A stretch of 59,264 nucleotides of DNA, counting the filler, from Squatina squatina (taxonomy: Eukaryota): the NCBI GenBank assembly GCA_031763465.1. It is 3 parts of 3 records of this genome, joined end to end, with 100 filler letters (N's around TTAATTAATTAA, not from the genome) between each part and the next. Parts side by side here need not be neighbours in the genome. Positions count along the whole stretch, not along the records: positions 1 to 29,105 come from JARFOE010000194.1; 2 more parts are not named here. The stretch is one strand, 5' to 3'. Under the pieces are notes generated by a model. The model was not told where the DNA came from. It saw only the letters and a program-made list of their open reading frames with translations, and did no database searches. Made by a program: the position numbers and the translations under genes. This document shows, piece by piece, positions 1 to 59,264 of this stretch; the stretch's first letter is position 1; the number at the start of each line of letters is the position of its first letter.

Positions 1-416
1 TATGAATGAAAGTGTCTTGCCACTCCATGGCATAGTATATTGGTATACTTCACTCTTCTGTTCAAACAATAACATTTTCATCTGTGTGGATTGGAAGTAG
101 AGGGTACAAAGTATAATGCAAAGCCAGTCTTACTATCGATACATAGTCCATTTTCTACAAGGCTAGAAACTCCCCAGCGAAGATAACAGGAACAATTACT
201 CAAGCGTAGAACAGGCCAAGTGGGGGTAGGGGTATGAGGTCAAAGCAGGAAAATAAAGCTTNNNNNNNNNNCATTGTTCGATGCAACCATATTTCTCATT
301 TCCAATTTTTAAAAAGAAAAACGTTTTAAGCTCTTATACGCTGCTGTTCAAAGTGCTTTTCAATAAATGTTAAAGCAGACAAAGGCAAATAAGTGAGTCA
401 CAAATCAAAGACGTAC

Positions 417-499
417 CCAATAATTTATTGTCCTTTTCCTGTAACTGAATGCACAAATCATTTTTCTGCCCTTCCAACTCAGCCAACTGAGCAAGGCAT
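417..499 (-). CDS. CIP2A: CIP2A exon, C-terminal coiled coil
   Basis: AG/GT-bounded exon encoding (R)CLAQLAELEGQKNDLCIQLQEKDNKLL; aligns with recalled human CIP2A [26 protein letters not shown] and is colinear with the other CIP2A exons. Confidence 0.8.
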
Positions 500-817
500 C
501 TAAGATTCAAAACAGGAGAAATCAAAGACAAGATATTTTGCTGTTTTAAAAAAAAATCCACTTGACAAACACATGATTTCGAGCCACTGTGACTGAATTG
601 GGATCTATAAATACCACATCTAATCACAGGTCAGAAGGTTGACTTACCTATCATTTTGTTGCTTAAGAGAGTCAATTTGCTTTTTNNNNNNNNNNNNNNN
701 NNNNNNNNNNNNNNNNNNNNNNNNNNNNNNNNNNNNNNNNNNNNNNNNNNNNNNNNNNNNNNNNNNNNNNNNNNNNNNNNNNNNNAGATTTAAGCATCAT
801 TTTCAAATAGTACTTAC

Positions 818-892
818 TGCAAGAGATGAAAGCTTCTGCTCATACACATCCATTACATCTGAAAGCCTCACATCCTTGACTTGTTCCTTCGG
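818..892 (-). CDS. CIP2A: CIP2A exon
   Basis: 75-nt exon (cag...gtaagta) encoding PKEQVKDVRLSDVMDVYEQKLSSLA, versus recalled human [25 protein letters not shown]. Confidence 0.93.
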
Positions 893-1410
893 CTGTGAAC
901 AGATAAATGTATTTTTAGGCAGCTAAATAAAAACAAATCCAATTCATGATTCTCAGCTGAAAACAAAACATTTTACAGATATTCATTGCTTATATAATAC
1001 AGCTGACAACAAAACTGTCCCTCGGACAAACTTATGACCACAGGGCAGATAAAAGCACCTCAACACTTGTGCTATTAGGCCAGCTTTCAAGATGTACAAT
1101 GTCAGGAAACTGTTACAATTAAAATAAACACACTTTTTTCCCCACACAACTCTGACAGCTAAGCTTCTTAAATGAAACTCAGTAATCAATATAAACCATT
1201 TTATATTGCTCCACTTTCCTCAATTAGATTACTGAATTAAGTTATCAGTTAAATAGATTAATGAGATACATTGTGGCTCAATAATATTCGTACAGCACCC
1301 TAAAAAGTGTTAATATCAACCAGAAATAGGAGTGCAATATTAAATACATACTATAATACATAATCATATTAACAAACAACCTGTAAACCCAAGCAACATG
1401 CAGTACAAAC

Positions 1411-1591
1411 CTCCATTCCTAATTGCAATTTATCAATCAACTCGTGAATACTGGATCTGGTAACATTGGCTGTACTTGAACATTTTGATGTTACAAGGCT
1501 TGTTGAATGCTGCTGGACTGGAATTTTTTTCATTACATGGTCGGTGTTCTGTTGCTTACATGCATTATTCGCAGCAATGCTTTCTCCGAGC
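1411..1591 (-). CDS. CIP2A: CIP2A exon
   Basis: Encodes LGESIAANNACKQQNTDH...SIHELIDKLQLGME, versus recalled human LGESIAANNAYRQQETEH...NIEELIEKLQSGM; canonical splice sites. Confidence 0.93.
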
Positions 1592-2787
1592 CTGAAAAGA
1601 GCAAAACAGCATTAATGTAAAACTTCTTCCCCTCTGCCCTATGTTCAGGACAGTACATACCCACGCAGAATGAGAATACATTAGAGAACTGACACCACAT
1701 AATTTTTGCTTGAGCTGTGAAATTAGTCTGGTTTGCTACATAAAAGTATCAACACCCAAATTCTACTAAAAGTTGGAATTTAGTTTTTATTCATTCATGG
1801 GATGTGAGCGTCGCTGGCAAGGCCAGCATTTTGGAATGCTTATGATCTATGGGGACTGTGGTGCACTCGCGATTCAAAAATCAGAATGGATACTGTAGGG
1901 ACTCAATTTAAAATGTCCACTGGCTGTTACTACAACACAGTGCACACTTTGTAGCTAAATTACATTTTGTGTGTGTAATTTGTGCATTACAAGATGAATC
2001 AGAATTTTGTCCCCATGTTTTGTAATGCAATGCAGCTCTTATAAGTTACTCAAAAATTAAGCTACTAGTGGATTGTAACAAGACATCAACACCAACAGCA
2101 AAAAAGTTACAGGTTGTCAAAATATAAACCTGATAATTACAGTTGGAGGTCATTCCTCTGTCCACTATTTTAGCTGAGGTGTTATCCTGTACAATGCAAT
2201 AACTACAATATATATACTTNNNNNNNNNNNNNNNNNNNNNNNNNNNNNNNNNNNNNNNNNNNNNNNNNNNNNNNNNNNNNNNNNNNNNNNNNNNNNNNNN
2301 NNNNNNNNNNNNNNNNNNNGTGAATCTCTGAGCACCCAAGTTCACTGTTGCAACTGCCATCTGCTTTCAATCCACTGTCGGCCTCAATAATGGAATCCGA
2401 ATGCCTGGTCTTGACCGATACAATTACGCTAGATGTTCTGACAACCATTCTCTGTGCTAAATAGAATGGATAATTTGTGGCCAAATGTGCAGGAGGCAAA
2501 CCACAAATAAATATTGTGTGAAATGATTGAACTTTGCATTGCGCAGCTTGTATAGTGTACAAGTTTTGATTACATGCAATTCAATAATTGGTTTGGTGTT
2601 CAATGGTTTAAAAAAGTGTTCCTGTACTGCTTCATTAAAATTACTCAATTCAAAGTACCGGACAGTTTGATTCTTTTTGGGCAGAGCAGAACTCACAATT
2701 AACAGGAATTGGATTTACTGCAGTCATAATTTCAGTTTAGTATATTCCAAACAAAAAATTAAATTAATGTATCAATAAATTTCTTAC

Positions 2788-2884
2788 CAAAGATTTTAGA
2801 TAGGCTTGAACAGAAAGGTTGTGACGACACAGGTTTGCCATCAACCCTAGACATGGCAGAGTTAGCTCATCTTCTGGGGTTTGA
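2788..2884 (-). CDS. CIP2A: CIP2A exon, armadillo-repeat region
   Basis: Encodes [32 protein letters not shown], versus recalled human [32 protein letters not shown]; gtaag donor. Confidence 0.95.
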
Positions 2885-3068
2885 CTANNNNNNNNNNNNN
2901 NNNNNNNNNNNNNNNNNNNNNNNNNNNNNNNNNNNNNNNNNNNNNNNNNNNNNNNNNNNNNNNNNNNNNNNNNNNNNNNNNNNNNNNAAAGAACATTGTA
3001 AAAAGAAAATGAAAATGGTTGTAACTGAACCAGAGCATTCAACTTAATCTAGCAAAACAAAATCATAC

Positions 3069-3216
3069 CTAACTGTGAGAGTAATCCAATAATTTTCAGA
3101 GTTAGTGTCACTTTTATGTTAGGATCACCAACAAGTTCCACAAGACTGTTCAGACATTCACTTGGTAAACTTTGATTTGTTGCAAATACCATTACTGCTT
3201 TCATTCCACAAATTAC
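3069..3216 (-). CDS. CIP2A: CIP2A exon near the N terminus (likely exon 2)
   Basis: 148-nt exon encoding [49 protein letters not shown], versus recalled human [49 protein letters not shown]. Confidence 0.93.
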
Positions 3217-4621
3217 CTAGAAAGATATGAAAGAATATTTCAAAATTAGTTTCCTAGATATTTCTAGGCTAGAAAAGGTTTAATTTTATATAAAGGACAG
3301 TGCAATGAACATAGTCTATGGCCCTTCTAATCTGCTTATCCAGGAGCTGTTAATCAATTTCTATTTCAGCTATTATTCTCCACTCTACTATTCATAGGAA
3401 TATGAATACAAATTACAGTATTTAAACTGTATTAAACAAGAACAGGATTTAGCCATCCTGAAGGTTGGACCCCTGCAGTGAGCATTGCATATACTGTATT
3501 CCTCCAATGACTTCACAAAGACAATATTATATACTTGGTGAGCATTGGAATTTTTAGCCAGCATTAATACAGTGCTTGGAAAATATTGTTTTATAACAAT
3601 CGTGATGTTTAAGCCATGTAGGAGATAACATCAGGGCCACTAAGAGTGGCAAAACAAGTCAAATGGTGCTCTGGAATTTTTGCTGATGCATTGGGGATTA
3701 AAACTCTATGACTCCATTATTTTGTGAAAGCCATAAAATCAATGGTCTATATTTTATAAAATTATGTTTATATTATAAATTATATAAATTCCTTCTTTAC
3801 TTACATATCTAATTTTTATCCTTTATCAGTTTTAAAGCAAAAAATACAAAGCAATATAATAAGCAAGGTGTACCAGTTACAGTTAGACACGGCCCCACAG
3901 TTCCTGGAGATGGAGGGGACACAAGTTCCATTTACACTGGGAGTGTGACCTGGAATATGAGAGAGATCCCAGTGCACGAAGATTCTGCTCTCTTTTGACC
4001 AGAACTTGAAATTCCAGTTGGGAGCTGCGGGCACCCAATAACATGTCAAAGGGACAGGTCGGGGAGCTGCCAGAAGTTCCTCCCTTGAAACGCTTTAACG
4101 GAAATTACATTCGTCACGTTCCGGCATTAGTTCCTTTGAAGTCTTTTGAATGCCCAAAACCTTCTCAATGGATCGGTGACCTCCTCTACTTGGACTGGCT
4201 CCACTGGACGCCACGGAATTTCCTCCCNNNNNNNNNNNNNNNNNNNNNNNNNNNNNNNNNNNNNNNNNNNNNNNNNNNNNNNNNNNNNNNNNNNNNNNNN
4301 NNNNNNNNNNNNNNNNNNNNNNNNNNNCTCTTATGGGTCTGCCAACAAGTTAATAATCCTTTAAATTGGATCGCCCGCCTCTGCAGGACATGTGGTTGTG
4401 ATGCTGACAGACGCGCCCAAGGGAAAGGCGCGTGGGGACAGGATAAGGTGGGTTCCCGATCCACTGCAAGAAATTTCAACTTTCCCACCTGACCCGCCTC
4501 CAATCGCGCCCGGACGAACCCTGGAAATTTTCAGCCTTTATATCTCAATGAGGTTTCCTTAGGCTCCTTATTTGTGTACAAACATTGTGGTTTTTTTTTC
4601 TGATTTTTTTATTTTATTTAG

Positions 4622-4930
4622 GTGACCAGTGTAGCTTGTGCTTCCTATATAGCTATAAGAAAACCATCATTCAAATTCTTTATGAAGTGGAAAATCTCAT
4701 CAGCATTGCTAAAAAGCTGCTGTCAAGGAAAGCTATAAGTAAAGAGGAAATAAAGATGTTAACTGCAACCCCGTCTGACCAAAGGCCAGAATCTCTGATG
4801 GAACAAATGACCACCCATAAAGAGCTCTGGCAGATGGGAGAGCTAGTGTTTGTCCTGGCTGAAGAACAAGACAGGATTCCCAAACTGAAGCCTTTATTTG
4901 AAGAGTTTGACCGAGAGTTTGCGAAATTCA
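4622..4930 (+). CDS. Symmetric phase 1-1 exon encoding a CARD/death-fold-like helical domain, probably part of DZIP3
   Basis: Strong polypyrimidine tract plus AG and gtaagt donor; 309-nt open frame FLYSYKKTIIQIL..LISIAKKLLSRKAISKEEIKML..ELVFVLAEEQDRIPKLKPLFEEF. Lies on the DZIP3 strand, upstream of the DZIP3 HEPN-like exon. Confidence 0.65.
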
Positions 4931-6685
4931 GTAAGTTGGGTACATGATCACAGTTTCAACAAGTTTATTCAGACCGATGCAATTAATCTTCAGTTTTCAA
5001 AATGCCAAAAGCAGCACCTGAGCACAACACTCTTAATCTGTGACAGGCAGACAGCAGCAACTAGTGTCTGCTTTAGATCAGAAACAAATTGTGCAGCTTT
5101 CTTTAAAGCCAATTACTTCTGGGCTCCAAGCTACTTTCCTGTACACGACTGTCCTTTTACTGCAGAGAACAGAATTTTATTGATGATTGGTTATTCATAC
5201 TGTCAAATGCTCCCTTCACACTTTGACTTGCAAGGAGAGGGAAATGTGTCAGCCCATTGTGTGACTCTAATTCTGAACCAAAGAGGAAGATGACACCAGT
5301 TATTATGTTTTAATAATTATATTCCATACTGTTTTTCAATTGCTTTCTGCACCCCCCACTCCACAACATTCACCTGTTAAGAACACCTTCATTATGCTCT
5401 ACAGTAGGGAATCGCAGGATTAGAACTCTTAATTACTAAGTGTCATCGTGTCAATGACCTAAAAGGATGGCCTAGGCTTTCTGCCATTCCCCACCCCTTT
5501 GATTGGGGAGCATTTCCAGTGGGGCAGGAATTCCATCAGCTCCTGAGGTGCCCCCTGACTCCAGCCATATTTCTGGCCCAGCATCATTTACATATGGGAG
5601 ACAGGCTGCCTGGTCTCCACCGGGGAGCAGCGGTAGTTTTGGGCGAAGAATTGCTTTGGCAAGCCTCGGGGACTTCCCACAGCAGAAGAAAGAGATGGCA
5701 AGCAAGCAGGCTGTGGACAAATTTCCCTTCTCTGGTTGATGGGACACATACCAGCTACACTCTTGACAGCATTTGAGCAAGCCTATTTTGTATATTTGCG
5801 CAGAAGCCCCCTCTGTCAGTCTTGCAATTCTGGATGGCGGCCTCTGAGTCCAGCATCTGAAGCGTACAAATGGCGTGAAACTCAGCAGAGATCATGTTTC
5901 TCTCCTTTGCATTAACTTTTACACTATGCCAGCCTAAATATTGTGCCCCAATTAGACTAGCCTGGGAATACTGTAGGAAGGTAAGGGTGAGTGATAGCAT
6001 TCTGTTTCTGCCTGCGCCAGATCTGCCAACAGCTTAGTGGGATAAGAGCTGTGAGGGGTGGGGAAGAGGAGAGAGGCAGAAGGCCCTGGGATACTGTCTG
6101 GGCTGTGCTCAGAGTTGATTGGATACTGCTGTCATATGACATGGCCGCCATTCCCAATTTCATTCAGGAAAATAATCCGGGTAATTCGCAGTGCTGTTGG
6201 TTGTAGGTTCTGAGCTATGCTAGTCGTGGTACAAAGATTTTACAGGAACCAATGCAATTATAGTTTTTTGTTTAGTTGCCCCAAATGTATTGTAGACTAT
6301 GAGCAGAATTAAGAGGGGTAAATAAAGGAGCCATATATTAGTTTTACTGAAAACTCCTACAGAGTCCTTATGGAACATTCATGTCCTTACTTTTCAAATC
6401 TACAATGTGCCCAAAGTGTAATGAAAGATAAATGAACAGTTTAGCTGAAAATGACAAATCTCCAAAGCAAATTGAAACTTAGAGTTGTACAGTTGTAAGT
6501 TTACAAAAATAATTTTGGGTTTTTATTATGTGCAAAAAGTCTAATGTTTAAAAGTGACTGGTGGTACCTACATGCATGATATATTACAATGATAAACCAC
6601 TTATGTTATATGTGCTTGCTAACATTTAGACAAAGGCCGTGTCCCTAATTTTGGAAATGTTTTGCTCGTGGATCCTCTTTCCCAG

Positions 6686-6833
6686 AACATGGATTATTCC
6701 TTGTTTTACCGTCTCCTTCATCTGCTCATAATAAAGGGTACAGAGATCATTTTGCAGATATTTGATCGGGCAGTACCACCTCCGATACTGAAAAGGGAAC
6801 TACTGAGAAATAAACGCACTCTGGAACCTTATC
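6686..6833 (+). CDS. DZIP3: DZIP3 exon, start of the HEPN-like domain (runs into a gap)
   Basis: Encodes NMDYSLFYRLLHLLIIKGTEIILQIFDRAVPPPILKRELLRNKRTLEPY, versus recalled human KLDYNYFYHLLHIIIISGTDIVRQIFDEAMPPPLLKKELLIHKNVLESY. Confidence 0.92.
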
Positions 6834-7442
6834 NNNNNNNNNNNNNNNNNNNNNNNNNNNNNNNNNNNNNNNNNNNNNNNNNNNNNNNNNNNNNNNNNNN
6901 NNNNNNNNNNNNNNNNNNNNNNNNNNNNNNNNNCGGTTATGTTAGAAATCCCCACCTCAGTGCTCCCTCACAATGTGGCAATAATAAGTGATAATTTCCT
7001 TCCATGTTATATGAACTCACTGAAACTATTATCACAATTTTGAGCTAGAGAATAAAATATCATCTATTATTTTCTGGATTACTCACAATATTGTTATCCT
7101 TCAATGTGGGTTTTACCTTGGCAACACACAACAAGTTGGTAATCCTCATCACAGTTAGAGCTACTGCTGGCAAACATGTACCCCAAATCAAATCAAATCA
7201 TGCTATGAAGCTCATAATCTGCCTAAAAATAAATAAATCAATTTTAAAATAATAGCAATGAGTATCCTGGAGTAATGTCAATGTTGAAATTTCTTCTCTG
7301 TTTTTTGGTGGCTGTTATAAACTGCTTGAGCGTAACTTGTGTGGTTATGATGTGAAGTGAACTTCCTGATTGAAATGCTGTCTGCTCCCAGGCATCCCTT
7401 CAGTTGGTAATGCTTACAGCTCTGTTGCTCCTTCTATGGCAG

Positions 7443-7539
7443 GTCACTGTGGAATAAGGACAAAGCTAAACTAGAAGATGTAACTGCAAAAAACATTGTA
7501 AAATTAGTAGAGGCAACAAAGCGGGCGGTAGCTGCTGAG
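7443..7539 (+). CDS. DZIP3: DZIP3 exon, coiled coil
   Basis: Encodes (R)SLWNKDKAKLEDVTAKNIVKLVEATKRAVAAE, versus recalled human RSQWEMEKHNLESTMKTYVSKLNAETSRALTAE; gtaagt donor. Confidence 0.85.
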
Positions 7540-7749
7540 GTAAGTGTCATTGCTAATCTTAGAGCAGATAAGAAATTGTTTGAATTATTGGGTGAATATT
7601 GGAGGTGGTTTAATATCATGGGTATATATCATGTCCATTTGTCTCTGCANNNNNNNNNNNNNNNNNNNNNNNNNNNNNNNNNNNNNNNNNNNNNNNNNNN
7701 NNNNNNNNNNNNNNNNNNNNNNNNNNNNNNNNNNNNNNNNNNNNNNNNN

Positions 7750-8170
7750 CTTCCCTTCCCAATCATGGTAATGTGTCTAGTCTATATCCAAATTATTTCC
7801 TCTTTGAAGGCGTCCCATTGTTCAATTACTAGTTTGCCTCCCAATTTTTGATTCCAATCCACCTGGGCCAGATTCCTTTAACTCACTGAAGTCAACCCTC
7901 CTCCCCTCAAGTATTTTATACTTGATTGTATCTTGCTCTTTTATATAATTGTTGTAAACCTGATGATATTATGATCACTGTTGCCCAGATCCTCTCCCAC
8001 TGAAACATGTTCCACTTGCCCCACATCATTTCTCAGAACTGGATCCAGCAATGGGCTAGAAACACACTGCTCAAGAAAGTCCTCTTGTACTTATTTCAGG
8101 AATTCCTTCTCCTCTTTGTCCCTTACACTGTTGCTATCCCAGTCTATGTTAGGATAATTGAAATCTGCAG
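7750..8170 (-). mobile_element. Degraded CR1-like LINE ORF2 fragment
   Basis: Resembles the reverse strand of elasmobranch CR1 ORF2; intronic; boundaries approximate. Confidence 0.5.
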
Positions 8171-8218
8171 TTCTTGCATCTTTATTTAATTTGTAATAAT
8201 TTGGACATTTTTTCTTAG

Positions 8219-8320
8219 AATCAGTTTGATGAACAGATAAGTTTGTTGAAGAGTGGAACTAAACTGAGCATGCGTCCACAAATAAAGATCCCACCACCAC
8301 CTCCACATCCTGATGCAGTA
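8219..8320 (+). CDS. DZIP3: DZIP3 exon
   Basis: Encodes NQFDEQISLLKSGTKLSMRPQIKIPPPPPHPDAV, versus recalled human TQYNEQINKVKQGFALSTLPPVQLPPPPPSPEIL. Confidence 0.88.
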
Positions 8321-8474
8321 GTACGTTCTTTCTACAATAATTCCTTTACAACACATTGAATTCACTGTCTGGATTAATTTTCCTCTTTGAATGATTTTCT
8401 ATTTCTGTAAAGATGTGCAGTCAAAGCTTTCATGAAACCTCAAGTAGTAAGTCTTTGGTTTCTTTTCATTTTAG

Positions 8475-8612
8475 ATGAAGCATTTTTTGGAACAGCATTT
8501 ACAGGCAAAAGCAAACAATGTGCAGGCTGGATTTGGGCAGCCCAAGTCTGCGAATGGCAGATCCACTACTGTCACAGGACAGCCAGAGGCTCCACCAGCT
8601 GGACAGGAACAG
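8475..8612 (+). CDS. DZIP3: DZIP3 exon, low-complexity linker
   Basis: 138-nt phase 0-0 exon MKHFLEQHLQAK...APPAGQEQ, in frame with the previous exon; the human protein continues MQQFL at this point. Confidence 0.75.
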
Positions 8613-9291
8613 GTGAGAACTAATAAATTGTATTAGACCAACGATAGAGACCAGTGACTCCTAGACTAAACAGGGCCTACATTAAACAGTGGGACATACG
8701 ATATCCAGTTTGGTGATGTTACTTGCAGTGGTTTGGTNNNNNNNNNNNNNNNNNNNNNNNNNNNNNNNNNNNNNNNNNNNNNNNNNNNNNNNNNNNNNNN
8801 NNNNNNNNNNNNNNNNNNNNNNNNNNNNNNNNNNNNNNNNNNNNNNNNNNNNNNNNNNNNNNNNNNNNNNNNNNNNNNNNNNNNNNNNNNNNNNNNNNNN
8901 NNNNNNNNNNNNNNNNNNNNNNNNNNNNNNNNNNNNNNNNNNNNNNNNNNNNNNNNNNNNNNNNNNNNNNNNNNNNNNNNNNNNNNNNNNNNNNNNNNNN
9001 NNNNNNNNNNNNNNNNNNNNNNNNNNNNNNNNNNNNNNNNNNNNNNNNNNNNNNNNNNNNNNNNNNNNNNNNNNNNNNNNNNNNNNNNNNNNNNNNNNNN
9101 NNNNNNNNNNNNNNNNNNNNNNNNNNNNNNNNNNNNNNNNNNNNNNNNNNNNNNNNNNNNNNNNNNNNNNNNNNNNNNNNNNNNNNNNNNNNNNNNNNNN
9201 NNNNNNNNNNNNNNNNNNNNNNNNNNNNNNNNNNNNNNNNNNNNNNNNNNNNNNNNNNNNNNNNNNNNNNNNNNNNNNNNNNNNNNNNNNG

Positions 9292-9455
9292 ATTCAAGAG
9301 ACTACCCCAGTACCTGACCAACCCGCATCCCAGCGGTCCATGCAAACTGGCAGAGGAGCAGCAGTGGCGACAGCAACAAATGTAGGAATCCGTGGAAAGA
9401 ACAGCTTTGAGAGAATTATGGAGAAACTTTCGACATCCTATCCACAGTTTACCAG
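9292..9455 (+). CDS. DZIP3: DZIP3 exon (5' boundary next to a gap)
   Basis: Ends NSFERIMEKLSTSYPQFTR, versus recalled human MNWERITDRLKTAFPQQTR (region shared by TTC3 and DZIP3). Confidence 0.85.
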
Positions 9456-9638
9456 GTTACTATCAGTGGCTGAAATTCTTTGTTCACAGGAGTGCATCCA
9501 ATAGTAGCTTGTTTTCTCCAATCAAACTTTTGTTTCTTTGGTGAACATGTGATTAGGAGCAAGCAATTGATGCATTGATTTTTGTTTTATATCTGAGGAA
9601 CATGTAAAATGAAAAGACTATTTTTGTTTGCATTATAG

Positions 9639-9759
9639 GGGTTCATTAACAGACTTCTTGAAAGAAGTAAGGCTGTCCAATGGTGGATCCCTCTCGGGAT
9701 TATCCTATGATGAAATTGTTAACAAAGTAGCACGATTAGTGGAATCAAAACTCTCCGAG
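9639..9759 (+). CDS. DZIP3: DZIP3 exon
   Basis: Encodes GSLTDFLKEVRLSNGGSLSGLSYDEIVNKVARLVESK, versus recalled human KELTDFLRKLKDAYGKSLSELTFDEIVCKISQFIDPK. Confidence 0.9.
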
Positions 9760-9883
9760 GTAAATCTGAGCAATTACTGCTTTTGTAAAAAATTAGGAGT
9801 AAGCAATTGGCCTTTGTTGTCTTATGAAGAGAATTATTTTCATACCGATTTAAATATTTTCTTTTTGACTTTCTGCATTTCAG

Positions 9884-9979
9884 AGCAGTAACAGTGGTCA
9901 ACATAATCCCTCTCAGCAATCCGCTTGGCGTTCATCTAGGCAGCAGGAACTAAAGTCATGGGAAGGAGCCAGGGCGCTG
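9884..9979 (+). CDS. DZIP3: DZIP3 exon preceding the RING exon (RING itself not assembled)
   Basis: Encodes SSNSGQHNPSQQSAWRSSRQQELKSWEGARAL, versus recalled human ..PAWRPLTSQGPATWEGASNP; phase 0-0. Confidence 0.8.
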
Positions 9980-10017
9980 GTAATCTACACTTGGCACATA
10001 GTGTATTGAAGCACTAT

Positions 10018-10777
10018 GGGGGAGAAATTAAGCTCTGGTTGCATCCCACGGAGGTGCTAACGGGGTGATACTGGACAAAAGGGCACCGGGAGGCGGCTAT
10101 CTCACCTCCCCGGGGAATTCAGCTGGGGCACAAAGGTCTTTGCGCCTAGCCTGGCGAATTCCGCGGCGGGTTGGCATGTGACGTCATAAAAGACGCATGC
10201 TGACCCACACTGTGCAGCCATGATCCCTTTGCACTTCGTTTGGGTCCCACGGACGGATTCACCCACGGGACGTGGCCGCAGCACTGGGCGGTTGCAACGA
10301 CAGGGAAACTTGTCGCTGCAATGGCGCTCTTAAAGGAAGATCTGTGCGCCTGCAACCACCATCCTTATTTGTCGGCCAACTCTCATGTAGGTCAGCTGAT
10401 GGTGGCCCACGGCCAAATTGGGCCACCATCCCCTCACCTGGTGTGTCAGGCTGGTGGCCCGGTCACCGGCGTCCGTGGTGGCCCAGTGGCGAGCCGCAGG
10501 GAGCCATCAGGATGGCAGGCAGCCCTCTCCTTTAAGGGGAGGCCTGTCCGCGCTCCTGCCGACGGCGCTGATGCGGCACAGCTGACGTCGCTGGTGTGGC
10601 GCTGAGGCCACGCCAGTGGTGTCCCTGGCTGGCCGCTCAGGTTCTGCCCGGGAGAGAGGCCGGCATCGCTGTATCTCACTCCCGCCCCAGAACTCTAAAT
10701 TCTGCGGCGGGCGGGGGCATATGGGAGCCGACGAGCAAAATGCTGGCTCCCGCCCTGGAAGCGCCCAGCACAAATTG
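10018..10777. mobile_element. GC/CpG-rich interspersed element, probably derived from a non-autonomous DNA transposon
   Basis: Abrupt GC-rich island inside an AT-rich intron, starting GGGGGAGAAATT, a terminal motif that recurs elsewhere in the window; no convincing ORF. Confidence 0.4.
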
Positions 10778-11439
10778 NNNNNNNNNNNNNNNNNNNNNNN
10801 NNNNNNNNNNNNNNNNNNNNNNNNNNNNNNNNNNNNNNNNNNNNNNNNNNNNNNNNNNNNNNNNNNNNNNNNNNNNNCTTAGATACATTTTTAATTTGCC
10901 AATCAAATGCAGTGATTTTTGAGTTTGAAAGTAAAGTCATTTCAGACTTGTATCAGTTGATACTTAGCATTTCCTGTTTGCTTTGTACTTCAAACTGCTT
11001 CATAGCTTACCATTGGTTAACCTTCAGTTTCATTTAGCCCATTAGCAGTGTGACACAAACTAGCAGAAACGCTCATAACCCTGATCAATACTGAGTTCAC
11101 AGGAAGTGCTGCATTTGCCACTTAGATCAGATAACTGCTAAGTCCTATATGGTCTTTATTCCATAAACAACCATTTCACATCCTGTGGCAAACCAGCTTA
11201 GTTGAAAAAACATGTATTTTTTTGCAGTCTATCTGGGCAGCACATTGTAGATTTAAAATGAGAGCTTCTGAAAGTTTATATATTCACAATGAAAGTTTAG
11301 AACTGGAGCAGCTTCTTCGTGACAAGGAAACACCATGAGTTCTGCAAATTAAAGAATGATCAGTTGCTTAATAGAATAACATATTATCGAATTGTACACT
11401 GTGATATTTAGAATTTTATGTGTTGAATATAAAACCACA

Positions 11440-11760
11440 GATAATTTGGACCTTCTTGTCTGTGCCGGCTCCTTAATATTTAAAATTAGTCGCACTCCCC
11501 TGCTCTTTGCTCATAGCCCTGCAATTTCTCCTTTTCAACTATCCATCCAATTCTCTTTTGACGTTACTATTGAATCTACTTCTACCACCTTTTCAAGCAG
11601 TGCATTCCAGATCATAACATCTCACTGCGTAAAAATAATTCTCCTAATTTCCCCCCTGGGTTCTTTGCCAATTATTTAAATCGGTGTCCACTGGTTACCG
11701 ACCCTCCTGCCAGTGGAAACAGTTTCTCCCCCNNNNNNNNNNAACCCCTCATAATTTTAT
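11440..11760 (-). mobile_element. CR1-like LINE 3' end
   Basis: Clearly similar to 13480-13860 (tccaatt..ctttt..ttactattgaatct..ccacc..gcagtgcatt..cag). Confidence 0.7.
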
Positions 11761-11774
11761 TTAAGGAACGTGTT

Positions 11775-12003
11775 CAAGGTAGGTCACCTCCTATTTCTCA
11801 TCTACACGCTGCCTTTCGGCGACATCATCTGAAAATACAGCGTCAGTTTCCACATGTACCTCACCACCACCTCTCTTGACCCCTCCACTGTCTCTGAATT
11901 GTCAGACTGCTTGCCCGACATCCATTACTGGATGAGCAGAAATTTCTTCATTAAAAAAATTGGAAAGGCCGAAGCCATTTCTTCGGTCCCAACCACAAAC
12001 TCC
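11775..12003 (+). mobile_element. L2-like LINE reverse transcriptase fragment
   Basis: Degraded RT-like text (LFLIYTLPFGDII.., LSDCLPDIHYWMSRNF..KAEAI), typical of L2 RT. Confidence 0.65.
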
Positions 12004-12573
12004 NNNNNNNNNNNNNNNNNNNNNNNNNNNNNNNNNNNNNNNNNNNNNNNNNNNNNNNNNNNNNNNNNNNNNNNNNNNNNNNNNNNNNNNNNNNNNNNNN
12101 NNNCCTCCCGATGTAACAAATCGTGCTGCTTTGTCCTCTGTCCTGCAACTGGGGAATGCCGATTTGCGGGGCTGAGTAAAATATACGCTCCTCTGTTAGT
12201 TTTACAGGCTTGAAGCTGCCATAAAAGATCTACAGGGTGGGCAGCAGATTTATAGGTGTGAGCAGAGCAGTCTTTTTAAAGGGACACAAACAATAAACTC
12301 TAAATTATAAATAAAACAACAGGAAACTTAACAAATCAAATCAAAAATATTGTTGCCTGTGACGACAATGCACTCCAGTCCCTTCAGTGCCCACCAGTCG
12401 TGCAAGGTCTCAAGCATACCAGCAGAAACCACATGCTCCTTCTCCAGTGCCAACAGGTAAGGCCGTGGAAAGAGGCAGGCTGCCAGTGCGACCACCCCCA
12501 TGGATCGCGTGGGATCATGGATGCTAGCAACAGCTCAAGTCATTGTTTTTTCCTTTGCCTTTCATCCCCACAG

Positions 12574-12945
12574 AGATTCCAGTAAAACAATATCCTTCAT
12601 ATCTAAGTGTTGAACCTGGGCATTCAGCCACCATCATTTGTGCTTTTGAACTTGATGTCAGGATTGGAAACGAGATTGACGTTTACTGGGTTAAACAAGT
12701 AAATCAAAGTGAAACTCATGATGTACTCCACATTTCTTCAAAGAGATTTCCCACACTGGATACAAATACAATTTGCAATGACTCTGAAGGGTCCTTCAGT
12801 TTCTCTGGGAATCTAAGACGAGGTCTAATTGTTCTAGAATTTAAAAACATTCAAAAAACAGACTTTGGCTTGTACATCTGCAAAGTAACAAGAACTATAC
12901 CCCCTCTACCGATGGAAGGAAGAGGGAGTGGTACTAACATCGTTG
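12574..12945 (+). CDS. Ig V-set domain exon, germline-joined VJ type (CD28/CTLA4/TMIGD2/NKp30-like)
   Basis: 372-nt phase 1-1 exon with canonical V landmarks: VKQYP, SATIIC, VYW, DFGLYIC, FG loop KVTRTIPPLP and a J-like G strand GRGSGTNIV; cag acceptor, gtaag donor. Confidence 0.88.
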
Positions 12946-13477
12946 GTAAGGTTCATTTTTTTCCTTTGTCATTATTAGCATTTGTATTCATTAAAATGAA
13001 TGATGACTAGGTTAGGTAATGGCATCCTTTTGTCACTAGTGGAGAATAATATTGTTATGAGAAGCCTGTAACAGCAGTTGGAATTCCCATGTTAATGTGA
13101 AAATGTTTAGATGTAATGTGCCCCAAACATTTTGCCTCATTCTTAATCATAGAAAATCAGAGTTAATGTATTGCTACTTGTTATACAATACTACCGGAAA
13201 GCTAATGGTGGCATGGAGCAACTCAGACAGTAACTTTTGGATTTCTGCATTTAACCACACATCTGCCCTCACCTGAATTTGCTGTACCATTTGTGCACAA
13301 ATAAAGGTGAGCATTATTAGCCTCACCATTATTTTGACAGCAAATTATGGGCCAATGTATCAACCCACTGGAAAAACTCATATCTCACTTATTTGGCAGT
13401 GTGTTGATTCCTTATGATTTTCATATTGTAACATCCCTAGTCAACCTGCCAATAATATTAGGAAACTATAGGTAGGA

Positions 13478-14300
13478 TTATAGAATAGTACAGCACAGAA
13501 GGAGGCCATTCAGCCCATTGAGTCTTCACTGGCTCTTTCGAAGATCAATCCAGTTAATCTCACTCCTCCGCTCTTTCCCCATGTCCCTACAGTTTTTTTT
13601 CCTTCAAGTATTTATCCAATTCCCTTTTGAAGGCCATTATTGACTTTGTATCCACCACCCTATGAAGCAGTGCATTTCAATTCTAACCACTCATTGTAAA
13701 GAAGTTTTTCCTCATGTCGCCTCTGGTTCTTTTGTGAATCACGTTAAATCTGTACCCTCTTGTTATCAACCCTTCAGCCATTGGAAACAGTTTCTCTTTA
13801 TTTACTTTAGCTAAACCCTTCATGATGTTAAACACCTCTATCAAATCTCCTCTTAGCCTTCATTGCTCCAAGGTGACAACCCCAGCTTCTCCAGTCTATC
13901 CACACAACTATATTCCCTCATCCCTGGAACCATTCGAGTAAATCTCTTCTGTACCCTCTCCAAAACTTTCACATCCTTCCGAAAGTGTGGTGCCTAGAAT
14001 TGGACACAACACTCCAGCTGGGGCCAAACTAGCATCTTATATAGGTTTAGCATAACTTCCTGCCTTTTGNNNNNNNNNNNNNNNNNNNNNNNNNNNNNNN
14101 NNNNNNNNNNNNNNNNNNNNNNNNNNNNNNNNNNNNNNNNNNNNNNNNNNNNNNNNNNNNNNNNNNNNNCCAGTGCCTTGTATAGTTGCAGCAAGACTTC
14201 CTTACCTCTATACTCCAACCCCCTTGAAATAAAGGCCAACATTCCACTAGCCTTCCCTATTACCTGCTGCACTTGTGTGTTAGCTTTCTGTGTTTCATGC
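13478..14300 (-). mobile_element. CR1-clade LINE (HER1-like), RT C terminus and 3' tail
   Basis: Minus-strand text QVIGKASGMLAFISRGLEYRGKEVLLQLYKAL and LNLYKMLVWPQLECCVQF; 3' tail GGGCTGAATGGCCTCCTTCTGTGCTGTA; two pieces separated by a gap. Confidence 0.88.
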
Positions 14301-15074
14301 ACTGATCAACTCACTGTTATTTTTCCAAAGAGACCCCATATCTGCCTGGGGATAATACTGTGAAATATACTCCGCAAGTCATTTAGCCCGACTGTTTTGC
14401 ATCACATTTACGGATTGCTTTATCTTCATAAGAAACAAAGTAGGTCAGTCTCTGCGTAAATTCAGTTCTTCAAAAGAAAAATGCGTCATATACTCTATCA
14501 CAGCACACATAGTTCACCTCTTCAATGTTTACTTCTGCTAGATGGTGGGCTAAGAATTCTAAATGATGTTATGGCTAACATATAAATTCTCACAAAGCAA
14601 TCAAGACCAAAACCTTCCCAATTTATGAAGTTCAGCACAGTAGTGTTGTCAACATCTCAAAGACATTGTGGTTGTGAACTATGAATTGTAAGGTTAGTAT
14701 AATTTCAATATGTTTATGATATTTGGACTCCCTAGGCTCTTAATCCATTTGTCCTTTAAATATCTTATCACCTGTCACCAAAACTAAGAGATGGAGTTGC
14801 AGTATGTAAGATCCAAAATACGTGCCTTGCTTGGGATCACCAGCTTAATTCTACTGAAAATGATTAGTTAATCTTTCACCAGTGGCAGAGTACTCAGGGT
14901 AGTCAGTAGAGACAGAATGATGTCTCTTTGGGCTGTAGTTTTCTACCTTGCGTGAGGATAAGCGTGACTCATTCGTCCACTGGAGGATACATACAAGTTA
15001 TTGAAATACTTCCCCAGCTGAAGTTCATTATTATTTCTATAATTATTGCCTCCACAGCTTGAGGCATTCACAAA

Positions 15075-15497
15075 GAGAAAGAGCTTCCAATAATAAGCAC
15101 ATCTCACGTTCTTAGAATTTCCCAAAGCAATTCACAGCCAGTGATTTGCTTTTTGAAGTGTAATCACTGTTGTAACACAGGCAAACCCAACAGTCAATTT
15201 GTGCATAGCAAAGGTCCAACGGCAATAAGATAAATGACCAAATAATCTATTTTTGATGGTGTTAGTTGTGGAACAAATGTTGGCCAGNNNNNNNNNNCAC
15301 CAGGATGACTCCCCTGCTCTTCTTTGAATTGTGCCCTGGATCTTATACGTTTAGATGTACAGGCGGAGGAGGCCTCAGTTTAATGTCTCATCTGAAATGT
15401 GGAACCTCCTACAATGCAGCAGTCTCTCAGTAGCACGCTGAAATATCAGTCTAGATTATGTGCTCAAGCCTTGAAGTAGGGCTTAAACCCACAACCT
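15075..15497 (-). mobile_element. tRNA-derived Deu-domain SINE (SacSINE1-like)
   Basis: Similar to the copies at 20165-20390 and 25856-26063; the reverse strand starts with a B-box-like GGTTTAAGCCC followed by Deu-domain-like sequence (family assignment from recall). Confidence 0.65.
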
Positions 15498-15794
15498 GTT
15501 GTGAGAAGAAATTAATGGGCATGGAGCAAAGGTAAGATTCTAAGTAGAAATTTGAATGCCTGTATAAATTAACTGATGCACACAAATTAAGTGATACACT
15601 GACTGGAATTTTTACTATCACAACAAAAGGATAAATACCTAGTTATAAACTAGGCAATATAAAATAACATGTCATACTAACTAGAGAAGCAAGAACAACT
15701 TTTATGAAATAAAACACCAGTGCAAAATCTATAAAGAACTTTTTTATCTGTCACTAAGCTACAGTCACAGAGTAGCTGAAGTTAGCAGGAAGAA

Positions 15795-15995
15795 AAAAAT
15801 TACACAGCGTGTTGTGATGATCTGGAATGCACTGCTTGAAGGGGTGGTGGAAGTAGGTTCAACAGTAAAAATCATACTTGAAAAGGAGAAATTTGCAGGG
15901 CTTTGGTGAAAGAGCAGGGGAATGGGCTTAATTGGGTAGTTCTTTCAAGGATGTGGCACAGGCATGATGGGCTGAATGGCTTCCTTCTATGATTC
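15795..15995 (+). mobile_element. CR1-like LINE 3' end
   Basis: ..acacagcgtgttgtgatgatctggaatgcactgc..atgatgggctgaatggcttccttctatg tail. Confidence 0.75.
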
Positions 15996-16059
15996 ACAAA
16001 GAAAGTAAAAAGCTTTGCAAAAAGAGAAATTACTTCCTCAGAAAGCATAGGCTACCGCC

Positions 16060-16251
16060 GATGCTCAGTTTGAGTTCTGCCAGGACCACTCAGCTCCAGA
16101 TCTCATTACAGCCTTGGTCCAAACATGGACAAAAGAGTTGGATTCCAGAGGTGAAGTGAGAGTGACTGCCCTTAACATCAAGGCAGCATTTGACCGAGTG
16201 TGGCATCAAGGAGCCCTAGTAAAATTGAAGTCAATGGGAATCAGGGGGAAA
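16060..16251 (+). mobile_element. LINE reverse transcriptase fragment (second CR1/L2-group family)
   Basis: LVQTWTKELDSRGEVRVTALNIKAAFDRVWHQGALVKL contains the RT motif (D)I.KAFD.VWH. Confidence 0.88.
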
Positions 16252-16582
16252 NNNNNNNNNNNNNNNNNNNNNNNNNNNNNNNNNNNNNNNNNNNNNNNNN
16301 NNNNNNNNNNNNNNNNNNNNNNNNNNNNNNNNNNNNNNNNNNNNNNNNNNNTAGTGTTTTTTCTGGGCAACAATGAAAGCAGCAGCTTGAAGCGAGGAAC
16401 TTCAATGGCTGTAATTAAACGTGTTTAAAATTGTCTTGGAAACAATAAACAATAACTTTTAAGTTGGAGTAGACCCTTGGGTCCACATACAAATGAATAC
16501 AGCACCACAATAACTGTCAAGTTCTTTTATATTTGTTTCCCACTTATAATTTGCAAAGTATTTGTGCCTGTATTACCAACAG

Positions 16583-16767
16583 TGAGCTGGAAAGAAGAGA
16601 TTGAACTGGAGTTCCAGAATTCAGTGGAGAAGGAAACACTGAAGGAGGTCAAGCTGTTAGGTGCCTTCCTGGTGTTCTTTCTGGGTGACACTGAGAAGGA
16701 TTGGCTTCAGACCGAAGGGAGGAACTTCAGTGTTACTGTCAGAAAAGGCAAATGGTCTAAAAACGAG
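16583..16767 (+). other. Candidate exon of unknown assignment (TRAT1 5' exon or part of the Ig gene)
   Basis: cag acceptor and strong GAG|gtaagt donor; only one frame is open, and no homologue is recognised. Confidence 0.35.
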
Positions 16768-17583
16768 GTAAGTACATGTTATTCGTATTGGTAGACTTTA
16801 GAGTTATTAGAGGAAAAATTCCTGCCTCATCTTTCCCTACATCCTCATACAGACAAGGGTGTCCAGAGGCTTTCCCAAAAGACATCAAGGACCCTAATTT
16901 CTGGGCCTCTGGCAGTTCACATCTTGCCCTGCAAGTAGAGAGGTAATCTTGAGATGTAAGCTTAACGAGCACACAGAGTGACAGACAGGTGCCTATTTTG
17001 CAGCCTATCGTGTGTGTCGGTAACTGACCATGTATCATGCAGCTAGTATATATAGGATTGAAGATTTTAACTGGATAGCAGTTTCAGATATAAATTGCAG
17101 CTTACATGTGGGTCACACTGCAGTATGACCATGCATAGTAAGCATTGCAAGAGCTGTGAGGTTGCTTGAAAGTTTTGGAAGAATGACAGGTATTATGAAG
17201 AATGTAAAACCTAATATAGATTGATTAAAATAAACACATAGTGCACTGACCACTCAGGCCAACAGATTGACAGAGAGATGGGAANNNNNNNNNNNNNNNN
17301 NNNNNNNNNNNNNNNNNNNNNNNNNNNNNNNNNNNNNNNNNNNNNNNNNNNNNNNNNNNNNNNNNNNNNNNNNNNNNNNNNNNNATGACTGGCCAGGGTT
17401 TTTTAACGCCTAACTAATGATATCACTACAATGAAATACATGGGGCCTGTGCATTGGGGCAGCTGGCACAAAGTTGACTGTGGAAGCATTTGGATGGCAA
17501 TGTATCAGAACTGGGCAGGACCCTTGTGGAGGGGGCCTTGCTGCTGGAAATATGTATTAATAATTAATCATTTCTTGTTACAG

Positions 17584-17697
17584 ATGTATTTGCCAACTGC
17601 CATATTGGAGTGTGGGGATTGTTGGGTGTTACTGTTTTAGCTCTGATGACTTCTCTTGTGATAAATTTTATCTACTGGACAGCAAACCGTCAAAAAG
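17584..17697 (+). CDS. TRAT1: TRAT1 (TRIM) transmembrane exon
   Basis: Phase 1-1 exon (D)VFANCHIGVWGLLGVTVLALMTSLVINFIYWTANRQK, versus recalled human GISGCPFFLWGLLALLGLALVISLIFNISHY; keeps the dimerising Cys, WGL and SL.xN; syntenic position between DZIP3 and MORC1. Confidence 0.82.
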
Positions 17698-19112
17698 GTG
17701 AGTGCCCTTTCCACTCTCTATGTTTCATTTTTCATTTGCAAACAAACATCTTAGTTTCCTCATATTCCTAAGAAATGGTTTTCTCTATTAAGTTTCACTA
17801 TATACTACAAGCATAATGTTGATTAATTTTTGTAAACACACTGATAGACAGCAACTAAGGACACACTAGTCCTGCTGCAGTATTCTCATTGAGTTGAGGC
17901 AATGTGAGGCCTGAACTCCTGAATACTGCTGAGCGAGGCCCAGCCCCACAGCAGTACTGTACTCTTGTATGTGCTCACTCCCCGGCTAAAAGAGGAAAAA
18001 GTGGATGGGAGTAAAGATTATGGAGGACAACAAACAGAATGAATGAGAAAGGAGAGATACAACATAAAGGAGAAAAACATGAAGGAGAAATAAGAACAGG
18101 ATGAGACAAGGAAAAGTAGAAACGGAAACAGTTCAGATTACTTTTTAAATCTTGCCAGCAATCTCTAGGGTTGGTGATTTGAATGGACATTATAGATGAT
18201 GAAAATCAAACATTTCCCTTTTATAAATAGTATTAGAAACTTGTCACATTTCTTGAGATGTCCATTTTTAAAATTTGGATATCATTTCATCCTTTGTCCA
18301 GAGTATTAACCTTTTTTTTTTAGCAACTTTGACATGGGTTTAAGATTTGACTATATTGCAGTTCAAAAACTGAAAGTTAGTTTTTATGTTCTGATTATAA
18401 ATGTGCATTTGATTCGGAATCCGTTATTTAAAATGTAATTTAAAGCAGATAATAGAGATTAGAGAAACTATGGTTACCAACTTGAAGTATTAAGTGAATG
18501 GCAGATAATGCAGTAGCGACCCTGCCTCTCATTAGTCACCTCAGAACCCACAACTCTGGAGTGGAAGCAAGTCATCCTCGACCCCGAGGAACTGCCTATG
18601 AAGGAGAACGCCCTGCCTCTCTCTAACACATCCTTTTAAACCGCCATTGTAACTTTCCTTTTGTTTTGTTTCTAACACGTTACAAAATCAAAGCTATATT
18701 GATTTCCCACGTGTAGGGACTGCAGCAAATGTAGGTAGAACTGTAAACGTCCTGGACTGTTGTAACATGGAGACTGAACTGTCTAAATGTGTGGGCATGG
18801 AACGTGCAAAACTTAACTTTGACCTTGATGCTTTGAGTTACAATCTCTGGAGGAAGGAAACAATATTGTCTCTTGCTGGTAGCTTCTTCATAATCTAAAA
18901 TGATAAGAGTGTGAGTTCCAAAAGGGCAACTAGAAGACAACAGTTAATATAAGGATCGTGTTTGCTAAATAACTGATACTATGCGGATCAGCATGTCCAC
19001 TCCCAACTACCCTAGTGCCACATTCTTTCAAAAATCATTCGGTTTGTATATATTGTAAGAGAAATAATTTTAAACTCTGAAAATATGCCCATCCTTTTTT
19101 TCCTGTCAATAG

Positions 19113-19194
19113 GTTTACATCAAAAAGATGAACAATTTCTTTATAATCAAGTTAAAAATCAGTGCACCCCAGCCTCAATTAACAGTAACACATG
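19113..19194 (+). CDS. TRAT1: Candidate TRAT1 cytoplasmic exon with a tyrosine motif
   Basis: Good acceptor (tttttttcctgtcaatag); encodes GLHQKDEQFLYNQVKNQ.., resembling recalled human EPMDENCYEQMK; donor uncertain. Confidence 0.45.
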
Positions 19195-20164
19195 GTTTGT
19201 GAAGCTCTGAATAGATTAATCTATGTCATAGGGAAAAAGACATTTTTTTTCTCCCATAGCGCTTAACCATATCTCCCAAAGCATTTCACAAATAAACACT
19301 GGGACAATTACTCTTTTTCAAATAGTGCCATGGGATCCTCAACATCCACCTGAAACACTGGACAAGAAGATGTGACCTCAGGTTAATGGGTAAGAATTTG
19401 CCGTCCATCCGGGTGCATACGATGTTCACGTGCATCCATAGGGAACCCGCAAGTTCCGGGTCTAGGGCTGTACTGTGCATGCCCCTAAATCCGAAACTTG
19501 CGATCTGTCAAAATTTGTCTTGAAATTTCATACGCTTGGACAGGAAAAGAGCTTTCCTGGGCAGAGATTTAGGCTATTTAATTTAACTTCTTATGCAGGG
19601 TAAAAGCAAGTGTATAGGCTTGCTTTTATCAGTGGAAGAGATTTTAAAATATAAAAATAAATTAAGTTACTGGAACATTGGTTAAAAACCATGTCATTAA
19701 GGTAAGTATATTTTTATACATTTTAAAAGATTTTTTTTTAATTTCAAAATTTTTTCTGTATTATTTATCTAATTATATATAATAATATTAGTTGTTAATG
19801 TTTGAGTCATTTTTAAAAATGTGTTCTTAAGTGATTGTGCAGTTTTATTAACTCCCATTCATACTTCTACAAATCTCCGTATATGACAGAGATCTACAGA
19901 AGGATGAATGGGAGATACTCCTACCTGATTGGTTGGGGCCTTCCACATGGTCCCACCAGTGTATGAACCGCTTACGGTGGAGAGATCCCTGGGCCGCTCC
20001 ACCTACGCACCTGTGGAGGCCCAGGAACGCAAGGCTGTGAAACTCCCGGGCAATCAGGATCTTTCCCATCAGAATTTCTGCCGCAATATTTTGTCAATAT
20101 CAGATTAACTCATCGTACACGTTTCGGGTTATGTGAGCCATCTGAAAACATTTACCTATGTAAG

Positions 20165-20390
20165 GAAGAACTTGCATTTATATAGCGCCTTTCACAACCT
20201 TTCAGGATGTCCCAGAGCACTTTACAGCCAATGAAGTGCGTTTGAAGTGTCGTCACTGGTGTAATGTGGGAAAGGCAGCCAATTTGTGCACAGCAAGCTC
20301 CCACAAACAGCAATGTGACAATGAGCAGATGGCCTATTTTTAAGTGACATTGATTGAGGGATAAATATTGGTCAGGACACTTGGGGAGAA
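20165..20390 (-). mobile_element. Deu-domain SINE 3' part (SacSINE1-like)
   Basis: aacttgcatttatatagcgcc..cagccaatgaag..cagcaagctcccacaaacagcaatgtg, nearly identical to 25856-26063. Confidence 0.75.
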
Positions 20391-20557
20391 GGCAACATAC
20401 TCCAAATTGATGGAANNNNNNNNNNNNNNNNNNNNNNNNNNNNNNNNNNNNNNNNNNNNNNNNNNNNNNNNNNNNNNNNNNNNNNNNNNNNNNNNNNNNN
20501 NNNNNNNNNNNNNNNAACTAGACATGCACATTTAAAATAATTCAGTTAAATCCTCAC

Positions 20558-21819
20558 CTCGCCATCTTGTTGGCTTCTCGGAGAATAAGATCCACCCATT
20601 CGTATGCGGTAATTGTGTCCTTGCAATTCAGTATTCAGAAGCCACATTTCTTGACTACTTTGCCCGGAACTAGAAGACTCCGGGAAGGTGCGGAACCTCT
20701 TTAATGGTAATCGAGACGTTTCCCTCGACTGGTCAATACAGGCAGCTCGTTTTCTTGATAGCTGGGATGGGGAGTTTGTATCAGATGTCACTGATGTTAT
20801 AGTTCTACCAGGGACAGAACAGACATTCAATATATTGGGAAGCTTCATAATCGGTGAAATGGGGAATGAACTACGAACTAAGTTTTGATACACCAATTCA
20901 AATGCATCTGTTTCTTTTACTTGAGTTTTAAATGGGCTCTGTGTAGAACGGAACACGGTTGGAACAGAACTCACAACAGACGAAATTGAATGTCTCCGAT
21001 TATTTCTTTGGCCAGTACAGGAAATGTTACTTGAGTACAAAAGCATTTGACATGGTGACCTGTTGAAATTTGCTACTACAGAATCCGGTTTTGTCACTGT
21101 ACTATTGTTCAATGGATATCGTTCTGTATTCGNNNNNNNNNNNNNNNNNNNNNNNNNNNNNNNNNNNNNNNNNNNNNNNNNNNNNNNNNNNNNNNNNNNN
21201 NNNNNNNNNNAGGAGTTAGTTGAGGTATTCAGCTGGGGCAAAGGTGATCCATTCAAAGAGGTTACATTCCAAGCTGAAGCTTTCCTTATGGTGCAGCAAT
21301 TTGTAACTGGTACTGGACTTTTTGGGTTACAAGGGCTTAGCAGTAGTGGCTGGGAGTAACTTGCATCATTGTATGAATTTCTAAACTTCAAAGTTTCGAT
21401 TTCAGATGATTTTGAATTTGTTTGCAGCACAGACTTGGAATCGTCAGCAGCAGGCATGGAACAAGTTGTCTCTGGGTTATCTTGTGTAGTTTGGTATCTT
21501 TTCAGAGAACAAACTTTTCTATTCAGATGTTTGGTTCCAGCCTTTAGTTCAATANNNNNNNNNNGCCGTCGATAGTGTTTTATTAACCTTGAGGCAGCCT
21601 GTGCCTTATAGCTATGGCCAAGCAAGTTACTCATCGAAGCTAGCATACTTGGATAGATATCAATAAGTGTAGTATCACTTAAACCAGATGAAGTATCAGA
21701 ATGGCTTTCCATGGGAGCTTCGTCGACATAAGTTTCTCCCAAATCCAATACAGCACTTCTGCTTTTCTCAAACTTGAGCAAAGAAGAAAGTTCTTTGCTA
21801 CCAGGTACACAAAGTGGCC
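20558..21819 (-). CDS. HJURP: HJURP-like CENP-A chaperone, large central exon
   Basis: About 1.26-kb open frame through two small gaps, Ser/Pro-rich; contains SDTTLIDIYPSMLASMSNLL, versus recalled human HJURP mid-domain NVTISDLYAGMLHSMSRLL, and ETDAFELVYQNL, resembling the HJURP C-terminal repeat; GAG|gtgagg donor. Confidence 0.7.
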
Positions 21820-21919
21820 NNNNNNNNNNNNNNNNNNNNNNNNNNNNNNNNNNNNNNNNNNNNNNNNNNNNNNNNNNNNNNNNNNNNNNNNNNNNNNNNN
21901 NNNNNNNNNNNNNNNNNNN

Positions 21920-22009
21920 TGAACCTTCTCTCCCTGGATAAAGATCTTCATGCGAGGGTCAATGTATAATATTGCAGCATAGGCCCGAAAGGAATAGCGT
22001 TCTGGTTGG
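21920..22009 (-). CDS. MORC1: MORC1 exon, GHKL/S5 region (runs into a gap)
   Basis: [29 protein letters not shown] carries the MORC1/2 SFRAY..LY..P.M.IFI motif. Confidence 0.85.
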
Positions 22010-23222
22010 CTGAAACATAACATTGTTGATATAAGTTTTGATCTTTATAATCACAATATTGCAGAACACCAGTAGTAGAAATTCAGATTTAAAATATTGT
22101 GCATTTAAGTAGGTTACTTACAAAGAAACCACTAAAAAGGGTATTGATATAAATATATACAAATACGCAGCACCTTAAATCGCCTGCCCTTGCATTTTTG
22201 GAGGAAAGAAACATGACTTGTATATCAGAATTGAGATGTTTATGTATTTTGCAACTTCAGCATTATTCTCATTATAATTTTGCAACCACTATTCTCCATC
22301 ATTAGCTGTTTGTTCACCAATACTGCCAAATCGCCAAGACCTTATAGCAGTGATATATTAAGAAGGCAAGTCAAATAAGACCTTGTACAGATTATTTCAA
22401 ACAGTAACTTATATTCAGTGGCTAGAATCATAAGGGGTACAAGCTAAACCACAAATATCTGCCATAAAAGGAGAGTGTGCCCTCATCACATAATGGATAT
22501 TTGGGGACTCCAAATTAGNNNNNNNNNNNNNNNNNNNNNNNNNNNNNNNNNNNNNNNNNNNNNNNNNNNNNNNNNNNNNNNNNNNNNNNNNNNNNNNNNN
22601 NNNNNNNNNNNNNNNNNNATCACAAACTCCAGTGGATCCAGGACCCTTAGGTAAGTACGTAAACAAAATTGCAATCGGAGGCAGCCGCACGCAGGAAGCC
22701 TCTGATCGCAATTTCAGGCCCATTATTACCACCTACTTTGAATATACCCACCCATTTTGGGGCAGGCTTATCCACTATCTACTGTCACTTCCAGTGGAAA
22801 ATCTTGGCAGTGGTAAAAAAGCTCCACAACTGATTCCACCCCCACCAACCCCACCAGTAATGCCTAGTGCCTAAAATCGGTAGCAACAATAAGGAAAATC
22901 CGGGCTCATATCTCACTCGATAACAAAAAAAAATCTATATGATGCAAGGAATAGTAAATATTTACTGTAACATTCAATTGATTTTCATGCTTCAGCTGAC
23001 AGACAAACCCAGCAACCTTCACTCTTTTGGTTGAAAACAATGAAGATCTCAACTAAACTACCTTATTGTTTACTACCAGCCATCCTGGGTCCTCTGTAGC
23101 AGAATCACAGGTAGCCATTATTCAGCATTTATGAACTGGCTGTTGGTCTCAAACTATCCAAGTACAACACTTCAATGTTGACAAACTAGTTAAGTGTTTA
23201 TATTTTCCATTTTATAACTTAC

Positions 23223-23334
23223 ATTCCACTTGCCATCATTCCTGTCAGTCGTATATCAGAAGGGTCTGTTTCAATATCCAGTTCTGGTTCTCCATCATCA
23301 TTCAATTTTAAGTTGTAGATAATTACCAAAGTGC
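23223..23334 (-). CDS. MORC1: MORC1 exon
   Basis: Encodes GTLVIIYNLKLNDDGEPELDIETDPSDI, versus recalled MORC1 GTLLVIYNLKLLLNGEPELDVKTDKEDI and MORC2 [28 protein letters not shown]. Confidence 0.88.
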
Positions 23335-23384
23335 CTGTTAAGAAAATACATTAATAAAAAGAATGAATTTTATTGTGAGCAAAT

Positions 23385-23830
23385 TGTGAGACAAAATGCA
23401 GGAGATGCCACACATGTTGGGGGAGTGGACAGATATGCAGCAAAAGCAGTTCAATGTAGAAAATATGAAGTAGCACTCATTGGGAAAAAGAACAGAATGG
23501 AAATATACCCCAAGCAGTAAATGAAATGGAAGAGCAGGGGATGCTAGGTGTGCAGATACACATATCTTTTAAAGATCAAATTCGATTCGGAGTCATACAT
23601 ACGCAAGGGGCACCGGATAAAAATCAAGGAGGTGATGATGCATCAGTTAGGCTGCAGTCGGTGTAGTTTGCAGTTTTGGGCATCTCATAATAGAAACCAT
23701 ATTGGAATCATGTAAAAAGTTCAATGGAAATTTATTAGGATGAAAACATATAGATATATCAAACTGGAAAAAGTAAGGCTTTATTCACTGGTTAAGGATA
23801 GAATCTAATCAAATTGTTCAAAGTTATGGA
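23385..23830 (+). mobile_element. Old, degraded CR1 LINE fragment
   Basis: Remnants such as gagtggacagatatgcagcaaaagcagttcaatgtagaaaaatatgaagt match the CR1 RT C terminus (W.M.FN..KC.V). Confidence 0.5.
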
Positions 23831-24365
23831 AGTGCTGAAACTTGTTTATTTTACTGTAATGAACAATGAGATTTTCATTTCATAGGGGCTTCAAGAGTGG
23901 TGTGAGTGAATTATGAGGCAATAGAATAATTTTGCTAGGTTCACATCAAATCTTAAGCCATAAACACAAACTCCAAGATTGAACTACTCATTCAGAATTT
24001 AAAAAAACAATGTTTTTAAGAAAAGCACTCTTTGCTGCAAGACTTCACAGGGTATTAGGTTGCTCCTGTGAACTAATGAGAGCTCCCAGTTTGGTTTCAG
24101 ATAGTGAACTTCAAAAGGAGTTCACTGCTTTTNNNNNNNNNNNNNNNNNNNNNNNNNNNNNNNNNNNNNNNNNNNNNNNNNNNNNNNNNNNNNNNNNNNN
24201 NNNNNNNNNNNNNNNNNNNNNNNNNNNNNNNNTTGCATTATCCACCAATTCTGCCAACGCTCCAAAGAGGAATTCATGTGTGGTTCTATAAATTTAAAAA
24301 ACATTGTGTTTTTCTCTTTCTTGGTCAAAAATGTAAATAAATATAAATTGTTCAGTCATACTTAC

Positions 24366-24430
24366 GAGTTTGCATGAAGATAGTCACAGGTAAGCTGAGC
24401 TCTGGATAACTCATGGTACTTGTCTGCCAT
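24366..24430 (-). CDS. MORC1: MORC1 first coding exon (start codon)
   Basis: Encodes MADKYHELSRAQLTCDYLHANS, versus recalled MORC1 MDDRYPALQRAQLRLDFIHANS (same length; MORC2 is one residue longer and reads HTNS); gtaagt donor. An AG acceptor near 24502 implies an upstream UTR exon. Confidence 0.85.
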
Positions 24431-24589
24431 TTTTATCCTCACCTTTCCAAGTTATGGCAACAGCTAAAGTTGTAGTACTCCAAACTCCTACCAGCTCTAT
24501 TCTGTAAACAGATCAGGAACTTGAGGTCAAAAGTAAGCAAAAACGAGATCCAAAATAAGCTTGCAGATTTCTTTCCATTTTAAACCAGA

Positions 24590-25155
24590 GATAAAAGTGC
24601 CAAGTGCACAATCCAATTCAGCCTTCTGCCAAGATCCCCAGCATCTGCCCGTGTCCAGTCAATTGAGTTCACTGAATTGGACATCAAGAAATGGCTGAGT
24701 GTACTGGGCACAGTGAAGGCAATGAGACCTAACAACATCCTGGCTGCAATGAAGAAGANNNNNNNNNNNNNNNNNNNNNNNNNNNNNNNNNNNNNNNNNN
24801 NNNNNNNNNNNNNNNNNNNNNNNNNNNNNNNNNNNNNNNNNNNNNNNNNNNNNNNNNNTGACCTCCAGCACCTAGAAGGACAATGGCAGCAGGCGCATAG
24901 GAGCACCATCACCTGCAAGTTCCTCTCCAAGTTACACACCATCCTGACCTGGAAACATATCGGCGTTCCTTCATCGTCGCTGGGTTAAAATCCTGGAACT
25001 CCCTCCCTAGCAGCACTGTGGGAGTATCTTCACCACAAGGACTGCAGGGGTTCAAGAAGGTGGCTCATCACCACCTTCTCAAGGGCAATTATGGATGGGC
25101 AATAAATGCTGGCCTTGCCTGTGACGCCCACATCCCAGAATGAATAAAAAAAAAG
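24590..25155 (+). mobile_element. LINE fragments with 3' tail (second family)
   Basis: DIKKWLSVLGTVKAMRPNNI text before the gap; after it, tail ..gggcaataaatgctggccttgcc..gacgcccacatcccagaatgaataaaaaa, shared with 27360-27515, 1790-1830 and 58470-58525. Confidence 0.8.
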
Positions 25156-25855
25156 AAAATTGGCAAGAATGAGATACTAATGATTTGTTAACCTTACAGC
25201 CAAAAAGAGTGGCTAATACATTCACCTAGTTTTCAGAATTTAAGAATTAGTTTACAATGGATATCTTTCAGCTTAGGAAATGGCTGGTCACTTCATGGTG
25301 GCAAGGGTGAGATCAGGAACTTACTGTAAGGGAATTGTAGGAATCTGGCAATTCTAAAACACACTATAAATGTTCTGTAAAACAAAGGGCTTATATTAGA
25401 ATTCTATAAAGCTGGAACTAGGGCAAAGGACTTTTATTAGTAGGAGCTTCCAATAATAGCACATAATATTTCAGCTGAGGTCTTTATAGAAGTTGTAAAT
25501 GTCCAGCTTGTTTTAAATGTGTAGCTTGTAGAATGGTGGAATAATTAACATACTCTGGCTCTTGCAAAACTAACAAGAGAGGAAGTCTTGGAAGACAATT
25601 GATATTACAGCCCATCTCTCCAGGCCATGACCCGGACACTAGCAAAAAGGAGAAGTGTGGCACCTAATTGGAGTCCTGTCAATCATCAAACTGATTTACA
25701 ATGGCAGTTATAGTTATCGACACAGGCATGTCCAGCTGAATGACAACTTAGAAAGGATCCATGTGACAGAATTGTTCATCTTGGATTGGCCACAAATGCT
25801 TAAAATCCTTAAGTGCAATTAAATTAGAATAAATAAAAAAAGTGCCTACTAATAA

Positions 25856-26063
25856 AAGACTTGAGTTTATGTAGCACCCTTCATGACCTCAGGATGTTGC
25901 AAAGCGCTTTACAGCCAATGATGTACTTTTGAAGTGCAGTCACTGTTGCAATGCAGGAAACGTGGCAGCCAATTTGTGCATAGCAAGCTCCCACAAACAG
26001 CAATGTGATAATGAGCAGATAATCTGTATTTTTTCAGTGACGTTGATTGAGGGATAAATATTG
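25856..26063 (-). mobile_element. Deu-domain SINE 3' part (SacSINE1-like)
   Basis: Nearly identical to the copy at 20165-20390. Confidence 0.75.
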
Positions 26064-26766
26064 NNNNNNNNNNNNNNNNNNNNNNNNNNNNNNNNNNNNN
26101 NNNNNNNNNNNNNNNNNNNNNNNNNNNNNNNNNNNNNNNNNNNNNNNNNNNNNNNNNNNNNNNTCCAGTTTGTACTGGTCCCACCTCCCCCAGAACCGGT
26201 TCCAATGTCCCAGGAATTTGAATCCCTCCCCCTTGCACCAGTCCTCTACCCTTTCCCACTAGCAGGTAAGAATACAGCTGTGAGTGCTGAGTATTTATCA
26301 CAGTATTTCCCTGAGATTGATTCAGCCCTTCAATTGTTGTTTTCTACCCTTTCCTTCACTACTGAGTTTCAGGAAGCCCAGGAAACCCACAGATGCGCCT
26401 TTACATTTGAAAGTCAGTTGAAATATTGCTCTAATTGAGTGATTAGCATATCTTAATAGGTAACCCGCCTCTCCCAAGAGGGTTGCGTGCAAGCAATCTA
26501 ACAGTTAAAGGCAGACATCGGTGGGTTGGTGTCAACTGCTCGACGCGCTGATATTTTTGCCGTTTTTAACCCCCCACCCGCACCCAAACCTACGCGCTCC
26601 TCCAGGTTAGCATTCCCCCCACTGTCTCTTCAATAAGAGGGGAAGTTTATTGATCATAATATATGTGATATGGAAAATCTAATAGCAGGGATAAACATAA
26701 CGCTGAAATTTCAGAATTTAATTCCCCAAAATGTAACTTTTATTCCAGTAATCAGCAGAAGGTGTT

Positions 26767-26787
26767 TGTGTGTGTGTGTGTGTGTGT
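26767..26787. repeat. (TG)n microsatellite
   Basis: About 10 TG units read directly. Confidence 0.9.
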
Positions 26788-26978
26788 TCAATTATTCAGA
26801 GTGTCCTTAATGTGATTTCTCTAGTAGCACTAAATAAAATAATTAGCTACACCAGCCTCTTCCCTAATTCCTTTTCACTATGAATATAAGTGGGGACACA
26901 ATCAATGTATTTTTATACATGTATTCATACCCAATGAAAATAGATAGTTAGAAATAACTTTAAGTGTAACTAACTTAC

Positions 26979-27250
26979 CGTCTTCCTGCAGTAAGCCCCA
27001 ACCAGTAATGTAGCATTTTCGATTTGCAGGAAACACATGTAATGCTGATGGAAGACACACTGGTTGGATGTATTTATTGTACGTTACAGGTGCTGAAAGT
27101 TCAAGCAAGGCTATATCATAATCCATTGTGGCATTATCGAATTGCTCATGAATTATCAGCCGTTTGATTACTCGCATTTCTACAACAGTTTCTGAAAATG
27201 TTTGGGAATGTACTCCAATGTACGCTTTCCATAACATTCGATCTGAGTAC
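26979..27250 (-). CDS. Matriptase-family (ST14/TMPRSS6/TMPRSS7/TMPRSS9-like) serine protease exon containing the catalytic Asp
   Basis: Encodes (R)YSDRMLWKAYIGVH..DYDIALLELSAPV..IQPVCLPSALHVFP..CYITGWG; canonical splice sites; DIALLEL trypsin motif. Confidence 0.9.
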
Positions 27251-27359
27251 CTGGCATTANNNNNNNNNNNNNNNNNNNNNNNNNNNNNNNNNNNNNNNNN
27301 NNNNNNNNNNNNNNNNNNNNNNNNNNNNNNNNNNNNNNNNNNNNNNNNNNNNNNNNNNN

Positions 27360-27515
27360 CTGGAACTCCCTCCCTAACAGCACTGTGGGATTTCCTTCAT
27401 CACAAGGACTGCAGCAGTTCAAGAAGACGGCTCATCACCACCTTCTCAAGGGCAACTAGGGATGGGCAATAAACGTCAGCGACGCCCACATCCCAGGAAC
27501 GAATAAAAAAAAAGA
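27360..27515 (+). mobile_element. LINE 3' tail (second family)
   Basis: Similar to 24990-25155. Confidence 0.8.
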
Positions 27516-29105
27516 TTTTCCCTGCTTTCCTTCCCCTCAGATATTCTGCTGTAACCACTTAAACCACCTCGAGACTCATCTTTTGTTTCAATACTTATCC
27601 TCTTATTTCCTCCTTTTGCTTTGCACCGTCATCCCTTTTGTCATTTAATCACTCCTACCCTCCACCCTATTACAAACCTTCCCTTTGTTATTTCCCCCCC
27701 TCCCCCCTCCATTTACCCCAGAAATGCTTCCACAACCATTTTGGATTGGTCCTTGACATGTGCAAAGCTCCATATCAGGAGTACAAAATCATAAAATTTA
27801 CACTTCTACATGTAAATAAAGTTCATTGGAAATACAATGGTGTTATGAATATCATTGTGCATTGCCATGGAGTGGAGGCTACAGTGAATTGAACCTTTCT
27901 GCCACACTCCATGGAGGAAGCATAGTGTCAAGACTGAACATTTTACCACTGAGTGACGAAAAATCAGCCAGCTTGTCTCTACCGTGCTACTCTTGTGCAT
28001 CTCTCTGTGGCTGGGTATGTGACTTTGGCTGGCAGCAGGCTGCCAGTTCCCTCTTTTAACTATACCTGTGTTTGATTTCGATGGGGGAAACTGCAATGGG
28101 ACAAAAAAGGCTGCAAGTCCTCATTGGAGGATAACATATTTGCACCAAAAACATTTCTGAACCTTTTCTGAATAAGAATAACTCGGGGTCAATGTCAAAG
28201 CTATTCTCCTTACGCACATTTTAGAAATATAGCGAATGCTTGTTCTTGTTCCAAACTGAAGATTGACCTACATACAAGCAGCAAACAGAATGACCATTGT
28301 GTATTCTGTAACAGGGAAACTCACATGGTGACTGAAAACCCAAATATAGCCTGCTCAGCTAAGGCATTCCTTTCAAGTACAGCTGAGTAATGAAAAACAA
28401 TTATATCTCAGTCCTTTTTGCAGCTGAGTCATACAGTAACGAAGGAAATGGATACTGATTGCAAATGATAACCCCAATAAACCAATCAATTATCTTAAGG
28501 GATTAATTGGTTCTCAACAGCAAATTATCTATGATCTTCCACCAACATTTGGCTCTCCTTATTGAGGGCCAAAATGCAGCAAGCAAACTTCTCTCATTGT
28601 ATGTCTGCCATTTCTTTTATTGATTTGTCACTTTCTTCAAATTCCACAAGAAAGGAAACATATGATGACATTACATACTTAGTGATGAAAGAGAAAATAA
28701 AACATAAAGGAAACATTTACAATTGTTTTATTTTTCAATTTGCTTTGGTGAGTGGCCCGTTAATGCCTTTTGCACCCTGCCGGATTTCAAGCCTTTAGTG
28801 TGGGTAATTGTGAGTGTTTTATGAAGTCTTTGCTCCTGCTCTGTCTTCTAACTTCTGCAGAGTTATAGGGGATGATTTTCACTGAATACTTTAGGCGCTG
28901 ATGAGCCTTCGAGGTGGCCAAGATGGGTTCTTAAGCTGCAATGCCGGTTTAGCCCACATTTAGCGCGAGATGCCATCTTGGTAAAAGAGTTGAAGCCAGC
29001 GCTAGGAACATCCAACCAAAGGCTTGTTAAACAGCTGATTGCCACTTAAACAGCCTGCTAACATTCGTTAAAGAGGTTGTATGGCATTTTTGTGGCTAGC
29101 GCTTC

Positions 29106-29205
29106 NNNNNNNNNNNNNNNNNNNNNNNNNNNNNNNNNNNNNNNNNNNNTTAATTAATTAANNNNNNNNNNNNNNNNNNNNNNNNNNNNNNNNNNNNNNN
29201 NNNNN
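29106..29205. other. Artificial scaffold-joining linker
   Basis: N44-TTAATTAATTAA-N44; the 12-mer puts stop codons in all six frames; gene neighbourhood changes across it. Confidence 0.95.
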
Positions 29206-30074
29206 ACATGGAAGCAATTAAGAACTTTGTGGTTTTTTGGAATTTATTTCTAGAGGTTTATGCACATTTATAATAAGAACTGAAAGAAAGAAACAGATAT
29301 TTTGCCAGGCTCACAACCAACAATGAATCCTGGTACAACTAAAAGGAATGCATGTTTTTAAACAGTGTGCAACACAAAGCAATTTGCACCTCAGGGAATC
29401 ATTGTATTTTGCACTGAATTTTATTGTTTTGAAGAACTTAATTTTCAACCTGCAACTACAATTGCAACACACTATTTAAACTAGTTTTGAACAACCTCCT
29501 TGCAGGCTTTCTCAGATAATCACAATATAATCAAAGTTAGCCTTTTCATAGTGCTTCTGCAACGGTGAAAGATTCTCAATAACTATTCATATTATATAAT
29601 AATTGTGAACTAGTCACTGACCCTAGTTATAGCTCTCCAATATATGCAAGCTGCCCTAAAAGGAGGTTCATACCTTAGTACTATCTGAACCATTTGACAT
29701 GCAATGAAACAAGTTGATATTTAAGATANNNNNNNNNNATCACTTTCAATTTGCTCTTCATTATCCCAAGCATAATATGCAACAACCATAATTCTAGCCC
29801 ATTTCATAAAAGAGCATTTCCTATTTGAGCCACTATTGAGATAAGTGCAAAAAAGCTGATGTGCCTGTCTCCATGTAACTTTTTTTTAAAAAAGTTTGAA
29901 AGTGCCAACAAATCAGTGCTCCACTTAGAGCTGCTGCTTAAATTTACCTAGAAGGCATTTACACACCTACGTGTCATATATGACTGGATCACTTTTATAA
30001 AGTGATCAAGCCCAACATAAAAAGGGTAAGTTCTCCCAAAGTGCCTTTTACTTTTAACTAACTATACTCCAGTT

Positions 30075-30357
30075 TCAGAATACCAATTCCCCTGTAACCT
30101 CATGGCAACTTTTGTACGAATCATCAAATCGGAATCGTTTGGGAACAATGGTCGATTCTTCAGACATATTTTCTTTATCCAAATGTCTGCATACCCCAAA
30201 GGTGAGGAATCGGGTGGGATTCTTCCCTTCTAGAGCCTTCATGCACTGCTCTCCTGACTGTGAAACACATGGCATAATTTCAGGAACAGGATCACTCATC
30301 AACTCTTCTGTTTGCAGCCAAGGATGAAAAAGACATGCTTCAGCATTTGATCGTTCC
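30075..30357 (-). CDS. STK17B: STK17B (DRAK2) last coding exon
   Basis: ERSNAEACLFHPWLQ...DKENMSEESTIVPKRFRFDDS..stop, versus recalled human DKENIPEDSSMVSKRFRFDDS. Confidence 0.92.
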
Positions 30358-31104
30358 CTTCAAAGATAAAAGGAAGAAGTTATAATTTGTTAAGTAACTC
30401 ATCTTTTTTCAATACGGGGAAAGGATAGGTTAGGTTAGGTTAGAATAATTGAAATAGTTTTGCAGTCATATTAAACCAAACTATTATGCATCTGCCAGTG
30501 ACTTACGACAGCTAAAGACCAATTCCATGGCAGTCCAATAAACCAGCACTAATTTATTTGGTAAACTATATAAACAAAGAGCAATAGCAAAATAACATAC
30601 AACAACCCATTAATGCAATCTTTAAACTACTTTAAAAACTGAATACAAAAATCTCAATGAGTCAAGATTGAAGTGCAGAAGACCTAATCTAGTAGTTAAG
30701 GAATTTTTCCTTCTTCAAATTGAGGCATCTGCTAAATACTGCAGGACTGAGCCTAACTCAACAGAAACCATCACAAAAAAAATGTTCCTTTAACAAGTTT
30801 TAAGTCAATGACACCAGGATGCTGTCCATATAATTTTCCTTCCTGTGTCATATAAATTAATCTCCCCAAGCCAAAACCATTGACTCATGGACAAGTACCT
30901 AAATAGGAAATGGACAGCCAAAAGAAAAAGGAACAACCGCCAAAATTTGATCATGATCCAGTTTGCCAGATCTGTTCAATCGAGTGGAGCCCAGGTCATT
31001 GTTGNNNNNNNNNNNNNNNNNNNNNNNNNNNNNNNNNNNNNNNNNNNNNNNNNNNNNNNNNNNNNNNNNNNNNNNNNNNNNNNNNNNNNNNNNNNNNNNN
31101 NNNN

Positions 31105-31215
31105 CTGAGTGAAGAAACTTCTCCTCATCTCAGTCCTAAATGGCCCACCCCTTATTCTGAGACTGTGACCTCTGGTTCTAGACTTCCCAGCCAAGGGAAA
31201 CATCTTCCCAGCAAC
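31105..31215 (-). mobile_element. CR1 LINE fragment
   Basis: MFPLAGKSRTRGHSLRIRGGPFRTEMRRSFFTQ is the CR1 ORF2 C-terminal motif TRGH..FFTQR. Confidence 0.88.
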
Positions 31216-33451
31216 CCCCAGGGTGCTTCCAGAGCCTGGGACCTCCCCCCTAGGAAGCTTTACTGTTGCTAAACCCTAGCAATTCACAAAGTTTCAGCCC
31301 TGTTCTTCCTCCATTGCAGTGCATCAATGGAAAATTACTAAGGATTAAAAAAAAACCATGGAAACCATTTCTGGGAACAGCGAAAGCAGCCTTCATATAA
31401 TCAGCAAAATAATGTAAAGCATGAACTCTGGTTTGTCCTTGGCTAACATTGCAAAATATAATGTAGGTTGCTGCATTCAAGGTGTTGTTTATGCACTTAC
31501 ACCAGCTTATTTAAAAAAAAAATTCAGAGCTCAAAAGTAGCAATTACAAAATTAAATAATTTTTCCGAGTTATACTTCAAATCTTACATGAATACACAAG
31601 TGTCATGCACTACTCCAACCCCAAAGAGCAATGCTTCAATATGGCACTGAAGAGGCAGTTGCAACAGTAATTAAGTGGTTCTGCAATGCAATCAGCTACC
31701 CATTAACACACTTCAAATTTGCCTCCAATACATGTGTCACTGAACAAATTACAATTGAATATTTGATAATCTGCTGGCAAATTATTCTTCCCTCCCTCCC
31801 TTGCCAAAAAAGTCAATTGATGGTCAAAATTTATGGACTGGAAATTTCTATTCCATTACAACATAATGGTAACCACACACGAAACACAAGTTCACTATCC
31901 AGAATAGGATCAGTTTTATTACTTTTACAGTACATATTACATGGTCTGGAATTTGCACTTTCATCTCAATTTCTAATTAACCTTTTCCTCAGACATTGGT
32001 ACGATCATATGTATGAAAGAAAAGACCATTCACCTCATCAACCCCATTAGTGGGACCTGCATAATTGACATATCCAAGGTTCACCCACAAACCCTAGGAT
32101 ATCAGATTAACATAATCTAAATTATTCAACCCTGATCAGTTGCACTCCACAGATGATATACCCCATGGTCTCAAATGGGCTGGATTTGATTCTTTAAGTC
32201 TTTTCAAATTTAAAACTTGATTTGGTCAAGAGTCACAAGGCAAACCTTTTCCCCCTATTATTACTTTTGCTAAAGGGCACCCATCAACTACGCTGAGCAG
32301 ATTTGAGGATATCCAGATGGAACTGCTCCTGAGCCTAAACATATCTGCCATCCACAAGTCTAGGATGTAAAAAGATCGACAGGCAGGATTTCTATGGCCT
32401 TCATGTTTTGCAAGCTCCAGTTCATGCATGTCAGCCTTCAGCAACTGCACAATTTGAAAACCTTTGTCTTCCACAACCAGTGGGTAGCCCAGATATTAAT
32501 TTACTATTTCGCTATTTGCCAACTTCACTTATGTAAAGCAGCAAGAAACCCAGAAAAGATAGTTGAAAAGATTAAGAGCTTGACTGATTACAGTTCCACA
32601 GACAGTGCCGTGCCAATGTGTCTGATTTTTAGTTCTTACATTGAGAAACCTAATAGATGTATAACTTGGGAACTCAACTGCATTGGCTGAGTGGCCACCA
32701 TTGGTAGAACTGATGGATACAACATGCCAATGTACCTTAAGCACATTGGAACCCGTTTAAGTGAATAGGCCATTTACTTTGCCATTCACCTATATGGGCT
32801 ATTGTCCCACTTTCCCATTTCTTCTGCTGCCTTTGCCATTCTGCTCCATTGCTTTTGCTACCCCAGCCATTTTAAATGAGCAGTTATTTTCAACATCACT
32901 ACTGAATGGAAAGCAGTTCATTGAGTTGCAATGTTGAAAACTACTGCACTGATTTAGACCACCACTGGAATGAAATGGTAAAAAAATCAAGGACAGCAGA
33001 AGGATTGGGCATTGGTAGAATATCACAGCTGATTTGTCTGCAGTGATGTTGATGCTGCTTTCAGATATAGCATATAGCTGCAAATTCACAAAATTGCCCA
33101 TCAAATTCCCTTCATCAATATGACACATGCACGCACGCAATTTGTTCTCAGTTCCCTGACAATCTATAATTGGCAAAGGATGCCCAAAATGAGTTGCTTT
33201 CCCTTTCAAGAAAGCACATCATCTTTCCCATGGCAGAGCTTGGAACATAGTTAAAACAGTACTATACTTCCCATCATGATTGGAGACATTTAACATGGTC
33301 CAACACTTGAATCCAAACAAAAATTGAATCAGACATATTTTCCTTCATGATTCATTCATCAATGCTAATTTTTAAATTGAGAAAAGTCAAAATGACAATT
33401 GTTGTTTGGTGACAATCACAGGCTTCATTTTCCCATCAAATGTATACTCAC

Positions 33452-33631
33452 TCAGGTTTTTTGACTAGAAGCTGCTGAATAAATTCAATGGCAGTTTTAG
33501 AAATGCCTTGAAATATTTCTTCTGAATAATCAACATTAACTTGTGAGATATTAAGGAAAGTCTCTTGTTTATCTTCACCCTGAAATGGAGACTCTCCTGT
33601 GAGAAGCATATACACCAACACTCCTATGCTC
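33452..33631 (-). CDS. STK17B: STK17B kinase-domain exon
   Basis: 180-nt exon encoding [53 protein letters not shown] family. Confidence 0.93.
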
Positions 33632-33789
33632 CTGTAAATAACAAAAATGCAGAAAGACAAAGCTGTAGAGTAGAATCTGTAATTGTTTTGCTCTATTTAA
33701 ATGCAAAGAATCCCAGTTATATGCATCAACACAACTATGGAATTGCTTAACAGAGCATGGTGGACAATTGCTGGCACAGCAAGCTCTAT

Positions 33790-33935
33790 AAAATGCCACA
33801 TGTGCACAACTACGAGAATGTCAAGGTGACAAGACAGTACTCTGTCCTAATAACTTTTGTTTCAAATAGCGTGAAGCAAGGATGGGTACCGGATCCTACT
33901 CTATTCACCCTCTTTTACATGGCTGTGCGAGTTGC
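33790..33935 (+). mobile_element. RTE-like LINE reverse transcriptase remnant
   Basis: NSVKQGWVPDPTLFTLF resembles the RTE motif GVKQGCVLAPTLF. Confidence 0.55.
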
Positions 33936-34097
33936 TGCTATTCATGGCTGATGATCTACCTTAACGCCATTTTCTTGCGCTGTCCCCATATCCCTTGATG
34001 CCTTTAATATCTAGAAATCAATCAATCTCTGTTTTGAATGTACTCAAGGACTGAGCCTCCACAGCCCTCTGGGGTAGAGAATTCCAAAGATTCACCA
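33936..34097 (-). mobile_element. CR1 LINE 3' end
   Basis: VNLWNSLPQRAVEAQSLSTFKTEID, the CR1 ORF2 C terminus. Confidence 0.88.
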
Positions 34098-34197
34098 NNN
34101 NNNNNNNNNNNNNNNNNNNNNNNNNNNNNNNNNNNNNNNNNNNNNNNNNNNNNNNNNNNNNNNNNNNNNNNNNNNNNNNNNNNNNNNNNNNNNNNNN

Positions 34198-34355
34198 CCA
34201 CACGTGGATTTGACTTTGCCATTTCAAGTACAGCAATTTCATGTATGATGTCAGCTTTACAATCCAGACCCCGACGTCGCTTCTTCAGAAACTTCGCTGC
34301 ATATTCTTTCTCAGTAGCTTTTTCTATACATTTTTTAACTACAGCAAATTTGCCT
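34198..34355 (-). CDS. STK17B: STK17B kinase N-lobe exon (runs into a gap)
   Basis: Encodes [44 protein letters not shown], with the catalytic Lys and the DRAK basic loop. Confidence 0.93.
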
Positions 34356-35104
34356 CTGCAACAGAGAAAAAGTGTTAACGTAATAGAGTGAACTGTAACC
34401 ACGCAATTTGTTTTATACACTGAGCATTAAAATTTCCTGACTTATAAATCAGTGCTACCTTTGCACTTTTTAAGCTTCATGTGCAACAGATACTCCCAAT
34501 CAATATCAAACTTGCTTTAAACTGGTGTGCAGCACGTGAATCAAACGCAAAATTGTTGAAATATGGATCACATCAGAGGTGCTATGAACATATAAAACCA
34601 TGAAAGATTGCATCTGCACTGGTGTCTCAACAAACTGCATCATAAAGTGGTAGAAAGAGGACTGGCAAATGAACTTCTCAATCTCAGCTGTCAAATGAAA
34701 CTGCCCAACCATCGCAAAATTCTTAGAGGGGTGAGGGAGGTTCACTTCCATAACTAACAGTTCCAGTTCTCTTTCCTCACCTNNNNNNNNNNNNNNNNNN
34801 NNNNNNNNNNNNNNNNNNNNNNNNNNNNNNNNNNNNNNNNNNNNNNNNNNNNNNNNNNNNNNNNNNNNNNNNNNNNNNNNNNAGTTGATGTAAAGCCAAG
34901 AGTAGAGCTACCCAGCCTAGACCCAGCCTTAGTCTAGTGCTGGAGAGTTTGTTATTTAATACACACAGCTGTTTCAGGTTGCTGAGTCATCTCAAGCCAT
35001 TTCCAGCTCCACCCCAGAAACCCACGCACCACGCATAGAAGTAACCCACGACGCCTAACTACAAAAGGACTTGGCCTCTCAACCCAAGGGTCAAATACAT
35101 AAAA

Positions 35105-35585
35105 GACATGATGGGAGTAGTGAGGTCACGAGAGATGGCAAGGTCAAGGGTGTGGCCGTGAATATGGGCAGGGGAATTTATATGGAGGGTGAGATTAAGG
35201 GATAGCAGGGCAGTGAACTCAGAAGAGAGCATGATGAGTTGAGATGGAGGTTGAAATCACCAGGGATGAGAAGTCGCTTGGTGCAGAGGCTGAGGGAGGA
35301 AAGTAGTGAAGATATTGCGGTGAGGAAATTGGCACGGTGTTTGCCATGGTGGGCGGTAGATACCATGGATTTTAGACGACAGGCAAGAGATGCTCAAAGG
35401 AGAAGGTGCCAGAGGAGTTGGGCGACAGACCAAGGTGTGATGTGATGATAAGAGCCACATCACCACCGCGATCGTTTGGGTAGGGTAAGTTGTGGAAGGT
35501 ATAGCCAGGCGGGGATGCTTCATTTAGAAGGAAGGTGTCATCAGCCCTCAGCCAGGTTTCCGTCAAGGCCATGATGCTGATGTAA
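35105..35585 (-). mobile_element. L2-like LINE APE endonuclease fragment (frameshifted)
   Basis: MALTETWL..PPGYTF..RGGDVA, IYRPP and IPGDFNLH motifs spread over several frames. Confidence 0.88.
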
Positions 35586-35739
35586 TCAACAATGGGTATT
35601 TTTAAAAATTATTTCAAGAAAATAGATTTGAAGGTATTGTACCATCTAGTCAATAGGAAATGGTTATCAACAGGCCTTAAACATACTGGCATGCATATCA
35701 TAGTACATAATGCAGCAGCCACTGTTATCTAGTATAAAT

Positions 35740-35820
35740 ATGGAGGTCCCACATAAGAGATTAGTGTGCAAACTTAAAACACATGGTATTGGGGGTTCAG
35801 TATTGATGTGGATAGAGAAT
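35740..35820 (+). mobile_element. CR1 reverse transcriptase fragment
   Basis: VPHKRLVCKLKTHGIGGSVLMWIEN. Confidence 0.8.
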
Positions 35821-38152
35821 NNNNNNNNNNNNNNNNNNNNNNNNNNNNNNNNNNNNNNNNNNNNNNNNNNNNNNNNNNNNNNNNNNNNNNNNNNNNNNNN
35901 NNNNNNNNNNNNNNNNNNNNGTTTTACGTCCCACCCAATATTCCTTTCCATTAAAGTCAACTGCAAAACAGGTGGCTGATCCACAACTATCAGCTGCTAG
36001 AGTAATCTATAAAAAGGGTTCTCTCTTTGTTATCCCGAACATGCCATGAAAGTTACCTAGATATCAGGCAAGTATAGAGCTCATGAATAAGAGCCCTGAA
36101 ACACACAAGCCAAAAATACCTAAAGTACAAAAAAGGGTAATAAAGGAAATCCAAAAACAATTTGGGTTTTGATCAATATACACTAATAAATATACACTGT
36201 AAAATTGTGCTCAGCGTGTGGGGAAGGTGGGGTTGTGGAAGAGGGAGGGAGAGTTTAAGGTCTGTTTTTAAAATGGCAGCAGGTATCAGTCAGATAACTC
36301 ACTGGTGCTTTGGGCACAAGCAAGTTATGAAGGTCTTCGTTCACAAATTAGTATAGTGGTTGTAGCTTTTCTGGAGATAGTGTTGATTGTTTCTAAGCAG
36401 CTCTTAAGAACNNNNNNNNNNGGGTGAGTTAATGCACTGAATTATATGCTCTAATTTTACTGCAGCGAATTATCAGAACAGGAAAATATCAAATTCGATA
36501 AATTTTATCCAGACAGACAAACTTACCAACGAGTAATCCAGTATACAACCTGAACATAGTAGCGGTCAGAAGTTAATATTTAATATAAAAATTCTGTTTT
36601 GCAATAAACAACATCTTTCTTTCATGTTCACTGTTGTTTCTATGAATCTTTATTTCCAATTAATGATTTTTAAATGATGCAGCATGATTTTAAATAAAAT
36701 ATGTACATTATGAAAATAAAACAAAGTAATTCATATTTTGGTACATTAAAAACATTTTCTTTCCATTAAATCATAGTTGACAAAAACTTAAAACAAAAAC
36801 TGAACAATAATCTTCAATTTTTTTTCAGCATAGTTAATAGCAATCGTGTACAAATTTCTGCATAATCCCAATAGACTGATTCAAACTGTGACATGAAGCA
36901 GAACACTAACTTGCAAATATAGCTATGACACATTTCCATTGGTTTGTGTCGTATTAGCCATGTGTGTTATATATTCATTTGTAATATGAACTTTGGTGTC
37001 AAACAACATTGAAATCTTTTAAACACCATATAAAATGGGGCAAGAGTACCAGAAATGTCAGTGTTTATGCCATGACCAGAGATAAATATTCTCTTTTCAT
37101 GTAAAAAAAATTTACATCCATGCAATGTCTTTTACATTATTCAGTCGTGTGCATGGATATTTCAGCACCAACCATATCCTTTTTAACAATAAGTCAATGG
37201 ACAGCTCGTACATCAGTGGAGAAGAAAAAATGTTACATCCAAATCAAAATATTGAACATTATTGTCCACTTGATCCATTGCATGTGGTAAGGTGTGGTTG
37301 GGTAATAGAGACACAGGAGTTCAAACTTTGTATCCAGATGGTATGGATCTAGCCGAGTTTGCATTCACACAGTGGTTAAAACAACATAAATTTAATAACA
37401 AATTTTAATACTTTAGACTAGAATCCATTTTTCTTTAAATCATTGTGATGCTTACAGTGTAGACTTTGAGCTGTAGAAGGTTAACCAGAGAGTGTGCGTT
37501 CATTTCATTTTTGAATTCACGAGCACTGTTGATCTGAAGTAGCACACATTAACTGAGTATGTTCTGTTTTCAAATGTTAGCAGTAATATAAAAGAACAGA
37601 AACTGCTGGAATTTTACATGGACAATAAGTACTCAAAAACAGAGTATTTTTACATCAGTAAACTTTTACTTATGGCCACAGTCATTTTTTCATGTAAATT
37701 CATTGCCACTGTTAATAGCGTACCATTCAATATGTAAAATTAAATTTCCTTGGTTAAAAAAGTCTTCAACTGACATTGCTCAAATACTGAGAAAATACTC
37801 TGTTTTATAGTAATTTGAACTCCATTTCTTTATCAAGGAAATGCTGTTAACAAGATTTAAGTTTGCATAGAGCAGCTATGTCTGATCTACTGCTGCAAAA
37901 CTATTCTGCCTTGTTTGAGAGGGAGGTAATTTTTTAAAACAAGCTAAGACATATTTTTTGTATGNNNNNNNNNNNNNNNNNNNNNNNNNNNNNNNNNNNN
38001 NNNNNNNNNNNNNNNNNNNNNNNNNNNNNNNNNNNNNNNNNNNNNNNNNNNNNNNNNNNNNNNNAAAAATGTTATATAAGGACCTGCAAAGAATTGTCAA
38101 ATTAGCACCAGTTCCCTTTAGATTGTATGTATTGTGCATCTGCTACCCTTAC

Positions 38153-38299
38153 CTCATAGAAGCCTCGTACTAAGCTTTCTGTTTGTTGCACAACACCCCT
38201 CTCAATACGCCATTTTACCATCTTTTCAATGTATTCTTTCTTGTTTTTTTCTGCAACAGGGATGTTTGCTCCACCTGGCTTCAGCTCTCTCTCTGTAAT
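38153..38299 (-). CDS. HECW2: HECW2 HECT-domain exon
   Basis: [49 protein letters not shown], near-identical to recalled HECW2 and distinct from HECW1; neighbour of STK17B as in human. Confidence 0.95.
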
Positions 38300-39739
38300 C
38301 TATTCCAAAGAAAACAAACAAGCAATCATTTCTACCCTTGAAGGAACTGAATTTCCATTCATGGTAAACCTATCACACTGTAAAAATAGATATCTTCAAT
38401 AACACACTCGATTGTGATATAGCAATATTAACAGTTATGAAGTTGTGTCCATTGAATGATAACCTCATCAATAAAGTATAACAGCTAAATATTATTCAGA
38501 TTACTATTGCTAGGAATTATGGGCATTCCTCAATGAAAGTGTTGCAAGTAAATAAAGGGTACTGTCATTTGTTTAGTGATACCCCAAAAAATGATCGAGG
38601 TGACGCTGTTCACACTTGGCCAAGAAGACTTAGTTTGGCTAATTACTTTTTTTATGTTTCAACTAGTGAGATTGAGTTATTGCCCATGATCCTTCTGATT
38701 GTGGGTATACTGTTTTTGACACAACAAACAGCAAATATTAAGCTTAAAAGTTTGTACTAATTCTTAAATAAGAATACGAACTGCACTACAATGGTAAATA
38801 AAAGAGGCATTTTGCAAGCTACAAATTTTATTTAAAAATATTACAGCCCCGTGTATATTAATTACAAGAAGAAGCAAGTAGAAACTAAAGGGCACACAGT
38901 GAGGCACAAGGGATAGAATTCATTCCAATAGCAAGGACAACCTAGCCTGTGAGTGGGTTAAATAGTGTACTCTGCAGTTTAGCACAACAATGTGTACTGT
39001 ATTTATATTCTACGAGCGCTGGAGTGGTATTTTGAATCAAATATTATTCACAAGTGTGAATGTTCAAAACAGCAGTCAGATTGTATTAAATGATTTATCT
39101 CAATTTTTGGCGGCNNNNNNNNNNNNNNNNNNNNNNNNNNNNNNNNNNNNNNNNNNNNNNNNNNNNNNNNNNNNNNNNNNNNNNNNNNNNNNNNNNNNNN
39201 NNNNNNNNNNNNNNAAATGCAAAAGTCAAAAATATTGAGTTTAAAAAAAGTAAAAGAAACCCCAAAATGTAGCGGTGAGATCAATTTCACACTTCAACCT
39301 CGGTTTATGTGATCGTCATGGAATGCATTTGCTTGTTGACAAAGAATTAAAATTTCCCTCACGGTGCTTAATATTTCTAGCTGGATCCATGGTGCATCTG
39401 CTAAAAATAACTTTTTTTTTGCAGCTGATGATATCCTGTTCTGATTAGAAATTAATTTTTAAGCACATTTGCCAACTTTGAGCAGCAGGAACATTTTTAA
39501 ATTCAATCAAACAGCTTCTTCTAATTTGGTTACGATGTCTCAAGCAACTATAATGGAGATTTAGTTTGGTACACGATCTGTGAATGCAGATGTGATAAAT
39601 TACAACAGAAGAAATTACCAAGAACATTACGTTTTGACTTTCAGTAGTCTGCAAATTAATGATTTCTTTGGAGGCAAAAGCAGTCTCAGGTACCTTCTAG
39701 TCATACTAAAAATGCATTTGTTCTTTTTCCTTTCCTCCT

Positions 39740-40035
39740 TGCCAATATTATCTCCTTCCCTTCTCAAGGTGTAGACTGCTTACTGGTGCCAATGGCCTAA
39801 GTACCTCACCCAAGCAGCCATTATTCATGAGCAAGCCTTAATAGGGTAGTCACCATGACAAGTCTGATCCTGTCCTCTGTTGACATCTACATGCTCACAC
39901 ATCCAGAAAAGATCAGGAGCAGTAATCCTTACCAACCTCTCAAGACCCAGAAGCACTTGGGACAATAAAGCACTCCAGCACTGCCCCATTAGAGATCCGC
40001 TAACTCAGCACAGACTTGGGGTTAAACCTAGGATA
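39740..40035 (-). mobile_element. Degraded SINE-like interspersed repeat
   Basis: Reverse complement resembles 50210-50640; a related copy lies at 53340-53590. Confidence 0.45.
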
Positions 40036-42237
40036 CTTTTTATTTATATCTTTTTTAATTATTCTGTGTTTAGGAAGGTGCAAAAAGGACAGGGTGGACA
40101 AGGTGACCACACATACAAATATTAAACAGCAATATAATATAATTAAGATTGTGAGCAATACCAAGACTGTAATCTAATCCTGTTTTGACGGTTATAAACC
40201 AGTCAAATTTTACTTGCATGGTTTATGCTCTCTGAACCTCTGTTATATTTTTGTATTCCCAGGTATTTATTATTCTCTGTTTAATAGTTCTCTATAAATG
40301 AAGTGACTTAGAGCAGCCCTCATTATAAAACCTGAGAGACCACATTAAGTTTATGTCATCATGAGTCAATCTGAGCATAATTTGAAGAAATGGGCCTCAA
40401 GTCATTCAAACTGAACTAATTAAAATATATTTTAGACTACTATAATTCGAGTGCTATAATTAGATTCAAAATTACTGAAGCAGCTGTAAGTGTCATTTGA
40501 TCAAACAGTTGGTCATAATGATATTCCAGTTTGATTGCCACCATGTTACCATTTTTCATTCTCTGGGACTGAGTGAAACAGTGAAGAGTGGTACAGATAT
40601 TGACAGAACCAGTTCATTGTTCCAGAATAAATTTCCACAAATTTAATGCATATCTTGACACTAGCATCTTGAAAAATCTCATCTTCTCAAAAATGCCATT
40701 TGTTGAAATCTTGCTTATTAAACATGTAATATTCTTCTGACCTCACCTACTATTGCTGCTGAAAATGAAGTGTCAAAAATTTCTCAATGATTTAATCATT
40801 ATTTCACCTGAGTTAACCAAAAGAATGAAACAGATTTGATGTAGAGATAGGACAAAATGTTATCTGGTGTGCCAATCATCTGAAAGTAACAGAAATTCCA
40901 ACTGTTAAAAATATGAACAAGCTTTCTTTTTTAAAGATTTGTTTTGAAAAGGTATATCTGCTTTTTTATTGACACATCCACTGGGTATGGATGTATGAAT
41001 TTTCAGTTAGAACTGTGAATATATGTATCTGCTCAATTCTACAATAACACACTTTATTTTATCCTAAAGCTATTGATATATTTAAGTTTACTGGTCAAAG
41101 CATCACCACTGGTCAAATTTGATGCAGGCAAGCAACAACTAGCTTTTGAATTANNNNNNNNNNNNNNNNNNNNNNNNNNNNNNNNNNNNNNNNNNNNNNN
41201 NNNNNNNNNNNNNNNNNNNNNNNNNNNNNNNNNNNNNNNNNNNNNNNNNNNNNTTTCACTTATAATTTTGCTTGTTGCAGTTAAAAGAATAATTCTGAGA
41301 CACTGAAAATCCTTAAATGCACCATCAGTAGATGAGTGGAGGAATTTTGGTCCCATAGTTATCAAAATGATTGTTGCCATCAGTGTTAAGTAACTACTCA
41401 AAGATGAGGCGGTATTCTTTGAAGAATGTGATCGAAATAATCCTATCTGTCTTTGAAGATTAAGAGCTAAATTTACAGACATTATTTGATGCAAATTCAT
41501 TTAAGATTTAAGTTATGAACATGATACTGAAAAGCAAATCATAACAATATGGTGAGACCATGGGATAAAAGGAAACCATTAAAAACATCCCAGATTGTAC
41601 AATTTCAGGTAATTAATTTATCTGATTGATGAATTCATTAAACCTAACTGCCAGTTTTAAGAAAGCAGCAGAGTAGGGTGGGTAAGGAAAAAATGAAATA
41701 GGAGCCAGTGAGTGAAGGCACAAAAGGTGACAAAGGAGATGCCAGAGTGTGGTCTGTTCAGAACCAGCTTTTCTTTTCTTGCTTCTCTAAGGTCCATGGC
41801 AGCATTTCTATAGCTCATTCTCAAGTATGACAAGTTACAAAACAATTCCAATCAGTTAAGTCTGCAACACTAATCACTGCTGTAAATTTCATCGCTATCA
41901 TTGTTACTATAATCAGATTTGTTTTGTCTCAAATACTGCTGACAGAAAATCTCACCAAAAGGAGGACATGCTCAATGAATAAATGTATGGCATCCTGTTC
42001 TCAGTAGTAACTATAACATCAACATTTTCTTGGTTCTACGACAAATATGTTGTGAAGCAAAAATTAAATCTTACACTATGTATATACTTTGGGGCATCAG
42101 TAGAGTAACTGTGGCAACACTATGTGTAGATGATGCAAATGGGACAATGAAGATGGTGCTTAAACAGTACAACAGTTTTACATTTCAATATAATGCTCAT
42201 ACCAATTCACATTCCCCCCTCATAGCAGAAATACTTA

Positions 42238-42396
<159 letters not shown>

Positions 42397-43865
42397 TCAC
42401 AACAGGGTTTTGTTTTGTTAAAATGTCTCTTCACAGCTTTGAGACTGCTTACTCATAGACGAGCAATATACAGGCGATTGTACTGGCTACACCAGCAACA
42501 ACAACTACTTGCATTTATATAGCGGCTGTGGCTCGGCCCTAAACTCTGAAATTCCCTCCCTAAACTTCTCTATCCTCCTTTAAGATGCTCCACTCAACAC
42601 TCAATTGATCATTTTTTTGTATCAGTGTAAATTGCTGAAAACTTTGTTAAAATATTTTGAAGGGTGTTGTTTTGCCAGCTCCTACTGACTTTTATCTATC
42701 AAGTTTAAGGTTCAATTACAATAGAATCCTTCAGAACAAATGTTGAACTCTGATGGATTTATATTACAGTGGATGCACTTAAGGTCAGTTCTGATAACAT
42801 CAAACAGTGCACAACTTAGTGAGACATTTCCATGAGCAACACCACTTGCAGTCCCTGTAATGTAAATAGATGTTAAGTGAAGATAGCAGATCTTTTACAG
42901 TGGTTATTAGTCACCACATTGAATGCAGCTCAAAAATCTCTCTTTTTCAAAATCACAGCAGTATTAAACATTGTATAATAACCCCTTTGGCTTTTCTTAC
43001 GAGCTATTTTTAACAATAGTAAACATGTTGAAGACCAGAAATAAATGGAGGCTGGCGGCCCTGNNNNNNNNNNNNNNNNNNNNNNNNNNNNNNNNNNNNN
43101 NNNNNNNNNNNNNNNNNNNNNNNNNNNNNNNNNNNNNNNNNNNNNNNNNNNNNNNNNNNNNNNTATACAGAATGCGCACAATATTAGAAATGATTATGAA
43201 ATAAGTTTACTATAGCATATTTTGAAGCATGCCCATCATGTTGTACTGCCTTCTTGTTCAACCATTCTCTCTCAATCTTGCCCTAAACACCCATGTTTAA
43301 TAAACGTTAATTACAATTTATGAGGCAGGATAACACCACATCTGACTAAGTTCTACATCTATTAATTAGAAATCCAACTTGACAGCTCATATTTCACCAA
43401 CAAATCCAATCTGTTGGATAGGTGCCAAACTCAGACTTTGCATAAAACCCTGTAATCCAAGAGTTATTGACAAACCAATGCACTATTCATTTTCTGCTGA
43501 TCTTATCATCTTCATTTGCACTTTGACAGATACATTAAACACTGCAACTCTGTCGGGCACACATTTTTGTGTGGAGTACAGCACACACTCGTTAGAAATC
43601 AGCAATCCATATGGTGTACATTTTAGTGATGCTGAGGTATGAGGTGAATAAAGTTCTGGTCTGTGATGAGCCTGAGCTCAACTCAGATACTGTCTCATAT
43701 AGTTTGTTGATGTGACATCATCATCCTATGAAAAGAATGATATTTACGCTATGTAGTACTAACTGTGAGCAAAGGATAAGCTTTTATTCATTGTCTACTA
43801 CACTTGTACAATATTAAACAAGGTTCAGATTCTAATAATATCTCACTTATTTATCTGTGTACTTA

Positions 43866-43982
<117 letters not shown>

Positions 43983-44068
43983 TCATTACAGAAGATTATC
44001 AAAATATAACCATTTATTTTTGAAAAAGAGAAAAACAAGAACAAACCATAATTTTATCCAGCACTTCA

Positions 44069-44168
44069 NNNNNNNNNNNNNNNNNNNNNNNNNNNNNNNN
44101 NNNNNNNNNNNNTTAATTAATTAANNNNNNNNNNNNNNNNNNNNNNNNNNNNNNNNNNNNNNNNNNNN
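44069..44168. other. Artificial scaffold-joining linker
   Basis: N44-TTAATTAATTAA-N44, identical in design to 29106-29205. Confidence 0.95.
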
Positions 44169-44647
44169 GGGCCGAATGGCCTCCTTCTCCGCTGAATAAG
44201 TCTGGTGAAAATGTAATGAACTGTATTGAGATAACGGATGCTACACTAAAACATTTCCCAGCTCTGGTGAAAGTTGAGGGGGGGCGGCTGGGGAGGGAAA
44301 GAGAAGAGGAGATTGAGACACATGCGCAGTTTCATGTATCAAAGGAGTTACATTAAGAAATTAGCAATTCCCTATTTGGCCTAGCTATATTAAATTCACA
44401 TAATCCCTGTTGATTTACATTTTCAGCATTGCCACGAGAACGTTAAGCTAATCAGACAAAAAGAACCTACTTAAAGTCTACAAATCATATCTAGCAGTAC
44501 AGCANNNNNNNNNNATCTTATTCCAACATTCATAAAAACATGTAGTGCTTACAATGTTATTTTAGCAATAAAGTTGCCATACCACACTGATGAATGTAAC
44601 AGCTTTCTTTATTAGTTATTTTGGAATGCCAGAACAGAATGACATTA

Positions 44648-44836
<189 letters not shown>

Positions 44837-45986
44837 CTATTCCTGCCATCAATATCATGAACTCAAAAATGAAAGATTAAGCCACTGAACATTTAACCAT
44901 TAAGACTTTCCCAAGTAGTGCTCTACACTCAGCATTAACTTGCTCATGAACAAGCTAGTTTTTTTTTCAAAATTTGCCATCAATATTCTCAATTAAAATA
45001 ATTCCAGATGAATAGATATACTGATTATATTTTCAATTTTTAAAAAAATATTTTAACAAAATAGCTGGCCAACGCTACAAACTGTAAAACAGAGGATCCC
45101 ACTCAATAGATTATCTGCTCCACATTCAGTCTTTCCCCATCTGAACTCAGCCGTGCAATATCCCTTGCTACAATTGCAGCAGCTCATGCCCAATCTTGGA
45201 TGGGATGTTTAAAATCTGCTNNNNNNNNNNNNNNNNNNNNNNNNNNNNNNNNNNNNNNNNNNNNNNNNNNNNNNNNNNNNNNNNNNNNNNNNNNNNNNNN
45301 NNNNNNNNNNNNNNNNNNNNTCAAATCAATGGCACTCGACAGGTTACAGCTGGTTCCGAAGCAGCACTGTCCAATTTGCCCACTTGATGCAAGAGTGTGC
45401 CATTAAAAAAATACAACTATGACCAAACAAATGCACAGTCAACATCAGTGAGCATTAAGCACATTTTCAATATTCCAAAGGGTTTTGAACTCAACCACAA
45501 GACAAACTCTGGTAGATCAAAGTCCAACATCGGTGATAGATTAAAAAAAAGTGTAACAATTGTGCACAATAAAACTCTCGCAGGTCTCCTGTTGCTTTCA
45601 CCCTTTTGTTGCACACTTGTGCAGCCGACTGGGCAAACCCGATGCAACAAGTTACTGAACAATCTATTTTCCGCCAGCGTGAATTTATTCTTTGACAAAC
45701 CCCTCTTTAAAAGAAAATAAATTGTGCAAAAATAAAAAGACATCTGTGCATCGCAACATGCGCAACGTCTCGCACACACACACAAAACGCCAGTTTAACA
45801 ACTCCGGGGCCTAGCGAGGCCTGCACTGGCTGCAAAGCAGGGACTGCCGAGGCCGCCAATGCTGCTGCACTCAACTCAAAAGAAAAAAACTTTTGTCTCT
45901 CTCTCTTCTCACAACTTGTGTAACCGGTGCGCGGCTCCGGCAATAAATAAATACAGAAAGAAAGAAATAGGCGGCGAGGCACGTAC

Positions 45987-46102
45987 CAGACGGAGCCGTA
46001 AGCCCCTGAGCCGACGGGGGAGAGGTTCTGGTATCTCTCGGGCACTTCCCAGATTGTCTTATTCAACTCCTGCTTGTAAAAGTGCGGCCTGACTTCTGAC
46101 AT
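45987..46102 (-). CDS. MAPK14: p38 alpha MAP kinase, first coding exon
   Basis: [38 protein letters not shown], versus recalled human [38 protein letters not shown]; CpG-rich context; gtacgt donor. Confidence 0.95.
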
Positions 46103-46917
46103 TGTGTGNNNNNNNNNNNNNNNNNNNNNNNNNNNNNNNNNNNNNNNNNNNNNNNNNNNNNNNNNNNNNNNNNNNNNNNNNNNNNNNNNNNNNNNNNNNN
46201 NNNNNNNNATCAATCACTTTACAGATTCCAATGGGCTATTTATCCAAAAATAACCGTTAAAAATTGTTAATGTTCTGGTTAAGGATCCCACTTTATAAAC
46301 TTTACCACAACACCCTAAATTATGAATAAAGCATTACATTTATTATTAACCTATAGTACACATCATTTCGGGAAGACAGAAGCAAACATAGTCAACTGGA
46401 CCAATATACAACAATCTCATCATCTCAGACAAAAGAAGCCAAAACAGAATTTCCTCTTAAAAAAAAATGGAAACTTAAGTGTTTCATATTAAGTTCAGAA
46501 ATTGCAAAAGAAACCCAGTTTAAACGATTACTTCAGGATTATAGTTTCAATTTTAAAAAATTCTGAAAGGTTACTGAACTACATAACCTTCAAAACTGCA
46601 ATAATCAATGATCTTATCTAATTGTCTGACTAGTCTTTCATGATGTTGTTTCCAAGTGAAACAGAAGATCTGCTATAAGCATACACCTTGGAATTAAGGG
46701 ACAGATTTCATACGGACCATGTATACACCAGCAATTAACTACTTTTCCATTGGCCAGTGTTTCTTCCAAGCACCTCCAGGATAGCACGAGTGGGGAGACG
46801 GTAGAGTGTTCAGTTCTTGTATAGAAAGAAAATATTATCTGATCTTAATCCTTGTTGAATAGTTTTGCTAACTATATTGGTCCTCTTAGGTTCTTCGTCA
46901 AGTTTGGACTGCTGGTG

Positions 46918-46980
46918 TCATTTAATAAACAAAACATAAACACCCATGACAAGGCAAGACAGTGCCACTGGTACATGAAG
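46918..46980 (-). CDS. TMEM167B: TMEM167B (kish-B) last coding exon, partial
   Basis: LHVPVALSCLVMGVYVLFIK-stop, versus recalled human LHAAVAIACVVMAFYVLFIK. Confidence 0.9.
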   Translation of the reverse strand, partial: LHVPVALSCLVMGVYVLFIK

Positions 46981-47402
46981 NNNNNNNNNNNNNNNNNNNN
47001 NNNNNNNNNNNNNNNNNNNNNNNNNNNNNNNNNNNNNNNNNNNNNNNNNNNNNNNNNNNNNNNNNNNNNNNNNNNNNNNNNNNNNNNNNNNNNNNNNNNN
47101 NNNNNNNNNNNNNNNNNNNNNNNNNNNNNNNNNNNNNNNNNNNNNNNNNNNNNNNNNNNNNNNNNNNNNNNNNNNNNNNNNNNNNNNNNNNNNNNNNNNN
47201 NNNNNNNNNNNNNNNNNNNNNNNNNNNNNNNNNNNNNNNNNNNNNNNNNNNNNNNNNNNNNNNNNNNNNNNNNNNNNNNNNNNNNNNNNNNNNNNNNNNN
47301 NNNNNNNNNNNNNNNNNNNNNNNNNNNNNNNNNNNNNNNNNNNNNNNNNNNNNNNNNNNNNNNNNNNNNNNNNNNNNNNNNNNNNNNNNNNNNNNNNNNN
47401 NN

Positions 47403-47525
47403 GTATGGGGAGAAAGCAGGAACAGGGTACTGAATTTGTATGATCAGCCATGATCATATTGAATGGAAGAACAGGCTTGATGGGTCGAATAGAATACTCC
47501 TGCTCCTATTTTCTATGTTTTCCAT
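47403..47525 (+). mobile_element. CR1 LINE 3' tail
   Basis: gatcagccatgatcatattgaatgg..atgggtcgaat..actcctgctcctattttctatgt, similar to 53822-53900. Confidence 0.8.
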
Positions 47526-47717
47526 GTACAACCAAATGTGTTAACCAATACTGATTAGTTTTAATAATCAATAGAACTTGTACCAATAGGTCATACAAAT
47601 CAAAAGTTACTATATGGTTGTTGTATAATCTCTCTCTGAGGACAATAGTGATTTTACCATATTCTAAAACAGATTAAAAGATTTTGTTCATCGAATCTAG
47701 TATGCATATTGCTTTAC

Positions 47718-47849
47718 CTTTGTAAAATACTCCCCATACCCCTTTCTTTTCGGAAAGTAACCATTTATTTAATCTTGGAACTTTCTTTAAGTATGCACAG
47801 GTGCATATGAAAAGCAAGCCAAAAACCAGGAGCCCATCGAAAGAATATA
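47718..47849 (-). CDS. TMEM167B: TMEM167B exon 2
   Basis: (V)[43 protein letters not shown], versus recalled human [44 protein letters not shown]. Confidence 0.95.
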
Positions 47850-49087
47850 CTGCAAAACATAAGAGGGAATTTGGTTAGAACTGAAAGAGTCTTATCCAAT
47901 GCATTTAAAATGCATTCTTTAGATGTTAACAAATCATATAAAATCTGTATATGTATTTGACAGCATTTTCATATGAATTCTCATACATGTGTAGGCTGTT
48001 TTTATGTATTACGTTTGCAACACCTGAGAGTGTAAAGAAGCATCTAAAACACTAAATCACACACGGTGCAGCCTCACTTCTATTACTAATGCTGCTGACT
48101 CGTAACACTTGTTAACAGTCAACAACACAAGTGAGACACACTGAAGAATTATATCTTCGTCATACTGGCTGGGTTATAACTGCCTGTTGCAATGTTGCTT
48201 CAAGCTTCAGCGGAAACTGACGTTCNNNNNNNNNNNNNNNNNNNNNNNNNNNNNNNNNNNNNNNNNNNNNNNNNNNNNNNNNNNNNNNNNNNNNNNNNNN
48301 NNNNNNNNNNNNNNNNNNNNNNNNNCTAAGGACGAGATACCACTTGTGCAAAGCAAATGGCAGAGAGGAGTAAATCGATCTGGAAATTTGTAACTCACAG
48401 CGTATCTCTTAATGTCCTGAACCTGCTGGCTGATGTGTGCATTAATAATGGTGTGTGCCATTAACATGTTCCCTGCTTGCCATATTGGGGACTTTGTAGG
48501 CCAGTTAGCACCCAAAAAATGGCCATTGCCTGGATGAATTTATCGTCAAAAACCTGCAGAATAGGAGACACCGAGTTGCAATATTTTATTTTAGTTTGTT
48601 CTCTGCTTTTCATTGAACATTTGATTTCACATTTCGTCCCAGATAAACAATTGCTTGGCATTGTGTTTTATGAACTTTAAATTTAATTTTTCAATAAAAC
48701 TTCTATAAATGGGTGACGGACTTTTGAGATGTCTTTCTTGATTGATTCTTCATACAATCGTGTCTTTCTTTTCTCCCTCCCCTTATTTACTGATACATCC
48801 TGTGCCACCAAACCAGTGACTACTCTGACTGGCACGTTGGCATCGGAAACAGTATCAGATCAGTTAGACTGAAACCACTTTAAATAGGCGATCTTGAGGC
48901 TTCCAGATCATTCGTTACTCGCTGTCTCAGCCTGTCTTTATTTCTCTGAACAAGTTGCACATCTTCAAATCTTTGAACCACAACTGTGTCACATCTGTCG
49001 ACGAACTAAGGGAAATAGCTGAACCTCTTCTTTCACCAACTTTTCAAATTTAATTTGAAGCGAGAGCAAATTTGCAACAGAACCAAA

Positions 49088-49578
49088 ATGCCCACTGAAG
49101 TCACTGAGCAGCAGGACTTTTCCTATTCGTATCATGTCTATCCTTCCTATTTTGACGATCCTGACTATTTCGACGACACAAATGGAGAAGTCTGTTCTTA
49201 TGAGAACTTACCTTTTGTGAACATTTCTATCTCAGTTCTCTATTACCTGATCTTCATCGCTGGGTCTTTGGGTAATATGTTCGTCATCTTAGTAATGGTC
49301 TTCAAAGAGAAGAGGAGGAGGAGACTGGTGGACACCTTTGTGATCAACCTGGCTTTTGCAGACCTGGTCTTTGTCTTCACCTTGCCTTTTTGGGCAGCCT
49401 CGGCCAGCAACAACCACCAGTGGACCTTCGGCAGTGAGTTCTGCAAAATCAGCAGCTACATCATTGCTGTCAACAGGTATTCCAGCATCTTCTTCCTTAC
49501 CTGTATGAGCATAGACCGATATCTAGCCATCGTTAAGTTGCTGGACTTCAAGCATATCAGAACCCAGAAATACGCCAT
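49088..49578 (+). CDS. GPR25: GPR25, class A chemoattractant-like GPCR (N terminus to intracellular loop 2, then a gap)
   Basis: TM1 GN, RRLVDTFV, NLA.ADL, TLPFW, W.FG..FCK and DRYLAIVKLL match recalled GPR25 (RRLVDTFV..DRYLAVVKLL); next to INAVA as in human 1q32. Confidence 0.88.
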
Positions 49579-50204
49579 NNNNNNNNNNNNNNNNNNNNNN
49601 NNNNNNNNNNNNNNNNNNNNNNNNNNNNNNNNNNNNNNNNNNNNNNNNNNNNNNNNNNNNNNNNNNNNNNNNNNNNNNGGAAATTGGAAAACTGGGATAA
49701 ACCCAAATGAATGAGAATTGGGCCAATTCAGAATAATCTGTCTGTTTGAACTAAAGGCTATGATTTGCGGGATTATGAACTAATAGTTGGATCCAAGGGG
49801 GTAAATTTTTGTCTTCACCACATGGGCAGTAAACTAGTGGAGCGGATCGCCTGCCCGTTATGGAACTCTGCCAACTTTCATTCCATTAATTTCATGCAAT
49901 GGAGACAAAAATGTACCCCCAAGTTTCATGAATCCGAGTCAGCACAACGTCTAGACCTAGATCGTGATCAGAATCAGAATCTCAGGCTGCAATTCCCCAA
50001 GGGCTGCTGAGACTAATTGCACCATGCCTACAGTTTGCTGGCCATGACTTTGCCTATCCTTACAGCCACGTTGGTGCAAATTGTTCCTGGAGCTCATTAA
50101 ATTTCCACTGGAGCTTATTACAACTGGTCAGAATTGCCCCATGGTCCATCAAGACACAAAAAGGAAAATACATTAAAATATTTTCAACTATAAAAAAAAT
50201 GAAA

Positions 50205-50640
50205 AGCTCTCTCGATGGTTTGGTGGGTAAGTGGACTATATGGTATGCTGTTGGGCCGTTCATAACCAGTGATCTCACATTCGCCCCTGGTCAGTGCTGG
50301 TCTTGCTGAGTTAGGCTGACCTCAGCAAGAGCAGCGTTAGAGACACTTCAATTCATCTCAGCATCCCTGGGTAAGAAATGGGAAAAAGAACACAATCAGC
50401 CATGTTCCTGGTGGCTATCTAGTGAGCCCTGTTGAAAAATTGTCTGCATGTGTGGACATTGGCTGAGGACAAGATCGGGTTCGTCTGTGATGCCCCCATG
50501 CTTGAGTTGCCCACCGTCACTCACTGTTCAAACTTGCACATGAAGAATGACTAATTGACTGAGGCACTACAGGACATCCAGTTCCAGTTCTCATGGAACT
50601 CTATCCTGGGCAAGGGACACCTCCTTCAAGGGAGAAGGGG
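50205..50640 (+). mobile_element. SINE-like interspersed repeat with a degenerate tRNA-like head
   Basis: A-box-like gatggtttggtgggtaag start; related inverted copies at 39740-40035 and 53340-53590. Confidence 0.45.
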
Positions 50641-53600
50641 ACAAATGAAGAGACACAAAGGATGCCGGAGATATCAACTTCCCATTAAACAGCACATTGA
50701 AAGACAGAATAAATAGCAGTTTGAAAAAATAATTTTTCAACAATTACGAAGAAATAAAAGGATGACAGTCTTACCTTCTGAATGCACTGGTGTCCAATTC
50801 CCCCACTGGTGCAACTGCTGTACTTCTATACCACTATTTAATCGTTATCTAAAGTGGATAGCATTACGAGTGCCAGACAGCGGTATGGGTAAAGACAGAA
50901 CTGAGGCAACTAAGTGCAATATTTATANNNNNNNNNNNNNNNNNNNNNNNNNNNNNNNNNNNNNNNNNNNNNNNNNNNNNNNNNNNNNNNNNNNNNNNNN
51001 NNNNNNNNNNNNNNNNNNNNNNNNNNNGAAACCAACTGAGCGCCCTGGGAGCGCCTTCCGGTGGTCCTACCCGGGCGAGCCGTCAAACTGAATTTTGTGC
51101 TCAAAGACCTTTATATTTTACTAATATTCTGTATTCATTTGAAATCAGTTTATCATTCCCTTTCTATTTTAACGCCTCAGTGCTTTGAGTCTTTAGAATG
51201 TAATTCTCTAACAGGTAATTGTGTTGGGTACAATGAATGTTTCACAATGTTTTCTGCTGGTACAAGGAATCAAGAACTGATTAAGGCACAAAGTGCAGCC
51301 AAATTCCATGATCAGCTTGAGTTCCCTTGCTCCATGTTTTAAAAAAACATACTGGAAAATTAAATTTTACAATTGAAGAGATAAATAGTTTCTCACAATA
51401 CAATTATTATTAGCCTGGTTTCCTCTGCACAAATAAATTAACACTTGTGGCAAAGTTATTGATTTCAGGTGGATTTTTTTAGAAAAAGGTTTTAATTATT
51501 GCACAACTTCATCTGAATGCTGGTTGTTATGGCAATTATTTGTGTCACTGTGAATGAAGAGCTGTGGTATTTTCTGGCTCAGCTCCTGGAATGCGAGCTT
51601 TTAATGTGCTTTGATGCAAACCTCCCACTCCACTCTCTCGACCAATTGGATCACTGCTTTATTTTATCCGTGAAAATACAGTGCGCCAGACTCTAGTCAA
51701 AGTGCCAGTACTAGAATTCTGAAGGACTGCTGCATTGGTCAGTGCAAATTGGCACCTCCACAACCCCTGCAATAGGAGTACTTGCAACAGTTTCTGAAGC
51801 CTCTACAGAGAAAGTATTATAATACAAGGGGACAGAAATTTCTACAGCTTTTCACATTGATTCACTGATCAGTATAATTACTCCTGCATGTCCCCTNNNN
51901 NNNNNNNNNNNNNNNNNNNNNNNNNNNNNNNNNNNNNNNNNNNNNNNNNNNNCGTACTAGATGTCATTCTTTTTTATTGTACAATGTACTTTAAAAGAGA
52001 AAAAAAATGCTCCCCAGGGAACTTAAGTGCTGCTTGAGGGATCTCATTCAATCAATAAGCTCTTGCTCCTTGTGGAACAGCAGATTTTCAGTCGGGGCTG
52101 AGGGGCAATTTTTCTTGGTAATGTCCCATGAGAAAATACATTTCTGGCAAGTTGCAGAGTTTTAATGAAATTATTTAACACATTTTGCCTTAGATTTGTT
52201 GTTCTTCTGAAGTAAGTATACAGTACATGACATGCACCGCAACACATATTGCACACCCCTTCCCCCTCTTCTGAGACACGGTACATTCCAGAGACAGATG
52301 TCCTCAGTAGCAGAGCAGTTGGGATGCAGCACAGGAACAACTGTGTGTTAGTTACAATGTCTTCGCTCAGTGACGTGACTACTTTGCTCCTGTTAAAAAA
52401 ACTTACATAAGTTGACAGCAAACTTCCATTGATTTCAGAAGTGTCAGGTAAGTGCTGCCAAGTGTGTGCCAATAGAAATCTTTTCACAGTAAGATATGCT
52501 TTCTTGTAAACGAGGTGCTTTTTGCTGAGAAACTAAAAAACTGAACCCATAATAATGTCAATATGAGCAGTGAAGATCTGTTTTTTTTTAAGTAGTTATA
52601 AAGTTATATATAAACATTGTACATAAACATTGTAAGCAGTAATGGTCCAGTATACAATTCTGCGAGAAACATTAGTTAGAGCAACACTGTTGCAGTTTCT
52701 TAAAATAAATGTGAGATTCTTGATAATGGTCAGTTTTTGACTAGCTGTTTAAAGTTTCGGTGCAAGTACAATGGCCTTTTGTCTTTTTCAGTGACTGCTT
52801 ATTATGGGTGATGGGCTGGCTGAAATTTGGTTTGGCAGAGCGCTAATAGAACTAGAAAAATGTCAGCAAACCTGACCTTAGAGAAGCCCTGAAGATATGT
52901 CACATCGTGCATGACTTATGTATCAACTATAATATCAGTTGATGCTGATCACCATAAAGCACTTAAGTAGCAGTGAGGTACTGCCGCGGGCGCTGGTCTC
53001 TGATCACTTGATAGGAGCCATACACACAGTGGGGTAAGGTGAACATTGTCAGTTTTTTCCTTAGCCCCAGGTGAAATGCTCAGTCTCTATGAGGTGCTAT
53101 GCAGTGCTTCACCTCATTATTCCATGCACAGATGAAGAAATCCTTTTATGCTGGTGTTTGTGGGAGCCCAGTTGTTGAATCTGCAACTTGGCGGTGAGGT
53201 CAGGACATTGACTACACGATTGCTAGTCTATCATTTTCCTCAGCACTGTATTAAGCTGCAATGTTTTCTCACTGTTAATCTACAGGACCCAATACTGGTT
53301 TCTTACAGGTGTATGTATGGGTGGGCTTCGTTTCTGTATTTCTTCCAGTTTTCACCCCTCTTCTTCACCTCTCTCCTCCCCCTCCTGTAGGTACTGACTT
53401 TTACCGGAGTTCAGTTCAAGCACCTTCCAGTGCCTCACCAAAGTGACCATTCTTCATGTGAGACTGGACACTGAATATCAGCAGACTGTTCAAATATGTC
53501 CTCACATGATGTTCACATACATGCCGTTCCCAGTTGGAGCCACGGACAGCGACTAACTGAGAACATTGAACTGGTGTTTTTTCTCGCTAGCCCACAAATT

Positions 53601-53821
53601 CTGCAGTATATTGTATCCTCCCTGTTACCAACTCAGCTGAGGTTAGATAACTTGGCTCACATTGCTGATAGGTACGGTTCAGTTCCACCAGGACATTGTG
53701 CTTGTGCTTCCTAACTGAGCCNNNNNNNNNNNNNNNNNNNNNNNNNNNNNNNNNNNNNNNNNNNNNNNNNNNNNNNNNNNNNNNNNNNNNNNNNNNNNNN
53801 NNNNNNNNNNNNNNNNNNNNN

Positions 53822-53900
53822 CAGCCATGATCCAATTGAATGGCGGAGCGGGCTCGATGGGCCGAATGGCCTACTCCTGCTCCTACTTCTTATGGTCTCA
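53822..53900 (+). mobile_element. CR1 LINE 3' tail
   Basis: cagccatgat..gaatggcggagcgggctcgatgggccgaatggcctactcctgctcct. Confidence 0.8.
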
Positions 53901-54738
53901 TGCAGATTAAGGATAGTATTTCTTATTTGATATTTAATTGTCCTGCCATTACATCCTATTTGCTTTTGCAGCACTGGTCATGGACCTTCAATGACTCATG
54001 CACAGGTCCTTCTCTCAATGTCAGAACACAAACCATAATCCCTTCCTCTGCCTTAGTCTTTTCATTTCTGCTGTCTGGTTTTGGGTTTGGGAAAAGATAG
54101 CCGCCCATGGTGCAGTTCTCGAGGGTAAGGCAGGTTTCCATGTGTGCAGATGCACACTCCAAGCTGAAACCACTGCCCATTAAATATACTCTGTACGACT
54201 ATATAGCCTATGTAGTGGAAAAATGAGAAAATACTGACTGAGTCCCCTGGTTTGCTCTCTTGCAGTCACTGTGTGAAATTGTGTAACATCTTGCTGTGCT
54301 GATTTGAGTGGGAGAGAATTAATGTAGCATTCGTAATGTATGACACACCACATGGTACAGAACCAATTGGGTGGATTACACCTTAAAGTTACATTTGGGG
54401 AAATGCTTTAAAACAACAAATAATGTAATGAAGGACTTGTTGGACTGTGCTGTTTCACTAGTCAATACAGCTAATGAAAGAAGTAATGGAAGGAGGTTCT
54501 TCGACATTGCTGGCTGCCTCCACTATTGGTGTTTGTTTAATCCTGCAGTTTTAGTTGGATGATTTAGTGCTGATAAGGATTTACGTTGTGCTCCTCCCTC
54601 ACACTCAAGTTGCAACAGGTTAGTGATTTTCAGGAGTGTACATACTGGAGACAGTGAATTAGGACAACTCAGCTGTTTATTTGCCGAGGATTACTGTGAA
54701 CTGCTCTTCAAAAAAAAAAGTTTTTTCATACATTCTAG

Positions 54739-54808
54739 ATTTCTGCTGCTGGATAGCTTTATTTGCAGTGATTTAGACTTGTGTTGAGGATACGTTTCGC
54801 ACAAGCAG
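54739..54808 (+). other. Candidate non-coding 5' exon of INAVA
   Basis: Polypyrimidine tract plus tag acceptor and CAG|gtaagg donor, upstream of the INAVA start codon and on the same strand. Confidence 0.35.
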
Positions 54809-56806
54809 GTAAGGATACTTAGATTCCAAGTGTATACTCACTTTGGCTTCTTATAGACTGTTTGCCTTCACAGTTCGGGCACACCTTTAGGGTGTAGTTT
54901 TACTCCGCCACTGCCAGTTCACATCACTGCTTCAAAGCGAAGCTGATAAAATAACTAGATATTTTAGTGTGCAGACAGTTTGCAAGGTCAGCAGTTGGTG
55001 GTAGTCCTGGTATATATTACAGTGTGTTAAAACAATAGCAGAATAGTTCTGAAATTATAGTCAATCTGATTTATGACAAAGACATTTACAGTGACAACAT
55101 TTAAGGATAATTGTGGGANNNNNNNNNNNNNNNNNNNNNNNNNNNNNNNNNNNNNNNNNNNNNNNNNNNNNNNNNNNNNNNNNNNNNNNNNNNNNNNNNN
55201 NNNNNNNNNNNNNNNNNNNNNNNNNNNNNNNNNNNNNNNNNNNNNNNNNNNNNNNNNNNNNNNNNNNNNNNNNNNNNNNNNNNNNNNNNNNNNNNNNNNN
55301 NNNNNNNNNNNNNNNNNNNNNNNNNNNNNNNNNNNNNNNNNNNNNNNNNNNNNNNNNNNNNNNNNNNNNNNNNNNNNNNNNNNNNNNNNNNNNNNNNNNN
55401 NNNNNNNNNNNNNNNNNNNNNNNNNNNNNNNNNNNNNNNNNNNNNNNNNNNNNNNNNNNNNNNNNNNNNNNNNNNNNNNNNNNNNNNNNNNNNNNNNNNN
55501 NNNNNNNNNNNNNNNNNNNNNNNNNNNNNNNNNNNNNNNNNNNNNNNNNNNNNNNNNNNNNNNNNNNNNNNNNNNNNNNNNNNNNNNNNNNNNNNNNNNN
55601 NNNNNNNNNNNNNNNNNNNNNNNNNNNNNNNNNNNNNNNNNNNNNNNNNNNNNNNNNNNNNNNNNNNNNNNNNNNNNNNNNNNNNNNNNNNNNNNNNNNN
55701 NNNNNNNNNNNNNNNNNNNNNNNNNNNNNNNNNNNNNNNNNNNNNNNNNNNNNNNNNNNNNNNNNNNNNNNNNNNNNNNNNNNNNNNNNNNNNNNNNNNN
55801 NNNNNNNNNNNNNNNNNNNNNNNNNNNNNNNNNNNNNNNNNNNNNNNNNNNNNNNNNNNNNNNNNNNNNNNNNNNNNNNNNNNNNNNNNNNNNNNNNNNN
55901 NNNNNNNNNNNNAATCACTGATAAGCACGTAGTTAAGAAACAGTTGACACTGAACTATTTGAAAGGTAATGGTCCGCCATCGTATCCTGTTACTAAGGCT
56001 AATTGAATTTTTAAGTGGGACAAGAGATGTATCTCAACATTGAAGATTGCACTGGTACAAGGACATGACTCTATTGCTTGGCAATGTCTCACAACCAGTT
56101 AACTTACACAGTTAATGAATGTTGTTAATGTCTGGTGATGACGGTTTTTAACAAAGACTGCTTAACAAAATAAACAGCAGGCATCAAATCGATGGTATTT
56201 ACATACTTTATGGCTAATTATTTATACGTGCTCAACCAGTGGCATTATGCCTTGGGTATTGTATCTATCATATAATGCATATTGTTTTTCAAAGGCCCAA
56301 ATCTCATCAGGAATTTATGTTACAGACACAGCAGGAGTCAGTCTCCCTAATTCATGAGATAGTAGGGAGCAAACTTTGTTTTGTGGGGGAGGGTTTTTTT
56401 TTCATTGTTGAGATTGCCTGCTTCCTGCAGCAAGGTAGTACAACCACAACATTTTTTTTCCATGCCACCACTACTCTCATTGTGATGACCTACCTTTTGC
56501 TCTTTCTGCAACGGCACTTGAAAGCAGAAAACTTGCAGGGAGCAATTGTATGTCAGGCATATGTCAAACAGAGACCTCACTGTGAATTAGAAGTGCTAAA
56601 TTGTCACAGCTGTTTGCTTATTTTGGTGGCGGGGTGGGAGGGGGACTCGACAGCAATACTTGGCCATGATATCTTAGGATAGCTCTGTGATTGCATGGGA
56701 GGGGTTGTAAATATTTGAGCCCCACCCATGATGTTTGAGCCCTGATAGAGCATTTGTGGACCAGTATTCTTTGTGCATTGTCACTGGTGACATTTTTGAA
56801 ATGATT

Positions 56807-56930
56807 ATGGTGACCAGACGTCCCTGTTTAGCTGAGACAGTCCCGTTTTTTTTAGTAAATGTCCCGGTGTTCTGACATTTACCTTCAAATTGCTCAAATG
56901 TCGCAGTTTCCAGCAAGCGAGAATGGAAAA
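56807..56930. mobile_element. hAT-Blackjack-like DNA transposon terminus
   Basis: (a)tggtgaccagacgtccctgtttagctgagacagtcccg resembles recalled MER81/MER94-type termini (AGGGTGACCA..CGTCCC..GGGACAGTCCCG). Confidence 0.55.
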
Positions 56931-57077
56931 CTGATTGCTCATGCGCAGTCCTGGCAGAGAACTGACTGCTCATGCGCTGTCCTGGCAGAGAACTGACTCA
57001 CAGTCCTGGCAGAGAATTGATTGCTCATGCGCAGTCCTGGCAGAGAATTGATTGCTCATGCGCAGTCCTGGCAGAGA
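56931..57077. repeat. 31-bp tandem repeat (about 5 copies, running into a gap)
   Basis: Unit CTGATTGCTCATGCGCAGTCCTGGCAGAGAA read directly; the third copy has an internal deletion. Confidence 0.92.
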
Positions 57078-58168
57078 NNNNNNNNNNNNNNNNNNNNNNN
57101 NNNNNNNNNNNNNNNNNNNNNNNNNNNNNNNNNNNNNNNNNNNNNNNNNNNNNNNNNNNNNNNNNNNNNNNNNNNNNTTTTCACTCACAACCTTTTGTGT
57201 TCATTAACATAGTGATTAGTCTGCACTAATGAAATTGCTAATGGTTTAATGCAGTTTTGAAACATTTGCAGTGATATTAAATTATTTTACTCAAATATGC
57301 TTATTTTCCTCAAAATAAAACATTTTTAGAAACTCAATACATTGCTGAATTTTGATATGAACAAAAATGAGTAAGAATACATATTAGGAGAAGAGTAACG
57401 GTGAGAAATAAATTTGCATAGGACCTTGTAGAAACAGATTAGAAATGGCTGCAAATTACATCGGCATTTAAATATCAACAGGATAAGATAATAAGAAGTT
57501 AATAAAAATCCTGACATTTAGTAAAATCAATAAGAATTTTGTTTTATAGTTGGTTAATTCAATATATATGAATGTGAAGCACGCCCTGTATACACGTTAA
57601 GTACTTTAGTTCAGACAGGTTTTGGCACCTGCTTGTTATGTAAAGAAAACATTGCTGCCAAACTTGCTACCTTCTTTTCTACCAAGCACTGCTAGGCACA
57701 GATGATGATAATGTCAGTACATATTCCCTCTGTGGTTGCAGGTGCACATTTGGGATTATTTGCTTATCTCTTGATGTGCACCAATGCACATAATTTGGAC
57801 TTTGCATTTGTGTGCTTATTTTCACGGCTATTTCTAGGTATTGAGATATTCCCTTGTTTGGGTACAAGATGAAAGGCATCCAGAACAAGTAACACACTGG
57901 CCACTGACTTTACATCTGTTTAATTGTTCATTTGCAGTCACTGAGGTCAGTAGTTGGAGCCAAATAGTGAAAAACAAGAAAAATATTCTCTGAAAATATC
58001 TTTTTTTAACTCTTCAATCTCTGTGTATTTTATATCAAAACAAGTTAAACATAATAATGTGTCTTCAACCTATTTTGTTATGTAATTAACAGGTAAATAG
58101 GTTAATTCTTCTTGGAATAAATTATTTCTGGGCCAAAGGAAGACTAGATAATATACTCTGTCGTGAAG

Positions 58169-58223
58169 ATGGAAAGCAAAGATGAAGCCAGTGATTCTGA
58201 CAGTGGGGTCATTCTCCAGTCAG
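58169..58223 (+). CDS. INAVA: INAVA (C1orf106) first coding segment
   Basis: MESKDEASDSDSGVILQS, versus recalled human MESKDEVSDTDSGIILQS; CAG|gtaac donor. Confidence 0.92.
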
Positions 58224-58512
58224 GTAACTTTATTTTTGTTTCTTTTTTTATTACTTATTCTTGATTGGATCAACCCATTTCTTTATTACTGAATATTGAT
58301 TATTTGATCTCATTAGCATTGTTTTGCCATTTAATTTCCCCTTCATTTATAGCTCCAGGTAGAAAAAAAGTCTGTATTTCAGTATTAAATATGTTTCCCA
58401 TATAATATTCTTAATCAGTCCTAAGGCTTTAGTTTTTTTTTGACTATCTCATTTTTTTTCTTTTTTTAAATTCAGTCATGGAATATGGGTGACACTGGCA
58501 AAGCCAGCATTT

Positions 58513-58575
58513 ACTGCCCATCCCTAATTGCTCTGCCCATCCCTTATGGCACTGCCCATCCCTAATTTCTCTGCA
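58513..58575. repeat. About 19-bp unit repeated 3 times at the end of an inverted LINE tail
   Basis: ctgcccatccctaattgct / ctgcccatcccttatggca / ctgcccatccctaatttct. Confidence 0.75.
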
Positions 58576-59038
58576 TAACTACCAAGCTGAGTTANNNNNN
58601 NNNNNNNNNNNNNNNNNNNNNNNNNNNNNNNNNNNNNNNNNNNNNNNNNNNNNNNNNNNNNNNNNNNNNNNNNNNNNNNNNNNNNNNNNNNNNNCAAGTT
58701 TTGAGCTCTTTTACTGACTATAACATAGGTTCCTAAAGGTAAATAATATGGAAATCATTGTGCGCAGCTAAGAACTAACTATGGACGGGTGAAAGTGGCA
58801 GGAGAGTAGGAAGGCAGAGGAGTAGTGATAGGATTGAGAGGATAAAGTATTTGTGATTGGGAGAAATAAATGTGGTATAACTAGGGCCAGGAAAGGGTGG
58901 AGAGAGGAGAGAAGAGCCCAAGAGAAAAAAATAGACTAGTGTTCCGGAATTGGCAAAAATAACTTGACACATAAAGACGTTATCGTGCTGACTTGTGTAA
59001 TATTATCTTCATTTGTAAATGTAGTATTCCATTCACAG

Positions 59039-59163
59039 GGTCAGACAGTCCTCAGTCACCGACGAAAGATCGGTATCGTTCTGTCATTTCACGTAAGCAA
59101 ATGCTGGAAGAAACACTGGAGGCTTATTTGGATGAACTGAAAAAACTGTGTTTACGCGAATCT
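59039..59163 (+). CDS. INAVA: INAVA exon, CUPID coiled-coil region
   Basis: GSDSPQSPTKDR..KQMLEETLEAYLDELKKLCLRES, versus recalled human GPDSPVSPMKE..QRALEARLEACLEELRRLCLREA; in phase with the previous exon. Confidence 0.93.
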
Positions 59164-59264
59164 GTGAGTACTAGTAGACGATACTCTCTGGGTTCTGATT
59201 TCAGTGTTTTACAATTATACATATGGTTGCTGTGGCAAACATTTGATTAGCATCCAATTCTGTA

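Follow-up and report, generated by a model that had tools for sequence, protein, structure and literature searches.

Results and Discussion

A single exon coding for a V-type immunoglobulin (Ig) domain, located between DZIP3-like and TRAT1-like sequences in Squatina squatina (assembly GCA_031763465.1), raises the question of whether it belongs to a described member of the CD28 family, to the NKp30 or antigen-receptor relatives, or to a lineage of its own. The window analysed is the whole stretch of 59,264 nucleotides, and its relevant features are collected in Table 1. The original prediction considered the exon an orphan germline-joined VJ domain of the CD28/NKp30 type.

Table 1. Features of the V gene locus (positions along the window)
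Feature	Position	Strand	Characteristics
CIP2A (KIAA1524) N-terminal exon	3052..3216	-	Pfam CIP2A_N, E 1.9e-12
TTC3-type helical-domain exons, presumably DZIP3 by position beside CIP2A	7411..9888	+	Pfam TTC3, E 1.5e-6; TTC3_9th, E 5e-14
Polypyrimidine tract and CAG splice acceptor	12546..12573	+	
V-set Ig exon	12574..12945	+	Phase 1-1; entire domain including G strand; Pfam, AlphaFold, orthologue identity
GTAAGG splice donor	12946..12951	+	
TRAT1 transmembrane exon	17584..17697	+	Phase 1-1; 69% identity to Heptranchias TRAT1-like (P0099), E 1.7e-8
MORC-family exon, presumably MORC1 by position	21922..22041	-	PDB MORC2, E 1.5e-9

The V-set exon

The V-set Ig exon is intact and in phase 1 at both ends, and its codons begin at position 12576 rather than at its first nucleotide. 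The 123-amino acid product includes Cys22, Trp38 and Cys102, with a spacing of 80 between the two cysteines, an extra Cys67, the sequons NQS and NDS, an FG loop with the sequence CKVTRTIPPLP (the IPPLP portion is IPPPP in other sharks), the G strand GRGSGTNIV, and the C-terminal end CKVTRTIPPLPMEGRGSGTNIV. Pfam identified a V-set domain (E 9e-11), and the AlphaFold model obtained with a 29-row alignment is a V-type sandwich with a pLDDT of 90 and a pTM of 0.84; this model was used instead of that from an 8-row alignment, which gave a pLDDT of 55. The splice sites, the reading frame and the Pfam match agree with the original prediction that one exon encodes a full V domain with a J-like G strand, and the cysteine spacing, extra cysteine, sequons, loop and strand that it listed are all present in the translation. 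Its statement that no recombination signal lies between V and the G strand also held, the sole match resembling a recombination signal sequence (RSS) overlying the splice acceptor.

This RSS-like match (positions 12569 to 12595, + strand) consists of a heptamer with 1 mismatch, an 11-base spacer and a nonamer with 2 mismatches, and no other was found in the window at the threshold used (1 in 53,715 bases). It was rejected as a true signal because of the 11-base spacer, its location on the wrong side of the exon and the alteration of the nonamer in relatives, and it was judged a chance occurrence, as by a rough estimate its frequency is near that expected by chance. The window includes just this one V exon, and comparison of profiles for the leader, stalk/transmembrane (TM) and tail exons with 2,974 six-frame pieces of the gapped window yielded no match (best E 0.17).

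Locus and assembly context

The window includes 50 runs of N and 39 pieces with a median length of 1,205 bases, and therefore can be considered a collapsed scaffold. About ten genes, mostly represented by few exons each, are packed into 59 kb, and the pieces are joined mainly by 100-N gaps. The V exon is on the piece spanning positions 12104 to 14069. Distances and gene order within the window hinge on the scaffolding, and the adjacency of the V exon and TRAT1 rests on this 39-piece scaffold. In Heptranchias, the one species in which a same-record check was made, the V-gene orthologue and TRAT1 are both on records of 83,457,822 bases, and these equal record lengths support linkage of the two genes in one long-record assembly.

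The predicted TRAT1 neighbour was identified downstream of the V exon. The exon there matched the Heptranchias TRAT1-like protein (one of six candidates), and a tblastn search with this protein gave one clear match, so that only one TRAT1 exon is found in the window; this exon was recognised by neither Pfam nor ESM Atlas. The idea that it is the TM exon of the V gene was rejected. Upstream, the predicted DZIP3 neighbour is presumably represented by the exons with TTC3-type helical domains, which are taken as DZIP3 from their position beside CIP2A; a pattern search of the window for the DZIP3 RING exon gave no match of note.

Other exons recognised by Pfam in the window code for a trypsin domain (26902-27396, - strand), a rhodopsin-family receptor (49019-49600, + strand) and a CUPID domain (58975-59247, + strand), which we take to be TMPRSS7-like, GPR15-like and FRMD4/INAVA-like, respectively. 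Two kinase exons read by eye, one DRAK/STK17-like (approximately 34200-34426, - strand) and one p38 MAPK-like (45990-46106, - strand), are presumably unexpected from the human 3q13 neighbourhood. Positions 20549 to 21817 (- strand) include Ser-rich open frames with no Pfam match, one stretch of which, we presume, resembles the middle region of HJURP. Hjurp is named in the legend to the Retnl neighbourhood in the available part of PMC4467842.

Orthologues

A search with the exon revealed proteins of horn shark, zebra shark and bamboo shark with 79-85% identity (3 of 108 candidates), to which that of whale shark was added. A representative search added the orthologues of elephant shark and softshell turtle, and a profile search those of Heptranchias, three more turtles, saltwater crocodile and kiwi (12 of 5,524 candidates). 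The orthologues come from 12 species (five sharks, elephant shark, four turtles, crocodile and kiwi) plus two further records, and the identity of the exon to the five shark orthologues is 79-89%, Heptranchias being the closest (89%). Ray, bony fish, amphibian, squamate and mammal orthologues were found neither among the 12 matches of the 5,524 candidates nor among 75 representatives, for 20 of which, plus P0003, the names were checked; both results are weak evidence of absence. The exon is thus not an orphan, as RefSeq/UniProt models exist under names that vary among "uncharacterized", "CD28 homolog", "CD28 antigen" (elephant shark) and "CTLA4-like", and the turtle, crocodile and kiwi orthologues extend the lineage beyond the cartilaginous fish to which it had been ascribed.

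The nine full-length orthologues (P0001-P0005, P0007, P0092, P0093 and P0096) are 211-245 residues long and consist of a leader, a single V domain, a stalk, an uncharged TM helix and a short tail; the TM and tail regions are known from these orthologues, the window giving the V exon alone. A C domain is absent from every orthologue. The search for a YxxM motif or a charged TM residue proposed with the original prediction was carried out on the orthologues: the tail YxxM is present in all ten checked, as [RGT][DE]S[MLS][IV]Y[EVM][DE]M with the context DSxIYxDM, and a charged TM residue in none of nine helices. The TM motif YxxxxT is found in all six chondrichthyans and in none of four sauropsids, and the FG-loop prolines P132-P133 are invariant in the eight alignment rows. 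The GxG of the G strand is confined to sharks, the corresponding sequence being GKANG in the chimaera and GSSNG in turtles. Since GxG is kept only in sharks, a tie to the origin of antigen receptors, for which the original prediction considered the exon relevant, is no stronger than for CTLA4.

Family assignment

A profile of five orthologues matched CTLA-4 first in the PDB (E 3e-8), followed by CD28 (5e-6). With a ten-row profile CTLA-4 (8e-9), sodium channel beta-2 (2e-8) and CD28 (4e-8) were close together, and an uncharacterised PDB entry with an MYPPPY loop scored above all three. The match to CTLA-4 is carried solely by the F-G strands, and it needs the family profile, as the single sequence gave weak antibody matches with CTLA-4 last (E 9e-4). 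Foldseek placed CTLA-4 first to third, with T-cell receptor (TCR) alpha chains close and with higher TM-scores, and a comparison by geometry only found TCR V-alpha closest (Z 16.6, rmsd 1.6, 108 residues aligned) and PD-1 at 13.7. CTLA-4, CD28 and NKp30 were not among the best 50 rows of the geometry comparison, and NKp30 was not among the PDB matches listed for the profile or Foldseek searches, which excludes nothing. ESM Atlas returned CTLA4-like, CD28 and IGSF6 clusters at 0.97. Since the V fold is generic, assignment to the family is based on the F-G motif, the TM helix and the tail.

As described in the available part of the 2024 survey (PMC11599192), CD28-family members have an IgV-TM-cytoplasmic structure with one V, a proline motif near CDR3, a tail tyrosine motif and conserved synteny. 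The one-V structure, the CDR3-proximal prolines and the tail motif are all found here, TM and tail being those of the orthologues, and the TM YxxxxT dimer motif, which not every family member has, is found in the chondrichthyans. Judged from sequence, the combination of a PPP FG loop, YxxxxT, YxxM and an uncharged TM helix is the anatomy of the CD28 family and not that of NKp30. The CD28 half of the proposed CD28/NKp30 type therefore stands for the single V domain, and the NK/NKp30 half does not, as none of the nine TM helices is charged.

Relation to the named members of the family

The CD28 family of jawed vertebrates includes nine members (Quiniou et al. 2024, PMC11599192, as available). 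The orthologue accessions, their CDR3 and tail motifs and DZIP3/TRAT1 are found neither in the text available from that survey nor in its nine supplements; a motif used as positive control was recovered from their CD28X alignment, so that the sequences there are searchable. In an unrooted V-domain tree of 22 chosen rows the orthologues form their own clade (96/93), as they do in an unrooted full-length tree of 18 rows (93/91), in both cases separate from CD28X and CD28H-like. Both trees were built without CD28, CTLA4, ICOS, PD-1 and NKp30, so that the phylogeny proposed with the original prediction is answered for CD28X and CD28H-like, and their group labels were assigned here from motifs, except for gar CD28X and caecilian TMIGD2. 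Constraining the chondrichthyan copies to group with shark CD28X was rejected (p-AU 0.0003). Zebra shark has both the V gene and a separate CD28X-type protein, and there are separate accessions for the named members in elephant shark and softshell turtle. The shark and sauropsid copies group together, and therefore the split predates the divergence of sharks and bony fish.

The lineage shares with CD28X a single V domain, the FG-loop PPP, YxxxxT in some species, a Y-x-D-M tail and a patchy range (sharks, turtles, crocodiles and birds, no mammals). On the other hand, the two proteins are 24% identical within zebra shark and belong to separate clades, the V domain is about 10 residues longer here, the tail has DSxIY where CD28X has QEY, with no EYEDM, and the neighbours are CIP2A, DZIP3 and TRAT1 rather than pudp/sts/anos1; unlike CD28X, the new lineage was not found in gar or sturgeons. 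With the CTLA-4/CD28/ICOS cluster and the three chondrichthyan co-orthologues it has in common the top profile and Foldseek matches, the F-strand GLYxCKV, PPP, YxxxxT and YxxM, but its loop is [RG][TL][IM]PPP instead of MYPPPY/xHPPP, it has no YxN or second Tyr motif, and it is a single gene outside the three-gene cluster, with other elephant shark accessions. Membership in this cluster is thus contradicted by the motif tables and accessions, the trees being without these genes. CD28H/TMIGD2 and CD28HL1-3 also have a single V domain and IPP in the FG loop, but the glutamate of EIP is missing here, the tail has YxxM and not YxN, YESF or an ITIM, and both clade and synteny are different. NKp30 (NCR3), UrIg and PRARP likewise have V and the G strand in one exon with no rearrangement; the new lineage differs in having no charged TM residue for an ITAM adaptor and no C1 domain, and it was not seen beside MHC genes. 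As for antigen-receptor V domains, the J consensus FGxGTxLxV is RGSGTNIV in the window, and there is no C domain.

The possibility raised with the original prediction that the gene is the orthologue of a described shark gene was thus not borne out for CD28/CTLA4, CD28H, CD28X or PD-1 by accession, motif and synteny, the trees covering CD28X and CD28H-like. No account of the gene was found in the literature, including the available parts of PMC6795676, PMC9857879, PMC12151841, PMC12512852 and PMC12227049, a search by locus identifiers found no papers (in both cases outside subscription papers), and six orthologue accessions are not in the supplement of PMC13262535. The gene may bear the name CD28 in the supplementary notes to the elephant shark genome (PMC3964593). 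The lineage is real, conserved and apparently undescribed, and is probably an unlisted tenth lineage of the CD28 family.

Variation among relatives

Cys67 is missing in all six chondrichthyan orthologues. All four related DNA runs (at most four samples from three studies; contig sets with genomic flanks) have Arg at Cys67 and Pro at Leu111, and therefore the extra cysteine and PPLP are substitutions or errors of this genome and not traits of the family. Both features of the original prediction are present in the sequence, but the cysteine is private to it and PPLP is PPPP in other sharks; the third FG-loop proline is replaced by Leu here and in one further orthologue record (P0010, PPL). The depth of the exon in the four runs equals that of unique flanks, which indicates a single copy in those relatives. 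Among the 18 differences listed between run X1 and the exon, nine codons are silent and eight residue-replacing, which fits purifying selection. No splice joint at the exon was among the joints shown in the four runs.

Proposed function and alternative explanations

We consider it likely that the exon codes for the single V ectodomain of a conserved receptor lineage of the CD28/CTLA4 family outside the nine published, which would bind a B7 ligand through the FG loop and co-stimulate through PI3K at its one YxxM. By analogy with the family (PMC11599192, as available), the FG-loop prolines would contact the V domain of a B7-family ligand. As in CD28-family receptors, the TM YxxxxT may pair two helices into a dimer (in chondrichthyans only), the YxxM, once phosphorylated on tyrosine, could bind PI3K p85, and expression would be expected in T cells. 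The tail has no YxN and therefore no GRB2 site, and it resembles those of ICOS and CD28X, so that a co-stimulator is likely. Least certain in this explanation is whether the signal activates or inhibits, activation being only slightly favoured.

The tyrosine of the CTLA-4 tail binds AP-2. The same gene could accordingly be CTLA-4-like, the tail IYVDM (near YVKM) driving AP-2 endocytosis and the receptor competing for B7 and dampening T cells while TRAT1 would assist in its trafficking, which we regard as a real but lesser possibility. CTLA-4 is the top PDB match by profile and Foldseek, the lone tyrosine motif comes with no YxN, and bony-fish CTLA4 tails have YVDM (PMC11599192, as available). 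However, the PDB match comes from the F-G strands only, and in the same survey YxDM is also found in ICOS and CD28X, where it is read as activating. As to TRAT1, in the available part of PMC12512852 it is reported to chaperone CTLA-4 in mouse cells, whereas its loss left CTLA-4 unaffected in human T cells. We consider it improbable that the gene is not a separate lineage but derives from a named member, CD28X or one of the CD28/CTLA4/ICOS cluster, as a translocated copy or co-orthologue. The motifs do match the CD28X pattern YxCx6PPPx4/5GxG plus YEDM given in the survey (PMC11599192, as available), the orthologues cluster with CD28X against the CD28H-like rows in the unrooted trees, and the elephant shark protein is labelled "CD28 antigen" in databases. 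Nevertheless, CD28X is recorded separately in both zebra shark and softshell turtle, the cluster genes are separate in elephant shark, the grouping of shark and sauropsid copies makes the split older than the shark-bony fish divergence, and the synteny markers of CD28X are pudp/sts/anos1/nlgn4x/pnpla4 (PMC11599192, as available).

That the exon in this species is a fragment which is decaying or out of place appears highly improbable: although Cys67 and Leu111 are changes at shark-conserved positions and the remaining exons are missing from a scaffolded draft, the frame is open, the splice sites are intact, identity to Heptranchias is high, PPL recurs in P0010, and TRAT1 is also reduced to one exon here, so that exon loss in gaps is general. 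In NKp30 a charged TM residue pairs with an ITAM adaptor. The least probable of these explanations is an activating NK-cell receptor similar to NKp30, or else a remnant of the VJ ancestor from which antigen receptors arose; the single V exon with its G strand, GxG in sharks and a fold nearest to TCR V-alpha would fit it, but the helices are uncharged and the tail has its own YxxM, GxG is lost in the chimaera and sauropsids with no F/W preceding it, and there is no C1 domain, unlike UrIg2 (PMC12227049, as available).

Implications

The preferred reading, a tenth lineage with representatives as distant as chimaera and kiwi, broadens the view of a larger early checkpoint repertoire in jawed vertebrates that was later pruned. 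It also implies that the elephant shark and horn shark entries named "CD28" and the turtle entries named "CTLA4-like" are not those genes, provides a receptor with which B7 ligands of sharks and reptiles can be tested, and, as the gene is next to TRAT1, opens the contested role of TRAT1 as a CTLA-4 chaperone to study in another receptor of the family. In mammals the neighbourhood has Retnl with Dzip3, Trat1, Kiaa1524, Myh15 and Hhla2 (PMC4467842, as available), and TRAT1 is among the teleost-lost genes in table IX.6 of the elephant shark genome paper (PMC3964593, as available). A broader scenario, which we consider speculative and rather unlikely, is that of a lost tenth arm of T-cell co-signalling, held for more than 400 million years in a cassette with the trafficking adaptor TRAT1 near the B7 ligand gene HHLA2/B7-H7. 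The receptor would then be a second, linked one for HHLA2/B7-H7 or a different B7 ligand encoded nearby. It would be what is left of an ancient receptor-adaptor-ligand linkage, and would have been lost in teleosts together with TRAT1, and also in mammals, where Retnl moved in.

Other sequences related to the family

Two smelt proteins (Osmerus mordax XP_067116649 and O. eperlanus LOC134007546) have IFPPP, GNG and QEYEDM and group with gar CD28X (97/90); the 2024 survey, in its available part, lists no CD28X in any teleost (PMC11599192). The bichir Polypterus senegalus protein XP_039599624, annotated as sodium channel beta-3-like, is missing from tables S2 and S4 of that survey and has no placement in our trees. 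It includes a single V domain with TSPPP and GNG, a TM region and several tail tyrosines, and is possibly another unlisted CD28-family gene.
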